This document shows, one piece after another, positions 1-64,000 of a DNA stretch of 64,000 nucleotides. The stretch lies in IMG/VR virus record IMGVR_UViG_3300011480_000001, positions 1 to 64,000 of that record; one strand, given 5' to 3'. The translations under genes were made by a program, and so were the position numbers. The stretch is from a virus. Its lineage: Duplodnaviria; Caudoviricetes. How positions within the stretch are numbered: position 1 is the first letter of the stretch; each line of letters starts with the position of its first letter. The notes under the pieces were generated by a model, which did no database searches, was not told where the DNA came from, and saw only the letters and a list, made by a program, of their open reading frames with translations.

Positions 1-134
1 GTCTTGATATTGCAGCAGGAGAACGAGTTGCACAAGGTATGATTATCCCAATTGAAAAAGTAGAATTTGAAGAAGTTCGAGAGTTGTCAGAAACTGTACG
101 TGGTACTGGCGGATTCGGCAGTTCTGGTAAGTAA
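1..134 (+). CDS. dut: dUTPase, C-terminal fragment (truncated by window edge)
   Basis: Frame from nt 3 reads GERVAQGMII...SETVRGTGGFGSSGK*, matching trimeric dUTPase motifs 4 and 5. Confidence 0.92.
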   Translation, partial: LDIAAGERVAQGMIIPIEKVEFEEVRELSETVRGTGGFGSSGK

Positions 135-143
135 GGAGAGAAT

Positions 144-827
144 ATGTCACAAATTAAAGTAGAATATATTGACCACATGGGAGACGACCTTCGTATTTCG
201 AACGTTGCCCGTGTGAGCTTCGGTAAATGGAAAGAAGAGATTGACGAAAAAGATGTAAAGCTGATTAAGTATTTGGCGGAACATGAACACAACTCGCCCT
301 TCCGACATGTTCAAATCAGTGTTCGTTGCAAGGCTCCTGTGTTCCTTGCTCGACAACTCGTAAAGCATTGCGTAGGCCTAAGCTGGAATGAAATTAGTCG
401 TCGTTATGTTGATACAGATATTGAGTTCTACGAGCCAGAGGAGTGGCGTAGTCGCCCTGAAGGTGGGATTAAACAGGGTAGTGGTGATACAGAAGTGAAA
501 TGGCTACAGTGGAAAGATTGTGAGGGGTACAGCAGCCCATCTAGTGTAAAAGAAGACTACCGGCTTTTGATGGAAACCTGTCTTGAATATTATGAAGAAA
601 TGTTAGAAAACGGTATTGCACCAGAGATGGCACGAATGGTACTTCCTCAATCTATGATGGTAGACTGGGTTTGGACAGGCAGTTTAGAGGCTTTCTACCA
701 TATGTACCGGCTTCGTTCAGGCGAGGGTGCTCAAGTAGAGGCTCGTGAGTTTGCAGAAAAACTAAAAGAAGTTGTACAACCACTATTCCCCAATGCTTGG
801 CAAGCTCTGGTAGGAGAAGTAAAATGA
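144..827 (+). CDS. thyX: FAD-dependent thymidylate synthase
   Basis: HNSPFRH, ARQLVKH, NEISRRY and PEMARMVLPQ motifs; RBS AAGGAGAG. Confidence 0.95.
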   Translation: MSQIKVEYIDHMGDDLRISNVARVSFGKWKEEIDEKDVKLIKYLAEHEHNSPFRHVQISVRCKAPVFLARQLVKHCVGLSWNEISRRYVDTDIEFYEPEEWRSRPEGGIKQGSGDTEVKWLQWKDCEGYSSPSSVKEDYRLLMETCLEYYEEMLENGIAPEMARMVLPQSMMVDWVWTGSLEAFYHMYRLRSGEGAQVEAREFAEKLKEVVQPLFPNAWQALVGEVK

Positions 828-1015
828 ATTCAATTGATTACGGCTTCTGTGACTATTTGGACACTCTGTGGAACTTGTATCAAGTACGAGCAGGCCTTAG
901 TAGTGCTAACGCTGCAAGGCGTGTACTTGATATTCGTGAAGATGCTTTAGTAGCTTATTTGGATGGCGTTTCAGCACAACAGTTTTATCTAGAAGATATT
1001 GAGGAAGTAGAATGA
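824..1015 (+). CDS. hypothetical protein
   Basis: ATG overlaps thyX stop; RBS AGGAG. Confidence 0.7.
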   Translation: MNSIDYGFCDYLDTLWNLYQVRAGLSSANAARRVLDIREDALVAYLDGVSAQQFYLEDIEEVE

Positions 1016-1245
1016 GTAATTTCAAGCAAGTAACAGAAACAGAATTTAAAGAGTTTCTAGATTCATATCCGAATAAACTAGAGTTCAATGTAAGTCGTAT
1101 GTGTGAGCCGCCAATGGGTAGTCATAACGATTTTACTGAGGGTAAGGTTTGGCCTGAGTCGATGGTCACTAAAGTTATTCTGACCAACGGTGAGGCTTAC
1201 TATGATCATGAACCAAACACCTATTATGTTAAGGAAGATGTATGA
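1012..1245 (+). CDS. hypothetical protein
   Basis: ATGA coupling, GAGGA RBS. Confidence 0.75.
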   Translation: MSNFKQVTETEFKEFLDSYPNKLEFNVSRMCEPPMGSHNDFTEGKVWPESMVTKVILTNGEAYYDHEPNTYYVKEDV

Positions 1246-1607
1246 TCGGTTTTAATCTAAGCGTCTCAGACTTACTTCTAGTAGATGGATTCAAAGAAGC
1301 TTTTGGTCAAGGTAATAAAGAAGAGATTAAACAGATTCTTTTCAATAATGGTATGGATGTAAATAAAGAGTTTGAACTTGTCTTCTGTCGTCATCGCAAT
1401 CTTCGTGGGATGGTGGTAGAATGCCAACGTTATGAGGGCGAGGAAAGATTTGATCGTGATTGGCTCAAGTCGGGCGCTGCAAGTTGGGAAGCTCAGCTAG
1501 AAGCTTGTGATCCTCAGACACGAATTGATTTGAAAGTGATGGGTAATCGAGCCAGTCCAACAGAATCGGCTATGCGCCATGCAGCTTCAGATAAACCAGA
1601 TATTTAA
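1242..1607 (+). CDS. hypothetical protein
   Basis: ATGA coupling, AAGGA RBS. Confidence 0.75.
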   Translation: MIGFNLSVSDLLLVDGFKEAFGQGNKEEIKQILFNNGMDVNKEFELVFCRHRNLRGMVVECQRYEGEERFDRDWLKSGAASWEAQLEACDPQTRIDLKVMGNRASPTESAMRHAASDKPDI

Positions 1608-1616
1608 GGAAGATAT

Positions 1617-2612
1617 GTGTTAACTAAAATTCAAACACCAACAGATAGTTATGTACGGCATTACCCTCGTATTGTAGAGCTTGCAAATAAACAGCTGGAA
1701 GAACAACTTTGGTTTAGCTCTGAAATGGTTGTAGAGCTTGATCGTATGCAACTGCTTTATGAACTTACACCAGAACAACTTCACGCGGTAAAAACGGTTC
1801 TTACTTTCTTTGTTCGCTACGAGCTTAGTGTTGGCGACATGTGGAAAAAGGTTGCGGAACTGTTCCCAAGGCCTGAAGTACAATTAGCGGCAAGTGTTGT
1901 AGAATGTGTTGAACGCGCAGTTCATGCTGAATTTTACAATCAACCTAACCAGCAACTGGGTTTGGACACAGACGAACATTACTTGGCTTATACGAAAGAT
2001 CCTGAGCTACTAGAACGAGCACAATGGATTGGTAAACTTTTGTCAGATAAAGAAGATCCAATTCTAGGTGTAATTACGTTCTCAATGATTGAGACAGCTA
2101 TTCTTTTCAGTAGCTTTGCGATCTTGAAGAGTTTCCAAAGTAATGGCTATAATTTGATTCCAGTGATTGCACGAGGCACAAACCAATCTGCAATTGACGA
2201 AGACTTACATGGGATGATTACAGCGGAGATTATCAACACCTACTACTCTGAATTGGGCAAGAAACTTGTTGATGATGAAAGTCGTTATCCTAAGATCGTT
2301 GAAGCTGTAAAATATGCTTACGAGCATGAATGTCGTATCATTGATATTGCTATCCCAGAAGATACCTTTAACGGAGTAGCAAAACAAGAATACAAGGAGT
2401 TTGTTAAGAAACGACTGAACACCTACCTAACCCGTATCCAACTACCGGAGATGTTTGAGGTTGGTGAGTGTTCAATTACTGAATGGTTTGAACTGAATAC
2501 CTATGCTTATAAAGTTGTAGACTTCTTCACTCCAGGCATAGGCATGGAATATGAAAGTTCTTGGGATGAAACAGGGTTTGTAAAAGGATGGCGAGAAGCT
2601 AAAAATGATTGA
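1617..2612 (+). CDS. nrdB: ribonucleotide reductase class I beta subunit
   Basis: Metal ligands ERAVHAEFY (ExxH plus radical Tyr), IETAILFSSF, DEDLHG, C-terminal DFF; GTG start. Confidence 0.93.
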   Translation: MLTKIQTPTDSYVRHYPRIVELANKQLEEQLWFSSEMVVELDRMQLLYELTPEQLHAVKTVLTFFVRYELSVGDMWKKVAELFPRPEVQLAASVVECVERAVHAEFYNQPNQQLGLDTDEHYLAYTKDPELLERAQWIGKLLSDKEDPILGVITFSMIETAILFSSFAILKSFQSNGYNLIPVIARGTNQSAIDEDLHGMITAEIINTYYSELGKKLVDDESRYPKIVEAVKYAYEHECRIIDIAIPEDTFNGVAKQEYKEFVKKRLNTYLTRIQLPEMFEVGECSITEWFELNTYAYKVVDFFTPGIGMEYESSWDETGFVKGWREAKND

Positions 2613-4338
2613 TTATTCAGCACTACGAAAAGACTTACAAAGCAAAGGAGAAATTCCTGAGTGGTTTACTACAGGCGGTACACAACTGTTCTATGAGAAA
2701 TACAGCTATCAGAATGAATCTGTAAAGTCTCGTTTCAAGACAATTGCTAAAGCTTTGGCTGTGCATGCACCAACTGAGTATCCTGAATGGTGGAATGAAG
2801 ATCCTTATACATTCAACCAGACATGGGAAGATGTATTCTTTAAGACTTTGTGGGATGGCTTTATTAGCTGTTCCACCCCACTTCTGGCTAATGCTGGATT
2901 GCGTCAACGAGGGACTACAGTTAGTTGTGCTGGTGGTTATGTAGGTAATAACCTGTTTGATCGTTACAATGCTGTAACTGAGGCTGCAATCCTCACCAAA
3001 CACAGTCATGGCACTAGTTATTCTATTGATCATTGGCCAGCGGAGGGTGAGAAGCTAAAACGAGGTGGGCGCTCTCTTGGTGTTATGCCTATTGTTCGTG
3101 ATTTCATTGGTTGTATGGAAGAGGTTACACAAGGCAGTCGCCGGGGCAGCCTTGCTTATAGTATTCGTCCTCAACATGGCGACTTCTACAAAGTATTAAA
3201 GCACTTGTATGAACGCACAGAGTCAAACAACGTTGGTTGGTTGATTGATGATGAATTTGTTCGTCTAATGGAAGATGAAGATCCAGAGATTGAAGATAAG
3301 TTTGGTAAGATGCTTGGTGTTAAACTTCCACGAGGTAAGGGATATAAAACCTTTATTTCAAAGATGAATCGACACCTAGCAGAAGCCTTCAAGCGAAAAG
3401 GGATGACTGTAAAGGCTAGCAACTTGTGTCAGGAGACGTGCCTTCCGTCAGATGAGGATTATACGTTCAGTTGTGTAATTCTGAACTACAATCTTGAGCT
3501 TTGGGATGTATGGCCTGAACATCTTGTCTTCATTGGCCAAGTAATGTCGGACTGCAATATTAGTGAATACCTTGAGTGCATGGAGGAGATGACTCCAATG
3601 GATAAACAAGCCATGCAGAAGATTTACCGATTCACTAAAGAGTTCCGTAGTTTAGGGAGCGGTGTACTTGGTTGGCATACACTAATGCAAAGTAAGAAAA
3701 TCAACGTGTCTTCACTAGATTGTATGTTCCTGAACACTAAGATTTTCAAGCATCTGGATAAGCAGTCATTGGAAGCTAGTGAGTGGTTGGCTGAGGTTCT
3801 AGGAGAGCCGCTTGGTTGCAAAGGTCTTGGTATCCGTAATGCTACACGCCTTATGATGCCACCAACCAAAAGTACCGCTGAAATTATGGCAGGTGCTTCA
3901 GAGGGTATTGGTCTTGACACTGCAATGGCTTTCACTAAACAATCAGCAGGCGGTGAATTTTTCCGTGTAAACAAAGTCCTAGTGAAGTGGATTAAAGAGA
4001 GAGGACTTGACTTTGATAAGTGTGTTCGTGAAGTTGTTGCAAACAAAGGCAGTGTTCAGAGTGTAGATTGGCTTGATGACGAAGAAAAAGCAGCACTTCG
4101 TACAGGCTTTGAAATTCCAATGGAAGATTACCTACGTCTTTGCTCACAACGTCAAAAGTACATTGATCAGGCCCAGTCAATTAACCTTTACTTTACTTCT
4201 AACGACACTGAGGAGTATATTGGTAAGATTCACAGGATGGCATTCAAGGATGAAGGTATCTTGAGTCTATACTACATCTACAGCATGCGTGGTGCTGGTG
4301 ACATCAAGCGTGTTGAGTATTGTGAGATGTGTATGTAA
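2605..4338 (+). CDS. nrdA: ribonucleotide reductase class I alpha subunit (compact, no obvious ATP cone)
   Basis: STP, SNLCQE active site, PT, DQAQSIN, SLYY, C-terminal CEMC. Confidence 0.95.
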   Translation: MIDYSALRKDLQSKGEIPEWFTTGGTQLFYEKYSYQNESVKSRFKTIAKALAVHAPTEYPEWWNEDPYTFNQTWEDVFFKTLWDGFISCSTPLLANAGLRQRGTTVSCAGGYVGNNLFDRYNAVTEAAILTKHSHGTSYSIDHWPAEGEKLKRGGRSLGVMPIVRDFIGCMEEVTQGSRRGSLAYSIRPQHGDFYKVLKHLYERTESNNVGWLIDDEFVRLMEDEDPEIEDKFGKMLGVKLPRGKGYKTFISKMNRHLAEAFKRKGMTVKASNLCQETCLPSDEDYTFSCVILNYNLELWDVWPEHLVFIGQVMSDCNISEYLECMEEMTPMDKQAMQKIYRFTKEFRSLGSGVLGWHTLMQSKKINVSSLDCMFLNTKIFKHLDKQSLEASEWLAEVLGEPLGCKGLGIRNATRLMMPPTKSTAEIMAGASEGIGLDTAMAFTKQSAGGEFFRVNKVLVKWIKERGLDFDKCVREVVANKGSVQSVDWLDDEEKAALRTGFEIPMEDYLRLCSQRQKYIDQAQSINLYFTSNDTEEYIGKIHRMAFKDEGILSLYYIYSMRGAGDIKRVEYCEMCM

Positions 4339-4344
4339 AATCTA

Positions 4345-4369
4345 AGCCCCGCTTCGGCGGGGTATTTTT
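4345..4369 (+). terminator. intrinsic terminator after nrdA
   Basis: CCCCGC-TTCG-GCGGGG followed by TATTTTT. Confidence 0.85.
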
Positions 4370-4384
4370 ATATCTGAGAATTTT

Positions 4385-4681
4385 ATGAATTACGACGAAA
4401 AGTGTAGAGAAGATTTCAAAACCAATAAAAACTCTTGCATTGCATGGTATCTTATGGCATCATACGCATACTATTGGAAAGATGAAAGCCTTCTGTCTGA
4501 TCCAGTATTTGATAAAATGTGCTTGTATATTCTCAACAATTGGGATACACTTGAACACAAGCTTAAGAGCTTTGTACCAAAAGAGAGTCTTTCAGCAGGT
4601 ACAGGCTATAATATTGCTTTCTCAAGCTTTCCTAATGGTTTTGTAAGGGTTATTGAAAACTTAATTGGAGAAATTCATTGA
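4385..4681 (+). CDS. small protein resembling the N-terminal (Ia) subdomain of NAD-dependent DNA ligase
   Basis: ASYAYYWKDESLLSDPVFD resembles the YY..D.P.ISD.EYD motif. Confidence 0.55.
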   Translation: MNYDEKCREDFKTNKNSCIAWYLMASYAYYWKDESLLSDPVFDKMCLYILNNWDTLEHKLKSFVPKESLSAGTGYNIAFSSFPNGFVRVIENLIGEIH

Positions 4682-4893
4682 CACCTAAGAAATTATGGTT
4701 TATCTTTGATGGAGTTGAGGAGGTTTGTGGTCCTTACGATTCTGCGAAGATTGCACAAGAAGAGCTTGACATGTACATTGAAGAGCTATATTTTCTAGAC
4801 TACTTTCCAAACCCTTATGTTGACTTCATTGAGCAAGACGATTACACTGAGTCGGCATACAAAGAGAAATTCTACAAGACAAAGGTGAGATGA
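4678..4893 (+). CDS. hypothetical protein
   Basis: TTG start overlapping upstream stop; GGAG RBS. Confidence 0.65.
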   Translation: MTPKKLWFIFDGVEEVCGPYDSAKIAQEELDMYIEELYFLDYFPNPYVDFIEQDDYTESAYKEKFYKTKVR

Positions 4894-4894
4894 G

Positions 4895-5281
4895 ATGGCA
4901 AAAGAATTTTCAGCAGAATTTGAGTTGTGGGTTGCAAACTACTACAAGGCTAAGGTAGAATCTTGTCGTGATCGTGGAATCGAATTTAAGCTCAGTTTGA
5001 TTTCTGTTAGGAACCTTCTGTCAGCTAAATACTGTGGCTACACGGGAATGGAGTTGACCCGGAACAAGGCAGGTGCTAAGTCAGCTATTCAGTCTGATGT
5101 TACAATAGATCGCATTGACAATTCAAAAGGATATGTCAAAGGTAATGTAATTGCTGTGAGTAACGTAGCTAACAATTTCAAGTCTATCTTTGAAAATCCT
5201 GTTTACAAAATGGATATGAAGATGGCTGAGAAAGCTTTGAAAACTATGCAAAAGAAATTGAAAACTGTTAAGGGGAAATAA
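4895..5281 (+). CDS. HNH-like (DRIDN-type) endonuclease domain protein
   Basis: CGYTG...TIDRIDNSKGYVKGNV...ANNFK. Confidence 0.65.
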   Translation: MAKEFSAEFELWVANYYKAKVESCRDRGIEFKLSLISVRNLLSAKYCGYTGMELTRNKAGAKSAIQSDVTIDRIDNSKGYVKGNVIAVSNVANNFKSIFENPVYKMDMKMAEKALKTMQKKLKTVKGK

Positions 5282-5770
5282 ATGCGCTATTCAAAAGGTA
5301 AATACGTTTTCAACAGCAAAGAAGTTTATGGTGTTGAAGTAACACTGAACAAAGTTATTCTAGGGTATCTGCAAAAGCTTCATGATTCTTTGTCAAAAAG
5401 CGCTTGTCATGGTGTTCCTATGCGATATGTAGAACAACAAGCTAAGATTGATGGTGTTGATGCTTATGAAGTAGATGTGGATAAAGCCGATATTCTGCGC
5501 ATGAAAGATATTGAGGAATTGATTTGGGTATTTAGTGCAGAAGAACCAGACATTTCAAGTTATGATTTTCACATTGATATGGTAACTGATGAAGGCAGAG
5601 AACCTGCTATGAAAGGTACAACACCTGTAAAATTCGTTACTACAGGTTTAAATGGTAAGGATGGGGAAGTGGAAAAAGAACGCTACCATCAAGATATGCT
5701 AGAGTATGATAAACGCAAGAAAGAAGGGTATAAACTGTTCGGTGAAATTTATAATGATTTGTCGTGGTAA
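5282..5770 (+). CDS. hypothetical protein
   Basis: Contiguous with upstream ORF; AAGGGG RBS. Confidence 0.75.
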   Translation: MRYSKGKYVFNSKEVYGVEVTLNKVILGYLQKLHDSLSKSACHGVPMRYVEQQAKIDGVDAYEVDVDKADILRMKDIEELIWVFSAEEPDISSYDFHIDMVTDEGREPAMKGTTPVKFVTTGLNGKDGEVEKERYHQDMLEYDKRKKEGYKLFGEIYNDLSW

Positions 5771-5782
5771 GGAGATTAAGAA

Positions 5783-6112
5783 ATGAAAAAGATGTATATC
5801 GCTGTCTTAGATGAAGCTCCAGATTATATGGTGCCGACGCTTGTAGCTCATTCTGCTATCAACGCACACATGAACTTCGAAGGCTATGAAGTTTATCAAG
5901 ACTGGCTTGAGAACTCGTATCGTAAAGTAGTGCTGAGAGTTAACAGGAAAGAGTTTGACAAGATTGCAGATACTTTGGTATGTTGGGGCGGTTATGAGAA
6001 CACCATCTGCAATGGTCATGTAACTTGTCTTGTGGTTCTTCCTGTTGATTCAGAGAAAGTGCCTAATGTGTTGAAGTTTGCTAAACTGTGGAAGCCGAAG
6101 GAGGCTACATGA
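5783..6112 (+). CDS. peptidyl-tRNA hydrolase type 2 (Pth2)-like protein
   Basis: KMYIAV...VAHS...WL....RKVVLRV...TCL pattern of the PTH2 fold. Confidence 0.6.
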   Translation: MKKMYIAVLDEAPDYMVPTLVAHSAINAHMNFEGYEVYQDWLENSYRKVVLRVNRKEFDKIADTLVCWGGYENTICNGHVTCLVVLPVDSEKVPNVLKFAKLWKPKEAT

Positions 6113-6300
6113 GAGGAAACCCGTTAGTAAATCTTGCTGCCATCCTAGTTATGCTCGCTAGTGTTCTTGTAGGAGGGGGTTATTGGCTGATTAATAAACA
6201 AGAGCAATCAAGAGAAATACGGCCAGAGGCCTTGCAATTGCCTGAGAAGAAAAGTAATATGAACAACAGCTTCGAAAGCTTGCACAAACACACCGAATAA
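6109..6300 (+). CDS. small membrane-anchored protein
   Basis: ATGA coupling, GGAGG RBS, one hydrophobic helix. Confidence 0.65.
   Translation: MRGNPLVNLAAILVMLASVLVGGGYWLINKQEQSREIRPEALQLPEKKSNMNNSFESLHKHTE
6232..6260 (+). promoter_or_regulatory. sigma70-like promoter upstream of the RNA ligase gene
   Basis: TTGCAA-17-TAATAT. Confidence 0.45.
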
Positions 6301-6314
6301 TTAAGGAGAGATTT

Positions 6315-7244
6315 ATGGAATTTAAAAAGTTTAGTAGCCTAGAGAACACCTACCGTCAAAACCTAATTGACAAGGTTCAATACGAAGGTAAGGATGGTGG
6401 TGCATGGATCGTTACCGAAAAGATCCACGGGGCTAATTTTAGCTTCTGGTGCGATGGAATCGAGGTGAAGACAGCCTCGCGTACACAATTTGTAGATGGT
6501 ACGTTCTACAATTGCCAAGCCGTAATTAATCGATATTCTGATGTGATTCTTAAGAATCACCAAGCTGTATTTGAACAAGGCACTGTTGTTGTGTACTACG
6601 GCGAACTGTTTGGTGGAAATGTGCAGAAAGAGGTCCAATATGGAGAAAAGGATTTCTGCGCTTTCGATCTTGTGATTGACGGAGTTGTTCAAGATAAAAT
6701 TGTTCAACGCGGTCATTGTGAAGCCCTTGGTATCCCAAACGCTCCGTACGTTTTCTGTGGTAGCTTTAAAGAATGTATGGAAGTTAATAACACATTTAAG
6801 TCTCTGCTTACTCCTGAGGGTTATGAGGGTGAGAACATTTCTGAAGGGTTGATAATTGAACCTGTTGTCCCCCAGTGGTTCAATAACGGCAGTCGTGTTT
6901 ATTTTAAAAACAAAACTGCTGGATTTTCTGAAAAGAACAGTACACCAAAAGAAAAGAAAGTCTTTGCTCTAAGTGAAGTAGAATCTGAACTTATGAACGA
7001 AATCCTTGAGTACAACACTACTCAGCGAGTCAGTAACGTTCTTAGTAAATTTGGTACAGTGACTAATAAAGACTTCGGTAAGATTCTTGGTCTTACTATG
7101 CAGGATCTATTAGAAGAGTTTACTAAAGAGACTGAAAAGAATTCAAAGCAAATCGCTGAGGATAATTGGAAAGACTTCAGTAAACTACTTCAAGCTGAAG
7201 TTTCTAAATCAGTTCGGGAGCAATTTGTGAAACTCTTGGATTAA
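6315..7244 (+). CDS. rnl2: RNA ligase 2 (T4 Rnl2 family)
   Basis: FKKFSSLEN start, motif I EKIHGANF, YGELFG, AFD, EG, FKNK. Confidence 0.92.
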   Translation: MEFKKFSSLENTYRQNLIDKVQYEGKDGGAWIVTEKIHGANFSFWCDGIEVKTASRTQFVDGTFYNCQAVINRYSDVILKNHQAVFEQGTVVVYYGELFGGNVQKEVQYGEKDFCAFDLVIDGVVQDKIVQRGHCEALGIPNAPYVFCGSFKECMEVNNTFKSLLTPEGYEGENISEGLIIEPVVPQWFNNGSRVYFKNKTAGFSEKNSTPKEKKVFALSEVESELMNEILEYNTTQRVSNVLSKFGTVTNKDFGKILGLTMQDLLEEFTKETEKNSKQIAEDNWKDFSKLLQAEVSKSVREQFVKLLD

Positions 7245-7248
7245 CGGG

Positions 7249-7286
7249 CAAAAGAAAAGCTCCCAACCAATTAAGGAAGGGAGCTT
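7249..7286 (-). terminator. terminator between the convergent + and - blocks
   Basis: Minus strand AAGCTCCC..GGGAGCTT followed by TTCTTTT. Confidence 0.75.
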
Positions 7287-7340
7287 GAATTAGGATAAAT
7301 ATGGGCTGGCTAAGCCCTATGTCTGCTTCATTGCAAACTA

Positions 7341-7703
7341 TTATTCTTGTTTTGTTTGACCAGTAACTAAAACATTATTAGTGTTTGTGTTAATGATCTT
7401 TGTATTATTCTTATAAGCTTGCTCAAGCCTTTCAACTCTTTGAGTAATTAGGCTTATTTGAGTACTGCTTGTATTCTGATAGTTATCCTGCTTTGCATCT
7501 GTTCTGTTTATTTTGGTTTCAAGATAGCTTGTATTATTAGCAATCACTTTAACCAAGTCTTCTTTCAAGCTTTCCATCTTCAAACCATATGTTGCAACTT
7601 GCTCACTTGTGTTATTATTCAAAAATAGAATTGACACTAAAAGGACGAGAACAACGAAGTGAATAACATCTATAGCTCTTTTTAATATATCCCATCCCAT
7701 CAC
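7341..7703 (-). CDS. single-TM coiled-coil protein in the lysis region
   Basis: N-terminal hydrophobic helix; GGAGTGGGG RBS. Confidence 0.7.
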   Translation of the reverse strand: MMGWDILKRAIDVIHFVVLVLLVSILFLNNNTSEQVATYGLKMESLKEDLVKVIANNTSYLETKINRTDAKQDNYQNTSSTQISLITQRVERLEQAYKNNTKIINTNTNNVLVTGQTKQE

Positions 7704-7711
7704 CCCACTCC

Positions 7712-8026
7712 CTAGTTTCTATTCTTGACTTGACCGAAGTACAACTGCAGTTGTCTCATAATGTCTTGTTGATTAGAATCAATCCGCTGCGCTAAGTTAG
7801 TAAACGAAGCGTCCATTCTTGAGTTAATCCTAATTTCCATCTCTTTAGTATCAGCCTTACCTACTTTATCCATCTGAAGCATAACAATCTTATCGTTAGC
7901 TAAACGTACATCAGTGGTTAAGTCTTTGTAAGCCATTCCCATGTAGGAGACGACAAGGGTAAGAAGAGCAATGCAAGCACGTTCCCAAAGGTTGTTTATA
8001 CGAACGTTAGCACTATCATTTGACAT
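7712..8026 (-). CDS. single-TM protein in the lysis region (holin/antiholin candidate)
   Basis: Start moved to MSNDS (AAGGA RBS); TM segment ACIALLTLVVSYMGMAY. Confidence 0.65.
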   Translation of the reverse strand: MSNDSANVRINNLWERACIALLTLVVSYMGMAYKDLTTDVRLANDKIVMLQMDKVGKADTKEMEIRINSRMDASFTNLAQRIDSNQQDIMRQLQLYFGQVKNRN

Positions 8027-8297
8027 TGTGAAGTTCCTTTTGCTGTTCAGTCCACTTCCTCTGTTTGTCCAACAGAAGCTCGTAATCAAACACACAAGAT
8101 GTGTTCTTCACATAACCACGGGCTAACGAACGAATAGTGTCTTCTGCACTAACAGCACCACAAGGATTAGTGAGTAAGCTATTTGGCATAAATACATACT
8201 CCGTCTTTGTTTGGATTACAGGCTTTGTCGAGGAGCATCCGTAAAGAGTCAGGCAAAGGACTATCAATGTCCAACTCAACAACATTTGGTTTTTCAT
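8016..8297 (-). CDS. outer-membrane spanin (Rz1-like lipoprotein)
   Basis: Lipobox LTLYG-C; overlaps the 3' end of the i-spanin in another frame; start at 8297 or 8285. Confidence 0.8.
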   Translation of the reverse strand: MKNQMLLSWTLIVLCLTLYGCSSTKPVIQTKTEYVFMPNSLLTNPCGAVSAEDTIRSLARGYVKNTSCVFDYELLLDKQRKWTEQQKELHNVK

Positions 8298-8604
8298 TGA
8301 TTGAAGCCTCTTGTTTTGGTTTAGGAGAAGGTTTAGCTTCAAGCTTATTCAACTCATCCAAAATCTTATCTTTCTTGTCAGAACGTTCTTGTTTCTGTTC
8401 TTGATATTCAGTGTTGATAAGGTCAGTTAGAGAACAGCTTTGTTTGTCATTTTCTCTAGCGTCTTCTGATGCTTTTAACGCTTGTAGAGCACTGTCTAGT
8501 GCCACCCCAAGGGTAGCGTTTTCTTCACTTAAATCGTATGTTTTGTAGCCTAGAAAAGAGCATAAAAGAACGAGAATAACTAAAGCTCCAAGTAGGAATT
8601 TCAT
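8179..8604 (-). CDS. inner-membrane spanin (Rz-like)
   Basis: N-terminal TM, coiled coil, C-terminal Cys; position after the holin. Confidence 0.8.
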   Translation of the reverse strand: MKFLLGALVILVLLCSFLGYKTYDLSEENATLGVALDSALQALKASEDARENDKQSCSLTDLINTEYQEQKQERSDKKDKILDELNKLEAKPSPKPKQEASINEKPNVVELDIDSPLPDSLRMLLDKACNPNKDGVCIYAK

Positions 8605-8834
8605 GTCTTCTCATCCTCTTCTTGATCTTCATCAAACTGCTTAACGAATTTCCCCAAGCTACCGAGGCCAGCTACAATACCCATGATTGTTACAATCCAG
8701 AAAGGACTTAAATAAATAAGTCCCATTCCAAAGGCGACAGAAAGGCCATAAGAAATGGCAATAAGAAGATTAGCAAATAGAGAAAGAGCCGAGTAAGAGC
8801 GTAAGTGCTTTTTCCAATTAGAGATTAGTTTCAT
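8601..8834 (-). CDS. holin (two TM helices, pinholin-like)
   Basis: MKLISNWKK.LRSYS start, two hydrophobic helices, acidic tail; next to endolysin. Confidence 0.75.
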   Translation of the reverse strand: MKLISNWKKHLRSYSALSLFANLLIAISYGLSVAFGMGLIYLSPFWIVTIMGIVAGLGSLGKFVKQFDEDQEEDEKT

Positions 8835-9318
8835 TTACGCCCTCCAAACACAGCTTATTTTCTTCTTGTCTTCGTTTAGTTAACCCGTTAAGGATTTTAC
8901 CATTTGCTTTATTCCAGCGTAAAAGCTCGTTACATGCACCAACTCTGTCGCCTGAATTGAGTTTCTTCAGAAGTGTGGAATTAGTAAAGGCTTTGACGCC
9001 AAGATTGTAAGTAAAGGAAAGATAGGCTGCCTGTTCTTTAGTAGAAAGGGGGACTCTTACAACCTTAAGCATGCCTCTCTCATGTTCTACAAGATCATCA
9101 GCAAGCTGCTCAAGGCATTGCTCATCTGTGAAAACTTCACCTTTCTTTAGCTCCGGCCCTGTGTGGCCGAAACATGAAGTGAGAATTCCAACAGGGTCAA
9201 CATAGACCTGATTTTCCTTCCCCTCAAAGTAGCTTACTGTACCTGACCCAGCCATTACAGCAGCAGCAGACAAACCAAGCCCAGCAAGAACTTTAGCGAT
9301 TTTAGGATTTAATTTCAT
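8818..9318 (-). CDS. SAR endolysin (GH24 lysozyme)
   Basis: Catalytic E-x8-D-x5-T (EGKENQVYVDPVGILT), FTYNLG, GLTKRR; Ala/Gly-rich N-terminal SAR segment. Confidence 0.93.
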   Translation of the reverse strand: MKLNPKIAKVLAGLGLSAAAVMAGSGTVSYFEGKENQVYVDPVGILTSCFGHTGPELKKGEVFTDEQCLEQLADDLVEHERGMLKVVRVPLSTKEQAAYLSFTYNLGVKAFTNSTLLKKLNSGDRVGACNELLRWNKANGKILNGLTKRRQEENKLCLEGVNETNL

Positions 9319-9335
9319 AATTCCCTCTTAAATAA

Positions 9336-9351
9336 AGCACTTCCTTGTGCT
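9336..9351 (-). promoter_or_regulatory. CsrA/RsmA-type binding hairpin in the endolysin leader
   Basis: RNA AGCAC-AAGGAA-GUGCU; ACAAGGAAGU fits (A/U)CANGGANG(U/A). Confidence 0.6.
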
Positions 9352-9372
9352 GTATATGAGCTTGCGAATATA

Positions 9373-10293
9373 CTACCACTCAATGACTACAATACCATGA
9401 CCACCAGGGGAGCTAACGAGAGTACCACCACCACCACCAGAGCCTGGAGTGTTGTTCACTGTATTGCTAGAGGAGCCTGTTCCCGAGCGAATACCCCCAC
9501 CCCAGAAAGACCCACCTCCGTCACCCGAACCACCTCCCGCCGTAGCATTAGGTCCATCAGAGCCGTCACCACCTTTTAGGTTTAAAGAGCCACCACTTGC
9601 GCTTCCGCCAAGCCCACCAGCAGCACTTGAGGATGCACCGGAGCGCTGACCAAGGTTACCCCCTTGACCAACCAAGTAAGTTCCAAAAGAGCTTTGTGAA
9701 CCGCTCTCACCATTAGCTGCCGCTGAAGTTTTTCTAGCTCCGCCAGCACCAACAGTGATAGTAACCGTGTTGACCCCTGTCAAATTGACAGTACCAATTG
9801 CAGTGCCACCGGCACCACCCCCGGCACCACGATTATTTGTGTCACCAGAGCCACCAGATCCACCACCACCCGTTACACTAACCTTGGGCCTTTTAAATCC
9901 AGACTTTAGTGTAGCTGGTACAGTCCATGTATATACACCGGGGGTAGAGAAAACAACCATGTTACTTTCATTGATGTCATACCAAGAACCAGAAACATCT
10001 GTTGTAGGATTTACATTAGTATTGGTTGTAGATGCTTTGTAGATACGCCCGTTGCTGCCTTGTACTAAACTCCTGTTTTCTTGATATTCCGTGACAGCAT
10101 CCCAAATAGCAATACCGTGCTGATTGATATGGGCGATACAAAGATCTTGTCTATTTTGAATATAGTTTTCATATTCGTGAGGTGGGATTTCTTCTAACCA
10201 ACCAATGCTAATCTTTACATCAGAAGGAGTTACAACATCCCCATTGTTTGCCCATATTTTATTAATATCTGAAGGCTTGTTAATTTCTGGCAT
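9373..10293 (-). CDS. tail fibre with glycine-rich domain
   Basis: N-terminal IWA..G...GW...PP..YEN attachment motif; GGGGSGG repeats ending GIVVIEW. Confidence 0.8.
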   Translation of the reverse strand: MPEINKPSDINKIWANNGDVVTPSDVKISIGWLEEIPPHEYENYIQNRQDLCIAHINQHGIAIWDAVTEYQENRSLVQGSNGRIYKASTTNTNVNPTTDVSGSWYDINESNMVVFSTPGVYTWTVPATLKSGFKRPKVSVTGGGGSGGSGDTNNRGAGGGAGGTAIGTVNLTGVNTVTITVGAGGARKTSAAANGESGSQSSFGTYLVGQGGNLGQRSGASSSAAGGLGGSASGGSLNLKGGDGSDGPNATAGGGSGDGGGSFWGGGIRSGTGSSSNTVNNTPGSGGGGGTLVSSPGGHGIVVIEW

Positions 10294-10303
10294 CTTCTTT
10301 ACC

Positions 10304-12181
10304 TTACATTGTACACTTAGATTGGATATCTAAGTCTACGTTTACTGTGGCGCCCGCGGTTGCTGATGCTGTTATAACTCTAAGTTGAGCAAATATTTGG
10401 GTAGAAGTAGGATCATTTGTCAAATTTAGGGCACCCGGTTCCCAATCACCGACATTACTACCGCGCCTCATTTGAAGCTGGACATCATTAATATTTGGTG
10501 TAACACCGAGCGTGTGATTCACAGTTATATTTTTAATTCCGGTAGAGTCGATAGGGACAGAGGCAGTCACTCTTTGTCTAGTTCTTAGTCCGCTTACATT
10601 TTGGATTATCGTGCCGGAACCAAGATCACTTAGCTGTGTTGTATTACCAGAACAAGAACCTCCAAGATATCTAATATTTGTACTTCCGGTGCGAATATCA
10701 ATACCCAATGCATTATTCCTAGCATCACAACCAATCAGCGTAACTTCATCTACGGAATCAAAGATAAACCCTGCTTGTGTGTTTGATCTGGCCATGAGAC
10801 CTTTGTGAGATCCGGTATCTGCTTCAATCGGGTCAACGCCCCAGAATCTAAAACCAACAGCATTAGATTCTGAGGTAATATCTGAGAGGTTAATATCAAG
10901 ATTGGATGCGGATACACCATCTGTACAACCCGAAACATATCCAGCTCTGGCCACAGAACCTCTACCAATCAACCTTAAAGCCTGAGAATTCGAAGCACTT
11001 GAGCCAACTACCTTAAATCCTTCAACACTAGAGGGTTGAGCAAGAGTTTCCCCAGCCGTACCAACCTGAATCCTAATACCCACTAGTCCAGATTCACCAG
11101 TCATTTCACTGATATCGATATTGTAAGCCCTCACCCCCGATCTTAAATCCAAACCAGCTTGAGGAGTGAGAACGTTTGATAAAGGTAAAAGACCAAAATT
11201 TCTGGCTCTAAACCACTCAATAATGCCGCCAGTCTGATTATTAGAATTATTTTTCCAATCTAATCCATCTCCGCCCGTTCGGTTTGTTTCAACCCTAATG
11301 ACCTTACAGAATCCTAAACCATCTTGGCCGATCCCAATACCATAGTAAGGTGTGTCAGTTACATATAAGTCTTCAAGAATTGTAGATGAGCAGTTGTTAG
11401 ATACAGCAATCCCGCTAAAATGATTCTCTGTATTCGTCGGTGTAGTTTGGGTTGCGCGGCTACCATCTATCTGCATAGCGCTAATTCGACATCTTGTAGC
11501 CACAACAGTTTCTTCTACATAAGACCCTATCTTAATTACGGTGCAGTCAGCACCGTCAATTAATTTAAGGATACTTTTACCAATCCCTTGTCCAGCGAAA
11601 GGTATTCCATCATACCTCATATAAATTGCTCGTCTGTTATCCCAATGGGCAGTTGGATTTGGGTTAGTATTTGTTACCCATGTAGTGCCACGACCTAGTA
11701 AAACCCTACCAGGGAATGCGGAACCCACGAAATCTAACGCTCTATTGATACTTAGAGCATTTTCAAGGGCTGTGGCGGGTGTGTTGTCCCCAACTTTAAC
11801 TCCAAACCAAGATACGGGTATATCAAAGTCATAAACTCGAAACCAGACCCTGTTTAGAGTATCGACAATTATAGTTCCGCCATTGTCTTGTAAAGAAGAA
11901 GATGACAACCTAATAAAAGTTCCAGCTAATTCAGATTGTGTTATAAACACTGACTCAGCCGCGCCGGAATAGTTTCTTAGTGCAGTGTAGTTAGCTAATT
12001 TTACTTCTCTATTTTCATAGAGCCATGAAGTTCGATTAGCTAACTGTAGTGCTTGTACGTTTGCATGACCTGCTGATGGATTTGACCCATTAAAAGCAGG
12101 AGCACCACCCAGAGGCGGTGTAGTTTTTTCTAACTGAAAAACTCCATCTTCCCAAATAGGGGTTTCATTTAAATTTGCCAT
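10304..12181 (-). CDS. tailspike / beta-helix depolymerase receptor-binding protein
   Basis: Fibre N-terminus (W..GVFQLE..TP.LGG..ANVQALQLANRT), DNGGTIIV module, pectin-lyase-like repeats. Confidence 0.8.
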   Translation of the reverse strand: MANLNETPIWEDGVFQLEKTTPPLGGAPAFNGSNPSAGHANVQALQLANRTSWLYENREVKLANYTALRNYSGAAESVFITQSELAGTFIRLSSSSLQDNGGTIIVDTLNRVWFRVYDFDIPVSWFGVKVGDNTPATALENALSINRALDFVGSAFPGRVLLGRGTTWVTNTNPNPTAHWDNRRAIYMRYDGIPFAGQGIGKSILKLIDGADCTVIKIGSYVEETVVATRCRISAMQIDGSRATQTTPTNTENHFSGIAVSNNCSSTILEDLYVTDTPYYGIGIGQDGLGFCKVIRVETNRTGGDGLDWKNNSNNQTGGIIEWFRARNFGLLPLSNVLTPQAGLDLRSGVRAYNIDISEMTGESGLVGIRIQVGTAGETLAQPSSVEGFKVVGSSASNSQALRLIGRGSVARAGYVSGCTDGVSASNLDINLSDITSESNAVGFRFWGVDPIEADTGSHKGLMARSNTQAGFIFDSVDEVTLIGCDARNNALGIDIRTGSTNIRYLGGSCSGNTTQLSDLGSGTIIQNVSGLRTRQRVTASVPIDSTGIKNITVNHTLGVTPNINDVQLQMRRGSNVGDWEPGALNLTNDPTSTQIFAQLRVITASATAGATVNVDLDIQSKCTM

Positions 12182-12189
12182 GATGCTCC

Positions 12190-12984
12190 TTAATAAAGCG
12201 TAATCTGTATATCTGATTCACTAAAACGATCAGAGTATGTTGGAACTGGGTTGTACATGTAGGGAAAATCATATGCGAAAGAAACACCATCGTAGGTGAA
12301 TGACCAACTGATTGGTTCATCTGTCCTTACATACTCCCCAAAAATAAGTCTTACTCCAACAGTTTTAGGAATAAGCCTCGAAGGATATCCACCAGAATCA
12401 TCTACATAATAGAGAAGCGCTTTCTCAAAATCAGAAAGTGGTCTGTTGAATAGCACCATAACTGTAGCTGGTTCTATGCTGGTGTCTTCAATAGCAATTG
12501 TGCTTTCTACACCAAATATAAGGTTGATTGCTTTAATAAACTCTTCAGATGTAGATGCTGTAGTATTCTTTAAAATCTTAGCCCTAATAAAAATACGGTA
12601 AGTATTATCATCTAAAAGAACATTCCCACCTAGCGGTTTACCTAAACTCCACCATTTAGCACCAATTGTAGGATCTGTGAGATTACCGTAGCTTCCTGCC
12701 TTTAAAGCACCCTGGAAACCAAAGAATTCATAAAGATCAGCGCTGAGTAATACTCTGTCTTGACCTACAATCCGCCCAATTACGTCAAGCTGTTCACCAG
12801 TTGCAGTGTCAAGACTTCTGAGTTGCATCAAATCTTGAAATGTCTTTTGTAGTGTCTGCATCTCAACTGTAAGCAATTGTAGATAGCGGTCAAAAACAGG
12901 AGCGTTTTCTAATTTGAATTGTTCTGTGGTGCGTGTTCTAGCTAGATCAAGATAGTCAACTTCTTGGAATTCGTTCGCTGCCAT
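12190..12984 (-). CDS. baseplate wedge protein (DUF2612-like)
   Basis: LDTATGEQLDVIGRIVG...YRIFIRAKILKN; follows baseplate J. Confidence 0.8.
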   Translation of the reverse strand: MAANEFQEVDYLDLARTRTTEQFKLENAPVFDRYLQLLTVEMQTLQKTFQDLMQLRSLDTATGEQLDVIGRIVGQDRVLLSADLYEFFGFQGALKAGSYGNLTDPTIGAKWWSLGKPLGGNVLLDDNTYRIFIRAKILKNTTASTSEEFIKAINLIFGVESTIAIEDTSIEPATVMVLFNRPLSDFEKALLYYVDDSGGYPSRLIPKTVGVRLIFGEYVRTDEPISWSFTYDGVSFAYDFPYMYNPVPTYSDRFSESDIQITLY

Positions 12985-12986
12985 AG

Positions 12987-14444
12987 TTACACACCGTTAA
13001 TTAAAATATTCGCAGCACTTATAGTTGCTAAAGCATCGAAGGGGATAGCAATATTGCTTGTTCCTGTTGGGCTTGGAGTTGTTCCGATTGTTAGGCTATC
13101 TACTTGGAAGTTTGGTACACTGTTAATTGGCGTATATAAACGGGAGTAAACAACATCATCTCCAATACCTTGGTTAGCATCAAAATATGCGATAACGGCA
13201 GACTTAATTTGATCTGGACCTGAGGCAGGGAAGTTAGGATCAGATGTGATAGTCATTGAAATATAAATAGGAATTGGATCTGGTCTTTGATATCCAATAA
13301 CATGGGCGTAGCCTTGACTGTCGTAAATAGTAACTTGAGTGTCACCAAAACTCTGAATGCCCATTGGCTTGTTTTCCCAAATCTTCAAAGCAATCTCACT
13401 TCCAACCCCACCCAAAAGGATCGGCATAAAGCTATGGGCCGGAACACCTTGAGCGTTTGTGGTGTTTGTGTCATTCTCATAGATGACTACCTCTTCCACT
13501 CCTTCAAGGTTGATTAATGCTGAGTACAAAGACTCGATGATATTACTAGCTCTTTCAAACTTGGCATTTCTAAACCTTTCTCTAAGCTCTTCATCCGTTT
13601 CAACATTACGCCCAAGAGTGGCAGAAACAATGTTTGTAACAGAGTCAAGTCCAATCACAGGCGTTAGGATATTGGTAATTGTATTTACATCGGCAGAAAT
13701 TGGACCTACAACAGAGGCTTGTGCTTCCCCAATCTTTATAACTTTTGAAATTGCTAGATTACTACTACTAGTAAAATCTACTGTTGAGAATTCATCCACC
13801 CTCTGTACATACAGGATACCTGTAGATCCGGCACCGCTGATGCTCGTAGACAGGGTTGGATGGCTTGATGTAATTACAGAGGCCATGCCTGCAATAATAG
13901 AGTCCCTTGTAGCTCCTACACCGCTTGTGTAGCTAACAGTGTTAGTGGTGCTTGTAGTAGCATAAGTCAGTGTGTATAACGTGCTATCGGATACTGTACT
14001 AGGGAACACACCAACACCAGTAGCCGATGTAGGAGTTAAACTCACGGTTGGCAGGAGTTGCCACTGGTATGCACTAACTGTAGAACCAAATACCAATCCC
14101 GCTGAAAGAGTAGTTCCATTATCCCCAGTTAAAAGCATTTGAGTTGTAGAAAATGTTTGTTGCTGTCTGACCAGTCCACCAAGAGCTACCAAGTTATCAA
14201 GAGCAATACCGGAAGCTGAGTTAGGATCAAAGGCAGAGTAAACTTGTTGTGCTACTTCCCATAGATCACTCAAAGGTTCAGAGATAATACCAATCATTCT
14301 GCCAATGGCAGAGCTATCGCTTGTATCTACCTGATCCCCGGTAGATACGAGGTCTTGAAAAGCATCAACACCACGTTGCCGTAATACTGCTAAGATTTCA
14401 GGGAGTCTTAAGATATCAAGACCACTATCTGTCAAACCTGCCAT
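12987..14444 (-). CDS. baseplate J-like wedge protein
   Basis: FDPNSASGIALD, G.NVETDEELRER, LEGV. Confidence 0.9.
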   Translation of the reverse strand: MAGLTDSGLDILRLPEILAVLRQRGVDAFQDLVSTGDQVDTSDSSAIGRMIGIISEPLSDLWEVAQQVYSAFDPNSASGIALDNLVALGGLVRQQQTFSTTQMLLTGDNGTTLSAGLVFGSTVSAYQWQLLPTVSLTPTSATGVGVFPSTVSDSTLYTLTYATTSTTNTVSYTSGVGATRDSIIAGMASVITSSHPTLSTSISGAGSTGILYVQRVDEFSTVDFTSSSNLAISKVIKIGEAQASVVGPISADVNTITNILTPVIGLDSVTNIVSATLGRNVETDEELRERFRNAKFERASNIIESLYSALINLEGVEEVVIYENDTNTTNAQGVPAHSFMPILLGGVGSEIALKIWENKPMGIQSFGDTQVTIYDSQGYAHVIGYQRPDPIPIYISMTITSDPNFPASGPDQIKSAVIAYFDANQGIGDDVVYSRLYTPINSVPNFQVDSLTIGTTPSPTGTSNIAIPFDALATISAANILINGV

Positions 14445-14454
14445 ATATTATCCT

Positions 14455-14826
14455 TTAGTTAGGAGGGGTAATAGAGATAGTGTCAGTCGTTGAACCATCA
14501 ACCACCTTAACCCTGAAATTTAATGAATATTGTCTGTTTATCAGAGTGGAATTAAAATATGTAATCTCTTTAACACCTGTTTCTGCTAAAATATTTTGTT
14601 GGAAAATTAAGTCAACAGAGCTTTTAGTATTCTTGAATCCAAGAATTCTTTGGAAGTACGGGACCCCGTAATCTGTATTCAAGAACCATTCACCATAAAG
14701 TGTTCTTAATCTAATGAAAAGCCTTTGTTGTACAGTTTCAACGAGAGGCTGAGTCATATCTGTTTTTACTAGAGGACGATTAACAAAAATTATGTCTCCG
14801 CTAGAGTAATCTAATTTGAAATCCAT
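14455..14826 (-). CDS. baseplate gp25-like sheath initiator
   Basis: RLRTLYGEWFLNTDYGVPY. Confidence 0.8.
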   Translation of the reverse strand: MDFKLDYSSGDIIFVNRPLVKTDMTQPLVETVQQRLFIRLRTLYGEWFLNTDYGVPYFQRILGFKNTKSSVDLIFQQNILAETGVKEITYFNSTLINRQYSLNFRVKVVDGSTTDTISITPPN

Positions 14827-14837
14827 AGCAAAGATCC

Positions 14838-15581
14838 TTAAGGATTACTTGGGGGGACAGTACCCGGAGCATGCCGGTGAGTGCTGAATACTACACCATT
14901 GAAGCTGAATACACCTGTATGAGTTACATTACCAGCCCATGTGCAATCGCCTGTCCAAGTGGTATTTTGTGCATCAATTGTAAGTTCAGGTGTGGTTATT
15001 GACGCCGAGCTATTTGCAACAACAGAAGCATTATCGCATTCAACAGAGACATTCTTTCTTGTTCTAATTAGAATATCACCACTCTGTTTGAGCCTGACCT
15101 CGACCTCTGTCTCCGTTCCTACCCCATTAACCAACACAGTATCGTTTGTACTGTGGTCCCAACTTCTTTTAGAAGGATTATTTATGGCAATGCTAGGAGG
15201 TTGAATTGGATAAAATACAGCATCACTTTTATCCATCTTAGCGAAGTTGTTTGGAGTGGTTGGATAACCATCGCCTCCTTTCCAAACCTCAAGAGAACGC
15301 ATAGAGAACACTGCCATTCCGGTGTCACCAACATTAATTGGAAAGGTTAATCCGGCTGTCTTGGACACAGGAAATCCAACAGGGACTCCCATAATTACGC
15401 TCTGTTCGGCTGTTGTACCATCTTCCTTCAATTGATTAACTGAAGGTTGTATGTTAACCATTTGAGTATTTAAGTTATTGACAATTCCTACAACAACGCA
15501 GGGAATAGACGTGTAGTAGTTGTTTGTCTGATTTTCAATAGCAGAATTAAGAAGTTCCTGCAAACTTGCTTCTCTACTCAT
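14838..15581 (-). CDS. baseplate central spike (gp138-like)
   Basis: VPV.FP...LTFPI..GD N-domain; C-terminal HRH iron motif. Confidence 0.85.
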   Translation of the reverse strand: MSREASLQELLNSAIENQTNNYYTSIPCVVVGIVNNLNTQMVNIQPSVNQLKEDGTTAEQSVIMGVPVGFPVSKTAGLTFPINVGDTGMAVFSMRSLEVWKGGDGYPTTPNNFAKMDKSDAVFYPIQPPSIAINNPSKRSWDHSTNDTVLVNGVGTETEVEVRLKQSGDILIRTRKNVSVECDNASVVANSSASITTPELTIDAQNTTWTGDCTWAGNVTHTGVFSFNGVVFSTHRHAPGTVPPSNP

Positions 15582-16471
15582 TTAGTAACTACCTTCTCAA
15601 TAGCTTCGGCTCTGACTTCAACGTACCAAGGGTTGTCTCTGGATGCGCCTGTAAATCTTAAATCGACAATTTTATACCAACCTGTGATATAAGTATCCTC
15701 AAGTTTTACGATGTCTCCGGCAACCAAATCTCCATTCAACATCATTGTCCACTGAACACCTTGCTTTTTACCTTTGTCTTTCTTAGATCTGCGAATATCA
15801 CCATCGACACGATAAGCATTGTCTACGAGGCCAGTATATTTAGAAATGACATAAGCTTGTTCAAAGTTTTCTGTGTTACCTCTATCCCTTTGATGTATGT
15901 AGAGAACGTCATCATCTAGCTGCCAATCACACCCGTATTTCCTGCAAAACTCATCCAGCATTTCTCTTGGAGTGCCTGTCAGTGGATACCCATAAATAAT
16001 CTTACTATTAAAATTTGTACCATTAAAAACACCCCGAGAGGCACCAATTGATTTGGCTAGTACATCAGCAACTTCTGCTAAGGTATTACCTTCTGGTACA
16101 AGTTGACTTAAGATTTTATGATTAAGCTCTGTGTAACCGCTTCCCATGCGTATTTGGGTTACTCGATCCGGTCCTTGTTTTCTCGTAGTACAGAATGTGA
16201 TTTGTCCACCGAAGATACGCCTGATCCCTAAGTCAACGTAACCTGCACTAAAAGAAGCAACTTGATAATCACCTTCAAGCATTTTGATAGTGTCGTCTGG
16301 AAGATTATAAATTTCTATAGTGGCGCTATTAGTCTTATTCTTATTACTACTAGATTTGGAGATATCGAAGGTAATCTGTCTGTCATTGATTAATACACCA
16401 TCACCCGATCTGTAATCGCCTACGATAAGCTCATATTTCCTGTCTCTAATTAGTAGATCGAGATTTGCCAT
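15578..16471 (-). CDS. baseplate hub protein
   Basis: N.ATIEIYNL, AGY...IF.G motifs; position. Confidence 0.75.
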   Translation of the reverse strand: MANLDLLIRDRKYELIVGDYRSGDGVLINDRQITFDISKSSSNKNKTNSATIEIYNLPDDTIKMLEGDYQVASFSAGYVDLGIRRIFGGQITFCTTRKQGPDRVTQIRMGSGYTELNHKILSQLVPEGNTLAEVADVLAKSIGASRGVFNGTNFNSKIIYGYPLTGTPREMLDEFCRKYGCDWQLDDDVLYIHQRDRGNTENFEQAYVISKYTGLVDNAYRVDGDIRRSKKDKGKKQGVQWTMMLNGDLVAGDIVKLEDTYITGWYKIVDLRFTGASRDNPWYVEVRAEAIEKVVTK

Positions 16472-16473
16472 AA

Positions 16474-16809
16474 TTAGTCTTCTTCATCCCAAACATAATA
16501 AAAATTATAGTACTGATCTATATTTTCGGGGTAAACCTTATAAGTCTCCGATACAATATTAGATATCTCTTCCATCCAAAACCACCCAGAAAGATTTGGA
16601 ATAGCATAATCTTTGAACATCGGGTAAGTAGGAACAAGCCTTTCACCTGTCACAATCGGATTTAGATCGGCATCCAATAAGCCAAAACAGTAGCTTTGCA
16701 TACGTTCATTGTACTTAAACTCAAGTACATACGAGTTATCTTCAAGACTGATAGAGTAGGTATAATGAGGATCTTCAAACAACGGTAATGAAACATATCT
16801 CAAAGTCAT
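16474..16809 (-). CDS. baseplate/virion structural protein
   Basis: Position; YNERM..Y...L.D motif. Confidence 0.7.
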   Translation of the reverse strand: MTLRYVSLPLFEDPHYTYSISLEDNSYVLEFKYNERMQSYCFGLLDADLNPIVTGERLVPTYPMFKDYAIPNLSGWFWMEEISNIVSETYKVYPENIDQYYNFYYVWDEED

Positions 16810-17615
16810 TGTGGAAGCTCCGCTGCTATTTTACCCATGGCGTCTGAGTTTGGACCCTTTTCGTTAGTGGGAGCACCTAGTACAGCTTTCTTAGTGCTAT
16901 CCTGCTTACCTTTATTTTCTTTAGACCCAGACTTACCTTTAACTGAAGCTGCTACATCTTTAGGAATTGTAGTCTTTTTCAAATATGCAAAAGTCACTTG
17001 CTCAAATGTCATATCGCAATAAAGAGCATTACCTGAATTAGCATCCTCTCTAAATACAAGATTAGTGATCACCAAACGTGGGATGATTTTCTTAAGTAAG
17101 GATCCAGTGAATTCATAAAGCTCTACAAGTTGAATAAAACTATCAAACTGTTGGGTTTTTTCATTATACTTAATACCTTCAAGCCTCTGTATAAGCTGCT
17201 CTCTTATCTGCTCCGTTAGGTCAGTTTGAGCCAAGTCTATAAACGCAGTAGGACTTAGTTCTGGTAAAAACTGTCCAAGGGAGTCTGGTAAAAGCTTTCC
17301 AAGAACTGTAAGGTCCGTGGAGGTTACTGTAACAGGTTCTGGCGCTTCCCTTGTATTGTATGGAAAGTTTCCTTGTCCATCGCTTATAAGAGTAGTCCCT
17401 GTACTGATATCGTCTGTTGAAAAGACACCTGAGATTGTAAACACAGGATTCTGTTTAATGAAGTGGTCTGTAATGGGAGAACCACCATCAACAGGATGTT
17501 TGCTTACTTGACCTGTGTAGCTTTGTGTATAAACGGTAACAGCATCAAAATACAACATACCAGAGTAAGGATCATTTTCTGTTGTATTGTCTCCCCATTT
17601 AATAGCGAAACTCAT
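16806..17615 (-). CDS. Dit-like tail tube initiator
   Basis: SKHPVDGGSPITDH motif directly after tape measure. Confidence 0.75.
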   Translation of the reverse strand: MSFAIKWGDNTTENDPYSGMLYFDAVTVYTQSYTGQVSKHPVDGGSPITDHFIKQNPVFTISGVFSTDDISTGTTLISDGQGNFPYNTREAPEPVTVTSTDLTVLGKLLPDSLGQFLPELSPTAFIDLAQTDLTEQIREQLIQRLEGIKYNEKTQQFDSFIQLVELYEFTGSLLKKIIPRLVITNLVFREDANSGNALYCDMTFEQVTFAYLKKTTIPKDVAASVKGKSGSKENKGKQDSTKKAVLGAPTNEKGPNSDAMGKIAAELPQ

Positions 17616-17624
17616 ATATCTTCC

Positions 17625-19682
17625 TTATCTGGTATATTGTTGTAGGGTATTTTCCAGGACAGAGGTGAATTGTTTCTGGAATTTCTCATCAAAGTCATCT
17701 TTAGTCGCAGCATCAATATTTACTTTGATATCTGCTTTGATGTCGATAGAACCATTAGAACTTTGCCCTGTAGGTACATAAGGATTCATAGACTTAGTTC
17801 GTGCATCATTCTGATCCACAGGGAAAATACCCATCGGACCATTGAAGTTGTCAGCCCTTCTATTAGCGAACAGGATAGCTTGTTTAGCCTTTTCTCTATT
17901 CAACCAATCAAAGTCTGAATTACTTCCCGTACCAAATGGAGCATCAATCGTTGGGATTCTCGGACCATAGGGGCCAACAGCATCCAAACCAGAGTTTAGC
18001 CCTTGAATGATTAGATTAGCTCCACCACGACCAGGTGCTGTCAGTGTGTTGCCTAGGCTACTACCAGCTGCTATTGCTGCTCTTTTAGCTTCAGCCGTAT
18101 CACCTTCAAACAAGGCATTAACAGCAGCACTTCCATTACCAATCACCCGAAGCGACGTAGTTAAGGTTTTCAAAGCTTCACTGGATTCCATTAAGCCAAG
18201 TAGTTTAGTCCACGCTGTGTAGATATTACCTGTAAGAGTTTCAAGCTCCGTTAGAGTAGATTTAAAGGTTTGCAAGAATTCAAACGCTTTAGCTCTGTCT
18301 TCTTCTGTGGGAAAGAGTTTACTGCCTAGGTAGCTATCTTTACCCTCAAAGAATCTTTGAATGGATTGGAAAGATAATAGTGCGTATGAGGCGTATTTAG
18401 TTGCTGTATCAAAACCTTTAGCCAATCTTTCGACTAGTGGACCTGATTCTGAAAGACCTGCATTTAGTGTTCTAAAGAGTCTAGCAAAACCTGATTCAAC
18501 ACCGCTATCTGAGGCAATCCTTGCTAGGTCAGTGTAAGCATTCTGGAATCTTGCTTGCTCTGCTTGTGAAGCCTGCCCAGCAGCTGTCAGAGCAGGTTGC
18601 GCTCTTTCCGATGCAATGTTGCCAGCAAAGGTGAGAATATCTCCCCTAACTTGACCCCTCTTCATCGCTGCCATCAATTCACTGATAGCTTCTTTTCCGG
18701 TTTTATTGCCGCCAAGCTGCTTTTGGTAAGCTTCTGCAAAGATGCTCACAGCACCCGGTAAGGATTCTGCTAACTGTTGAGTAAGTTCTTCTGCTTGAAG
18801 CTTATCCTTACCAGCAATTTGAGACAATGCCCTATAGACACGCTGCTGTTGTACCCTATCAAGCTTATTCACTCGCGAGTATTCAGAGAACCCTTTAAAT
18901 ACGTTTTGACCTTCGGCTACGCTCATCCCTGCTCCGGTAAGACCAGAGAGAAGTCTGTTGTAATCAGGCGCCGCGTCGAGGTAGTTAAAACCAATCCTAT
19001 TGGCTTGATAGCGAAGGTAATCAAAAGCTTGCTGACCTTGCTGTGGATTTCCTGTCGCCTGCCCAACTACTGCATTGGTTTGCAACTGAGCAGAAACCAG
19101 CTGTTGATTTCGATTATTAAGTGCCGCAAGTCCGTAGCCACCACCAGCTAAAGCTAACGCAGGAAGGTAAGACCTTGCAAGCAACCCACCAACCCCACCT
19201 ACACCACCAGCAACAGCATGGCTAATACCTGTAGGTGAACTTCTTGCAGCTGATCTAAGACTGGCTAATTGCATAGCTCTTTGGTGACGAATAAGAGCTT
19301 CTGATTCTCTGTCTGAGTTTGTAAGTTGTCGTCTGCGATCCCATTCCCGAGAAGTCAGTTGTCCGCCCCCACCAATACCGCCTAATCCAGTACGTCTTCC
19401 AGCCCTGAGAAGTGCAGCTTGCAGATTTCTATCATTAACTGAAAACCTTGCAACCTCAAATGTAACAGAACGGCTAGCTAAATCCAGTGCATTACCAAGA
19501 ACTCTATTTAAATTTCTTTGATTAACTGAAAAAGAGGAAATTTCAAAAGTAAGTTTCTTATTTAGGTTCTTTCCGAAATTAGTAAGTTTTTTCTGTAGGT
19601 TTTTTAAAGTAGCATCAAGTTTTCTAAGTTCTTTTTGATCTACTCTAAAAGAGATGTCAACCGTATATTTTGATATAATCAA
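17625..19682 (-). CDS. tail tape measure protein
   Basis: ALSQIAGKDKLQAEELTQQLAE tape-measure motif; Ala/Gly-rich; TTG start. Confidence 0.92.
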   Translation of the reverse strand: MIISKYTVDISFRVDQKELRKLDATLKNLQKKLTNFGKNLNKKLTFEISSFSVNQRNLNRVLGNALDLASRSVTFEVARFSVNDRNLQAALLRAGRRTGLGGIGGGGQLTSREWDRRRQLTNSDRESEALIRHQRAMQLASLRSAARSSPTGISHAVAGGVGGVGGLLARSYLPALALAGGGYGLAALNNRNQQLVSAQLQTNAVVGQATGNPQQGQQAFDYLRYQANRIGFNYLDAAPDYNRLLSGLTGAGMSVAEGQNVFKGFSEYSRVNKLDRVQQQRVYRALSQIAGKDKLQAEELTQQLAESLPGAVSIFAEAYQKQLGGNKTGKEAISELMAAMKRGQVRGDILTFAGNIASERAQPALTAAGQASQAEQARFQNAYTDLARIASDSGVESGFARLFRTLNAGLSESGPLVERLAKGFDTATKYASYALLSFQSIQRFFEGKDSYLGSKLFPTEEDRAKAFEFLQTFKSTLTELETLTGNIYTAWTKLLGLMESSEALKTLTTSLRVIGNGSAAVNALFEGDTAEAKRAAIAAGSSLGNTLTAPGRGGANLIIQGLNSGLDAVGPYGPRIPTIDAPFGTGSNSDFDWLNREKAKQAILFANRRADNFNGPMGIFPVDQNDARTKSMNPYVPTGQSSNGSIDIKADIKVNIDAATKDDFDEKFQKQFTSVLENTLQQYTR

Positions 19683-19693
19683 TGTAACACCCC

Positions 19694-19906
19694 TTATTTA
19701 GTATTCTTGGCTCTTTCTATAGCTTTTTCTTTAACAGCATCATAGGCTTCAATCATTTCCACCATGTCTAACAAGTCTTTGTAGGTGTATTGTGATTTGA
19801 ACAAAGGTAGTAATTCTAGACCGCCTAATTCTGAATGAGTTACTACCCTATAAATAAGCCAGTTTTGAGAGAATCTGTCTGTAAGATCTTTCTCAAAAGC
19901 TGACAT
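19694..19906 (-). CDS. tail assembly chaperone T-like segment (probably reached by -1 frameshift)
   Basis: Between chaperone and tape measure; frame stays open into the upstream gene; no clear SD. Confidence 0.7.
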   Translation of the reverse strand: MSAFEKDLTDRFSQNWLIYRVVTHSELGGLELLPLFKSQYTYKDLLDMVEMIEAYDAVKEKAIERAKNTK

Positions 19907-19935
19907 ATATTTAGGAGATTGCGATTCAGGCTTTA

Positions 19936-20271
19936 TTACTCTGAATCGCTTTCCTGAAAATCGTCTGCGAAGTTATACTCCAACACAGCAGTGAACAGAC
20001 GTTGAAGATGTGCAACCTTACGAGCAAAGATTACATCGAAGTTATTGTCATCAATTGCAGTACCATCTTCAAGACAGACATATTTACCAATAGTTTTCTT
20101 GATAACAGTGAGGTCTACTTTTACTTTTCCTTGAGAAGCATCTACTTCATTTTGAAGATTCTTTTCCATGAAATCAAGAGCGGCAGTAGCGCTCATTGCT
20201 GTTACTTGGTAATCTACACCGTCCACAGTCAATGTCTCTTGTGGAAGGAATAGGGGTTTTGCTTTAGCCAT
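19936..20271 (-). CDS. tail assembly chaperone (G-like)
   Basis: Position; ends ...YNFADDFQ. Confidence 0.75.
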   Translation of the reverse strand: MAKAKPLFLPQETLTVDGVDYQVTAMSATAALDFMEKNLQNEVDASQGKVKVDLTVIKKTIGKYVCLEDGTAIDDNNFDVIFARKVAHLQRLFTAVLEYNFADDFQESDSE

Positions 20272-20283
20272 TTATTTATCCTA

Positions 20284-20769
20284 TTAAATAATATTTGAAA
20301 CAAAATCTACAGCACTATCAAAAATACTGCTAGTTGGTCTTGCATTACCACCAATGAAATAACTTTCTGTGGTTTGGCAATAGATTTCCCATGCACGATA
20401 TTCAGCATTACCTGAAAACACTGTCTCAGGGAATCCTCTAATAAAGGCTTCGTTAGAACTGAAAACAGATCTACCGCTATTATCTTTTAATGTTACAACA
20501 AGTCTTCCTGTACCAAATTCTAGATCCCTGTCGTGAATATACGAGAAGACATCATTAGATTGACTTGTCATTAAAGTTGTTATGCGAATAACAGAAGCAG
20601 TTTTAGGGTTTTTAGACCTTGTGTCCTTCCCCCTAATCCCATATATTGGTTGAAAACCAGGCGAAACTCTGCTGGTTGAGATGGTCTCCCAACCAGCAAC
20701 AGGATATCCTGCCACAATCAATTTAACATCTGTAGGGCTATAAGTCATTACCGAAAAAGAATTAGCCAT
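20284..20769 (-). CDS. tail tube-like structural protein (paralog 3)
   Basis: TYSP.DV, SNDV, LKDNSG, R.W shared with both upstream tube-like genes. Confidence 0.75.
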   Translation of the reverse strand: MANSFSVMTYSPTDVKLIVAGYPVAGWETISTSRVSPGFQPIYGIRGKDTRSKNPKTASVIRITTLMTSQSNDVFSYIHDRDLEFGTGRLVVTLKDNSGRSVFSSNEAFIRGFPETVFSGNAEYRAWEIYCQTTESYFIGGNARPTSSIFDSAVDFVSNII

Positions 20770-21276
20770 TTAAAGAAGTCCTCCTAATCCCGGTAAAACA
20801 GAAGAAGCTATATTCAACAAATCTTCGATTATTCCAGATTCGCCATTATTACCACCAATGTTGATTGCAACCTGTGTTGATTTTAATGTCCAAGTCCGAG
20901 GTTCAAATTCTGTACCTTTTGTGATGGAGGCTGGGGATTCGACCCAAGAAGACCCTGAAAAGAATAAATCACTCCCACTACCGTCTTTAATAAAGAGTGG
21001 AAATTTACCTCTCTGACTTATCTCATCAAGCTGCCAAAACTTAGTTAGTACATCATTAGATCTGCTGCCACTGTGAAGTGTAATCTCAACTGTATAAGTT
21101 TGATCACTGTTATAGATTCTTGAAACTACACCATCTGTACTTCTAACAGATGTGAATGGCAGCATATCTTTTGTAATTTTGATAAAAGTTCCATCTACGA
21201 AACCTTCAACTGGAAGAACGCCACCAATAAGACATACAACTTCTTCAGGAATATATGTTGCTAAAGGTATTGTCAT
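20770..21276 (-). CDS. tail tube-like structural protein (paralog 2)
   Basis: GFVDGTFI, SND, IKDGSG, RTW. Confidence 0.75.
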   Translation of the reverse strand: MTIPLATYIPEEVVCLIGGVLPVEGFVDGTFIKITKDMLPFTSVRSTDGVVSRIYNSDQTYTVEITLHSGSRSNDVLTKFWQLDEISQRGKFPLFIKDGSGSDLFFSGSSWVESPASITKGTEFEPRTWTLKSTQVAINIGGNNGESGIIEDLLNIASSVLPGLGGLL

Positions 21277-21289
21277 TTTATATTCCTTT

Positions 21290-21310
21290 AAAGAGGGCTT
21301 TACGCCCTCT
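21290..21310 (-). terminator. terminator after the major tube gene
   Basis: AGAGGGC-GTAAAA-GCCCTCT followed by TT. Confidence 0.6.
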
Positions 21311-21314
21311 CATA

Positions 21315-21845
21315 TTAAGCGTTCATTTTCCAACGATCCGGTACATCGTACTCAAGAGCGGAAAGAGTAGAAACAGTTGCATCGGACAACTTGGCGTTAC
21401 CACCGTAATGAGTGGACAGACTAATTGCACTGATTTGCCACACACGGGTGCCCATAGTAGTATCAAAAGACACATCTGGGGTGGTTGCAATAAACGCTTG
21501 ATTACTAGAAGCTACTGTACGACCACTGTTGTCTTTAAGTGTGAGGGTAAAGACATATGTGTCAGTTGCATCCTCTTCGTCAAGAGACTGAATGCGTTGG
21601 AAAAAGTCATTACTTGCAGAATATTGAGCAAGTGTAATGTCAATAGTTGAAGCTTTGTTTCGACGTTTAGTACGCCCTGTTGAAAGGTCAGCACCAACAT
21701 AAAGCTCTGAAGCCGGGGTTTGTCGGGTGATGTTAATGAACGTGCCATCAGCAAAACCAGAAACAACATGAACTTGGTCGGCTACAGAGATTACCAAATC
21801 AAGCGATTCAGGACTGTAAGTCCCAAGCAGGGAATCATCTGCCAT
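21315..21845 (-). CDS. major tail tube protein (DUF3277-like)
   Basis: TYSP, GFADGTFI, SND, LKDNSG; first tube-like gene after the sheath. Confidence 0.8.
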   Translation of the reverse strand: MADDSLLGTYSPESLDLVISVADQVHVVSGFADGTFINITRQTPASELYVGADLSTGRTKRRNKASTIDITLAQYSASNDFFQRIQSLDEEDATDTYVFTLTLKDNSGRTVASSNQAFIATTPDVSFDTTMGTRVWQISAISLSTHYGGNAKLSDATVSTLSALEYDVPDRWKMNA

Positions 21846-21858
21846 TATTTATTCCTCT

Positions 21859-22752
21859 TTACGGGATATTATCCCTGACTGTATTATTAGGGCGAACCCC
21901 ATAAATTTCTTCATAATGATTATCGTAAGCTTCAGCAGCTTCCAACTCTGTAGAAAAAGTTTTGTCGAATATACGATCTTGTCCGATGAACATTTTTGAC
22001 CGATATTTACCATTCTCCCTCAGGGTTACCCCTATTGATTTAGGAGAGTTTTGTAATCTGGGTCTACTTCCAATCCTTTTCAAATCTTGCTCTAAGTCCC
22101 TAGATCTTACTAAATGCTGCAAGAATTCTAGGGATTTTCCTGTTTTATAGGAACAGTTTAACAAAGAGTCAAACCATAAACCTAGTACGTAAACTGGTGA
22201 ATGAGACACTGATTTAGCATTATACTGAAATACATCTCCAAGAGTACCTAACTTTTGTCTTTTAATAAATGTTTTAATATTCATCCTAAGTAAAGACATT
22301 GATTGTTCTCTATCCTTAAACCAGAATCCTGAAACAAAAACAGGGACGTCCTTGAACTTGGATTTACGAGGTTTTCTATTCTCTTTGAGATAATTAGGAT
22401 TATCTTTGTAGAACTTTAAAAGGCTGTCTGATAATCTCTTCTTGACGTCTTCTGGCATTGTAGTGCCGAGTTCATTAGGACTTCCATAGAGTACATTGTA
22501 ACCATTCTCTACAGAATTAAAAAGGATAATACTTTTCTTTTCCAGTTCTAATATGTAATCTTCAAGGCCGATGCAAAGCAACTCCATTTTAAAATGCTCT
22601 CGACCATGCTTATTCATAGCATTTCTTAGCTTTGTGCATTTAGAACTTTTAGATAAATGCTCTTTCCACCGTAACTCAGGTCTTGATGTAATACCAATAT
22701 AAACTTTATCATTTACAGAATTGGTAATCTTGTATAAATAAAACTTTAGCAA
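21859..22752 (-). CDS. free-standing GIY-YIG homing endonuclease
   Basis: YLYKITNSVNDKVYIGIT..R...H; NUMOD-like linker; AP2-like end (F.TELEAAEAYD); TTG start after GGAGG. Confidence 0.88.
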   Translation of the reverse strand: MLKFYLYKITNSVNDKVYIGITSRPELRWKEHLSKSSKCTKLRNAMNKHGREHFKMELLCIGLEDYILELEKKSIILFNSVENGYNVLYGSPNELGTTMPEDVKKRLSDSLLKFYKDNPNYLKENRKPRKSKFKDVPVFVSGFWFKDREQSMSLLRMNIKTFIKRQKLGTLGDVFQYNAKSVSHSPVYVLGLWFDSLLNCSYKTGKSLEFLQHLVRSRDLEQDLKRIGSRPRLQNSPKSIGVTLRENGKYRSKMFIGQDRIFDKTFSTELEAAEAYDNHYEEIYGVRPNNTVRDNIP

Positions 22753-22782
22753 ATTAACCTCCACATTCAAACAGAACTAAAT

Positions 22783-22811
22783 ATTCTATCAGAATAAAGG
22801 TTAATTTGCAA
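22783..22811 (-). promoter_or_regulatory. sigma70 promoter of the GIY-YIG gene
   Basis: TTGCAA-17-TAGAAT with TGn extension. Confidence 0.65.
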
Positions 22812-22816
22812 GCCTT

Positions 22817-24106
22817 TTACACGCTAAGGTATCCTTGTATGAGCACCTTCCTGACACTGCCGGCAAAACGTGCTCTGAAGACAAAGGTGCCTGCGATTCT
22901 CTGCGCTCGCTGATTTGCACTAATTGACAGCACGTCCGGGGCTGTAACCTGCCACCCGGAATCAATAAGACCATTAGCTTCAGCTTGAGACAGAACAGAA
23001 CGAATCTCGCCTTCAATAATGGTCATCCCGACGTTTGTCATCGGTACTTTGAGGCTGTTAATTAAGCGGAAATAGATCTGTTCTTGCAGTCTGGCGTAAA
23101 GCCAATCCTCGCCCACCGTCAAATCGATTGGCTGACCATCAAACATATTACCATTCATGAAAATATTGACACCACCTTTAGCGATGTAATAGTTCCAGTT
23201 TTTAGTTTTAAGGTTGTTGATCTGGGTAGGAGAAAGCTTACTTACTGTGGCACCGACACCACGCTTGAAGTCCCAATCGTTAGAGCCGGGAGTTACAGCC
23301 AATTGACTACCTGCCCAAACAGCTTCGGGATATTCAGTGGCAGATGTTGCAGACCAAACACCAAATGTACGGCCTTCAGAACGAGCAGAAAGGATTGCAC
23401 CAATGTCTGTAGTTGCTGTAGTTAGAGCATTTGTATCCGAGCTTGAGATACCGTAAATCTTACGACGAGCACGGATAGCTTCTGCTAGTTCATCTTGATC
23501 TGCAAGAACTTGAGTTGGGCTAAACAATGCATACCAAGTATCATTTTCTACTTCAACAGCAGCAAGAGCATCAGTCCAAGCTTCAGTTGAAGGGCCGTCT
23601 ACTTTAGTAATATTAGCAGATACCGTGACGCTCCAATTATCACCTGGAGTAGTAGGGGCAATAGTCAAAGTGCCGGTGTTATCAGTAACAGTTACACCAG
23701 TTGCAGTAATAGCAGCCTCAAGACCTGCTGTAATTTCATCTGCTGTAGCAGAGGCATCTGAGGTGAAGCTATAAGCTGTACCATTTACGGTGACAGTATA
23801 GACACTGGAGTTTGCTACAATTGGGGTAAGGACAGTATTTTCAATTTGCTTACGTCCAACCACAAGAGAAGGAGGTACTGCACCAAGTACGGTTGATTGA
23901 CCAAACAGTTGTTCAGCCATTTCATGTACTGGTTCACCTTCATTGAAGTCTACTTCTACATCAGTGATGTTGTTATAAGTTCGTGTACGTTCTGCAAAAT
24001 TAGTAAACTCTGCAAGAATCAGTGGGATAGAGAAGCTTGCTGTAGCAACAGCGACAGATTCTCTCGAAAGAGAAATTTGGATGATATCGTCTAAATCACC
24101 AGCCAT
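22817..24106 (-). CDS. tail sheath protein (DUF3383-like)
   Basis: PGS..W.FK...G, ID....DWL..R.QE, KVP.T..G. Confidence 0.88.
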   Translation of the reverse strand: MAGDLDDIIQISLSRESVAVATASFSIPLILAEFTNFAERTRTYNNITDVEVDFNEGEPVHEMAEQLFGQSTVLGAVPPSLVVGRKQIENTVLTPIVANSSVYTVTVNGTAYSFTSDASATADEITAGLEAAITATGVTVTDNTGTLTIAPTTPGDNWSVTVSANITKVDGPSTEAWTDALAAVEVENDTWYALFSPTQVLADQDELAEAIRARRKIYGISSSDTNALTTATTDIGAILSARSEGRTFGVWSATSATEYPEAVWAGSQLAVTPGSNDWDFKRGVGATVSKLSPTQINNLKTKNWNYYIAKGGVNIFMNGNMFDGQPIDLTVGEDWLYARLQEQIYFRLINSLKVPMTNVGMTIIEGEIRSVLSQAEANGLIDSGWQVTAPDVLSISANQRAQRIAGTFVFRARFAGSVRKVLIQGYLSV

Positions 24107-24125
24107 TATTTATTTTCCTTTGTTG

Positions 24126-24686
24126 TTATGGAATAGGAACATTAGGAGGAACAGTAAATACAGTACTAGGATCTAGAGACTTGTCTTCTAGTACAATCGT
24201 TTCTACGTAATCCACAGGTTGAGTTGTATTTACAATATAAGCGAATACAAAATCTTGATTGAAATACTCTACCCACTTTGTATCTCGTTTTTGTGGAACA
24301 CGCCTTAAATTTGATTTCCTCATTACACTTAAGGATTCTTTTCTAAAAGCCTCCATTGTAATGGGATTGTTGTTAACTCTTTGAGTAAAGCTGTGTGCCA
24401 TATCACCAGCAGTAGAACCACAAAATCCAAACTGAACAGTTACTTCATATTGAGATTGAACGCTGATATCAAAAGCAGTATCTGTCAAACTTGAAACTTG
24501 ACTCCTCCCTTGTTGTTCAATACCAAGGATATTTATAACAACGTATGGATTAACAGGTTCAGACCCATTCGTATGACTGAAGAACACATATTTATCTTGA
24601 TCTTCAATTGTAGGGAAGAACTCAATTAAAGACTGAATGGCAGCACGCCTAATAGCTTTTCTTACATCTGAGTAAACGTTAGCCAT
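24126..24686 (-). CDS. tail terminator / neck protein
   Basis: Position before sheath; EP..PY...NI motif. Confidence 0.7.
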   Translation of the reverse strand: MANVYSDVRKAIRRAAIQSLIEFFPTIEDQDKYVFFSHTNGSEPVNPYVVINILGIEQQGRSQVSSLTDTAFDISVQSQYEVTVQFGFCGSTAGDMAHSFTQRVNNNPITMEAFRKESLSVMRKSNLRRVPQKRDTKWVEYFNQDFVFAYIVNTTQPVDYVETIVLEDKSLDPSTVFTVPPNVPIP

Positions 24687-25162
24687 TAGTCACTACCTCT
24701 TTCTACCTTATAATCTACGCTTTCAAGCATCTTTCCGCTGTCAATCAACGGATCATTAAAGCCCTTATCTGCAACTGTTTGAGGGCTGTTTGGTGGAGTA
24801 TTCCAGCTGATAATTTCGTTTTGAAGCCCAACCTTAAGTATTGGTCCAATTTGATTATACGCAGTTTTGAAAGTGGATTTTCCCGATATAACAGAATCAA
24901 TTGTTTGCTTAAAAACAGCTTGATATTCTTTAGAGTTCAATCTTGGAAGAAAACCCATACGGATAAAAGGTCTAGGAGGATACTTTACCGGGTCACCTTC
25001 TTCCATGAACATTGCGACCGTAGCAACCGGTAAGTTATCATTCTCTGGACCGTACCGTGAATCGGGGAAAAAGCCTACATTCAAACTTTCTTTATTGGCT
25101 TGTAGAAGATTTTTTTTAATCTTATCCCAACCGGAAGTGTCTACTGTAATTTTAATTGACAT
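24686..25162 (-). CDS. neck protein (HK97 gp10-like)
   Basis: VGFF, PPRPF, PNSP.T..KG..PLIDSG; start moved to MSIKI. Confidence 0.75.
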   Translation of the reverse strand: MSIKITVDTSGWDKIKKNLLQANKESLNVGFFPDSRYGPENDNLPVATVAMFMEEGDPVKYPPRPFIRMGFLPRLNSKEYQAVFKQTIDSVISGKSTFKTAYNQIGPILKVGLQNEIISWNTPPNSPQTVADKGFNDPLIDSGKMLESVDYKVERGSD

Positions 25163-25172
25163 AAGACGTTCC

Positions 25173-25559
25173 TTAGTTTGGGGTGAGGTCTGTTCTGTAA
25201 GCCCAGCCCTTCCAATGGTCAATAGCAGAATCTTTAAAACGATATGTTTTCATAACTTTAAAAACATAGTCTTTTCCATCAACTACTGAAGGCCAAGGAA
25301 ACTCATCAGCATCCCATCCGCCAGCACCTTCTACTTGAGAACGCAAGTTGTGAGTGTTGCAATAAACTTTCAACCACTCTCTTGATCTTTCAGACTCAGG
25401 AAGTTGCATAAGTTCGAAAGGTTTTACTGGCTGTACTTTAAGCTGTGCAATGAAAGTTTCTGTTGTACCTTCAATCCAATCGCCGTCTACATACTCACCG
25501 ACGCTTCTTCTTGTAACCTCTACGTCTGAGAATTTAATAAGGCTAAATGTTAATGCCAT
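25173..25559 (-). CDS. head closure protein
   Basis: GEY..G.W, VQP, LPE.ER motifs. Confidence 0.7.
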   Translation of the reverse strand: MALTFSLIKFSDVEVTRRSVGEYVDGDWIEGTTETFIAQLKVQPVKPFELMQLPESERSREWLKVYCNTHNLRSQVEGAGGWDADEFPWPSVVDGKDYVFKVMKTYRFKDSAIDHWKGWAYRTDLTPN

Positions 25560-25567
25560 AAATCACC

Positions 25568-25996
25568 TCAGAAAGCAGGACCAGCAGCACAATTACAAGC
25601 ACGGCCTGTCTCACAAGAACATTCATAAGCATCTCTGCAATTGTCTCCATCACAAACTTCAATGTTCATAAGTTTGCTACCACAAGTGTTTGCAGACCAA
25701 GGCATAAGACCTGATGGGATAAGTACAGCAGGATCATTAATAAAGTTTTTAAGGGCGGCTAAATAAGAAGTAGAAACGCTGTTCCATATCTCCTCGTCCC
25801 CAACGCGCTCGCGGGTATTATAACCTGCTAATTGGAAGCTTAGAGAAATTGCCACAATCCTTGCAGCCGCAACAACATCTCCATTAGTTTTTTCTAGTGT
25901 CCATTCAATTTCAGCATCGCTTACTAGCGAATAAAATGGTGAGCCAACGCCCAAACCAATAAGAAATCGAACTTCTTCAATCGAGCTAAGTGCCAT
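25568..25996 (-). CDS. head-tail adaptor
   Basis: VRFLIG...SDAEI...L; Cys-rich C-terminus. Confidence 0.7.
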   Translation of the reverse strand: MALSSIEEVRFLIGLGVGSPFYSLVSDAEIEWTLEKTNGDVVAAARIVAISLSFQLAGYNTRERVGDEEIWNSVSTSYLAALKNFINDPAVLIPSGLMPWSANTCGSKLMNIEVCDGDNCRDAYECSCETGRACNCAAGPAF

Positions 25997-26037
25997 ACGC
26001 TCTCCTTAGAGGAGGGCAAGAAAGCCTTGCCCGAATA

Positions 26038-26226
26038 TTAAGCTTTTAGTGCAGAGATGATAGCATTTACAGCATTCGCTACATCTTCTGCGGTTGCAGT
26101 TGAGGGATCTGCAATTGGAGTTAGTGCTACTACTTCTGGTTTAGTTGCCACACCAGCACCGCTTTGGATAGCAGCATCTAGTTGGCGCACAGCGTAAATC
26201 CAACCTACTTTAGTTTCTACAGCCAT
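26038..26226 (-). CDS. small head fibre/decoration-like protein
   Basis: ATAEDVANAVNAIISALK; directly after the capsid gene. Confidence 0.65.
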   Translation of the reverse strand: MAVETKVGWIYAVRQLDAAIQSGAGVATKPEVVALTPIADPSTATAEDVANAVNAIISALKA

Positions 26227-26245
26227 TTCTTACTCCTAAGAATAA

Positions 26246-26270
26246 TAGGGGACTCTGAATGAATCCCCTT
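26246..26270 (-). terminator. hairpin after the major capsid gene
   Basis: AGGGGATTC..GAGTCCCCT followed by ATTATTCTT. Confidence 0.55.
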
Positions 26271-26287
26271 TATTTACCAACCTAGTA

Positions 26288-27355
26288 TTAGGTCAGGGAC
26301 AGACGCAGAATAGCACCGGGGTTCAGAACAGCGTTCAGGAAGTTCTGTTCGGTCATGATTTCGATGATATCGTCTTTTTCATTCAGATATTCGAAGAAGT
26401 AGCTACCTTGAGCACGACGGTTGATAGTACCGAAGCGGTTAGCAGGAGCGTAGTAGGTTTTCAGGAAGTTACGGATACCAACAGGCATCATGTAAGCATC
26501 GCCTTCTGGAATGAACGGTACAAATGTACCAGCAGCATTCTCGTAACCAGCAGCACCAGCGTTGATGAAGGTGATACCAAACACGCTCATCATTTCAAAG
26601 CGAGCATCAAGACCCGGAACATCAGCACCGCCAGCACCCAGCAGGATACGAGCAGCTTGGGTTTGATCTACATACTTGAAGGCATCAGTTACATAAGCGT
26701 TCTGTTGCAGAGCGTTGTAATAGCTATCGGAGCACAGAACAACGAATGCACGAACAGTACCGGCTTGACCATCACGCAGAGCGTTACGGGTAGCTTTCTT
26801 AGCGTCGTTATAAACAGCGCGTGGGTCAGCAGCAGCAGACAGGTCAGTTACAATCTCAGTACGTGTAACACCAAACTCAGTATAGAAGTTGGTAGCTACG
26901 GTAGCACGAGGAGCGTAAGCAGTACCTTGAGTGATAAGTTGCATACGAGCAGCTTCAAGGGTCAGACCATGAGCTTCACGAATATCAATCATCTTGTCGG
27001 CACGAACGGAAGCTACAGTTTCCAGTTCAGCAAACTCAGCCAGAGAACCAGCACGAACAATACCATCGATATCGTTAGGAGTGATTGCATCATCCAGAGG
27101 GAAGTGCGGGATCTTCAGCAAGAGGCTGTCAGATTCACGACCAGCGATAGTCTGGTTACGTTCGTCCCAGTTGCGATCTTCCAGCAGATGGGAGCCACGA
27201 GTGGTACGGGTAATTTCAACAGTCTTTTGAGTTGAATAAGTATCTTCAAACAGACCCAGAGCGTTAGTGATACCAACGGTGTTTGGGATTACAATTAGGG
27301 AATCGGTACGGTCAACAACTTTACCGGGATTCTGACGATCTAGTACAATAGCCAT
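26288..27355 (-). CDS. major capsid protein (lambda E-like)
   Basis: IPHFPLDDAITP, TLE..R, NFYTEFG, YYAPA; position. Confidence 0.9.
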   Translation of the reverse strand: MAIVLDRQNPGKVVDRTDSLIVIPNTVGITNALGLFEDTYSTQKTVEITRTTRGSHLLEDRNWDERNQTIAGRESDSLLLKIPHFPLDDAITPNDIDGIVRAGSLAEFAELETVASVRADKMIDIREAHGLTLEAARMQLITQGTAYAPRATVATNFYTEFGVTRTEIVTDLSAAADPRAVYNDAKKATRNALRDGQAGTVRAFVVLCSDSYYNALQQNAYVTDAFKYVDQTQAARILLGAGGADVPGLDARFEMMSVFGITFINAGAAGYENAAGTFVPFIPEGDAYMMPVGIRNFLKTYYAPANRFGTINRRAQGSYFFEYLNEKDDIIEIMTEQNFLNAVLNPGAILRLSLT

Positions 27356-27379
27356 ATTAGTTAATTATCCTTGTTTTAA

Positions 27380-27844
27380 TTAAAGGGTTTTCAGGACTTG
27401 GATGCCTTGTGCTTCCAGCAGACCTTTCAGGGTTTCAACCTGAGCGTCAGACAGAGCAGCACCGCCTTCCAGAACTGGAGACTTAGCAACTTGCTTGATG
27501 TAGTATTCTTTCAGTTGCAGAGCACCAGAAGTACCTACAAAACCTACGGCGTTGTACTGATTAGCAGCAATAGCGCGTGGGGTGAATGAAGGGTTGAAGC
27601 TATAATGATCGCCATAAACAACAGCGAATTCGTTAGTAGCTACCAGAGGAGCGGCACCGCCGAGTACAGTCCAAGCAGCAGTCAGATCGGCTGATTTAGC
27701 ACGATATACAACAGTACCAAGTTTAACTGGAACTGAGCCTGGGGTTACGTTAAGGTCACGACGGCTATAACCAACAGATGGATCTAGTTCGTGAACAACA
27801 AGGTCGGAGAAACGAGCTTGATAAGTTTCGGCAACAAATGGCAT
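27380..27844 (-). CDS. head decoration protein
   Basis: SDLV..E....YSR; between protease and capsid as lambda D. Confidence 0.75.
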   Translation of the reverse strand: MPFVAETYQARFSDLVVHELDPSVGYSRRDLNVTPGSVPVKLGTVVYRAKSADLTAAWTVLGGAAPLVATNEFAVVYGDHYSFNPSFTPRAIAANQYNAVGFVGTSGALQLKEYYIKQVAKSPVLEGGAALSDAQVETLKGLLEAQGIQVLKTL

Positions 27845-27866
27845 ATTATTATTTTCCTTTGATTAT

Positions 27867-29237
27867 TTACTTCAGGCCAAGGCGCTGTTTGATGAGAGCT
27901 TCAGTGGATAGACGGGCTTTGTCTTCTTCTTGGGTTTTGGCTTCAGGTTCACCACCTTCACCACCAAGTTCTTGCATAAGATCAGAAGCTTCTAGGGCTT
28001 GTTTCTGTTGAGCAAAGCCAGCCAGAACAGTTTCAAATGCTTCATCACTTAGGGTAGCGAGGCTAGCTTGTACGGCCTCAACTTTGTCAGCAGCCATAAC
28101 AGCAGATAGTTTATCTGTACGTGCTTGGGCCTTCATTTGTTCTTTAACAGCTTCCATCTGCTTAACTTGATTAAGGGCAGCAGCAAGAGCAGCTTCTTTT
28201 TCAGCGAAAGCAGCTTGTAGGGTAGCCATTGCTTCTTTAGTAGAAGCTAGTTCAGCTACAGCCAGTTGTGCAGTTGATAGCTCAGTGGTTAGAGCCTCAA
28301 GCTGTGATTGCATATCTGCAAGTTGGGTCATTTCTGATTTATCCTCAGACTTAGTAAATTTAAAGATTCGATCTTTCATAGAACTTCCATTAACATTGTT
28401 TTGGGCTTCGCCCGATAAGTAAGAGTAGAATTCCTCTTGTGTCATCAACTTATCAGCTAGGCCCAAGCGAACAGCATCTCCTGCAAGGAAAGTCTTAGCC
28501 TGAGTATTCCTAACTGCTTCGACAGAGATGTTACGATGCTCTGCAACATACTCTACGAATTCTTGGTAAAGCGTATCCACTTTATATTGAAGGTCATCAA
28601 TGAACTCTTTTCTGAAAGAGCCATCAGCAGCGAATGGAATCTTTTCATCTCCTGCTGTAATGAAGGTTCGTTCATAACCCTCTTTCTCAAGAGCTTTAGA
28701 ATCATTCATCAAGCGGATAAGAACACCAATACTGCCAATCTCTGAAGATTTATTTGAAATAATTTCATCAGAAATTGCAGTAAGACCATATGCAGCTGAG
28801 GCACTGAGGCCGTCGATATATGACACAATCTTTACGCCATTCTCATCAGCAAGACGACGAAGATAGTTACCAGTGTCCATCATCCCGTAGGCTTCACCAC
28901 CACCACTTTCTACAATGAAAGCAATAGTTTTAGCACCTTCTTCTAGAAGAGCTTCAAAGTCTTCTTTAATACTTTCATAAGATGTTCCACCACAAAAGGC
29001 TTCCCATCCTGTAGACTTATTGGTCAGAGGGCCATTAATATTAATAACACCAAGGCCATTATCTTTGTAATAAAGAGTGCCATGCATTGAATACTCTTCA
29101 GCTGCTTCTTTATTTACTTCAACAGTTCCTTCGCAACGCTTATCTAGATAGTTTAGAATAGACTCAAAACTTTTAGTTTCAACGAGCAAAGGAGTATCGA
29201 ATAGCTTGCTTCTAAGACGAGCAAGTTCATGTGCCAT
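27867..29237 (-). CDS. S49 prohead protease with C-terminal scaffold
   Basis: SGGG, SASAAY, GSIGV; Ala/Glu coiled-coil C-terminus. Confidence 0.9.
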   Translation of the reverse strand: MAHELARLRSKLFDTPLLVETKSFESILNYLDKRCEGTVEVNKEAAEEYSMHGTLYYKDNGLGVININGPLTNKSTGWEAFCGGTSYESIKEDFEALLEEGAKTIAFIVESGGGEAYGMMDTGNYLRRLADENGVKIVSYIDGLSASAAYGLTAISDEIISNKSSEIGSIGVLIRLMNDSKALEKEGYERTFITAGDEKIPFAADGSFRKEFIDDLQYKVDTLYQEFVEYVAEHRNISVEAVRNTQAKTFLAGDAVRLGLADKLMTQEEFYSYLSGEAQNNVNGSSMKDRIFKFTKSEDKSEMTQLADMQSQLEALTTELSTAQLAVAELASTKEAMATLQAAFAEKEAALAAALNQVKQMEAVKEQMKAQARTDKLSAVMAADKVEAVQASLATLSDEAFETVLAGFAQQKQALEASDLMQELGGEGGEPEAKTQEEDKARLSTEALIKQRLGLK

Positions 29238-29251
29238 TCATGCACTCCTTA

Positions 29252-30760
29252 CTAGGTATTTTCATTATTTGATGTTGAGCTATCGCCACTACCGCCTGAA
29301 GAAGAACCAGTTCCATTCCCTAGACCAGTCTCCATCCCGTCACCGCTTCTTGAAGTATCTTCCCCAAGTAAACTATTTAACTCTTCTTGGGACATATCAA
29401 CAGGAATACGATAAGGGATATCAGCAGTTTCAAGGATCCAGTTAATCGTCTCTCTAACGCGCGGGAGATTTCCAGTAGCGGAAACACGTTGAATCCACTT
29501 ACTAACTTCATCTAGTGAAGGCTTGCTAATCTCACCATAAGTGATTTCTGGCATCACATCAGTAGAGAATCCGTTTAGCTCAAATAACTGGCGAACTAGG
29601 TCGTGATTTAGCTGAGACTTAATCTCGTTCAGTTTACTTTCAATCGCCATTTCAATAACAGAAATCTTAGTTTCTGCAAGAGAGAAAGAACCAGAACCGT
29701 TAGATCCAAGTGAAAGGAAATCAGAGAAAAGGCAAGTAAGAATTTCAGAATTATAACGAGCAATAATTGCGTTAGTGTCGTAACTCGATTGTCCTGTTAC
29801 ACTTTTAACCTCAAACTCAAACATTTTATTATTGTTATCGTCTGTGATTAATGGAAGAATGATGCCTGATTGTTTAGCTTGATGAATGTTTGCAAGAATC
29901 TTTTTATACTCTTCAAACACTGCTTTATCCTGCTCTGTTGCATCAGCCTTCATATACTGAGGGGGTAGGTAAAGGATCTTGAATCCGTTTACATCCTGTG
30001 CAACTCTCATTGCCTCTGATTCCATATAAGCTTGTTTATATTTCCAAGCCTGCCAGCAACCATTTAAGGAGCTAACCCCTGTAGGAGAATTCTTTAATGG
30101 GTTGTTGCGGAAAAGTAAGAACTTTTTACGAGGAATAAACTTACGCTGAGTTTCTTCACTGTAAACGAAGTCCCAACCTTGGTAGTCTTCTGGTTGACCA
30201 GGTACAACTACGTTTTGATAAAGTCCCGCAAGCTCACGTCCTTTGTTTTTCCATTTCCAGCCGTCAATAGAATCTTGGGAGCGGATAGGTAGCTTCTTGA
30301 TACCAATCAGTCCATCATTATACTTACTTCCTTTATCTCTCGTTCTGTATCTGTAACATTTTTCAATGACACAAAAACCGTAACGATTAAAGCTTACGAC
30401 TTGTTTGATAAAAGATTGCCAATCCTCCTCCATATCGTACATACACTGGCGTAGGAAATTAGCTTTATCTTTCAATTCATCTTCATAACCTTCGGGGATT
30501 TTTACAACCCAAGGTACACGAGCAATCATCATTTCAACAAGTTCAAGGGCAGGTGCCACAGCACCGTCTTTAGCCATTTTCTTGTAAGTTTCACCGGCCA
30601 TCGGCCACCTTAGCTCCCGGCTGCAATCCTCTAGAATTTGACCTCCTAACGTAAGGAGGCCCACATACCCTGTCTCTCCTAGAGTAAGAGCAGGGATATC
30701 GTTATTTCCAGGGGACAGTTGAACATCCTCTGAAGACTCAATTTCAACTTCAGCCATCAC
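29252..30760 (-). CDS. portal protein
   Basis: YGF.V.E..Y, IP..KFL.F....NSP.G, GS.SLA; between terL and protease. Confidence 0.88.
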   Translation of the reverse strand: MMAEVEIESSEDVQLSPGNNDIPALTLGETGYVGLLTLGGQILEDCSRELRWPMAGETYKKMAKDGAVAPALELVEMMIARVPWVVKIPEGYEDELKDKANFLRQCMYDMEEDWQSFIKQVVSFNRYGFCVIEKCYRYRTRDKGSKYNDGLIGIKKLPIRSQDSIDGWKWKNKGRELAGLYQNVVVPGQPEDYQGWDFVYSEETQRKFIPRKKFLLFRNNPLKNSPTGVSSLNGCWQAWKYKQAYMESEAMRVAQDVNGFKILYLPPQYMKADATEQDKAVFEEYKKILANIHQAKQSGIILPLITDDNNNKMFEFEVKSVTGQSSYDTNAIIARYNSEILTCLFSDFLSLGSNGSGSFSLAETKISVIEMAIESKLNEIKSQLNHDLVRQLFELNGFSTDVMPEITYGEISKPSLDEVSKWIQRVSATGNLPRVRETINWILETADIPYRIPVDMSQEELNSLLGEDTSRSGDGMETGLGNGTGSSSGGSGDSSTSNNENT

Positions 30761-31497
30761 TACCCCTCATTAAACTTTACCCACTTACTATCTTGACAAG
30801 GAATCCAACCTTCCTTAAATTTCTTAAGTATAGTAAAAATTGAACTTCTAGGGACTTCATCACAATACAACTCATTATAGAGTTTAGTGAATCTACGCTC
30901 ACCCAGTTTATCAGAGTTAATCCAAACTTCATAAAATACTTGTGCATTCTTCCAAAGCAATGTTAGATAAGGTCTTGCAACTACCTTAGAAGTTTCCCAA
31001 GGAGCAAGATTCTTATTCCTAGCGGCTTTTGACATATTCTTTCTTGCGGTTTCTGATCTTTTTGCGCCAAGATTAGCCATACGGGTACGCTCTATTGACT
31101 CAGGAGATTGTTTCCTGCCTTTGCTTGCAGCTCCAGTTTTCAGCTTAGCTTCTTCTGTATGCTTCTTACCGAAGAAAGGATTGCCCGCGCCCTTATTAGC
31201 TGTTGAGGCTACTATTCGGGCCTTTTCAAATTCTCTTGAAGTAGTCTTATAGCTATTACTCATAATCCAATACGCTCTTTGGTATTGTTTACAAGACTTA
31301 TTAGACTTCCACAAAAGTTTATGGGCAAGGAAATGTTCCCTCAAAGTGAGTAACACTAGGTTTTCTTTCTTGTTTGATCCACCCATACTTCTCAAGACAA
31401 TATGGTGCTTCTCAGTATAAAAATTTAATTTATTCTTGTTCAGACCTCTAGCCTGCCTTGAGTAAACAAGTTTGTTGTAAAGATCTAAGTAATTCAA
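30760..31497 (-). CDS. free-standing HNH homing endonuclease with NUMOD3 motifs
   Basis: EKHHIV.RSMGGSN..ENLV.LT.REH..AH; NPFFGKKHTEEAK; TTG start. Confidence 0.88.
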   Translation of the reverse strand: MNYLDLYNKLVYSRQARGLNKNKLNFYTEKHHIVLRSMGGSNKKENLVLLTLREHFLAHKLLWKSNKSCKQYQRAYWIMSNSYKTTSREFEKARIVASTANKGAGNPFFGKKHTEEAKLKTGAASKGRKQSPESIERTRMANLGAKRSETARKNMSKAARNKNLAPWETSKVVARPYLTLLWKNAQVFYEVWINSDKLGERRFTKLYNELYCDEVPRSSIFTILKKFKEGWIPCQDSKWVKFNEG

Positions 31498-31519
31498 AAT
31501 TATTTCCTTATATTAGTTT

Positions 31520-32878
31520 CTATTGTCCTGCACGTTGAAATGGGTTATCAAAGCTTAGTTGAGAACCTTGAAGCCCTGATAGGAAGTTTGGAATGTTAAT
31601 TTTCTGAGCTAATGTAATAAATGAATCACTTGAGGCGTCCACTTGGTCATCTTTTACTCTTCTTGTTCCATCAAAACCTTCAAGTTCTGAGAAATAGGTT
31701 TCATTCCAAGGGGCCTCAACGTAGTCAATAAGACCTGCTTGAGCAGCAGCAGCAAAAGGCTGGAACCTTACCACTTTTGATTTATTAGAGGGCCGCATGC
31801 GAGCAGCGAAACCTTCACCCAATAGATCCTTAATCATCATCTGACCAGCAGCTTTACCAGCTTGTCCTGGCTCTTGTGGAATAATAATCTGAGTTTCCGG
31901 GGGATCTGATTTAGCAGTCTCAATAATCTTTTGCATTACTTCGCCAAACCTAGCCCTGAATCTCACCACATCCACGACTACATACCTCTGATCTTTAGTC
32001 TTCGCGATAAGAACACCACAGGTCCAATCGGGGTTGGGCAGGTCATCCGACGGAAGAGAACCAGCTATATCCCAAGCCCTACAGTAAGATATAATATTTA
32101 AATCTACAAAGCTTGTAGCCTTACACCACTCTTTTTTGAAGTAACCGCTTGAAGATTCACGAACAAGCCAATTGCCGTCTAAAAGCCTGGACTTTTCTAC
32201 GCCCTTAAGACCCTTTAACCACGCAACGTACTTTGGGTTAATTCGTTGCACGATTGGGTTATCGGTTACGTTGGCACTGATAAAAGTGAAAGAAAGAATA
32301 TCCTCTAAAAGTACCCCATACTCTTCTGCAATCTCTTCAGGAGAATCACCCCAAACAAAGTCACCATCTTGGAAAGTAAAATAACGAAGCAGTCCATCCT
32401 TAGTTCTGTCTGGCGTACCATCTTCATGCAGATAAGGTTCTACCCATTTACGTAAAAAATGATCATAGGAAGGATTGCACGTAATTTTAAGCTTAGGTTG
32501 TACTTCGGGGCAGTTTGGGTTACGCATACGAGACATGATATACTGAATCATATGCTGCGTGAATTGCGTGCCCTCATCTACATAGTACAAATTTGCCTCA
32601 GCGCCTTGCCAGTCTTCATCGGCATCATCGTTTTCGAAGTGCTTCATGTAGATTTCAGCTTTGGACTTGAAGAAAACAAATTTCTTATCTTTAGCATACC
32701 AACGATATTCGTCTGGTTTATATGCTTTAGAAAATATACGCTTGCACTTAGATAGAAGTCCACCTGGACCCATAAGCTGTGGAGTTGTACGTCGAGTCAT
32801 TACCCCAATAAAGTTGGGAATGTCTGTGTATTGAAGGAAGTCAATGGCTCCGATTTCAGATTTACCGGAGCCTGCTGC
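31520..32878 (-). CDS. terL: terminase large subunit, exon 2
   Basis: Begins AAGSGKS; YYVDE Walker B, CNP, RAWD.A, DDQVDA nuclease motif. Confidence 0.93.
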   Translation of the reverse strand, partial: AAGSGKSEIGAIDFLQYTDIPNFIGVMTRRTTPQLMGPGGLLSKCKRIFSKAYKPDEYRWYAKDKKFVFFKSKAEIYMKHFENDDADEDWQGAEANLYYVDEGTQFTQHMIQYIMSRMRNPNCPEVQPKLKITCNPSYDHFLRKWVEPYLHEDGTPDRTKDGLLRYFTFQDGDFVWGDSPEEIAEEYGVLLEDILSFTFISANVTDNPIVQRINPKYVAWLKGLKGVEKSRLLDGNWLVRESSSGYFKKEWCKATSFVDLNIISYCRAWDIAGSLPSDDLPNPDWTCGVLIAKTKDQRYVVVDVVRFRARFGEVMQKIIETAKSDPPETQIIIPQEPGQAGKAAGQMMIKDLLGEGFAARMRPSNKSKVVRFQPFAAAAQAGLIDYVEAPWNETYFSELEGFDGTRRVKDDQVDASSDSFITLAQKINIPNFLSGLQGSQLSFDNPFQRAGQ

Positions 32879-33119
32879 CAATACTGTTATGAAGTTCGCT
32901 AAACTTCTCTCAAGTTTCCCTGAGTGTCGGACCAACTCTTAATTCAAAAGAATTCTCTCTGTTTCGGGAATCGCTTGACCCCTACTCTACTCACTTCCAC
33001 TTACGTGTGTTTTCGATGGCCTCTACGCACTGTCTTTAAACATTGGCACGGGATTACCCTCAGCATTGCCTGTTAGGGCTTCCCCGTTTAAGAGAGTTTT
33101 AAATGGAGGCGCAGATTTC
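32879..33119 (-). ncRNA. ORF-less group I self-splicing intron in terL (241 nt)
   Basis: Exon ends in U, intron ends in G; P1 AUGGUGGU/GCCUCCAU with U.G; P AAACGGGGAA, Q AAUCCCGUG, R GUAGAGGCCA, S AAGAGUUGGUCC; splicing restores YGG-AAGSGKS. Confidence 0.92.
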
Positions 33120-33203
33120 ACCACCATATAGTGTTACATCAGCTTGACTTTGGACGTACATCAACTGGCGTTGACTACAAGGTCCCGGTAAGTCTTGATT
33201 CAT
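33120..33203 (-). CDS. terL: terminase large subunit, exon 1 (28 codons)
   Basis: MNQDLPGPCSQRQLMYVQSQADVTLYGG with AAGGGA RBS; contains the adenine-binding Q motif. Confidence 0.88.
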
Positions 33204-33234
33204 CTTGATCCCTTTTATTAACTATTTTATGTAT

Positions 33235-33410
33235 AGTTGGCTCAGAGACTCCATATTTTATTGCGGAGTCCCTACAATTTACTCTAGCTAAATAAAACGG
33301 GGTGTCCCCCGACAAGCTCGAAAAGGTAAGCGCCCTACCTCACCAACCGTATTACCACAGCCTCATGTTTGGATTTACGGAACGCTTGTAACTAAATAAA
33401 GTAGAGGCCA
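33235..33410 (-). ncRNA. structured RNA / terL leader
   Basis: GUUGG/CCAAC closing stem around three GC-rich hairpins; GCCUC/GAGGC stem upstream. Confidence 0.45.
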
Positions 33411-33444
33411 CCGAAGCAACATACTTTCTTAAACTGTCTATACA

Positions 33445-33472
33445 GTATAATGCGAAGTTGCTAATTTTGCAA
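33445..33472 (-). promoter_or_regulatory. sigma70 promoter upstream of the terL leader
   Basis: TTGCAA-17-TATACT. Confidence 0.6.
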
Positions 33473-33496
33473 CCACTTATAACAAATAATTTTAAA

Positions 33497-33871
33497 TTAA
33501 TTAGCTTCTTCAGAATCTTCAGAGGATTCTTGTCCAACAGCTTTTAGATATTGGCGGATTAGTAGATCGCGTGAGCGTCCAGTCAAACCTGTGTCTCTAC
33601 GAACTACGTGTTTCATGTCGTCCCATTCCATGGCCTCAAGTTGTTCTTTAGTGTACACTTCAAGGATACGTTGGAACTGGAAACCCGGAGTATTTTCCAT
33701 AAGCTCTTCAGTCTCAAAGTACATGAATGCTTGATGAGGGAAACGCATGAAAGGAACTTTACCCTCTTGAAGAACAGCACCTTTATTAGCAAGAGCTACA
33801 ACGTTGCGCATAAAATCAAAACCAAGACTGTCTTTGGTTCCAGTGACTAGTACAATATATTTGTTTGACAT
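33497..33871 (-). CDS. hypothetical protein between terS and terL
   Basis: Protein-like sequence from MSNKY; the longer ORF extension runs through structured RNA. Confidence 0.7.
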   Translation of the reverse strand: MSNKYIVLVTGTKDSLGFDFMRNVVALANKGAVLQEGKVPFMRFPHQAFMYFETEELMENTPGFQFQRILEVYTKEQLEAMEWDDMKHVVRRDTGLTGRSRDLLIRQYLKAVGQESSEDSEEAN

Positions 33872-33966
33872 TTTAAATTCCGAAATGATTGAATAAGATA
33901 TAAATTGCTTTATCGAACACTCTTTATCAAAGTGCTCTGTACAACAATTTAAGAATAGGTGCTGAA

Positions 33967-34150
33967 GGCCACTTATCTTCCTGCCAATCAGCCTGCAAGC
34001 ACGAAAGTCTGCTCGCCTCTCCACAGACCTCGTTTACGTGAAGTCACTTCGGCCACGTTTCCACACGGGCATTAGGAATAAGGGCCTCTAGATTGGTTCT
34101 AGAGGCAAACTCACTAGGCAAAGTGAGATACCAAGCACGCAGCTTGATAC
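33967..34150 (-). ncRNA. structured RNA(s) 3' of the Thr-like tRNA
   Basis: Three hairpins, then a ~120-nt multi-stem domain closed by GGCC-CUUAU-UCCU-GCC / GGC-AGGA-AUAAG-GGCC. Confidence 0.5.
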
Positions 34151-34225
34151 TGGAGGCAAAGTTCGGAGTCAAACCGAAGTCACGGCGTTACAAAGGCCGG
34201 GTAATGATCACTATACGACAATGCC
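34151..34225 (-). tRNA. non-canonical tRNA, anticodon UGU (Thr-like)
   Basis: Cloverleaf with encoded CCA; two U.U mismatches in acceptor stem, C31.C39, T-loop UUUGACU. Confidence 0.7.
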
Positions 34226-34233
34226 AAAACTAT

Positions 34234-34647
34234 TTAATCTTTCTTGCTACCATCCAACATCGTCAAGCTAAACCTCTTGACGGGAACTTCAGGAACAACT
34301 TCTTCCTTTTCTCCCTCTTCGTTGTTATCTTCAGCTAACTCTTTCTTAAGAGTATAGCGAGATTTCTCTTCGTTCAACACAGCAGCTTGAGTCGTAACAG
34401 CCCTCTCGCAAATCCATCGGGCGATTTGAAGTTGGTCTTTGTCTTGAACAATTGGATCACCATTCTCGTCTTGCTTTGCATCAAGAACAGCATCAATGAT
34501 TTCCATTGCTTTAGGAACACGAGCAAGCAGTTCGTTAGCTAATTCTTTTAGCTTTGAACGAGGAATACGCTTGCCTCTGATCCCTTTTTGATTTCGGTTC
34601 TGAGGGTTTGAACTTAATCCTTGTTTGTTTCCGACTGGTGCTGCCAT
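34234..34647 (-). CDS. terS: terminase small subunit (probable)
   Basis: MAAPVGNK...NP...G N-terminus typical of TerS; upstream of terL. Confidence 0.65.
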   Translation of the reverse strand: MAAPVGNKQGLSSNPQNRNQKGIRGKRIPRSKLKELANELLARVPKAMEIIDAVLDAKQDENGDPIVQDKDQLQIARWICERAVTTQAAVLNEEKSRYTLKKELAEDNNEEGEKEEVVPEVPVKRFSLTMLDGSKKD

Positions 34648-34713
34648 GAAAAATACCTCTTATTATTCTTTACTTTCTTTGTAAAAACTACTCAGAGAAT
34701 AGGCTTTAGAAAG

Positions 34714-34856
34714 AAGTCTATATGAGAGGAGAAAGACACATATAGACTTGGAAGCGGCTATACGAAGGAGGAGAGACAACGTACAGCCAATAGGCGTTCA
34801 ACTACAAACAAGGAGAGAATCTGTAGTTGAACATTCACGCATTACTAAGGAGGATT
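34714..34856 (-). ncRNA. tandem hairpins with anti-Shine-Dalgarno (CUCCU) loops
   Basis: Hairpins at 34714-34749, 34756-34788 and 34796-34832; G.U pairs form only on the minus strand. Confidence 0.7.
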
Positions 34857-34863
34857 TTACTTT

Positions 34864-35157
34864 TTAGCGTGAAGAAGACACTCTAATGAGACCATTATTT
34901 TCATACTCAGTTTCGTCGTATTCGTGACTGAATAATTTATAATACACTTCATCAGAAAACTGTTCAGTTTCAGCTAAGCTGTGTGCAACCATATTAGCTC
35001 GACCAACATTAGGAAACTCACCAAGATTTTCGCTAGATGTTGACTGAGACGATTGTGTGTATTTCGTCACTACATAACGAGTAACTGGTCTTACTTTATA
35101 CTCAACCTTGGCGTAAGGCTTTTCTTCTGTTACATTTAAATCTTCAATTTCAATCAT
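34864..35157 (-). CDS. hypothetical protein
   Basis: GGAG RBS; YKVRPVTRYVVT motif. Confidence 0.7.
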   Translation of the reverse strand: MIEIEDLNVTEEKPYAKVEYKVRPVTRYVVTKYTQSSQSTSSENLGEFPNVGRANMVAHSLAETEQFSDEVYYKLFSHEYDETEYENNGLIRVSSSR

Positions 35158-35254
35158 ATTTACTTAACTCCACAGAGTTTTTAAATTTAAAATTACAATC
35201 CGCAGATTGTGTTATTAGTTTGTAGTCTTTCCCACTGTCATTTAAAACTTAGGT

Positions 35255-35439
35255 ATTACAGAGGAAGTCGCACCGTTCTGTTAGCTACGCCCTCAAGGGG
35301 ACTGGGTCCAGAACATATAGCATTTTAAGCTATATCCGCTTCCAACAGAGAGTGTATTCCTCTGTCCGTCCAATGACTAATTAAAGTCCAGTGCCGCCTA
35401 ATACACAACGGTGCTCACTGCTGGTCTTACGTCTGTAAT
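35255..35439 (-). ncRNA. ~185-nt rod-like structured RNA
   Basis: Nested long-range stems AUUACAGA/UCUGUAAU, GCACCGUU/AACGGUGC, GGACU/AGUCC plus two internal hairpins. Confidence 0.55.
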
Positions 35440-35442
35440 GTT

Positions 35443-35531
35443 TGGCAACCCGTAGAAGTAATGATCTCCGTGACGATCCATCCTCATGTTTTACGTCAAA
35501 GGCTTAGAAGACCTCTTGAGGGGTACGGGTT
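35443..35531 (-). tRNA. D-armless tRNA-like RNA, anticodon UCU (Arg-like)
   Basis: Perfect AACCCGU/ACGGGUU acceptor plus G-CCA; AGAGGU-CUUCUAA-GCCUUU arm; long variable arm; no D-arm. Confidence 0.6.
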
Positions 35532-35536
35532 ATATG

Positions 35537-35611
35537 TGGTGGGACCAGCAGAAATTGCATCTGCATATCTCGTCTTATGAGGACGGTTCATTACTTTTAT
35601 GATATAGTCCC
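35537..35611 (-). tRNA. tRNA with CAU anticodon (Met or Ile2)
   Basis: GGGACUA/UGGUCCC acceptor, A-CCA, loop CUCAUAA, T-arm GCAGA-UGCAAUU-UCUGC. Confidence 0.82.
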
Positions 35612-35619
35612 GTAAATTC

Positions 35620-36025
35620 ATTGCACCCTAAAGTCATAAAATCAGGAGTTAAGGAATTACCTACATTTCTGTATTCTTTAGGACGACTTTACCAGAATGT
35701 GACGTATTCTACTCACTTACCGAAGGTCAAAATAAGCTTTCAAACAGAGCGTCTTCACAGATAGCTCATTCTGATTTTTATAATTGCCTTTCGGCCAACA
35801 GAATTCCTAGCGTCTGCTAGGCTACGGTGTAATTGGTGTAAACCTACACTATCTCTCACCCTGTGAATTCGTAGAACTACTAAATCGTATCCGCTCTCGT
35901 AGTCGTAGCTCGGATTTAGCATCCCTGTTGGAAGGACTGGTCTACTCGCCAACGTATTACGCCGCGTATGAACGTAATATCCGTGTTGCTCTTTTAAATT
36001 CCCGAAGCCTCTTCGGCTTTCCTGT
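35620..36025 (-). ncRNA. ~400-nt structured RNA ahead of the tRNA cluster
   Basis: Many stems (CCAACAG/CUGUUGG, CUAAAUC/GAUUUAG, CCUAGC/GCUAGG, GCC-GAAA-GGC, AAAAUCAG/CUGAUUUU) directly behind a consensus promoter. Confidence 0.5.
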
Positions 36026-36031
36026 GCTGAC

Positions 36032-36059
36032 ATTATACACTATTTATTTATATTGTCAA
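36032..36059 (-). promoter_or_regulatory. consensus sigma70 promoter for the ncRNA/tRNA operon
   Basis: TTGACA-16-TATAAT. Confidence 0.8.
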
Positions 36060-36268
36060 CTATTTTCGTTATAATCTATCAAATTTAGTGCGTATTCCGT
36101 AATATCTCCAAACTGATAGGTCTTTACATCAATATATTCAGAGTTATCTGAAATGAAGATACATGCCGTACACATATCTTCTTCCACGTACATACCTTCA
36201 AACTCATCATTGCTTTTATATCGAACCATCCCTGTTAAGGGCGTGTCGCAACATTTACATCTAGACAT
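36056..36268 (-). CDS. small Zn-finger protein
   Basis: CKCC...DMCTAC; AGGA RBS. Confidence 0.7.
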   Translation of the reverse strand: MSRCKCCDTPLTGMVRYKSNDEFEGMYVEEDMCTACIFISDNSEYIDVKTYQFGDITEYALNLIDYNENS

Positions 36269-37016
36269 TTCTGATAAATCCTATTCCTTTTTCATATTGA
36301 TTTGGGTCTTTACCAGATTTACTACGATTGCATGTTGGACACAAAAGCTGTAAATTATCAGGCCAGTGACTTCCACCCTTACACAAAGGCATTATGTGGT
36401 CAATATGATAACCTGTGTTATCAAACAAGGCATCACAATAGACACACTGACCTTCTTGATTCATGTAAAGGAGTTGAATGTCCGCATTACTAAAATGGCC
36501 ATCAGCTTCTAATTCACGCTTACGTCTAAGCTGGCTGTAAATCTTAGCCCAAGGTTTGTAATTTTCTTTGTTTTCTTTTACACATGCAACGCAAAGTCCT
36601 GTCTCAGTAGATCGTTTAGAAAGGTGATTGTTTTTACATGGTAATTTAGTATCATAAAAAGGCTCATCGAGTTCCTTAGCTATCTCTTTGGTTCTTGGTA
36701 AAATATCCAAATCTTCTGAACCAAAGGTGTAGTTCGTCAACAAACCTGTCTTTTCTGTATCTGAAACTTCTGATAAAGTTTCTCTAATAAACCGCAGAGC
36801 TTCTTTTGCTTTCTCTTTCTTGGCAACTCTATTTTCAGCCCGTTCTTCCCATTGGAATGAGTTTTCAGCTTTATGTTCTTCAAGACATTCACAACATTTG
36901 TTTGTAGAAACATACCTATCTGAAATATGACCTTTAATACATGCTTCACCAGTAAAATAGAAAACTAACCCAAGCTCTTTGGCCTCTTTTCTTGTGATTA
37001 TTTCCACAATTACCAA
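36261..37016 (-). CDS. HNH endonuclease with two N-terminal Zn-binding repeats
   Basis: CVYC...HIDHIMPL.KGGSH...NLQLLCPTCNRSK. Confidence 0.85.
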   Translation of the reverse strand: MVIVEIITRKEAKELGLVFYFTGEACIKGHISDRYVSTNKCCECLEEHKAENSFQWEERAENRVAKKEKAKEALRFIRETLSEVSDTEKTGLLTNYTFGSEDLDILPRTKEIAKELDEPFYDTKLPCKNNHLSKRSTETGLCVACVKENKENYKPWAKIYSQLRRKRELEADGHFSNADIQLLYMNQEGQCVYCDALFDNTGYHIDHIMPLCKGGSHWPDNLQLLCPTCNRSKSGKDPNQYEKGIGFIRNV

Positions 37017-37090
37017 AGCTCTTGTAACTTAAGAGCACATAGTATATCATGAAAGTCTCAAATTACAAGTAGCTTGCTAATAAATTTTAA

Positions 37091-38446
37091 CTATTTCTTA
37101 TCCACCTTACAAAATGTCTTATCACCTAACACTTCTTCCCAAGCTGAATACATAGCCTCACGAAGATCGTGTTCAGCAGAAGCTTTTACCAAACAACTAT
37201 CGTGATACACCAAAACTGTATGATCCTTCTGCACCATCGTTTGAATAATGTTCATCATAATATCGGAGTCAACCTTTTGAAGAACAACACCTTTATCTTT
37301 GTAGAAGCTTTCAGAAATCAAGTCGTTGTGTTCTTTGATTGCAGACAAAATCCTTTTGACAGGAATTGTGCCTACGACACCTACAAACAGCTTTTCTTCT
37401 TGCTCTTTCTTTTTAGCATCATCCCTCACTTTACCGCTCATAGCACCAACAGCTTGTGCTTCATCTACAGAGTTGATACCGATCAGTATAGCAAGCTTTG
37501 CAAGATTACGCAAAGGATTGTATGGCTTTCCAATCAGCTTTGATTGTTTTTCAATCTCAAATTGATCTACCTGCACAAATGACAAGTCTGCATCATACGG
37601 ATTGAAACCTTCCCCGAATAAATCGTAAACATTCATCCCATCCTTCAATAGCATCTGATAACAAATATTAGGATGTATAGCACTGAAATCCAGTTCAACA
37701 ACAGGTTCACCATCAATTGTGAGATATTCATTACGTAGACGTTGAGGAAGTAATTGAACACCTCCACCAGCAGCATAGATACGACCAGCTACATGCATTG
37801 TATCTAAGAATACACGTTTGTATTCAACAGTTGCAATCTGCTTACCATTGTATTTAATATCTGCTTCTTTTAAACTTGAGTTATACGTATCCATCTTTTC
37901 TCTTGCCTCTTTAATTCCGATTTTACCGCGAGTACCTAGTTCATCTCCCGTTTTACGATTCCTCACTTGTACTGAATCATCTACGCGGCACTCAGTAAAC
38001 AAGTCAACAGGGGGAATGGATGACCAAAGGTCTGTAAGCCTCTTTCTGAAAATCACACAAGATGAAATCACATACTCAGGGACTCTCTTACCGTTCTCAT
38101 ATCTCCAAGAGTCAACAAATCCTTTATAGATATGGATATACGCCTTCTCTTCCAAGAATTGAAGGAGAGCTTTAACACCTCTATACCCAATCTTAGCTTT
38201 GTTACCCGTGTAATAACCAGGATCTAAGGATACTCTCATTCCTTCTGCTTTGTTATTAATAGCTCTTGCCATATTAGATACGAACCACTTAACAGCAATG
38301 CTCCATTCTCCTTCTGTGTGAGTTAAGAGAGAGTCAGTGATGTGTTGGTAGTAATCAGACTGATGGTAGTGTAGATAGGTATTGGAACAGCTTAAGGATA
38401 TCCCATGTCTATCTAGTGTACTCATATTACTTAGTTCATAAATCAT
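37091..38446 (-). CDS. minimal family-A polymerase-like protein (PolA / T7 RNAP fold)
   Basis: GRIY, motif A ELDFSAIHP, motif B RNLAKLAIL, motif C VYHDS; no exonuclease domain visible. Confidence 0.65.
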   Translation of the reverse strand: MIYELSNMSTLDRHGISLSCSNTYLHYHQSDYYQHITDSLLTHTEGEWSIAVKWFVSNMARAINNKAEGMRVSLDPGYYTGNKAKIGYRGVKALLQFLEEKAYIHIYKGFVDSWRYENGKRVPEYVISSCVIFRKRLTDLWSSIPPVDLFTECRVDDSVQVRNRKTGDELGTRGKIGIKEAREKMDTYNSSLKEADIKYNGKQIATVEYKRVFLDTMHVAGRIYAAGGGVQLLPQRLRNEYLTIDGEPVVELDFSAIHPNICYQMLLKDGMNVYDLFGEGFNPYDADLSFVQVDQFEIEKQSKLIGKPYNPLRNLAKLAILIGINSVDEAQAVGAMSGKVRDDAKKKEQEEKLFVGVVGTIPVKRILSAIKEHNDLISESFYKDKGVVLQKVDSDIMMNIIQTMVQKDHTVLVYHDSCLVKASAEHDLREAMYSAWEEVLGDKTFCKVDKK

Positions 38447-38625
38447 TGTATCCTCAAGAGAGATGTATTGTTATTAGTAAGATAGTAGAGTGATAAGACA
38501 TATGGTGTATTGTCTAACACGAAAGCCTACACCCCACGTAGCATAAGGGCTACAGAGGAGTTTCACTTCTCATAGTTCATTTTTTGATCAATTCTAGCTA
38601 GCTCTCTAAGCTGCCTTGTCCTATC

Positions 38626-38705
38626 ATTCTACCTGCTTTTTCATCCACGTCAAGCTAAAAATTCATAAAAATAAATGTTGCATTCTGGATTCCCCGTGAT
38701 AGAAT
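38626..38705. promoter_or_regulatory. divergent sigma70 promoter pair at the strand switch
   Basis: Minus: TTGACG-16-TAGAAT; plus: TTGCAT-16-TAGAAT with TGn. Confidence 0.65.
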
Positions 38706-38736
38706 GACACCATCAACAAACGAATGGAGGTGTTTT

Positions 38737-38901
38737 ATGAATAAGAAAGAATTGCAAAATCTGTATCAAAAGGCTTGGGAAGAATGGTATCATCGTATTG
38801 TACCTAGCGGCGACTGCTCATCTGTACAAGACCAATGGCTTGACAGCTATGACTATGAAGATTTCTGTATTGAATATGACACTTATGAAGAGGAGAAATG
38901 A
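38737..38901 (+). CDS. hypothetical protein
   Basis: GGAGG RBS before MNKKE. Confidence 0.7.
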   Translation: MNKKELQNLYQKAWEEWYHRIVPSGDCSSVQDQWLDSYDYEDFCIEYDTYEEEK

Positions 38902-38902
38902 A

Positions 38903-39145
38903 ATGAACATCAAACAATTTATCGAATTCTTGCAAACCCTTCCACAAGATGCTATTGTACAAGTGCTTTCTCACTACAGAAGCAATAATTACTACGAACA
39001 AAGTGGTTACTGTGACGTGGATGAGTTTACTACTGAGTGTAAAGAAGGTAATCAAGGCGACAAATGGGCTTATGGTGAACATTATGAGCTTACAACAGAC
39101 AGTGGTGGACAAATGTATCTTCAATTGGGAGTGATGGATAAATGA
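38903..39145 (+). CDS. hypothetical protein
   Basis: AAGGAG RBS before MNIKQFIEFL. Confidence 0.7.
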   Translation: MNIKQFIEFLQTLPQDAIVQVLSHYRSNNYYEQSGYCDVDEFTTECKEGNQGDKWAYGEHYELTTDSGGQMYLQLGVMDK

Positions 39146-39687
39146 AAATTACATTGTGCGGTAGTGCGCGTTTTGAAGAGTATTTCAAGTTTTGGAATGA
39201 AATGTTGTCCCTTGCAGGACATACGGTTTACACCTTAAGTGTTTATCCTAGCCAAAAGGAGAAGGGTAAAGACTGGTACTCAGAAGAAGAGAAGAAAACT
39301 CTTGATCAAGTGCATTTAGATAAGATTGCAAATTCTGAGGCTATCTTTGTGATTAATCCGTTTGCATATATCGGGGAGTCTACTCTGAAAGAAGTACAAT
39401 TCGCCAGTAATACAGGAAAAACAATATTTTTCCTTGAGTCTTGGGGTAAAGGTAACGGTATCTATGGTATGCATTACGATCATGTTCAGAAATTGAAGCA
39501 GTGGTTCGGTATTGATGAGGGGTATGGTAGTCCAATTGACACCTCAAAAGACCACCTACCACATTCACCTAAACTACTCGGATATGGTGCTAGCAAGATT
39601 AGGAGCATGATCTTTACCTGCGAGAAGATGTTTGAGCTTTCTTTATACGATAAAGCAGGTATTGAAGTCCCTTTGGATAAACTTTGA
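39142..39687 (+). CDS. nucleoside 2-deoxyribosyltransferase-like fold protein
   Basis: KITLCGS.RF...H..KI..S.AIFVIN...YIGEST..E. Confidence 0.55.
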   Translation: MKITLCGSARFEEYFKFWNEMLSLAGHTVYTLSVYPSQKEKGKDWYSEEEKKTLDQVHLDKIANSEAIFVINPFAYIGESTLKEVQFASNTGKTIFFLESWGKGNGIYGMHYDHVQKLKQWFGIDEGYGSPIDTSKDHLPHSPKLLGYGASKIRSMIFTCEKMFELSLYDKAGIEVPLDKL

Positions 39688-39699
39688 GGATGTTAAATC

Positions 39700-39876
39700 A
39701 TGAAAACAGTATCTAATACACCGAATGGTTGGGCTTGGTTTGTAGAACAAGTAAAATCAATGATGTTGGAATCTGGAAATTCCAATCCACTGGACGCTGA
39801 TCTATACTCAATCATGATGCGAGAATATTACATTCTTGGGAAAACTCCGCAGGATTTTGTGAATAGGGAGAAATGA
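39700..39876 (+). CDS. hypothetical protein (58 aa, below ORF-track cutoff)
   Basis: GAGGA RBS; MKTVSNTPNGWAWF... Confidence 0.6.
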   Translation: MKTVSNTPNGWAWFVEQVKSMMLESGNSNPLDADLYSIMMREYYILGKTPQDFVNREK

Positions 39877-39877
39877 T

Positions 39878-40039
39878 ATGACAGAGACTAAAGATTCAGC
39901 CTTCTCAGAATTCTTTCGTAATGCAACAGAGGAAGAGAAACGTAAGGTTTACCAAGAAGTTATGGAGAAAGCTACCCAAAGTCAGCTTGACACATTGAAG
40001 GAAATAGAAGAGAGTAATAGGGAAAAACAACCTAAATAA
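39878..40039 (+). CDS. hypothetical protein (53 aa)
   Basis: GGAG RBS; SAFSEFFRNATEEEKRKVY. Confidence 0.6.
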   Translation: MTETKDSAFSEFFRNATEEEKRKVYQEVMEKATQSQLDTLKEIEESNREKQPK

Positions 40040-40130
40040 ATCGTGCAAACACCTAAGCAGTGGGGTAGGATGGAAAACAAGAGAAGTCGTTTATTTAGGC
40101 TGTAAAACACGAGTAAAAGAGGAGATTTTA

Positions 40131-40310
40131 ATGAAAGAACAGATTAAGATCATGATGGAGTCAGCTCAATATCGTCTTCACATGGCTGAATACAATTATG
40201 GAGATAATGAGGACTACTCAGCTTACGACAAGATTCGTCAACTAGAGTACCTTGTGCAGGCATTGAACGAAGCTTACAATGCAGCAGTAGCTTTGGAGAA
40301 TCTTAAATGA
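40131..40310 (+). CDS. hypothetical protein (59 aa)
   Basis: GAGGAG RBS. Confidence 0.6.
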   Translation: MKEQIKIMMESAQYRLHMAEYNYGDNEDYSAYDKIRQLEYLVQALNEAYNAAVALENLK

Positions 40311-40392
40311 AATGGTCTGACCTACTGACAACAAAAGATATTGAAAACCTGTTAAAATTAGCATACTATCGTACTTTTAAAGGAGAGAAGAA

Positions 40393-40767
40393 ATGAGCGA
40401 CGTACAAAAAGTTGTAAATGAGATTAACGAGAAACTGTTCAACGACCCTATATCTGAGACTGACTACTTCCGTTACCTTGAATACACAACTACACCTATT
40501 GGTGACTTCGTTAAATATATGGGGCACTTCATCTGGGACTCTGAGAATGATTACCGTGAATGGATTGATGATGAACAAGAACCACTGGAAGGTTATCTAG
40601 TCAAACAGATGATTGAAATCAATAAAGTAATTGTTAGCAGTCTTCGTGTTCTTGACAAACGATACAAAGCAATTGCCAAAGTAATGGATAACCGCTTGAA
40701 AGGTGATGGGTTGCGTGCAAATATTCTAGAACGCACACAAGAATTTGTAGATGGGCAGCGTAAATGA
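40393..40767 (+). CDS. hypothetical protein
   Basis: AAGGAG RBS. Confidence 0.75.
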   Translation: MSDVQKVVNEINEKLFNDPISETDYFRYLEYTTTPIGDFVKYMGHFIWDSENDYREWIDDEQEPLEGYLVKQMIEINKVIVSSLRVLDKRYKAIAKVMDNRLKGDGLRANILERTQEFVDGQRK

Positions 40768-40976
40768 AACCTAAGATTAGAAAAGTCAAGTGTATTGTTT
40801 ACTTCGAACCCGATAAAATTGAAGGTCACACGCCAGTTCCAGGTTATGAGGTTGTGCAAGAAACGGAATACGGTTATACTTTATGCGGTCTAGGTAAGAC
40901 AGTCGAGGAAGCTTGGCAAGATTACCTAGACACTAAACAACATCAAATAGAAGTAGAAGAGGAGCTTTGGAAATGA
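40764..40976 (+). CDS. hypothetical protein
   Basis: ATGA coupling; GKTVEEAW motif. Confidence 0.65.
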   Translation: MKPKIRKVKCIVYFEPDKIEGHTPVPGYEVVQETEYGYTLCGLGKTVEEAWQDYLDTKQHQIEVEEELWK

Positions 40977-41185
40977 GTGGTAAATTTGCAAGCTTGGTAA
41001 TGGTGGATCGTCAGTCAGATAATCTAGACGAAGAATGGGGTCGTGGTTTTAAAGGCATCACCCATCTTGAGTTTGAGACAGTACAAGATGCACGACAATT
41101 CTTCCTTGAGCAAGACGAAGTTTATCAAGAAGGGATATTTAAAGATACTCGATTTGTACTTGTTCCATATATGGGTAAAAAATAA
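40973..41185 (+). CDS. hypothetical protein
   Basis: ATGA coupling, AGGAG RBS. Confidence 0.65.
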   Translation: MSGKFASLVMVDRQSDNLDEEWGRGFKGITHLEFETVQDARQFFLEQDEVYQEGIFKDTRFVLVPYMGKK

Positions 41186-41237
41186 TGAACGAAGACAAGA
41201 TCATAAATTTTTATGAAATTAATGGAGGGACCATGGT

Positions 41238-41579
41238 TTGATTTACATTCTAGCTTGGCTAATCTGTGGTGTTTGCAGTTTCTATCTACTCAAATCCTTC
41301 CTCTATCGCATCACAGAGGAACAAGGAGGTTTATCCCATTGCATTCAAGAGTTGTTTGAGCAAATGGACAAGGAAGAGATTGAAAAGGGCGGTTTCGCAG
41401 ACGAAACCTGGAAATTAGCAGATGAAAATACGATGTTGGCTGTCGTTCATACGCTATTTCTTGTAATGAACCTGATTATTTGGCCATTGGTACTTGCAGC
41501 TTTGCTTTATTGGATGTATACTGGTGCTACTTGGGGTGTCTTGGTCTACGACCAGCCTGATTTACTAGAAGGGGAGTGA
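41238..41579 (+). CDS. membrane protein
   Basis: Two hydrophobic segments; GGAGG RBS. Confidence 0.65.
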   Translation: MIYILAWLICGVCSFYLLKSFLYRITEEQGGLSHCIQELFEQMDKEEIEKGGFADETWKLADENTMLAVVHTLFLVMNLIIWPLVLAALLYWMYTGATWGVLVYDQPDLLEGE

Positions 41580-41782
41580 AAATGTACACAAGACACCACG
41601 TAGTTTACGAAATTTATAATCATGAAGAAGGGACTATTACATTCTTTGAACACTATGAAAATGTAGAACATTGGGAACAAGATAATGAGAAGAATCCTAA
41701 TGGTTATCAAGATTATGGTCTTCGAATTACAACATCAGCAGAAACGGATCTTTGGTATAAATCGTCTGATAAACAAAACTAA
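41576..41782 (+). CDS. hypothetical protein
   Basis: Coupled ORF with GGGGAG RBS. Confidence 0.65.
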   Translation: MKMYTRHHVVYEIYNHEEGTITFFEHYENVEHWEQDNEKNPNGYQDYGLRITTSAETDLWYKSSDKQN

Positions 41783-41799
41783 TCAAAAGGTAAATTAAA

Positions 41800-42006
41800 A
41801 TGCTAAAAATTAAAGAGATTAAACATGGTCAGATTTTCTACGGCATCGACGATAATGGCGAACCTTACGGATTCAAAGCTTGGGGTGATGCGACTAGGAT
41901 TGACGGGGTTTGGACTGTTGAAGGTGAATGTAGGGCTAACTATTCGTACACATTTACAGAAGAAGATGAACCTATCCTCTTTCTAACTGATAGTTTGGAA
42001 GACTGA
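41800..42006 (+). CDS. hypothetical protein
   Basis: In operon; AAGGT RBS. Confidence 0.65.
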   Translation: MLKIKEIKHGQIFYGIDDNGEPYGFKAWGDATRIDGVWTVEGECRANYSYTFTEEDEPILFLTDSLED

Positions 42007-42028
42007 TATGACAAAAGGGGTTAATTAA

Positions 42029-42313
42029 ATGAGTAACGTCCTCAAACATGCTATGTTAACGTTATACCGCGATAGTCCAGAAATCTTGTATTGTCTTCAA
42101 CAAATAAGCTATGATACACTGAACGTAAAGTTTCAGAAAGAATTGGACGCTAGGATTGATAGGAATACGTACAATAAAGTTGAAGAATTCCTTGCAACTG
42201 ACGATTATTTGAACTATTGTACAGCAATAAGTGAGGCAAGTATGTCAATGACACAAGACATTGCTAAGCTTCTTGAATTTGTTTTACATCCGAAAGAGGG
42301 GGAATTGAACTGA
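42029..42313 (+). CDS. hypothetical protein
   Basis: AAGGGG RBS. Confidence 0.65.
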   Translation: MSNVLKHAMLTLYRDSPEILYCLQQISYDTLNVKFQKELDARIDRNTYNKVEEFLATDDYLNYCTAISEASMSMTQDIAKLLEFVLHPKEGELN

Positions 42314-42675
42314 TGGCGATGACAGCAATCATAGCAGCAAATAATGCAAGAGAATCAGCTAGACGAACAGAGGAATGTAAACTTTATGTTCAAGGATTTG
42401 ATAGTAAAATAGCGTCGGTTGCTGAACAGAAGCATTATGCGGGTTGTGTTCAAAGATTGAACCCAGATCCAGTAAATGAAAGTGAATTGTTAGTAGGTAA
42501 AGCTTGTGTGCTGGTACTGCTTGTAGCCTTCATAGCTGGTGTGATATTTGGTTGGAAATCGGAGGGGAACATTATAGATGCTGTGTTGTGTGGTGCCCTA
42601 TTCGTAGTAGGTCTTGCTGTAGGTGTGCTTTTGCTAGGACTACTTGTAGCAGGTGTGATGTTTTTGTTTAGTTAA
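42313..42675 (+). CDS. membrane protein (two C-terminal TM helices)
   Basis: Hydrophobic C-terminal half; TGATG coupling. Confidence 0.7.
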   Translation: MAMTAIIAANNARESARRTEECKLYVQGFDSKIASVAEQKHYAGCVQRLNPDPVNESELLVGKACVLVLLVAFIAGVIFGWKSEGNIIDAVLCGALFVVGLAVGVLLLGLLVAGVMFLFS

Positions 42676-42742
42676 GGGTTGACGGCAAGCAAGATTTATG
42701 AAACAATGATTCTGCAAGGCTATAATATTTAAGGAGAAAAGA

Positions 42743-43117
42743 ATGATTAAAAAGCTAGCACGAGTGAGTAAAGCAGGGTTTGAGATTCAAGAACGTGGTA
42801 TTCTGAATTTCTGGGTGTTTGTAGACTATGAGGAAGGTTGTTCTCAAGGTGTAGGTGGTATTGTACTTGATGAATGGAATGAAGAAAAGCGTGAACGTGA
42901 GGGTACTGCTTATGGTTGTGAAATGATCCGTCAACTTCTCTTGTTCTTTGGTGTAAACAACTTGACTGACATTAAGAAAGATACTATGGTTTATGTACTT
43001 GGTGAGGGAGATGGATTTGGTTTCCAACCCAAGGGTTTTGAACATCTGAATGTGCTTCGTGGTAATCTTCCAGAACGTATTGTTTTTGAAGAAATTGCTA
43101 AAGAGTTTATTAAATAA
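42743..43117 (+). CDS. hypothetical protein
   Basis: AAGGAG RBS. Confidence 0.75.
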   Translation: MIKKLARVSKAGFEIQERGILNFWVFVDYEEGCSQGVGGIVLDEWNEEKREREGTAYGCEMIRQLLLFFGVNNLTDIKKDTMVYVLGEGDGFGFQPKGFEHLNVLRGNLPERIVFEEIAKEFIK

Positions 43118-43128
43118 GGAATCAAAAT

Positions 43129-43920
43129 ATGGGTAGCAGCCGTGGTCATCTAGTTGTGGTTAACGACGAAGAAGTGTTTGTTCCTCGAAATAATACACGG
43201 AAAAAGAAAGAAGCAACTGGTAGGGGTAAACCAGAAGTGAAAGAAAAGTTTGAAGAGGAACACAAGGCTAAACCAATCGTCGCAAAGAACGAGAACCAAA
43301 AGAAGTATCTGCACAGTCTTCAATTCGATACTGTATCAGTAGGGAAAGGAAGTGCAGGTTCAGGGAAAACTTGGTGTGCTGCTGCTGTAGCCGCTAACAA
43401 ATACCTAAAAGGTGAGATTAAGCAGATTATTGTGGCTCGTGCTTACGTGACTATGGGCAACAGTACAGGTTTTTGGCCTGGTACTGTGGAGGAAAAACTT
43501 CTGCCGTTTGTTGCACCAATTCTGAACACGATTAAAGAAAGGATTGGTGATGCTAAATATCAAGCGGAGTTTATGAAAACCATTAAAATTCAACCCCTTG
43601 AAGCGATAAGAGGCATGAGTTTTCCAGCAGGAACTTATCTGTTGGTGGATGAATCGCAGAACCTAACAGTCGAGGAAGTTCGTTCGATTGTTACGCGCTT
43701 GGAGACTGGTTCACAGGTGGCTTTTTGTGGGGACGATAAGCAACGAGATGTAAAAGGTATCTCGGGTATTGTCTATCTTGCAAATTTGATTAAAAAGCAT
43801 TCTCTTGAAGGTTGTTCTGTGGTAGAATTTACACCAGCGGATATTGTGCGCTCGGGTCTTACAAAGGCGTTTGTGGAAATCTTTGAACAGGAAGGGCCTG
43901 CATCAGAGGTTAAGGAGTAG
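43129..43920 (+). CDS. phoH: PhoH-family ATPase
   Basis: GSAGSGKT, GFWPG..EEK, RG.SF, DESQN, GD..Q.D, DIVRS. Confidence 0.93.
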   Translation: MGSSRGHLVVVNDEEVFVPRNNTRKKKEATGRGKPEVKEKFEEEHKAKPIVAKNENQKKYLHSLQFDTVSVGKGSAGSGKTWCAAAVAANKYLKGEIKQIIVARAYVTMGNSTGFWPGTVEEKLLPFVAPILNTIKERIGDAKYQAEFMKTIKIQPLEAIRGMSFPAGTYLLVDESQNLTVEEVRSIVTRLETGSQVAFCGDDKQRDVKGISGIVYLANLIKKHSLEGCSVVEFTPADIVRSGLTKAFVEIFEQEGPASEVKE

Positions 43921-43922
43921 AT

Positions 43923-44558
43923 TTGAGAGATTTAACTAATGAAAGATTCGGAATGCTATTAGTAGAGAGTCGGTCCGAAGAGAAACACAAAAGCGGTAGT
44001 ATTATTTGGAACTGCATATGTGATTGTGGTAATCAAATTTCACTGCCGTCACCTCGACTAATCCATTCGGGTAAAACAGATTGTGGTTGTCAGCCTAGAA
44101 AACTGAAAAGTCATGGAATGTACAACACACCTACTTATCGTTCATGGGTAAAACTATGCTGCCGTACAAGATATGATGAATATGCAGAATGGCACGGTGA
44201 TGTAGAAGTTTGTGAGAGATGGGATACTAGAAAAGGTGGCAGCTTCGACAATTTCTTAGAAGATATGGGAGAACGTCCCGAAGGTAAGACAATTAACAGG
44301 ATCAACGGTGCTAAGATTTACTCTAAAGAAACGTGTGAATGGGCTGATCTAAGTTTACAAGCTTTCGACCAGAGGAAAAAGAAAAATAATACTTCAGGTA
44401 AATCTGGTGTAAATTGGAATAAGGAAAAATCAAAATGGGAGGTTAGGATACACCAGAATGGTAAAACTATTCGACTAGGCTACTATGATGATTTTGAACT
44501 TGCTTGTTTTGTGCGTGAAGAAGCTGAACTAAAATATTATGGTTTTATCAAGGAGTAA
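43923..44558 (+). CDS. HNH/AP2 homing endonuclease (possibly degenerate)
   Basis: WNCICDCG, VCERW...F..DMGERP, NNTSG..GV.W, R..AE..Y. Confidence 0.8.
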   Translation: MRDLTNERFGMLLVESRSEEKHKSGSIIWNCICDCGNQISLPSPRLIHSGKTDCGCQPRKLKSHGMYNTPTYRSWVKLCCRTRYDEYAEWHGDVEVCERWDTRKGGSFDNFLEDMGERPEGKTINRINGAKIYSKETCEWADLSLQAFDQRKKKNNTSGKSGVNWNKEKSKWEVRIHQNGKTIRLGYYDDFELACFVREEAELKYYGFIKE

Positions 44559-44562
44559 CAAT

Positions 44563-45375
44563 ATGTCAGAAGAATTTATGATGCCAATGCTACAACCACT
44601 AGGTTCAAAAACCTTTACTACCGAAGTTCGTGGTCAACAACACACTTACTATCTCACTGGTGATGTGACAGAGCCAGATAACTACGTGGATCTTTGCAAC
44701 CTGCTTCGTTCCTGTTCGCCGCAAGACGAGGTGCTGATCCGAATCAACAGCCGAGGTGGATCTGTAGCAAGTGAACGAATGATTGTCAACGCGATTCAAG
44801 AATGTCAAGGTACCGTAGTTGCTTATATTGAGTATTTCTGTATGAGCGCTGCAACAGGAATCTTCTTGGCGGCGCACCATCATGCATGGGCTGAACATAT
44901 TCAATTCATGGTGCATTGCGCATTCTGGGGATCAATCGGTAAAAATCCTGACGTTAAGAGTCAGACAGAGTTCGGTGTAAAACAACTTGAAGAAGAAATT
45001 AACTCGACGTACAAGGGGCTACTCAGCGATGAAGAGCTAATTCAGTGCAACGAGGGGAAAGAATTCTGGTTTGGTGCAAAAGAACTAGAAGAACGTATGA
45101 AAAGTTTCCTTGAATATCGTAATTCTCTTCCTTGTGATTGCGGGTCGCCTGAATGCCCTCGTAGCCCTGAGAATATGGCTCTACTTGAAGAGGAAGAAGA
45201 TTTCGAAGTTCCAACTCTTGAGGATATTATCCAAAAGGCTGTAGAGGAAGGTGTGACCAAAGCTCTTGCTGAACGTGATCGAAAGGAAGCAAAAAAGAAA
45301 CCGGTAAAGCCAAAAGAGCCTAAAGTCCGAGTAATTAAAAACGAAAAAGTAATTTCTGGTGGTATTGAAGAATAA
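44563..45375 (+). CDS. ClpP-like protease
   Basis: INSRGGSV, CMSAAT (catalytic Ser), FMVH; start moved to MSEEF after AAGGAG. Confidence 0.85.
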   Translation: MSEEFMMPMLQPLGSKTFTTEVRGQQHTYYLTGDVTEPDNYVDLCNLLRSCSPQDEVLIRINSRGGSVASERMIVNAIQECQGTVVAYIEYFCMSAATGIFLAAHHHAWAEHIQFMVHCAFWGSIGKNPDVKSQTEFGVKQLEEEINSTYKGLLSDEELIQCNEGKEFWFGAKELEERMKSFLEYRNSLPCDCGSPECPRSPENMALLEEEEDFEVPTLEDIIQKAVEEGVTKALAERDRKEAKKKPVKPKEPKVRVIKNEKVISGGIEE

Positions 45376-45381
45376 AACCAG

Positions 45382-45410
45382 TTGACAGAAGATAGTGTGT
45401 CGCTTAGAAT
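45382..45410 (+). promoter_or_regulatory. sigma70 promoter
   Basis: TTGACA-17-TAGAAT. Confidence 0.75.
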
Positions 45411-45440
45411 TCAGGGCACACTTGATTGAAAGGAGATATT

Positions 45441-45740
45441 ATGTCTAAAGAAATTAAGACCACCCTAGTTAAAGAATCTGAAATTGAAATTTATGATGAC
45501 GAATCAGGTCAATTTGTTTATAATCAACCTTCAAAGTTTATGATTCAACTTGCAACTGGTGATTTACTTTTTATTCATACTCGTGATAGACTTACTGCAC
45601 AGCGGTTCGCAGATGATACGTTCGGTAAGGGATTTTATTCAGTCAAGCAAGTAAAACAAGGGACTGGTTCCGGTGAGTATACAGCCGGAGGCACCACCAG
45701 TCGACGGGGTACGGCAAGCCATTTGAAGAAAACTTATTAA
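45441..45740 (+). CDS. hypothetical protein
   Basis: AAGGAG RBS before MSKEI. Confidence 0.72.
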   Translation: MSKEIKTTLVKESEIEIYDDESGQFVYNQPSKFMIQLATGDLLFIHTRDRLTAQRFADDTFGKGFYSVKQVKQGTGSGEYTAGGTTSRRGTASHLKKTY

Positions 45741-45751
45741 GGAGAGATTTA

Positions 45752-46012
45752 ATGCGTAACAAAGACCTAATCAAAAAGCTAAGCATGTTTGATCCAGAAG
45801 GGGTTTGCACCTTACGTTACTGGAATCCGCTATCTGGTGGTAATGAGACTGTTTCAATAAAAGACGTTTCGATTGATGAGGGTGTTGATATTGAAGATTA
45901 TCAATTTTGGGATTGTTTAAGCGACTATCGAGATATTAGGCAAATGGAAGATTCTCTAGGAGCTTCTGAAAGCGATCCTTTAGCTTTTGTTAGCCTCATC
46001 GTATTGAGCTAG
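45752..46012 (+). CDS. hypothetical protein
   Basis: AAGGAGAG RBS. Confidence 0.7.
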   Translation: MRNKDLIKKLSMFDPEGVCTLRYWNPLSGGNETVSIKDVSIDEGVDIEDYQFWDCLSDYRDIRQMEDSLGASESDPLAFVSLIVLS

Positions 46013-46021
46013 GGGCTTCTA

Positions 46022-46534
46022 ATGGCAGGTACAAAAGGTGTAAATCTAAAGCACGGTATGTCGCATAGCAGACCTTGGGTAATCTGGACCGACATGAAAC
46101 GTCGATGCAAAAATCCAGACAGAGCCGGTTTTGAGTTTTACGGTGATAAAGGTATTACATACCAAGCTTCTTGGGAAAAGTTTGAAGGATTTTGGGCAGA
46201 CATGCAGGATGGGTATGCGGATGACCTTACCCTAGAAAGGGTTGATCCTTCTGGTAACTACTGTAAAGAGAATTGTCGTTGGGCAACTAAGCAAGAACAA
46301 CCTAAGAATAAAAAGAAATATAAGAACAATAATACAGGTGTTGATGGGACTTATATCACGCTAAATAAGGGCATTGAAACACTGAAAGCTCACATTTCAG
46401 ATAATGGTAAGAGATATACTAAGAACTTCTCATTGAATAAATATTCCTTGGAAGAAGCGCTTGCTTTGGCTAGAGAATGGAGGATTGCTATGAAAGAAAA
46501 GTTTAACTATAGTGAATTCCATGGTATAGATTAA
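46022..46534 (+). CDS. HNH homing endonuclease with AP2-like C-terminus
   Basis: W..MK.RC.NP, YG.KGI, TLERVD.SGNY.KENCRWAT..EQ. Confidence 0.82.
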   Translation: MAGTKGVNLKHGMSHSRPWVIWTDMKRRCKNPDRAGFEFYGDKGITYQASWEKFEGFWADMQDGYADDLTLERVDPSGNYCKENCRWATKQEQPKNKKKYKNNNTGVDGTYITLNKGIETLKAHISDNGKRYTKNFSLNKYSLEEALALAREWRIAMKEKFNYSEFHGID

Positions 46535-46941
46535 TGAAAGAAAAACACAAGAAAATGTATATGGAGATAGCGGAAGCTTTAGCTCGTGCGTCGTGCGGTG
46601 TTAGGTTAAAAGTTGGAAGTGTGATAGTGAAGAAAAATAATATCATTAGCACGGGTTATAACGCACTTCCTGAACACTTAGATGGACCCTTGGAAGATGA
46701 GCAGAATGTAACAAAGCCAGAAGTGAGGCACAGTGAGAAAAATGCTTTAATGGGGCTTATTCGATCCAACGAGTCTGCTGTTGGTGCAACACTCTTCTGT
46801 ACGCATGCCTGTTGTAAATTCTGTGCGATTGACATTGTCGATGCTGGTATTACCAAATTCGTTTACAAGCACACGTATAGGTCAGACGAAGGATTGAAGC
46901 ATTTAATCGCTGCTGGTCTAGAAATAGAGAAAATCAATTAA
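46534..46941 (+). CDS. dCMP deaminase
   Basis: KVGSVI, STGYN, HSE.NA, ACCKFC (HxE/PCxxC-type zinc motif). Confidence 0.88.
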   Translation: MKEKHKKMYMEIAEALARASCGVRLKVGSVIVKKNNIISTGYNALPEHLDGPLEDEQNVTKPEVRHSEKNALMGLIRSNESAVGATLFCTHACCKFCAIDIVDAGITKFVYKHTYRSDEGLKHLIAAGLEIEKIN

Positions 46942-46948
46942 CAAATTC

Positions 46949-46977
46949 TTGCATAGCCTTTATTCTTGGTGTACTAT
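46949..46977 (+). promoter_or_regulatory. sigma70 promoter embedded in a terminator-like hairpin
   Basis: TTGCAT-17-TACTAT inside ATAGCCTTTATTC...GAGTAAGGGCTAT-TTTT. Confidence 0.55.
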
Positions 46978-47018
46978 TAACACTGTGAGTAAGGGCTATT
47001 TTTATTGGAGGAAAGAAA

Positions 47019-47210
47019 TTGGAATGGGAAGCAAACTGGATTAGGATCAATTTAGCGAGATATGATTCTCCTATGCACGCTGAAGCTGTTATTAGGAACA
47101 TAGAGAAAAGGTATTTAATTAATTCTCTACAAAAGAAGATTAATAAACTAGAGGAGGAACTAGAAAGTGAGGAAGAAATTTACAATCTATCAAAACGGTG
47201 TAAAATATAA
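47019..47210 (+). CDS. hypothetical protein
   Basis: GGAGG RBS, TTG start. Confidence 0.6.
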   Translation: MEWEANWIRINLARYDSPMHAEAVIRNIEKRYLINSLQKKINKLEEELESEEEIYNLSKRCKI

Positions 47211-47517
47211 GCCTTCAAAGGACTGCTTTGTTGTGATGACTAGTGATGGTATTTTCCTGCATGTAATGAAAGATTATTATGATTATGTGAGAAAGCTATC
47301 AGATGTAATTGGTAATTATGATGTAGTATGGAAAGGAGAATAAGGTGGCGAGTCGTAAGGCTATTTTAAAAGACCTAGAGTCAATACTATTGAACGTAGA
47401 TAGAGCTTGTCGTAAAGCTGAAAGAGTGGCGAGCAAGCTAGATATTCCCAGTCTAGGAGAATTGATTCTTATCAAGACTCAACTAGAGGACGTTATCAAG
47501 AAAGCTAAGGAGAAAGA

Positions 47518-47721
47518 ATGAACCAAACAACCAAAGACTTTCTAAACAAATTATCATGTCTGATGGCTGAATATGAAGCAGATTTTGAGATTGGTAGCAC
47601 AGGGATTGAAATTGGTGTAGTGAATCCCGAAGAGGGGTATTCTGAATATGTCCGAACTCTCGGGAAATACATTACGTGCAACGATATTCGAGACATGCTT
47701 ACAGAGGACGAACCAAAATGA
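47518..47721 (+). CDS. hypothetical protein
   Basis: AAGGAG RBS. Confidence 0.7.
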   Translation: MNQTTKDFLNKLSCLMAEYEADFEIGSTGIEIGVVNPEEGYSEYVRTLGKYITCNDIRDMLTEDEPK

Positions 47722-47954
47722 ACACACAACAACGTTACGAAGCTCTTATACGCATTCAAAAGCAAATGATTGAGTGGGCGAGTTATCAGCCAGAACATCA
47801 CCACAAGCTTTATGGTGGGAAAGAGATTAATGAATGTGTTCAGCTTTGTAAGAAGCTTATTTCTGATTTACAATATGAATTAGAGCTTGAAGAATCAGCC
47901 AAGCTTGAGCTATACTTTGCTGGTGACTCAATCGCTTTACACAACATGGAGTAG
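47718..47954 (+). CDS. hypothetical protein
   Basis: ATGA coupling at MNTQQ. Confidence 0.65.
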   Translation: MNTQQRYEALIRIQKQMIEWASYQPEHHHKLYGGKEINECVQLCKKLISDLQYELELEESAKLELYFAGDSIALHNME

Positions 47955-47957
47955 ATT

Positions 47958-48479
47958 GTGATTAACCTAGACGGAATCCGTGACAAGATTGATATTACTA
48001 AACTTGAAAAAGAATTTAGCAAAATTAAGAGGCATGAGTTCATGAAAGAGCAAGTAGAAATTAAAGATACTAAGATTCTGCAAACCCAAAGTGTTGATGC
48101 TTTTCTTGTAGAGTTGGGATATAAACGTACCAAGGACGGTAAACGGTATGAATTTGCTTACCCTGTAAAGACTGGTGAACGTTTTATCAGTATGCGTACA
48201 GCAATCGAGCTTCATAACACCGAGTGGATGTACGGGGAAGAATCAAAGTTGTACTACCCTATCTACTATTTCAAGGGTTTTAACTCAGATTTTTTGGTTG
48301 TAAAGCCAAACGTAGATTCTGTGTTCAAGCTTTCTCCATACGAATACGAGAAAAGCCAATCTCGTAAAATTGTATCTCGTGTATCTTTGCAGCAAACAAA
48401 GAATGGTGTTTTGAAGGTGCAGAAAAATCTTGTCGAATTTATGGCACCGTTTTATTTCGAGCAATTTTTGGAGGATTGA
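47958..48479 (+). CDS. hypothetical protein
   Basis: GGAG RBS, GTG start. Confidence 0.75.
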   Translation: MINLDGIRDKIDITKLEKEFSKIKRHEFMKEQVEIKDTKILQTQSVDAFLVELGYKRTKDGKRYEFAYPVKTGERFISMRTAIELHNTEWMYGEESKLYYPIYYFKGFNSDFLVVKPNVDSVFKLSPYEYEKSQSRKIVSRVSLQQTKNGVLKVQKNLVEFMAPFYFEQFLED

Positions 48480-48645
48480 TCATGATGCCATCTACTGAAC
48501 GTGAATACAGAGAAAAGATTAAACAAGCAGAACACAAAGCTACAGAGAACTATTTTCTTGGACTTCGTAAGGCATTAGGTGTTGTTAATCGTGCTGACTA
48601 TCTTACAGAAGAACAGAAGCAGAAGCTTGCAGAGGATTTCTTGAA

Positions 48646-48915
48646 ATGATTGAAGAGCTTGAACAAAATATTTTACAATTAGAGGGAGTGGACTTCGTTC
48701 ACATAACAGAAAACAGGAGTTGTGTTTACGATAAAAAGAAAGGACTACCACCTCTAAGCTTTAAGCTGTATGTTAGGGGCGGTAAGAAGAAAGAAATTGC
48801 CGAAATCCTGTGGTTATATAAACCACTTGGTACCTTGTCTATAGGGAATACATCTGTTAAGGTAAAAGACTGATACGGTTACAAATGGGAAGTGAACTTC
48901 GAGAGGCTTTTGTAA
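48646..48915 (+). pseudogene. stand-alone baseplate-J domain homolog with in-frame TGA at 48871-48873
   Basis: 29/74 identities by hand to the phage's own baseplate J (13281-13538); similarity continues past the TGA to TAA at 48913-48915. Confidence 0.75.
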
Positions 48916-49121
48916 TGATTGAGTTAAAACTTGTACCAGAATATGACAACCCTACAGACGAAGAGCGTAAGGAGATTTTTGAATACTACCGTAGAATCAT
49001 TGTCAATGCGCAAGAGAATGCACGGGGTGCTATCCTAGATATGTGCGGGAATAAGGTTTGGGTAGAGACTATTGAAGAGTATGAAGCACGAATGGAGAAA
49101 ATGAAGAATGACAACCGATAA
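48915..49121 (+). CDS. hypothetical protein
   Basis: GAGAGG RBS, TAATG overlap at MIELK. Confidence 0.68.
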   Translation: MIELKLVPEYDNPTDEERKEIFEYYRRIIVNAQENARGAILDMCGNKVWVETIEEYEARMEKMKNDNR

Positions 49122-49323
49122 TTTAAAACAAATCCGCCTGACAAACATTAACAATAAACCTGAACTTTACATTGATGGTCTAATTATCCTTGACAAGATA
49201 AATTCAGTATATTTCCAAGACGCTATTTATCGAGCGCGTAATAATGAAATCGTGACAAGTAGCGGAAGGCAGAGTATCATCAGTCTTGTGCAACGTGGAC
49301 TACCTGTTTACTATTTGAGTTGA
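49108..49323 (+). CDS. hypothetical protein
   Basis: Overlapping ORF in operon. Confidence 0.62.
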   Translation: MTTDNLKQIRLTNINNKPELYIDGLIILDKINSVYFQDAIYRARNNEIVTSSGRQSIISLVQRGLPVYYLS

Positions 49324-49491
49324 GGGAAGTATGGAAATTACACACATCCCTAGAGGATTTATGTGTTGTGTTTGCGAGAAAGCTTTGGAGAATTGTAGTA
49401 AGCTTCCTTTCAGTACAATGCAAGTGATTCACGTTTTCAAAGACGATAAAGTTAAAGAAGTGAAATGTTCTGAATTTAAGGAGAAGAGCGA

Positions 49492-49893
49492 ATGATTAAA
49501 GGAACAAGAAATCAGCTGGGGAATCTATCAAACCAATTTCAGACAAAGGCTAAACGTGTGCTGGCCGTGTGTTCAGCAGGTCTCTTACGTTCTCCCACAA
49601 CGGCGAATATCCTTCACAAAGAATTTGGCTTCAACACAAGGGCTTGTGGTAATTGTAAGGAATTTGCACTAATCCCTATCACTGAAGCTCTTATTCTTTG
49701 GGCAGATGAAATTGTTTTTGTAAACCACGACAATTGGTTTGACTTGGATGAGGAAGAACAAAACCTAATTCGTGATTTAGAAATTACAGTTCGTATTTTA
49801 GATATCCCAGATGAACATTGCTGGGGTGAACCAGAACTTGAACAGGAGATTATTAAACAATGGAAATCAAGCAAAGCAGCAACAAATCTATGA
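49492..49893 (+). CDS. low-molecular-weight protein-tyrosine-phosphatase-like protein
   Basis: P-loop VCSAGLLRS (CX5R), WADEI, LDIPD. Confidence 0.8.
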   Translation: MIKGTRNQLGNLSNQFQTKAKRVLAVCSAGLLRSPTTANILHKEFGFNTRACGNCKEFALIPITEALILWADEIVFVNHDNWFDLDEEEQNLIRDLEITVRILDIPDEHCWGEPELEQEIIKQWKSSKAATNL

Positions 49894-50252
49894 CTCGTGA
49901 AGAGCTAAAAGAGATGTTGAATCGACAGAAAGAAGAAGCACTGTACAAACATCAAGACGAAGTAGCATCTAGGAGCAGATAATGTGAAAACCCTCATAGC
50001 TTTCTCTTTCATAATTGCTTTAACAGCTTGTACACATAATGCACACCAGTAACCACGTCTAAACGGATCAGGCACACAGTACCAAATCTGGCAAACACAA
50101 ATACTAGAAGAATGTGCTAGGAAAGCAGCTACGATTACTGTAGAATTAATGGAAGAGAAGGCTAGAGAAGGAATTCTTTTGAATCTTGAGCAGGGGCACA
50201 CGATTAACAGATATATCTTAGAGCTTTGTTATAGGAAGAATGGGATAGTGAT

Positions 50253-50540
50253 ATGAAAAGAGAATCAGAAACTACAAAATACACTCTCGATGGACAAATC
50301 TACAAGCATTACGGTTTATTTGCATGGCAAGAGTGTTTATTCTGTAAGAAAGAGTTTCGTAGAGAGAATGGTTATCGATTTGTTGCATTCCAAGGTCAAT
50401 GGTCTTACAGTTGTGGATCGTGTAGTTGTTCAAAATCCCACTGCAATGATAACCTAGGTGTTATGTGGGAGAATATCCGTAATAACAGACCAAAAGCGCC
50501 TCCCGCACCTCCACCAATGAGGAGTTATAAGAATGACTGA
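50253..50540 (+). CDS. Zn-finger protein with Pro-rich tail
   Basis: CLFC...CGSC; RPKAPPAPPP. Confidence 0.65.
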   Translation: MKRESETTKYTLDGQIYKHYGLFAWQECLFCKKEFRRENGYRFVAFQGQWSYSCGSCSCSKSHCNDNLGVMWENIRNNRPKAPPAPPPMRSYKND

Positions 50541-50751
50541 ATTTAAAAGCATTAATTTTTGGCTAGGACTTCTTATCCTAACAGTTCTTGGATTCTTATT
50601 ATTTACATTAGTGTCAGGGATTGTTTATCTAATTGCGTTAGTGTTCTTGCTAAACAGTTGGTGGTATATTGTTTTTGGCACATTGCTAGGTATGGCTGCT
50701 GTGTTTTTAATTTTGCTTGATTTGCATGATAAGAAGGAGAAGAAAGGATGA
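50533..50751 (+). CDS. small membrane protein
   Basis: Two hydrophobic helices; GAGGAG RBS. Confidence 0.65.
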   Translation: MTEFKSINFWLGLLILTVLGFLLFTLVSGIVYLIALVFLLNSWWYIVFGTLLGMAAVFLILLDLHDKKEKKG

Positions 50752-50896
50752 TAATTGTTCTGTCAATGAATGTTTTACTTATTTTGTGGGTAGCGTTCTT
50801 GGCAATTTCAGGGGCGCCATTTGCATTACTAATCGCACACATTATTGGAGGGGTATTAGGTAATGTGTTTGGATATCTTATTTTCGAGGCTTAAGT

Positions 50897-51277
50897 ATGT
50901 TAGCTGACATTACACCAGAGCAACGTCAGTTGTACTTAGAACAAGGTCGTATTGCACGACAAGAGAAAATTAAATGGGCCACTGAAAACCTGGATATGGA
51001 TTGGGGAGAGGATGAGAAGGAGTGGAAACGCCTTGCTTCCTTATACGAAGTCAAACTTCCTCAGAAGCATATTCCAAACTATCAATTGAAATATGTAAAA
51101 CGTATGATGAAAGCTGTTGGTGCTGATGTACAAGAATATGCTGAATCTTGTGGTTGCAAAAATCTATTACAGCTTGCTAAACTGAATCCTAGAGAGAATG
51201 CACGAGCTTTCTGTGGGCTGTTCCTTGAGTATTGGCATGAATTACAGACAGATCCTGTTGAATATGAGGAGGATTGA
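50897..51277 (+). CDS. hypothetical protein
   Basis: GAGG RBS. Confidence 0.72.
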   Translation: MLADITPEQRQLYLEQGRIARQEKIKWATENLDMDWGEDEKEWKRLASLYEVKLPQKHIPNYQLKYVKRMMKAVGADVQEYAESCGCKNLLQLAKLNPRENARAFCGLFLEYWHELQTDPVEYEED

Positions 51278-51675
51278 GAATGTTCGATACCTATGTTAAC
51301 CGTACAGAGCAAGTAACTCGTGAAGTAATTGTCAAAGAGTACCGAGCACCTACGGATGAAAGCGTAAAACTGCTCAACGAAATGCAGAAGAAGGCTTTAG
51401 ATAACATCGTAAGTCAATTCAGTACAAGCAATAACCATTTACAAATGAAGTGCGCTGTAGTAGAGAATAACTATGAACAAGCAAGGCTGTTCATTTCTAA
51501 ATTTACACTAAATGGAAAATCTCACAGGTTTGATATTAAAATAAACTCCTTGGATGTACAGACAGAGGAGGATCTTATTACATCTGTTTACGAGAGGGTT
51601 TGTGCAGAGCTTGCAAAAGAATTCATGCAGCCATTGTTTAATGAGATGAAAAGCTTGTATATTCATAGGAAATAA
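51274..51675 (+). CDS. hypothetical protein
   Basis: GAGGAGG RBS; RAPTDESVKLLNEM motif. Confidence 0.72.
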   Translation: MRMFDTYVNRTEQVTREVIVKEYRAPTDESVKLLNEMQKKALDNIVSQFSTSNNHLQMKCAVVENNYEQARLFISKFTLNGKSHRFDIKINSLDVQTEEDLITSVYERVCAELAKEFMQPLFNEMKSLYIHRK

Positions 51676-51771
51676 CGCTAAAAGAATCGACTTCTCTTAG
51701 AATGTAGGCTACCCTATGTCTTAGGAGTTAAGTCGATTCTTTATAGTCTAAAACGTGAGGAAAAGATACAT

Positions 51772-51954
51772 ATGAGTTACGATCCGTGGACTAGTGATGA
51801 GTTTATTGAAGAATGGGGCACAGAAGAACAAAAGAAACAGCTTGCTGACCGAAGGGAACGGATGCAACAGTTCCTAAAAGATATCCAAGTGCTGACTGTT
51901 GAAGATGCAATAAAGAGGAGTTTTAATTTTGATTATTTTCAAAACAAGCAATGA
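51772..51954 (+). CDS. hypothetical protein
   Basis: GAGGA RBS. Confidence 0.62.
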   Translation: MSYDPWTSDEFIEEWGTEEQKKQLADRRERMQQFLKDIQVLTVEDAIKRSFNFDYFQNKQ

Positions 51955-52163
51955 TCCTGTAAAGTCTTGTCAACTATACAGGGAATTGGGGTGTAGTCAT
52001 GTGGACGGAATGTTGTGTGATTTCCCTAAGTGCAGCATGTTGAAAGATTACAAAGAAGTTAAGGAGAAGAAATAATGTTCTTTTTAGGACTAACAGTTGG
52101 GATTATTGTAGCGATAGTTATAGGGATAGCTTTAGTTTATGATACGTTTATGAATAATAAACT

Positions 52164-52364
52164 ATGACAAACATTCTTAAATTCCAAACAAAGGAACAGA
52201 AAGAAAAATCTGAACGCCTGTCCTTGACAATGCATTTGCAAACAGATATTCTTGATGATGGAAGTGTTTGGTATAAGATAGGGAGCTTGAATACAAGCAG
52301 TACACAAGCTTCTTGGGATAAAGAAATTAGTTGGGATGAATGGAGGAAAATGGATGAAATATAG
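52164..52364 (+). CDS. hypothetical protein
   Basis: In operon; weak RBS. Confidence 0.55.
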   Translation: MTNILKFQTKEQKEKSERLSLTMHLQTDILDDGSVWYKIGSLNTSSTQASWDKEISWDEWRKMDEI

Positions 52365-52560
52365 ACAACGAGATTGTGACTGGTGCACAAAGGAGTGGGA
52401 AGGATACGAAACAAAGCCCGGATACTATCAGTACATTGAAGGTGGGGCTTTTGAAATCTGTGGAGCTTGCAACGGAACAGCTTTGATTGACGATGTTTGT
52501 TATTGCCATGCGCATTATAGCGGAGAGTGTTGCTGTGACTACAGAGGCTGGGATGAATAA
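52354..52560 (+). CDS. Cys-rich Zn-binding protein
   Basis: CDWC, CGACNGT, CYC, CCC; GGAGG RBS. Confidence 0.65.
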   Translation: MKYRQRDCDWCTKEWEGYETKPGYYQYIEGGAFEICGACNGTALIDDVCYCHAHYSGECCCDYRGWDE

Positions 52561-52793
52561 TGCCTAAACACGAACGATCAGAATACATGAAAGGCGTCTT
52601 GTTCGCTGAAGAGCAGAAAGAGATTGGTTGGGTGTTTAAAGGTGGTAATTATGAAGAACAAAGCTTAACGTGGGAATATGTCCATAAGAATGGTATTGCT
52701 GGTGAGGAAAAGCCAAGACAGATAGTGTTCGCAGAGAATGAATTCTTTGATGGTGTAATTGATTATCAAAAGCATATGGAGAGGTTGAAATGA
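52560..52793 (+). CDS. hypothetical protein
   Basis: TAATG coupling. Confidence 0.68.
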   Translation: MPKHERSEYMKGVLFAEEQKEIGWVFKGGNYEEQSLTWEYVHKNGIAGEEKPRQIVFAENEFFDGVIDYQKHMERLK

Positions 52794-52984
52794 GTAAATT
52801 TGTACGAGAAGGGCGTTACATTGTGTTCAAAGTAAGCCACCTAGACAAAGAACAGCTTGAACTTCTTGAAAGGGTGCAAAGAGAACTTCCAACACTGCGT
52901 GATTGTGTTGTAGTAGAATCTGATTGGCCTGAATATGAAAAGGTTTGGGAGATGATTGAGGAGCGTGTAAATGAAAAAGTATAA
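52790..52984 (+). CDS. hypothetical protein, paralog of 62453-62812
   Basis: RYIV.K...DCVVVESDWPEYEKVW. Confidence 0.75.
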   Translation: MSKFVREGRYIVFKVSHLDKEQLELLERVQRELPTLRDCVVVESDWPEYEKVWEMIEERVNEKV

Positions 52985-53231
52985 ACTTGAAATCGAAGCT
53001 GTACACACAGAAGATCAACGTATCTACCGGAGTAAAGGCCATTGGTCAGACGAAGAATTTAAACAAGCGCTTATTGAGTATGGGATTGACATCGAAGACT
53101 ACACCAAACCTCAGCACAAACTATGTAAGACGGTGCCTATAAGTAAGCATTCTTTTAATAGTTGCCTTTATGTATTTGTAGAAGAAGCTGGTCGTGGTGT
53201 ATATCCTGCAACTTATGTATGGGAGAAGTAA
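52971..53231 (+). CDS. hypothetical protein
   Basis: GAGGAG RBS; SKGH...GRGVYPAT. Confidence 0.7.
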   Translation: MKKYKLEIEAVHTEDQRIYRSKGHWSDEEFKQALIEYGIDIEDYTKPQHKLCKTVPISKHSFNSCLYVFVEEAGRGVYPATYVWEK

Positions 53232-53423
53232 ATGTATCGTATTGTAGTTCGTAAGCTAGAAGATGGCGACGAACCATTGTTTGTGCAAAAGAAAGTTTTC
53301 CTTTGGTTTTGGAAAGATGTATCAGGAACCCCACATGATTATTTAGTTGATGCTGAAACTGAGATGTGGACTGCAAAAGGAAAAGAGCCTGTCTTTCAAA
53401 AGACCTTGAAGATTATAAAATAA
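53232..53423 (+). CDS. hypothetical protein
   Basis: Contiguous; VQKKVFLWFWK motif. Confidence 0.65.
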   Translation: MYRIVVRKLEDGDEPLFVQKKVFLWFWKDVSGTPHDYLVDAETEMWTAKGKEPVFQKTLKIIK

Positions 53424-53436
53424 AAGGAGCTAGACA

Positions 53437-53727
53437 ATGGATCGTCAAATTGAGTCATCAGTAACTAAAGAACGAGCTTGGGAAGCTTTGAATGCCAAAT
53501 TTGGAGAGCACTTTACCATTCCTCCTGCTTGTTATTTCGAATACTGGGCATACCCACAAGTATTTGGCAGTACAGCAGGTCCATTTAAGGGTAAGATTGC
53601 AGGACAAGCAATGACAACATTTACAATTGAAGCATGGGTTGTAGATGATTTGGCTGTATTGTTCTGTCAAGGGAAGATTGTTAAAGTGTGTAATGAATGG
53701 CAAGGTCCGCAGAGTGTGAGGATTTAG
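53437..53727 (+). CDS. hypothetical protein
   Basis: AAGGAG RBS; PQVFGSTAGPF..IAGQAMT. Confidence 0.72.
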   Translation: MDRQIESSVTKERAWEALNAKFGEHFTIPPACYFEYWAYPQVFGSTAGPFKGKIAGQAMTTFTIEAWVVDDLAVLFCQGKIVKVCNEWQGPQSVRI

Positions 53728-53728
53728 G

Positions 53729-53929
53729 ATGTGGTATTTACATTGCTCGTACTGTAATGAGAAAGCTTTTCAAACAGAAATAGATCCTAAGCCAAAACAT
53801 GGGAATGCTTTGATTGCACAAGATTGGAAATATATGAATGGAAGCCAAGTAGAGGTGGGTGATCCGTTCTTTTGTAAATATTGTAAATGTGATTTTCAGC
53901 CGATGGTTGAGGGAGTAAGTAAAGAATGA
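53729..53929 (+). CDS. Zn-ribbon protein
   Basis: CSYC...CKYC. Confidence 0.62.
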   Translation: MWYLHCSYCNEKAFQTEIDPKPKHGNALIAQDWKYMNGSQVEVGDPFFCKYCKCDFQPMVEGVSKE

Positions 53930-54123
53930 GTATTGTAAAACATTTTCAAGAAGAGGGGTCTGTTGTGTTGTCTGAGAAGCAATATAGCTTAAAGGATTGG
54001 CTAGAAGGTGAAAATCTTCCACTGTTTAAGGAAGCACATTCAGGCTGTGTATGTGATTGTGAGAAGAATTACGGTAAAGGCTGTTTGAATCCTAAAGCTT
54101 ATTTGAGTGGAGGTTGTAAATGA
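53926..54123 (+). CDS. hypothetical protein
   Basis: ATGA coupling. Confidence 0.6.
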   Translation: MSIVKHFQEEGSVVLSEKQYSLKDWLEGENLPLFKEAHSGCVCDCEKNYGKGCLNPKAYLSGGCK

Positions 54124-54326
54124 TTGGTACACTAATTTTTGTAATAGCTGTTCAGATATTTATAATCGTACACACGGTAATCAGAAACCTGAATTTAATT
54201 TTAGAAAAGGACGATCTTATCAAAGAAAGGAATGAAGCTATGGAACAACTGAACAAACTAAAACTTTTGAATAAACTAAAGGTAGATCACCAAGGTAGTC
54301 CGATTATCTATGAGCCTCTTAATTGA
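54120..54326 (+). CDS. small membrane-anchored protein
   Basis: N-terminal TM; GGAGG RBS. Confidence 0.62.
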   Translation: MIGTLIFVIAVQIFIIVHTVIRNLNLILEKDDLIKERNEAMEQLNKLKLLNKLKVDHQGSPIIYEPLN

Positions 54327-54350
54327 GGCTTTAATTGTTCAGGAGAAATT

Positions 54351-54623
54351 ATGTTTGTGCCTTACACAGATGCAGTGCTACAGCTTAGAGAAAATAAAGA
54401 TTATCTTACATACGGCGTAGCTAGAAGGGAGCAAGTAATAGGTTTCGTAGGACCATTGAAATATGAATTTGTACTGGATGACACAGGGAACATCAGATCA
54501 CATCCAGAGCACCCCTGTGCCAAATATCCAGAAGTGAAGAGACTAGCCTTACAATTCAAAACACTGTGGGGAGATAAACAATTAGAACAGGATGCAAAGA
54601 GAGTGAATGAACTTACAAACTAA
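54351..54623 (+). CDS. hypothetical protein
   Basis: AGGAG RBS. Confidence 0.68.
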   Translation: MFVPYTDAVLQLRENKDYLTYGVARREQVIGFVGPLKYEFVLDDTGNIRSHPEHPCAKYPEVKRLALQFKTLWGDKQLEQDAKRVNELTN

Positions 54624-55158
54624 GACAGATAAGTATGATGGAACATTTGTCTTCGATGAGAACACAGGGGAGATTATAGTACATGTACCAAACCCCAATC
54701 CAAAGAAGAAAGTGGTTCCTATTGAGAAATACATTGGAGTAGATACAAAATATCCAAGGGATTGTATTACGGCTGATAGCCTACTTGATGCTGTGTCTGT
54801 GATTGATGGTTATGTAGGTGGAAAGGTTGTAATCTCATCACATGTACTTCTAGAATGTGTTGTACAAGGACTCCTAACACCACAAGAAGTGAAGCTTCTG
54901 AAATACATAATCACTAACTGCGCAGCTTGGAATATTTACATAGGATCTACTAAAGACCTAACCCTTTCTGGAATACCTGAGAAGAATTTAACAAGGCTTA
55001 TAGCTGCTATGACACCAAATATCATAAGAGTCAGAGAAAGGAATAAACCACAAAGAGGTGATATTGTTATTGAGTTTAGTCCCTTCTATGGGTGGAAAGG
55101 AGATAATGAAATCAGAACATCAGCACTAAATAAGTGGTATGGAATGGAAGAATCTTGA
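54607..55158 (+). CDS. putative winged-HTH DNA-binding protein
   Basis: LTPQEVKLLKYI...TKDL...SGIPEKNLTRLI...SPFYGWKG; last gene before a long AT-rich gap. Confidence 0.5.
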   Translation: MNLQTKTDKYDGTFVFDENTGEIIVHVPNPNPKKKVVPIEKYIGVDTKYPRDCITADSLLDAVSVIDGYVGGKVVISSHVLLECVVQGLLTPQEVKLLKYIITNCAAWNIYIGSTKDLTLSGIPEKNLTRLIAAMTPNIIRVRERNKPQRGDIVIEFSPFYGWKGDNEIRTSALNKWYGMEES

Positions 55159-55543
55159 CTTCTCCGCATTTTTGCGAACGAAACATACCTCAAAGCCTTA
55201 TAAGATAAGGGTGTTAAAATCTTCTATACATATTAAAGTATAACTTAGAAATATTAACCACACTTCCTCTGAGAGAACATGCTTGTTTAGGTGTTCTCTT
55301 CTTGTGCTATCTAGAAAATATCCTAGTAGACTTTTCTGATTACTTATCAACTACCAGATCTACAGTCATAGGGCTTAACAACTCTACCACCCCACTAATA
55401 TCCTGTCAATACAATTTCAAAATATCCTTATTGTATATTTCTATCAGAACATTCCAATCAATAGCTTGTCTCTTAAACACATCAATTAAGAGTGTCTCTA
55501 TTAGAACTAATTGGTTAATAGAAGATAGCTATTAGTAGAGACG

Positions 55544-55568
55544 AAAGAAAGCCCTCTCAGTGAGGGCT
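55544..55568 (-). terminator. terminator ending the minus-strand early block
   Basis: AGCCCTC-ACTGA-GAGGGCT followed by TTCTTT. Confidence 0.75.
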
Positions 55569-55586
55569 AGTTTGGAATGGACTTAC

Positions 55587-55778
55587 TTAGAAAGTGTATT
55601 CAGAGATAGTCTTCATAGACTTCTCAAGGACATATTTACGATAAGCTGCTACTCGCTTATCAGAGGACTCTTCGCTATGCCATGCAGCAATGCACTGGTT
55701 AGCATAGGAGATTTTGTTTTCAATGTGAGCATCGACAATCTCACCAACAGCTTTAACCAGTTCGTTGAAGTTAGTCAT
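55587..55778 (-). CDS. early hypothetical protein
   Basis: Own promoter (55828-55856); GGAG RBS. Confidence 0.72.
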   Translation of the reverse strand: MTNFNELVKAVGEIVDAHIENKISYANQCIAAWHSEESSDKRVAAYRKYVLEKSMKTISEYTF

Positions 55779-56153
55779 TTTGAAGTCTCCGATTTGACTT
55801 GACTACATGTCTCGTCTTGATGGGTTCAGTATAAGAGAACTAGACAAGGCAGTCAAGAAGAAATGTAAGAAAGATTGATTAAAAGAATTTATCAGGTAAG
55901 AAGCTGTGATTAGTAGGTAATTTCAATGGATATTGATTAATTAATAGGTAAATTTACTGTTAAAGGGGTTGACTTTTAGGAGAGAATCTTGTTCGTGCTT
56001 AGCATCTACTAACGTATCTGCACGCAATCCGAACGTATAAATAGTGACTAAATACTCTTATCAAGTCACGTTGTAGACCTTACCAGGTAAGGCTTTCACT
56101 GTTTAGTTAGGTATTGATAAAGTGTTTGTTTAGTGAAGAATGGAAACAAGAAT

Positions 56154-56171
56154 GCCCGTCTAATGACGGGC
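56154..56171. terminator. hairpin/terminator
   Basis: GCCCGTC-TAAT-GACGGGC. Confidence 0.6.
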
Positions 56172-56196
56172 TATTAATTAAGTGTATTCTTGTTGG

Positions 56197-56499
56197 TTAG
56201 CCAGGGGTAAAAGCGTATTTATCCTCATATTCGCAGTAAAGAGAGCCTGTCTCTAGTACCTTACCAAACTCTTTTAGTAGGAAGTGGTTCACGTATTGGT
56301 TAACCTTTGAGCCGTAGGGGTTACGGTAGTAATAATCTTTAGTCAAGCTTTTAGACCTAAGTTGCATTTGCTTGATTTGGTCAAGTCTTTTCTCATACTG
56401 ATGGACACCGTTATCATCGAGGAAGATTTGATTTCTCTTCCCCTTCAGGTAGTCCTGAACAAGCATGTAGTTAGGAATCTCAGGAAGAGAGTGCATCAT
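56197..56499 (-). CDS. early hypothetical protein
   Basis: ATGA coupling, GGGAG RBS. Confidence 0.68.
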   Translation of the reverse strand: MMHSLPEIPNYMLVQDYLKGKRNQIFLDDNGVHQYEKRLDQIKQMQLRSKSLTKDYYYRNPYGSKVNQYVNHFLLKEFGKVLETGSLYCEYEDKYAFTPG

Positions 56500-56684
56500 G
56501 CTACACGCTCCCAAGCTTGGCCGTTATCTACAAAGAAACGGATTTCACCAGTTAACTCGTTAAGAACGCGGATATTCTCCCACTTACCGTAGACACGAGA
56601 AACGAAGTCTACATATTCGTCTTTGCTCAGACGTTCGCAGTTAGTGAGTTGACCGTTGGAAAGGACTTTATGGCAAGTGTACAT
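56496..56684 (-). CDS. early hypothetical protein
   Basis: Promoter and GGAG RBS. Confidence 0.7.
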   Translation of the reverse strand: MYTCHKVLSNGQLTNCERLSKDEYVDFVSRVYGKWENIRVLNELTGEIRFFVDNGQAWERVA

Positions 56685-56744
56685 GGTTGAATCTCCGATC
56701 AGTCTAGGCTTTTTGCCTTTCGATGGGATTGATTTTACAGACGA

Positions 56745-56957
56745 TCATCTACCTTGTAAAGCATTATTTTCACATTCTTTGCAAATAACATCTCGCCATA
56801 CGCCGTCGTATCCTGGTTTCAACGTATAGCCTTTATCATGACAAGCATCGCAGTTAGGTTCTATACCTGTGCCTTCACAGGCCGAGCAGCCGTAGGTATG
56901 ATCGTCAAACTCTTTAAATCCCCAACCTTTACAGTCGGTGCATTGATTATTTTTCAT
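56745..56957 (-). CDS. DnaJ-type Zn-finger (CxxCxGxG) protein
   Basis: CTDCKGWG, CSACEGTG, CDACHDKG, CKEC. Confidence 0.7.
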   Translation of the reverse strand: MKNNQCTDCKGWGFKEFDDHTYGCSACEGTGIEPNCDACHDKGYTLKPGYDGVWRDVICKECENNALQGR

Positions 56958-56975
56958 AAAACATTTTCCTTAGTC

Positions 56976-57170
56976 TTAATCCTTCTTCACCCACCTTACA
57001 AAGGTGAGCCAAGTGTTGTGTTGGTCATTGCCTTTCTCATCAGCCCAAGTCTGACAAAAGTCTGCTTTGTACTCATCACCATACATCCAGAATTCAGACA
57101 TTGTTCCGAGTTCGCGTTCTACCATTTCACCGGTCAGTTCGTCTTTGAAGGTAGCAATGATCGAGTACAT
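56976..57170 (-). CDS. early hypothetical protein
   Basis: Start moved to MYSII (AAGGA RBS, downstream of promoter). Confidence 0.68.
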   Translation of the reverse strand: MYSIIATFKDELTGEMVERELGTMSEFWMYGDEYKADFCQTWADEKGNDQHNTWLTFVRWVKKD

Positions 57171-57257
57171 GATGTAATCCTTTTGGTTTAACTGATAGCT
57201 TTTCTCTCTTTCTGTGTATAATTCTAGCAGACTGAGCCTATAGGTCAAGCACTATTT

Positions 57258-57473
57258 TCAATTATTTCGGTATAAGCGAGGTTTTCCATACTCATCTTTC
57301 AATACATGGCTATGGAGATTTCTAACGTTCCACTGTGCAACAACAAGATCTAAGTCTTGACTTGACTTTGTTTTATAACCACAATTTTCACATTCTGCTA
57401 AATAACCTGAGTCGGTTTCAAATCCCACAGTAGCGCACCCGCCACAATCACAATGAGGAAGACTTTCTGACAT
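57258..57473 (-). CDS. Lar (restriction alleviation)-like Zn-finger protein
   Basis: LPHCDCGG...CENCG...AQWNVR pattern. Confidence 0.55.
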   Translation of the reverse strand: MSESLPHCDCGGCATVGFETDSGYLAECENCGYKTKSSQDLDLVVAQWNVRNLHSHVLKDEYGKPRLYRNN

Positions 57474-57506
57474 TTTCTGTATCTCCTTGTAAGTTTGAAT
57501 AATTTT

Positions 57507-57743
57507 CTAATATTCATCAACAACACACTTAAAGCTAGCCTCTAGAATCTCCCCTTCCATAGCCACCGCTTTATAACGCTCTACAGCATCTTTATACATC
57601 TGATCATAGCTCTCATTCTTACTGTCTTGATATTCTTCATACATGCGCTCGATACAATCCTGGTTAGACAGATCAGAGTCAATGACATATTCCTCACTTT
57701 GTACATGAGTAGAAAAGGTAAGGATGAGGGCATAAGTGATCAT
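57507..57743 (-). CDS. early hypothetical protein
   Basis: GGAG RBS before MITYA. Confidence 0.65.
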   Translation of the reverse strand: MITYALILTFSTHVQSEEYVIDSDLSNQDCIERMYEEYQDSKNESYDQMYKDAVERYKAVAMEGEILEASFKCVVDEY

Positions 57744-57775
57744 ACTATTATCTCCAATAATGTAGTACTTGGTTT

Positions 57776-57964
57776 TCAGATAACTTTTACAGAATCCTTG
57801 ATTTGTTTTGCATAGCTTTCCCATACCATACGATCAGAGATGCTGTTCTTGTAGAACTCTACTTTAGCCATTGCTTCGTCAAGAAGCTTTTGATTCTTAG
57901 CATTAACAGCTTTGACAGTGTTGTTCGAAGCTTTGAATTTGATCATTTCGATAATGGATTTCAT
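57776..57964 (-). CDS. early hypothetical protein
   Basis: Promoter and AGGA RBS. Confidence 0.68.
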   Translation of the reverse strand: MKSIIEMIKFKASNNTVKAVNAKNQKLLDEAMAKVEFYKNSISDRMVWESYAKQIKDSVKVI

Positions 57965-58071
57965 TTGTAAGCTTCCTGTGTTTTATTGTTTGCTTCTGAT
58001 ACGTGTAAGCTTAGTGGAAAGCTCTCTGTGTGTCAAGGATTATTTGAGAGCTTTCTGTAAATTTACTTACC

Positions 58072-58302
58072 TTAGTATGGTCCGTAATAGTCGTTCCACC
58101 GTTTGACATACTCCCAGGCAAGCCACTCCTCCATGCTTAACAGTTGGCAAGCAGAAAGAAGGCTCAGATCACCCTCCAAGACAACATAGTCGGCAATACC
58201 AATGTATTCCTCATCAGAATCCACCAGGCGATCTACCTTGAGAACAAAGGTTTCAGCTACGCCGGAAGCATCAAAAGCATCGTATGTAAAGATATTATTC
58301 AT
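58072..58302 (-). CDS. early hypothetical protein (acidic)
   Basis: GGA RBS; in block. Confidence 0.62.
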   Translation of the reverse strand: MNNIFTYDAFDASGVAETFVLKVDRLVDSDEEYIGIADYVVLEGDLSLLSACQLLSMEEWLAWEYVKRWNDYYGPY

Positions 58303-58342
58303 GTTGTTTATCCGGTAGATAACGTTGTGTGTTTCGTTGTTT

Positions 58343-58360
58343 GGGGGCTTTAAGCCCCCC
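58343..58360. terminator. palindromic hairpin
   Basis: GGGGGCTT-T-AAGCCCCC. Confidence 0.55.
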
Positions 58361-58368
58361 TTGTTTGA

Positions 58369-58557
58369 TTACTTAGCAAGGATAAATCTATAACGATCAT
58401 GTGTTTTGATCCAATCCCATGCTACACCATCAATAATAACTGTACCCAATGGAAGGCCAACCAGACCGTCCTTTTCGACTTTTAACGGCTTATTGAAAGC
58501 CAAATCAATAGCTTCATCAAGGCAGAATACAACCATATCAGAACGAAGAATTTCCAT
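58369..58557 (-). CDS. early hypothetical protein
   Basis: Promoter and AAGGAGAG RBS. Confidence 0.7.
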   Translation of the reverse strand: MEILRSDMVVFCLDEAIDLAFNKPLKVEKDGLVGLPLGTVIIDGVAWDWIKTHDRYRFILAK

Positions 58558-58622
58558 TGTGTCTCTCCTTAAAGGTTTATTTCGTTTCGTTGGTGTAATT
58601 CTAGGTTCTTATAGTGCTTGTG

Positions 58623-58958
58623 TCAAGCTTTATTTTCAAGAATTCTTAAGATTTCTCCAAAAGCTTTATGGCTGATCCCCTCTTGTAGAGGCTTATTCCA
58701 ACGGTCATATATCGGCAATTGAGGCACTGAAGAAAGTTCCTGACATTTCTGATACATCTCCTGAGCGCTGTCAAAACTAGCTTTAAAGCAGATGCTGATC
58801 TTCTGGAACGTCCACCATGCCTGGTATGTGCCAGATGTTGCACAATGGCTTGTGTGTAGTGATTCAACAGGCAATACTTTACAAGCCTCTAGACAATCTT
58901 GTAGCTCGTTCTGGCGGTAATAGTGCTTTCCACTGAAAACCATCTCTTCAATAAACAT
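58623..58958 (-). CDS. early hypothetical protein
   Basis: AGGA RBS. Confidence 0.68.
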   Translation of the reverse strand: MFIEEMVFSGKHYYRQNELQDCLEACKVLPVESLHTSHCATSGTYQAWWTFQKISICFKASFDSAQEMYQKCQELSSVPQLPIYDRWNKPLQEGISHKAFGEILRILENKA

Positions 58959-58964
58959 GTTTAA

Positions 58965-59234
58965 TTATTCCTGGTTGTCAAAGGCTTTGAACATCTTTTT
59001 ACACATTGATTGGAAATTACCATCGAGGGGTTGACAATCAGCTGTCTCGCAAGAATTCCATTGCATAAGCTCATCCTTAAGATAAGAGTATGTAAATGTC
59101 TTTTCTTGTTTTAATTCTTGGCTATATGCCTGGATGAATAACCCACGACCAAAGCCCATGATAACAAAATTAATTGTAATCACTTCCCATGTGTCGCCAA
59201 GATCATCTTCAAAGTGCGGCATGTAATTGAACAT
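58965..59234 (-). CDS. early hypothetical protein
   Basis: AAGGAG RBS. Confidence 0.7.
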   Translation of the reverse strand: MFNYMPHFEDDLGDTWEVITINFVIMGFGRGLFIQAYSQELKQEKTFTYSYLKDELMQWNSCETADCQPLDGNFQSMCKKMFKAFDNQE

Positions 59235-59415
59235 GGTGTTTCTCCTTAATTAATCTTCAAATGGTATCAAACCGAATTGGCGTATACACAGCATAATCTT
59301 CGCTAAGGCTTGTAAACACTTTATTGTATTTAGCTTGCCAATGAGGGACAGTCAACACAACGTCAACGTCCATAAGCTTTGTGTGTATGAAGACAAGAAG
59401 AGATTTCATCTTATG

Positions 59416-59586
59416 TCAAATCCCGAAACGATGAGTCAGAATGCTATCACGAGCTTTGGGAGTCATTTTGTTGCCATAGCGATGAGATTCACGGATAGCT
59501 GCATGGGCACGTTCTGCATCAGATAAAGAGATTTTGTTATCACGGAATGCTTGTTGAATTCGTGCATCCAGTTGAGTCATGTTCAT
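59416..59586 (-). CDS. early hypothetical protein (56 aa, below ORF-track cutoff)
   Basis: Promoter 59626-59654, AGGAG RBS, MNMTQLDARIQQAF... Confidence 0.65.
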   Translation of the reverse strand: MNMTQLDARIQQAFRDNKISLSDAERAHAAIRESHRYGNKMTPKARDSILTHRFGI

Positions 59587-59697
59587 AATCTTTCTCCTAA
59601 GGGGTTTGTCTTACTTTGTGTGTTCATTATGGACTCAAGGATGAGTCGTGTCAAAGACTTTTTGTGTAAAATTGGTAATTTATTTTTGAAATTTGTA

Positions 59698-59726
59698 TTG
59701 ACAGGGCGGTTATATCTTGCCATAAT
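59698..59726 (+). promoter_or_regulatory. counter-oriented sigma70 promoter
   Basis: TTGACA-17-CATAAT with TGn and AT-rich upstream element. Confidence 0.7.
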
Positions 59727-59732
59727 GATCGC

Positions 59733-59830
59733 ACAAGGCGAGGATAGTGGCTCGGAGACAAACACCTATCTCGTCTATAGGAAAGCATAAGGGCATAAAA
59801 GAAAAGAGCCTTTCGGCTCCTCTCCTTATT
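59733..59830 (+). ncRNA. candidate small RNA
   Basis: Follows the + promoter, no RBS-supported ORF; stem GGCGAG-GAUAG/CUAUC-UCGUC and GAGCC-UUUC-GGCUC. Confidence 0.45.
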
Positions 59831-59877
59831 GCGTCTTTAGAAATCACTATTGTCGTACTGGGCTTTGGTTGCTTACA

Positions 59878-60057
59878 TCAGAATTCAGTATCAGGACATT
59901 TAAGTATCCACTCCTTAACGATGCTGCGCATCTCTTCTTCTGTATAGTCGCCGCTGAGAAAGCGCTGTTCATCGAAGCTTTCGTACAACGTCATATCGTC
60001 TTCAAAGAGTACGGCATTGGTAAGTTCGTCTTTGTTCATATCTTCAACTGCTTTCAT
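59878..60057 (-). CDS. early acidic hypothetical protein
   Basis: Start moved to MKAVE (GGAG RBS, downstream of promoter). Confidence 0.68.
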   Translation of the reverse strand: MKAVEDMNKDELTNAVLFEDDMTLYESFDEQRFLSGDYTEEEMRSIVKEWILKCPDTEF

Positions 60058-60121
60058 GGTGGTCGCTCCGTTTCTGTTTGGTATGGGTGTAGTATAAACC
60101 AATCGAACTCAGTGTCAAGCT

Positions 60122-60289
60122 TTATTTGTAAGAAAGCTTCCCGCCTTTAAACATAGCTTTATGGCGTTCATCTTGCAGTTTCTCGGATTTATGGGCGAAG
60201 TATGCCACGATTGCAAAGCCCACTGGGATCGACATAGTAACCAGAGCCAGTACCAATTTGAGCAGGAGGATGGAGGTCAAGAAGGACAT
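60122..60289 (-). CDS. early small membrane protein (55 aa)
   Basis: Promoter 60326-60354, GGAG RBS, MSFLTSILLLKLVLALVTMSIPVGFAIVAYF... Confidence 0.65.
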   Translation of the reverse strand: MSFLTSILLLKLVLALVTMSIPVGFAIVAYFAHKSEKLQDERHKAMFKGGKLSYK

Positions 60290-60501
60290 TTGTGTTACTC
60301 CGTGGTGTTTGCTTTGTATGGGTTCATTCTACAAAGAATGACACATGCTGTCTACACAAAGATTTCTATCGGGTACTCACGCTTAATAGATTTTACCTAA
60401 TTCCAAATAGCGCCCACAGGCTGCCTCTAGAGTGGCTCCGTAAAATGAGTATAGTAGCCATTAATCGGAAGAGTCAAGCAATTCTTTAGATTTTCTTCTG
60501 G

Positions 60502-60529
60502 CATAAAGAAAGCGCCCGAAGGCGCTCTT
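60502..60529 (-). terminator. terminator, repeat copy 1
   Basis: AGCGCC-TTCG-GGCGCT-TTCTTT; 27/28 identical to 61288-61315. Confidence 0.8.
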
Positions 60530-60545
60530 AAGTAGCGATATGGTT

Positions 60546-60734
60546 TTACTCGGCTAACCCTGCTTCGATAATAGCCTGACGCATTGCATGACGTTTCATC
60601 ACTACGTCAATACTTTCGGATGCCCTGGCACCAACAATCTTGCGCAATTCCATGTGTTGCTGCATGGTGCGGTACTGAGCCTTGATTGTTTTCAGGTTAG
60701 CTTCGGCTTTAGTGTTCAGTTCTTGGCGAGTCAT
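60546..60734 (-). CDS. early basic hypothetical protein
   Basis: Start moved to MTRQE (AGGA RBS). Confidence 0.68.
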   Translation of the reverse strand: MTRQELNTKAEANLKTIKAQYRTMQQHMELRKIVGARASESIDVVMKRHAMRQAIIEAGLAE

Positions 60735-60813
60735 GGCTGTTTTCCTGTGACAGTTGTTTTGCTTCGTTGATGTAATTATCATCCGAAACGAATACTTGTG
60801 CAAGCTTTTTCTT

Positions 60814-60962
60814 CAATTCTTTTTGGTTACAATCTCAGCCTTAGCTTCAACAGGATAACCAAGACGTTCTAGTAGCATCAAGACGGCACTATAGTTCATG
60901 AAGCTAGCTACCTTCTCAGTGCCGATTATTTTACCTTCGTGGATGATTTTGTAAGTTTTCAT
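60814..60962 (-). CDS. early hypothetical protein (~48 aa)
   Basis: Promoter 61009-61037, GGAG RBS, MKTYKIIHEGKIIG...; end coordinate approximate. Confidence 0.55.
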
Positions 60963-61011
60963 GTCTTATCTCCAGTTTGTCAGGACATTTTGTCCTTTCT
61001 TGAGGCTAATT

Positions 61012-61275
61012 TTAGAGTGGAGCGGATGTGTTGTCAAGCATCTTTTTAGCTTTTCTTTTCTCTATTTTCTCTTTGATCCGAAGCTTCGCCTCTTCTCGTT
61101 GCTGCCCTTGAGATGGGAGCATTAGACGTAGTGACAGGAACTCTGTGGCCTCTTCCTGGGTCATCCACAGGATACCAGCATATTGCAGATGTGGATTGTG
61201 CGGCGCTTGATTCATTCGAGATTCAGACAAGGCGCCTAATTCATCCATTCTTGCAATTATTTCTTGTTGTGTCAT
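61012..61275 (-). CDS. early hypothetical protein
   Basis: Start moved to MTQQE, downstream of the terminator. Confidence 0.62.
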   Translation of the reverse strand: MTQQEIIARMDELGALSESRMNQAPHNPHLQYAGILWMTQEEATEFLSLRLMLPSQGQQREEAKLRIKEKIEKRKAKKMLDNTSAPL

Positions 61276-61287
61276 TTTCTCAATTCT

Positions 61288-61315
61288 CATAAAGAAAGCG
61301 CCCGGAGGCGCTCTT
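61288..61315 (-). terminator. terminator, repeat copy 2
   Basis: AGCGCC-TCCG-GGCGCT-TTCTTT. Confidence 0.8.
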
Positions 61316-61327
61316 GTTAAACTGTGT

Positions 61328-61555
61328 TTACTTCCAAAGACGACCTGCATTAGCCTCGTCTGCACAATGTTGAGCAGCCTTAACCATAAGCTTGGCCACT
61401 TGCTCAATTACTTTAGGCACTTCCATCTCAAAGGCTTTACGAGCCAAGTTAACAGACTGACCATTTGCTTTGGCTACTACTTGCAAGGCATCTTCAAGGG
61501 CGATCTTAACGAAAGCTGGCGAGGACATGAAAGCTTGAGCGGTGTAGTTGGTCAT
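61328..61555 (-). CDS. early hypothetical protein
   Basis: Own promoter 61604-61632. Confidence 0.7.
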   Translation of the reverse strand: MTNYTAQAFMSSPAFVKIALEDALQVVAKANGQSVNLARKAFEMEVPKVIEQVAKLMVKAAQHCADEANAGRLWK

Positions 61556-61606
61556 GATCTTTTCTCTTGGTTGCGGGTAGCTGTTTGCTTCCCTATGGCT
61601 GACATT

Positions 61607-61789
61607 CTAAGCTTCCTCATTCTCTGTGTCAACGCCTTTTTGCAAAAATTCTAGTAATTCCTCTTCACTGGTGTCTGTGTGGTCATGCCAATCTCGATAT
61701 AACACTTTGTGTTCAATAGGGTGAATCCACCTGGCGCATTGCTTATCTGGACTGATGCAGAATCGAAATCCTTGCTCTCTCAGGCTCAT
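61607..61789 (-). CDS. early hypothetical protein
   Basis: GGAG/GAGG RBS. Confidence 0.65.
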   Translation of the reverse strand: MSLREQGFRFCISPDKQCARWIHPIEHKVLYRDWHDHTDTSEEELLEFLQKGVDTENEEA

Positions 61790-61792
61790 TCC

Positions 61793-62083
61793 TCAATCTC
61801 CATAGAATCCGCTGTAGTCTACTAAAGGCTGTTTCCTACTTTCCCAAACATCTTCACTACTGAGATTACTAAATCCATATTCTGTATCAACTTTCTCATA
61901 CCCAAAAGAAGACCACTTATACAAACGTTCTGTCTTCCTGTCATATCTATAGCATGAATCAGAATTAGAGAGCCATACAGTATTGCTTTCGATGTATGAG
62001 ATTGTTAATAGAATGTAGTTGTACTGATCTAAAAAGAGTCGGTATTGTTCGCCTTCTTTAAAGTTTTTCATTGTTTTCAGCAT
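61793..62083 (-). CDS. early hypothetical protein
   Basis: In block; start uncertain. Confidence 0.62.
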   Translation of the reverse strand: MLKTMKNFKEGEQYRLFLDQYNYILLTISYIESNTVWLSNSDSCYRYDRKTERLYKWSSFGYEKVDTEYGFSNLSSEDVWESRKQPLVDYSGFYGD

Positions 62084-62273
62084 CCTTCATAATTTCTCTT
62101 ACACACCTTGCAGCAGCTTGATAGCTAATGGTGCCTTCAATGTGTCGAGACAAAACAGAGGCTTCAATAGGATCTACACTTTCAAACAAAGGTTTGACAA
62201 GTTTTTCAATCTCATAGATCAAATCATTGATTTCTTTTGATTCAATACGACCATATTTATCTAGATGCTTCAT
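62058..62273 (-). CDS. early hypothetical protein
   Basis: GGGAG RBS before MKHLD. Confidence 0.65.
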   Translation of the reverse strand: MKHLDKYGRIESKEINDLIYEIEKLVKPLFESVDPIEASVLSRHIEGTISYQAAARCVREIMKDAENNEKL

Positions 62274-62452
62274 CACACACTCTCCCAAGCTATACGTTTA
62301 AAACCCCTTACAACATTATTCTTACGCTTATTTGTCTTTTTAGGGTTAGACACTTCTTCTTGTTTCTGTTTAGCCGAACGTTTAATAGCTTCAAAAGAGA
62401 TGTGTGCTTCATTCATGTTGTGAAGAGATGTATAGTTGATTTTCATTTATTT

Positions 62453-62812
62453 TTACTCAGTAACCTTTTTAATAGCTTCAATAACAGCACATTGAATCTG
62501 TGCTTTAAGTTGGACTTCACCACCTCGCCAGTCTGCATCTAGAATGTACATAATCCTTTTCATGCAGTCTAAGGCAACTTGGTCAGTATTAGGCGCTGTA
62601 TTTGCCACTCGCTTCTCAATCATTTTCCAAACCTTTTCATATTCAGGCCAATCAGATTCTACAACAACACAATCTACAAACGCATGCCCAGCCAACTTCT
62701 CAATTTCAGCCTCGACAGAATAGCCCACGAAAGCGCCTGTGTATGGTTTCTTCTGTGCTAGCTTTGAAAGCTTAATTACAATGTAGCGTTGTTCTTTATT
62801 AAAGTTGCTCAT
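62453..62812 (-). CDS. early hypothetical protein, paralog of 52790-52984
   Basis: Start moved to MSNFN (GGAG RBS); DCVVVESDWPEYEKVW. Confidence 0.75.
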   Translation of the reverse strand: MSNFNKEQRYIVIKLSKLAQKKPYTGAFVGYSVEAEIEKLAGHAFVDCVVVESDWPEYEKVWKMIEKRVANTAPNTDQVALDCMKRIMYILDADWRGGEVQLKAQIQCAVIEAIKKVTE

Positions 62813-62966
62813 TCTCAATTCTCCACAATACGAGAGCTTGTGTAAACACAAGCAAGCCACACGCCATTTTCCCGCCAAAGCTTGTAGCTCTGTTTTATGT
62901 TGCTTGCTTCTGCAAGCTGTTGCCAAGTTTGAATGTTTTGTAATGCTATGTCAAGAGAATTCATGA

Positions 62967-63242
62967 TTATTCTTCCTCTGGATACAAATCATATTTCTTG
63001 CAAATCTCGTCAATGTCTAGACGACCTTTGAATGTCTGAATCATACCATCATAAACAAATGATTGAAACAGATATTTCTGCCCTTTTACAATCTTCCAGC
63101 CATCTTGCTGGGCAGACTCAATAACTTTCCATTCATCTGGCGTTACATCTTGTTCACCATAGTTTGATCTATCCCACCAGTAGCAGGCGTCACAACGATG
63201 TTCTTTATTTGCTTTTCGGATTTGTTCAATAAGGATTTGCAT
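62967..63242 (-). CDS. early hypothetical protein
   Basis: RKANKEHRCDAC...IVKGQKY motif. Confidence 0.7.
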   Translation of the reverse strand: MQILIEQIRKANKEHRCDACYWWDRSNYGEQDVTPDEWKVIESAQQDGWKIVKGQKYLFQSFVYDGMIQTFKGRLDIDEICKKYDLYPEEE

Positions 63243-63270
63243 AGTGCTCTCTCAGAAAATAAGTTTTACT

Positions 63271-63897
63271 TTAAAACACAAGTTTCGCCGCTGTTAAAGC
63301 TATTGTGCTGCAAACCACGAAGTATGTAAATTGATGATTATTAATCCAATCTGCCACTTTCGATAGCTTTGATCTATCACAAGAGATAGCAGGCTTTTTA
63401 GCTGCTTTAAAACGATTTCCCTCTGTAGCAATACGTTTGCTTGTCTTAAAGCTTTTCTCGCTTTTTACATGTGTTTTTCCCAAAGAAATAGCTTCTTCCT
63501 CTTCGATTTCAAATGGAGCGCGTACAGATTTTGCTTTAGCTAATAGAGCTTCAGCTCTTGAGCGCTTATTTGCAAGGACAGAAAGGAGCATAGAATACTC
63601 ATCAATGTCAATGTTTCCAGCTTTGTACTCAGCTACCAAGTCTCTCATTTGATTTGTAAGCGTAGTGACACGGCGTTGCTGTGGTAGAATCCGATCTTGG
63701 ATGCTGACAGAGGATTTCTTCTTAGGTTTACGGGCTTCGATAGCTTCATCACTGAAACCTTGAAAGTTCGGTTTACCATTACGATCAAAAGTAGGAACTT
63801 CGGTAGAAGTTGCGTTTCTTCCTCCTGCCTGTTGTCCATTGTATTCAGGTTCATTCTCATGGCTTCCTACCCATGTTTGGATTGCATAATAGCGCAT
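63271..63897 (-). CDS. early basic protein with C-terminal hydrophobic anchor
   Basis: Own promoter; AGGGGA RBS. Confidence 0.7.
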   Translation of the reverse strand: MRYYAIQTWVGSHENEPEYNGQQAGGRNATSTEVPTFDRNGKPNFQGFSDEAIEARKPKKKSSVSIQDRILPQQRRVTTLTNQMRDLVAEYKAGNIDIDEYSMLLSVLANKRSRAEALLAKAKSVRAPFEIEEEEAISLGKTHVKSEKSFKTSKRIATEGNRFKAAKKPAISCDRSKLSKVADWINNHQFTYFVVCSTIALTAAKLVF

Positions 63898-64000
63898 AGC
63901 AAAAATCCCCTAAAACCTTACCTGTTGAGTAGAATCTTAGGGGATTTTGGATAGCGTGTCAAGCCTTTTTACAGAGCTTTTCCTTCGACTTTTGGTGTTT

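Follow-up and report, generated by a model that had tools for sequence, protein, structure and literature searches.

The window analyzed here comprises 64,000 nt of a phage record (IMG/VR) of 91,262 bp with terminal repeats and a G+C content of 39.8%. Its terL is about 52% identical to that of Pseudomonas PAK_P1/KPP10-like phages, with Felix-O1-like phages more distant, and Gammaproteobacteria are the hosts of the nearest cultured terL relatives. The minus strand carries every gene around the locus described below, in the order of a 97-aa open reading frame, a gap of 216 nt, a 137-aa open reading frame and terL (Table 1). The product of the 137-aa gene, which we call terS-like, had no significant match in PHROGs, Pfam or PDB sequences. 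AF2 predicted a two-helix hairpin with a basic N-terminal tail and an acidic C-terminal tail at a mean pLDDT of 70, and a Foldseek search with this structure gave no match at E <= 0.001. Homologs of the terS-like protein sit upstream of terL in related phages. A search for related loci seeded with the protein of the window found nothing, and the protein alignment was too variable for use in a pattern search.

Table 1. Positions of the features discussed in the text, numbered within the 64,000-nt window
Feature	Position	Strand	Remarks
97-aa ORF	34864-35157	minus	open reading frame upstream of the gap
Promoter-like site TGAACA-16-TATTAT	34966-34939	minus	9/12, weak; sole upstream site in the window
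5' boundary motif	34867-34880	minus	UGUCUUCUUCACGC in the window, GUUUCACC in most relatives
First hairpin, P0	34834-34873	minus	7-bp stem, 26-nt loop; MFE fold of larger context
Hairpin H1	34833-34795	minus	15-bp stem, loop UCUCUCCUU at 34818-34810
Hairpin H2	34789-34755	minus	10-bp stem, loop UUGUCUCUCCUCCUU at 34779-34765
Hairpin H3	34749-34714	minus	11-bp stem, loop UGUCUUUCUCCUCU at 34738-34725
U-rich tract CUUUCUAAAG	34704-34713	minus	conserved, directly after H3
Hairpin H4	34676-34714	minus	39 nt, long, without a CU loop
Weak SD UAAGAGGU and ATG of the 137-aa gene	34645-34662	minus	neighbor, outside the RNA module
137-aa terS-like gene	34234-34647	minus	terS label from position only
RBS matches of the loops	133-143, 47508-47517, 59598-59589(-), 58569-58560(-), 6303, 40380, 45739		normal spacing before ATG

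The three strong hairpins that the first-pass annotation placed before terS are present, and on the minus strand each of them exposes a pyrimidine loop with CUCC. The stretch UCCUCCUUA ahead of them had been described as unpaired. It is indeed exposed (34854-34846), but it is displayed within the loop of a further hairpin, P0, which is also found in L002, the closest relative of the window phage. The last 8 nt of UCCUCCUUA equal what we take to be the 3' end of 16S rRNA (an E. coli-type terminus). The H2 loop is the same in L002 despite a changed stem, while the loops of H1 and H3 differ there.

The element has recognizable borders on both sides. Homology to L002 starts at the 5' boundary motif, which reads UUCACGC in the subgroup of the window and begins 2 nt past the tRNA-Arg of L002; this motif is likely the 5' end of the RNA. 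On the other side, the U-rich tract doubles as the 5' arm of the long hairpin H4 and could be a leaky terminator tail. The form (C/U)UUUCU(A/U)AA follows H3 in L002, L012, L016, L019, L022-L028 and L149-L152, and the counterparts of H4 in relatives are longer and branched. Counted from the 5' motif, the RNA would measure roughly 170 nt if it ends with the U-tract and about 205 nt with H4, and somewhat more in relatives. A 126-nt core of the element folds with an MFE of -43.5 kcal/mol, compared to -15.8 +/- 2.7 in 200 dinucleotide shuffles (z = -10.3), and the fold of the whole gap has a z-score of -6.1 on the minus and -3.95 on the plus strand. When both strands of the 91-kb genome were scanned, no second cluster of CUCC-loop hairpins was found.

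Relatives were gathered through terL and the terS-like protein, and whole genomes were also searched with a covariance model. About 20 uncultured phages, mostly of 85-93 kb, share the module (L002, L004/L016, L007, L012, L018, L019, L022-L025, L027, L028, L030, L070 and L149-L152), and L009 and L031 carry looser variants of it. Wastewater and fermentation samples are among the sources of relatives. The order of parts is the 5' motif, the first hairpin, an exposed CCUCC/UUCUCC, three pyrimidine-loop hairpins, the U-rich tract and a long hairpin. Fold z-scores of the element range from -2.6 to -10.3 over 14 loci.

The first-pass annotation had noted that the stems differ while the loop motif is kept, and comparison across the related phages bears this out. 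Stems are nearly unrelated in sequence between members, with pairing retained. When eight members were aligned with MAFFT on sequence only, 19 of 28 pairs proved changed on both sides, compared to 11.1 +/- 1.9 in shuffles (0/500 reached this number). The count rises to 25 of 28 in a model-fitted alignment of 17 matches, where covariation is 0.564 against 0.188 in shuffles and <= 0.13 with slid partners; this alignment is biased towards structure by construction, and three of its 17 matches are weak (E > 0.4). A MAFFT alignment of 12 elements was misaligned (RNAalifold called 0 pairs) and was replaced by a closer subset together with a structure from single-sequence folds. Across 19 members, CUCC is present in 54 of 57 loops and 590 of 601 loop bases (98%) are pyrimidines; by our estimate, about 42% of random pyrimidine loops of this length would hold CUCC by chance.

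A covariance model built without the window, R1, matches 34711-34787 with 27.4 bits (rough E 0.003), a partial match that covers H2 and H3. On this basis the window phage and L002 form a divergent branch of the R1 family. R1 scores 22-60 bits in L070, L007, L023, L030, L018 and G001-G004, which were not used for training, and the RNA family is kept down to about 52% terL identity. When a degenerate DNA pattern of H2 was run against IMG/VR, most among the matches listed were due to chance; those in L070 and L102 are real.

Searches of catalogued sequences gave little. Neither the region nor the element of a relative had a blastn match among 50,697 GenBank phages. The terS-like protein had no tblastn match among the same phages either, so there is no cultured relative in which this RNA could be found there. 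No Rfam 15 family was called at the gathering threshold in the whole window, and our literature search found no description of a phage RNA of such kind. We are highly confident that the hairpins are part of a conserved, uncatalogued structured RNA encoded on the gene-sense strand.

The CU-rich strand had been proposed as the functional one on the grounds that A.C mismatches on the plus strand become G.U pairs on the minus strand. Such G.U pairs are seen in H1 and H2, and since they would be A.C mismatches on the opposite strand, the CU strand folds better. The sense fold of the window element is better than the antisense fold by 8.9 kcal/mol, and MFE values summed over 14 loci are -549 kcal/mol for sense and -468 kcal/mol for antisense, with sense better in 12 of the 14. 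In relatives, the neighbors of the element include tRNA genes of the same strand, and the 5' motif starts at the base after the tRNA CCA in L007, L018, L022 and L149. Same-strand sigma-70 promoters lie ahead of the tRNA/RNA unit, with 12 of 12 consensus positions in L022 (TTGACA-16-TATAAT), 11 of 12 in L031 and 10 of 12 in L009, L018 and L007. The CU-rich, gene-sense strand is thus supported as the functional one by fold energies, by co-orientation with and abutment to tRNAs, and by promoters on the same strand.

These promoters also bear on timing. The RNA had been described as late-expressed; sigma-70 promoters such as that of L022 are more typical of early or constitutive transcription by the host polymerase and do not support this claim. 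Host-type consensus sequences of this kind suggest that the unmodified host polymerase transcribes the unit in relatives, and it could start early. On the other hand, the distantly related phage PAK_P3 produces abundant, strongly late sRNAs beside its tRNAs (PMC4933390), and so both early and late expression of the RNA are possible. Public sequencing runs contained relatives only (share <= 0.27) and were used as contigs. A 523-nt contig from two RNA-seq runs of one study covers 34654-34859 with 95% identity, at a k-mer depth above that of neighboring contigs; since contigs cannot show strand, ends or expression, we do not count it as evidence.

Although the gap precedes the terS-like gene, this position appears incidental and the element does not seem to be a terS leader. 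In G001-G004 about 3 kb separate it from terS further downstream, and a tail-fiber-like gene comes next after it, so a link to terS is not supported. In L028 a tRNA-Gln, and in L022 a gene for a 336-aa endonuclease, stands between the two. L018 (~1850-1990) and L024 (~1740-1880) have T-arm-like sequences, GGUUCGAAUC and GGUUCGAUUCC, between the long 3' hairpin and terS; these sequences gave no ARAGORN call and are perhaps tRNAs that have degenerated or depart from the usual form. L012 has a weak hammerhead type III match upstream of the RNA (169-236; 26 bits where the gathering score is 48.5, E 0.25), which is probably due to chance.

Among known RNAs, the closest in design are the cuckoo RNAs, defined as 2-4 adjacent hairpins of 24-50 nt each with loops of 9-27 nt and variable stems (PMC4615179). 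The cuckoo/alpha-r14 group (RF02344 ar14; RSs0680a-d = CcsR1-4; SmelC397 = NfeR1) belongs to Alphaproteobacteria (PMC4615179). In the window element, too, three hairpins follow one another, each 35-39 nt long and with a loop of 9-15 nt (7-8 nt for some loops in relatives); stems vary and each loop carries the same C/U-rich, anti-SD-like motif, so the resemblance drawn in the first-pass annotation is valid for the design. It does not extend to family membership. Cuckoo/ar14 loops carry CCUCCUCCC, while the loops here have CUCUCC(U) or CUCC, and CCUCCUCCC is in 0 of 57 loops; one CCUCCUCCC stretch occurs in L009 only, outside the modelled set. With the ar14 model, whose gathering score is 58.8, the window reaches 21.3 bits (E 0.35) and L002 reaches 33.6 bits (E 0.013); apart from an isolated tRNA-like match, ar14 is the sole Rfam family with even a weak match to the element. 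Cuckoo/ar14 RNAs of Rhizobiales and Rhodobacterales are Hfq-associated and often present in several copies. The RNA described here is phage-borne and single-copy, is found next to tRNAs in phages of virulent type, and has an additional 5' motif, first hairpin and long 3' hairpin. Because motif, score (21-34 against 58.8 bits) and setting all fail to agree, this RNA is a new family, cuckoo-like in design and outside cuckoo/ar14.

Other comparisons are more distant. The C-rich loops of S. aureus RNAIII and of other UCCC-loop sRNAs have been proposed or shown to pair with the SD regions of several mRNAs (PMC4615179). These are Gram-positive chromosomal regulators with no homology in sequence or architecture to the present RNA, which has CUCC in purely pyrimidine loops. 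As context only, sRNA1 and sRNA2 of PAK_P3 and the band C/D RNAs of T4 (species 1/2) are likewise small, stable RNAs located by phage tRNAs in virulent myophages. We know of no function found for the tRNA-linked stable RNAs of T4 since the 1970s, nor for the PAK_P3 sRNAs. The tRNA region of Nankokuvirus RP11 (L015), a PAK_P3-like Pseudomonas phage, contains neither an array of CUCC loops nor an R1 match.

The loops suggest a role at ribosome-binding sites. The first-pass annotation had quoted loop matches to RBSs in the window, and all of these exist, each at normal spacing before an ATG (Table 1). The consensus of the GGAG-type RBSs of this phage is UAAGGAGAAA, with GGAG followed by A in 60% and by G in 10% of cases; UCUCC/UUCUCC loops can therefore form more pairs with these sites than the 16S tail can. 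In silico, composition-matched shuffles hardly ever bound translation-initiation regions as well as the real loops did (0-1 of 60). The RBS of the thyX type is AAGGAGAGA and that of the capsid type is AGGA. In agreement with the earlier observation that structural genes use other RBSs, GGAG precedes 30% of structural and 53% of other genes in the window genome, with the same trend in two distant relatives.

In the window genome, structural genes have predicted loop-RBS duplexes that are less stable by 1.4 kcal/mol (p = 0.017), and in two relatives of about 52% terL identity, tested with their own loops, non-structural RBSs are also bound better (p = 0.003 and 0.0014). The 16S tail had little or no bias of this sort in the same three genomes (p = 0.68, 0.026 and 0.52). 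The test used crude gene calls with starts chosen by SD score. Pairing thus favors non-structural genes, but the bias is small, 1.4-1.8 kcal/mol over the three genomes, and CU-rich shuffles share part of it, reaching the observed value in 8/40, 3/40 and 0/40 trials. This bias fits the idea that early and middle genes are silenced and is weak evidence for it. A more specific version of the idea, in which 10-11-nt matches direct the RNA to thyX and other individual genes, found no support. Even L002, the nearest relative, has other H1 and H3 loops, which makes specificity of such matches unlikely, and no ortholog stood out as a conserved target: among 33 three-way orthologs, none was top-ranked in all three genomes.

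The reading that we tentatively prefer, and which seems to us quite possible, is that of a trans-acting, multivalent anti-SD RNA linked to tRNAs, with four CUCC sites that pair with GGAG(A) RBSs as a class. The RNA would be a stand-alone product of the strand of the tRNAs and structural genes, co-transcribed with the phage tRNAs from host-type promoters. Processing of tRNA ends would release it, with a 3' end at the U-tract after H3 or beyond it by read-through. It would then display four pyrimidine sites with a CUCC(U) core, one in a large loop and three in hairpin loops. As the 16S anti-Shine-Dalgarno sequence has CUCC(U) at its core, these sites could pair in trans with SDs of the GGAG(A) type, matching UAAGGAGAAA by more bases than the 16S tail. 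Such pairing may occlude strong-SD mRNAs or compete for ribosome binding to them, and these mRNAs would be phage non-structural and probably host messages; the weaker, shorter SDs of structural genes would be less affected. The analysis itself shows the structure, its strand, its conservation with covariation, the invariant CUCC of the loops, the linkage to tRNAs, the independence from terS and the pairing bias in silico; accumulation of the RNA, its timing, its pairing with RBSs and any effect on translation are inferred.

An early-to-late switch would be an attractive role for an RNA of this design. Against the anti-SD reading, repression of the phage's own early genes would be odd if sigma-70 promoters make the RNA early. 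A bolder form of the idea is that a phage-made anti-SD mimic, abundant from replicating DNA, soaks up GGAG(A) SDs on host and early/middle mRNAs; we regard this as unlikely. If true, ribosomes would shift to weak-SD structural mRNAs and initiation selectivity would be reprogrammed by RNA only.

Another possibility is that the RNA acts on a protein. CUCC(U) loops could be bound by a host or phage RNA-binding protein which the RNA titrates or recruits, as a decoy or RNP scaffold; ribosomal protein S1, a factor handling the 16S 3' tail or a phage protein would be candidates. A short, invariant motif displayed in multiple copies on rigid stems is typical of protein sponges, loop sequence varies outside the CUCC core, and the failure to find a shared target among the three-way orthologs also fits. 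We nevertheless consider a decoy rather unlikely. The loop motif CUCC coincides precisely with the anti-SD core, and the loops lengthen the possible duplex with the RBS consensus of the phage itself. No protein emerged as a candidate partner, and the neighboring terS-like protein had no match to an RNA-binding family.

A cis-acting leader of the structural and packaging block is improbable in our view. Transcription would be attenuated at the U-tract after H3, or terminated by Rho acting on the C-rich loops, and later released by a phage factor; the lambda PR'-6S-tR'/Q leader and HK022 put are models for such an arrangement. In every case the module precedes the structural genes and shares their direction, whatever intervenes, which fits a cis transcriptional role. 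Consensus promoters lie upstream in relatives, and in L019 H3 and its tail are terminator-like, with 16 pairs, a 7-nt loop and TTTCTTAA. Intrinsic terminators combine a G+C-rich stem and a loop of 3-8 nt with a U-run after them, and none was called in the window, where H3 has a 14-nt loop and an AU-rich stem, nor in L022. The loops are C-rich and G-poor like rut sites, which are largely unstructured over about 60-80 nt, yet very stable stems separate the loops. Binding of Rho or RNA polymerase leaves the invariant CUCC unexplained, and we know of no such requirement of rut sites. In the window, same-strand genes occupy 34864-38446 upstream of the element, which is therefore not at the head of the block, and no antiterminator gene was identified.

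Three further readings are improbable even when taken together. The first is cis translational control of the terS-like gene, in which the upstream CCUCC would mask its SD until remodelling. In a 223-nt fold of the window, AAAAUCCUC pairs with the terS SD region GAGG-U-AUUUU, and this pairing is possible in L002. It cannot be general because a tRNA, an endonuclease gene or about 3 kb intervenes in the relatives described above, and the terS SD of other relatives is only AGGU, without complementarity to the loops; we give this reading very little weight.

The second is that a plus-strand transcript acts as a CsrA/RsmA sponge. CsrB, RsmY and RsmZ also display a short motif on several hairpins, and the complement of every loop here has AGGAG and hence GGA. 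These RNAs show GGA on the transcribed strand, whereas the strand supported here shows CUCC on long and perfect stems; Csr/Rsm sponges have much shorter stems than the 10-16 bp seen here. Csr/Rsm models of Rfam, including CsrB, RsmY and RsmZ, had no match in 33500-36000 even with the cutoff relaxed to E <= 10, and none in four relatives at E <= 1. Early antisense transcripts over the structural genes of PAK_P3 (PMC4933390) count in favor of a plus-strand RNA. Antisense folds are worse in 12 of 14 loci, and it is the CU strand that carries the promoters, the tRNAs, the U-tract and the 5' motif next to tRNA ends; fold asymmetry, flanking tRNAs and sigma-70 promoters thus make a GGA-loop sponge very unlikely.

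The third, a DNA-level signal such as a pac site, terminase recognition site or replication origin formed by cruciform repeats, is suggested by the nearby packaging genes of the window and by three repeats at roughly 40-bp spacing, but is scarcely credible given the G.U pairs, the strand asymmetry of folding, stems that are not sequence repeats, the roughly 3 kb between element and terS in several relatives and the abutment to tRNA 3' ends.

For the anti-SD reading, four exposed copies of the anti-SD core make the functional surface unusually clear. To our knowledge, regulatory RNAs of virulent phages are almost unexplored. If RBSs are paired as a class, the RNA would represent a new way in which phages bias translation, in addition to the ribosomal proteins and mRNA nucleases that phages encode, and also a compact and portable translational repressor module. 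Should it prove cis-acting or protein-binding, it would still be a structured RNA missing from the catalogs and worth an entry in Rfam.

Several features of the surrounding genes deserve mention. Contigs of a related phage from RNA runs X19 and X20 join 34878 straight to 35615, so 34879-35614 (minus strand) looks like an insertion in the window phage just upstream of the RNA. It contains most of the 97-aa ORF and a stretch of about 450 nt (35158-35614) that is richer in G+C and apparently non-coding, and the ORF takes its last codons and stop from the 5' motif of the RNA. Neither an Rfam family nor a tRNA was found in 34879-35614, and ARAGORN called no tRNA upstream of the element with the window as it is or with this stretch removed. 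Just downstream of the terS-like gene, a tRNA-like sequence at 34154-34225 (minus strand) scored 38.3 bits in a permissive local Rfam scan. It had no ARAGORN call, was missing from the whole-window scan at gathering threshold and may be a decayed tRNA; an intact tRNA is found at the matching place in L002 and L009.

The terL gene itself (31520-34024, minus strand) appears interrupted. The terL profile match of a 471-aa ORF (31520-32935) starts only at position 168 of 642, and a 175-aa ORF without a family match (33497-34024) lies about 560 nt upstream of it. Rfam group I introns are located in or beside terL in L004 and L009 (68 and 81 bits), but the window gave no such call. Next after terL comes a gene for a homing endonuclease (30760-31497), and an HNH/endonuclease VII-like gene (36261-37016, minus strand; phrog_1035, E 4e-25) is present among the small genes upstream of the RNA; with these two genes, the region is rich in mobile endonucleases.

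Follow-up and report, generated by a model that had tools for sequence, protein, structure and literature searches.

The gene at 48646-48915 is, with high confidence, a conserved accessory phage gene whose sole domain is the penultimate alpha/beta domain of gp6/J-type baseplate wedge proteins, and it stands for a family of such genes. The name mini-J was coined here for this stand-alone single-domain gene and for its family, while J denotes the full-length wedge proteins. What appears to be new, judged from sequence comparison, is a known J domain in a conserved, stand-alone and re-surfaced form. The copy described here lies in the first 64 kb, called the window below, of the IMG/VR virus record G000 (91,262 bp, with terminal repeats and 40% G+C), and it is interrupted by an in-frame TGA. 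The coordinates of the gene, of its neighbours and of the resident J gene are collected in Table 1.

Table 1 Features of the mini-J locus and of the resident J gene in the window
Feature	Position	Strand	Basis
Full-length Baseplate-J (T4 gp6-like) wedge protein, 485 aa	12987..14444	-	Pfam PF04865, E 1e-10
J domain homologous to mini-J, residues 302-388	13281..13541	-	BLASTP, hhalign
Upstream 57-aa ORF, stop overlaps mini-J start (ATGA)	48476..48649	+	95% identical in G001; in 7/13 loci
Ancestral 89-codon mini-J ORF; single alpha/beta domain homologous to J residues 300-389	48646..48915	+	Intact 89-aa orthologs, AF2, hhalign
Mini-J ORF as in the record, 75 codons + TGA	48646..48873	+	ORF reading
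GGKKK loop, strand 2/helix 2 junction, family hallmark	48778..48792	+	Family alignment
Premature TGA (codon 76)	48871..48873	+	CGA, CGG or CGC (Arg76) in relatives
Cut-off tail, 13 sense codons + TAA; last beta-strand (model residues 80-87)	48874..48915	+	Identical to nearest intact orthologs
Downstream 68-aa ORF, start overlaps ancestral mini-J stop	48915..49121	+	99% identical in G001

The structural module of this genome is on the minus strand, from ~7 to 38 kb, with the baseplate genes at 12-16 kb on the same strand. The J protein encoded there matches the solved gp88 of PDB 9zd7, a close relative (E 7e-120), and its nearest counterparts among sequenced phages are those of Pseudomonas phages of the Otagovirus/Pakpunavirus type (45-52% identity). 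The original prediction, made from the sequence of the window, had placed the mini-J start ATG at 48646, the TGA, and the ancestral TAA (48913-48915), which overlaps the next ATG (TAATG, 48913-48917), exactly where they are found. It had also aligned mini-J by hand with the phage's own J at 29 identities in 74 positions. BLASTP of the 75-aa product against the 485-aa J reproduced this closely, with 29/75 residues identical to J residues 302-375 (E 7e-13). The further claim that the similarity runs on beyond the TGA was borne out as well: when the stop was read as X, the 89-residue frame aligned with J over query residues 2-87, and the tblastn matches to Pakpunavirus J proteins spanned residues 14-87, across the stop. 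At the level of primary structure the similarity between mini-J and J is evidently far above chance.

Mini-J is homologous to the Baseplate J/T4 gp6 wedge protein (PF04865) both in sequence and in fold. Comparison of the two family profiles with hhalign gave a probability of 99.8% and an E value of 1.7e-27 over 90 columns, corresponding to J residues 300-389, and the mini-J profile matched gp88 of the PDB entry with E 1e-18. In fold, the Z scores against wedge proteins of this class were 9.7-15.7. The AF2 model of the 89-aa mini-J was confident (pLDDT 94.8), with helices at residues 2-10 and 48-58 and strands at residues 15-23, 38-45, 64-66, 69-74 and 80-87. The closest structure was Pam3 gp22 (Z 15.7, rmsd 1.2 A over 87 residues), and Foldseek, which had been suggested as a check of the original prediction, gave an E value of 4e-8 for the wedge protein fold. 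PhiTE (Z 12.2), Bas63 (Z 11.9), XM1 (Z 11.7) and E217 (Z 9.7) followed, and the wedge proteins of pyocin R2 and Mu gave Z 5.7-6.1. All high-scoring structural matches were wedge proteins. The aligned ranges were residues 110-196 of 299 in Pam3 gp22, 293-380 in Bas63 wedge 2, 305-393 in PhiTE wedge 2, 200-308 in XM1 and 205-309 in E217 gp44, with the weaker matches covering 197-277 in Mu gp47 and 133-202 in pyocin R2.

Every solved J-type protein has the domain directly before a C-terminal domain of ~100 aa, and in the J of the window it is likewise penultimate, followed by a C-terminal domain of ~97 aa at residues 389-485. Mini-J differs from J in consisting of this one domain, without the N-terminal core-bundle helices or the C-terminal domain, and because these are missing it cannot be a wedge subunit. 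Further differences from J are its basic charge, the GGKKK motif, the location of its gene in the non-structural block and a score below the threshold of the Pfam model. Beyond baseplate proteins (ranks 12-43) the fold resembled ferredoxin-like modules at a background Z of ~5, such as the C-terminal domains of cation-diffusion transporters, HMA metal-binding domains and the ring-building motifs of EscJ and CdsD of type III secretion. Matches to glyoxalase/VOC proteins in the ESM Atlas (scores 0.87-0.89) were rejected, as they were below the trust level and had no support from Foldseek or VIA.

The mini-J family comprised at least 46 clusters in the profile search, with proteins of 84-108 aa that were 35-56% identical to the reference. 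All members end two to five residues past the F-E-R motif, giving a uniform C-terminal end, and several come from contigs 85-91 kb in length. When 1.8 billion representatives were searched exhaustively with HMMER, other proteins of ~90 aa ranked at the top and the 480-aa J proteins behind them. In a maximum-likelihood tree of the domain, which was short and midpoint-rooted, the 15 stand-alone sequences formed one clade (support 100/97, stem length 0.6). Since the stand-alone sequences group together in this way and the J of the window falls elsewhere, the tree indicates a single old origin of the family from a J gene and no recent local duplication, in agreement with the original view that mini-J is not a recent duplicate of the resident J. 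The window copy shares with the family the single domain of 84-108 aa, the GGKKK loop and the basic charge, and it is 91-96% identical to the aligned intact members.

Ten pairs of close orthologs with dS 0.37-1.3 gave dN/dS values of 0.015-0.08 (dN 0.010-0.039). The ratios were taken from pairs with dS >=0.37, as nearer pairs had too few changes for a stable ratio. A lack of intact orthologs and a dN/dS near 1 had been named in advance as the signs of a decaying fragment, and the opposite was found on both counts. The family is, by this measure, under strong purifying selection. At least two members are aberrant alleles: P0021 (49 aa, on four contigs of up to 25.9 kb) ends right after GGKKK, and in P0025 (104 aa, on a contig of 90,150 bp) the C-terminal half is unrelated, suggesting a frameshift or a fusion.

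General-purpose models miss the family. PF04865 matched 0/46 members at E up to 1, nor did it match the protein of the window, which had no Pfam match at all, and the members scanned had no match among the PHROG, NCBIfam and PADLOC models. Because mini-J is invisible to Pfam and PHROGs, it is annotated as hypothetical everywhere. Among 50,697 phage records no stand-alone mini-J was found; four tblastn queries returned full-length J genes only. Similarly, all 18 significant hits of a Foldseek search of BFVD were full-length J proteins. A pattern scan for close relatives of the member P0002 turned up a single one in IMG/VR, and it gave no match in the collection of bacterial and archaeal genomes. 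In the Paenibacillus phage Pd_22F (MZ092003.1, 86 kb; L029-L031), two J-like genes lie ~7 kb apart, their open frames being 348 and 388 aa long. This record, which gave two hits, was rejected as a carrier of a stand-alone mini-J, as both genes are full-length and J-like.

The surface of mini-J has changed considerably compared to that of the parent domain. The lysines K47-K49 of the GGKKK loop are at least 90% conserved in the 46 family members. At the three positions after the GG turn, where helix 2 starts, mini-J has Lys and J mostly has Asp, Asn, Ser or Gln. The net charge of mini-J is +4.5 +/- 2.3 (n=46; median pI ~9.4) and that of the homologous J domain -5.1 +/- 2.8 (n=50 J proteins). 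On average each of the four parts of J is acidic; for the C-terminal domain the mean charge is -7.7, with a positive value in 0/50 J proteins. Mini-J has kept from J the elements G-V, N-x-T, D29, LPP-S, GG, IA, W, K-P-G, G-N-T, D75, G78 and F-x-R, and most of the conserved polar J positions (N23, T25, D29, S38, K59, N68, T69, D75 and R87) are among those retained. Gly, Pro and core positions make up the greater part of the residues shared with J, and the fold alone may account for them.

The original prediction had put the original gene at about 89 codons, and the intact 89-aa orthologs confirm this length. Close relatives on record, namely the 25 proteins of one 90%-identity cluster together with P0207 and the copy carried by G001, a relative in IMG/VR, were intact in 27/27 cases (89-90 aa, 91-97% identical to the window copy). 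P0207 has the same distinctive N-terminus as the window copy, yet is intact. Codon 76 encodes Arg in all 17 close relatives read; at the DNA level the nearest relatives (L005 and L011) have CGA where the window has TGA, and others CGG or CGC. As this single CGA to TGA difference is followed by 13 codons identical to those of L005 and L011, the stop is either a very recent private C>T change or a base-call error. The part of the original prediction that took the TGA to be recent was thus upheld, whereas its suggestion of read-through was not. Recoding was rejected, since TGA is an ordinary stop codon, ending 55 of 166 ORFs (those >=60 aa chosen by a simple longest-ORF rule), and the whole 91-kb genome contains no tRNA genes.

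The frame past the TGA is otherwise intact. The stop removes residues 76-89, and the window copy consequently lacks the complete domain with the last beta-strand and the F-E-R end. As the deleted strand contains F85 and R87, which are nearly invariant in both the mini-J and the J families, the 75-aa product is predicted to be unstable or inactive. The window copy is most likely a fresh null allele and less likely the result of a base-call error. The exact 75-aa product has been recorded from both JGI/IMG and a Logan assembly, which mildly favours a real C>T change. It could also be that the TGA is absent from the phage, being a sequencing or consensus error or a minority variant, and that the normal 89-aa protein is made. 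We give this a low probability, and it is independent of what the protein does. The codon is one base from the CGA of the closest relatives with the downstream codons untouched, and all other sequences in the two 90% clusters nearest the window copy are intact, as would be expected from an error. The same product in two assemblies speaks against it, although both may derive from the same reads, as does the existence of other aberrant alleles in the family.

The location of mini-J is separate from that of the baseplate genes. A long plus-strand block of small ORFs starts at 38.8 kb and contains genes for PhoH, a ClpP-like protein, an HNH endonuclease, dCMP deaminase and a DUF7390 protein. All 13 mini-J loci read had the gene within a same-strand array of small ORFs in the non-structural block, usually with overlapping stop and start codons, and DnaB-type helicase, RNase H, ThyX, DNA or RNA ligase, dCMP deaminase, PhoH and DUF7390 were encoded nearby. 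None of the 13 had mini-J beside baseplate genes. In the window, the gp25/W-like and gp7/DUF2612-like genes of the baseplate module are not adjacent to it (minus strand at 12-16 kb versus plus strand at 48.6 kb); the gp7/DUF2612-like protein is encoded at 12190-12984. Across the diverged mini-J loci no consistently co-conserved neighbour was found, and a scan for promoters and terminators around mini-J gave results at background level. From the position of the gene, we infer that mini-J is expressed early.

Comparison of G000 with its relative G001 (87,438 bp) was informative on how mini-J spreads. Identity is 38-66% for most structural proteins of the two, and many accessory genes lack a counterpart. 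Between the J proteins it is 54-55% over the full length and 63% within the homologous domain. The two mini-J proteins, on the other hand, are 94% identical, and the cassette 48476-49323, consisting of the 57-aa ORF, mini-J, the 68-aa ORF and a 71-aa ORF, is 83-99% identical. The regions 26288-27844, 40393-40767 and 44539-45375 are also 83-99% identical to G001 at the protein level. The patchwork of similarity points to recent recombination between diverged phages. Because the cassette is so much more similar than the J genes are, mini-J is exchanged horizontally in a small cassette and does not co-evolve with the resident J. Conflict genes that are useful only under certain conditions typically show this combination of strong constraint, mobility and sporadic loss.

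What the domain does in baseplates is suggested by solved structures. In Mu and E217, adjacent wedges are linked by a 'handshake' of two J conformers (PMC11915804; PMC10329688). In Pam3, Cys187 of gp22 is disulfide-bonded to Cys215 of gp22 in the adjacent trifurcation unit (PMC9942802), and Cys187 falls within the range 110-196 that aligns with mini-J. The domain of which mini-J is a free copy thus probably lies at the wedge-to-wedge contact. The Pam3 wedge protein has been described as having no insertion domains, and since it has this domain, the domain belongs to the conserved core. For the same reason we suspect that it differs from the 'pin domain' of E217, Pa193 or Mu. A host-range paper on GP075 of phage K8 was rejected as a J parallel, as it concerns a DUF2612 wedge protein.

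The function that we tentatively put first is that of a soluble mimic of the wedge interface, used for anti-defence or in inter-phage competition. A free, basic mini-J, made outside the late structural programme, would bind an acidic wedge-type surface. This surface may belong to J, in its C-terminal domain, to the gp7-like partner or to a host sensor with a J-like scaffold, and the binding would control which molecules engage the wedge subunits. The ancestry from J and the retained J signature residues agree with this, as does the fact that the only known job of the domain is protein contact in the wedge ring. The basic surface would face wedge proteins that are uniformly acidic. The behaviour of the gene resembles that seen in an arms race, with at least two other aberrant alleles (P0021 and P0025), and contested wedge interfaces have a precedent in DruH (PMC13192584).

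Several observations nevertheless weigh against a wedge mimic. The charge inversion and the lysine triplet would fit nucleic-acid binding equally well, and a faithful decoy would be expected to preserve the surface of J, which mini-J did not. A broad poison of J wedges must spare the phage's own J, and the same mini-J coexists with J domains that are only 63% identical. There is also no co-conserved neighbour that would hint at a partner. A complex prediction of mini-J with J residues 236-485, run without controls, scored 0.00 and does not weigh on either side as regards binding.

The forms that such mimicry could take are, one by one, less probable than the mimicry as such. Shielding or decoying against defence seems to us a fairly unlikely one when considered singly, interference with rival myophages of the same J class by capping of their wedges a still less likely one, and other forms would be very improbable. 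Felixounavirus phages such as Bas63, Pakpunavirus and Otagovirus have a J of this class. The tailocins and T6SS named in the original prediction are less likely targets, because the domain is structurally nearer to the ~480-aa J class (Z 9.7-15.7) than to pyocin R2 and Mu (Z 5.7-6.1). The most far-reaching version is that mini-J would be the first phage-encoded soluble wedge-domain mimic, made before the late genes, which either hides baseplate intermediates from immunity that senses structural proteins or caps the wedges of co-infecting myophages. Mini-J would then sit on the surface through which wedge subunits bind J, or on the J-like bait of a sensor such as the Druantia III protein DruH. 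We regard this version as doubtful.

Only slightly less probable than wedge mimicry is a target outside the baseplate. The J domain would then have been exapted as a stable ferredoxin-like scaffold, with the basic face and the GGKKK loop as a binding site for nucleic acid, for a nucleotide or phosphate, or for a host protein in early or middle takeover or in replication. The inverted charge (+4.5, median pI ~9.4, compared to -5 in the parent domain) would be well explained in this way. The near-invariant K47-K49 are at the N-terminus of a helix, an arrangement which often binds anions and may do so here. The neighbouring genes for DnaB-type helicase, RNase H, ligases, ThyX, dCMP deaminase and PhoH, and the lack of co-evolution between mini-J and the resident J, are likewise in keeping with a binder outside the baseplate, and outside wedge proteins the fold is like that of generic ferredoxin-like domains. 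These latter structural matches were, however, at background (Z ~5), and there were no matches to nucleic-acid-binding families in Pfam, NCBIfam or PHROGs. Most of the conserved polar positions of J have been kept, which would be needless for a pure scaffold unless they are structural.

We find it quite improbable that mini-J serves the phage's own baseplate, either as an assembly cap or chaperone covering the wedge-to-wedge surface of J until the hub is ready, or as a minor virion component. The only known role of the domain is indeed within the wedge ring, and G000 and G001 both encode a full-length J of the same class. However, in all 13 loci the gene belongs to the non-structural block, on the opposite strand to the baseplate genes and tens of kilobases away from them, and its exchange between phages is independent of the structural module. 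At least three lineages have truncated or altered copies, which would be unusual for an essential assembly factor, and the gene is missing from the cultured relatives searched, whose baseplates are of the same type. That mini-J is a functionless, decaying fragment of a duplicated J gene is extremely improbable and could at most hold for this single allele: the in-frame stop in the window copy and the two truncated or altered members would fit decay, but for the family it is refuted by a dN/dS of 0.015-0.08 at dS up to 1.3, by at least 46 diverged clusters that share their domain boundaries and contain no further remnants of J, by a single stand-alone clade with a derived conserved motif, and by a domain model that is confident and complete. 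The probability remaining after wedge mimicry, binding outside the baseplate, service to the own baseplate and decay falls to none of these.

Known systems offer parallels to the favoured wedge mimicry. A 2026 preprint reports that DruH, the sensor of Druantia III, has a J-like scaffold and that a gp7-like wedge subunit, to which the escape mutation maps, co-precipitates weakly with it (PMC13192584). The N-terminal part of DruH is like mini-J in that a J-family fold is used outside the baseplate as a soluble recognition module, as is proposed for mini-J. DruH differs from mini-J in being a large protein of the host that includes Ig-like domains and a nuclease region. As mini-J had no detectable match to the PADLOC models, no link to defence systems is seen in its sequence. 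Tab and Tai are tail-assembly interference proteins of prophages and PICIs (PMC10884400, PMC11364771). They may serve as an analogue for one of the proposed mechanisms, a small protein blocking the tail assembly of a competitor, but their genes belong to prophages or host elements, they have not been described as derived from virion domains, and no homology to mini-J was found.

The early and accessory regions of phages contain many small unknown genes, among which mini-J has a clear ancestry. It offers a sharp choice that is cheap to test, between wedge proteins or J-like immune sensors on the one hand and nucleic acid on the other as the ligand, and it ties in with the recently reported J-like scaffold of DruH. 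Should mini-J act on wedge interfaces, it would represent a new, virion-derived class of anti-defence or inter-phage competition proteins. If it does not, it would be a clean case of a structural domain that has been re-used.

Some minor observations were made on the genome and on the surroundings of the gene. An exact direct repeat of 104 bp is common to both ends of G000, and it may either stem from overlap in the assembly of a circularly permuted genome or be a short terminal repeat. Just upstream of the dCMP deaminase gene, at 46022-46534, the window encodes an HNH endonuclease with a weak match to the AP2 domain, which is probably a homing-type endonuclease in a mosaic region. The 68-aa ORF is absent in L004 and L008, where the 71-aa ORF (49108-49323 in the window) directly follows mini-J, and the difference is an indel of a whole small gene. 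The gene at 47958-48479 encodes the DUF7390 protein (Pfam E 9e-24; phrog_2686); in close relatives it is often found upstream of mini-J, and it was also seen in the distant L019 and L021. The 126-aa ORF at 50897-51277 (phrog_21723) is directly downstream of mini-J in L015 and 1.4 kb upstream of it in L021, and it is the only neighbour of mini-J shared beyond the close cluster.
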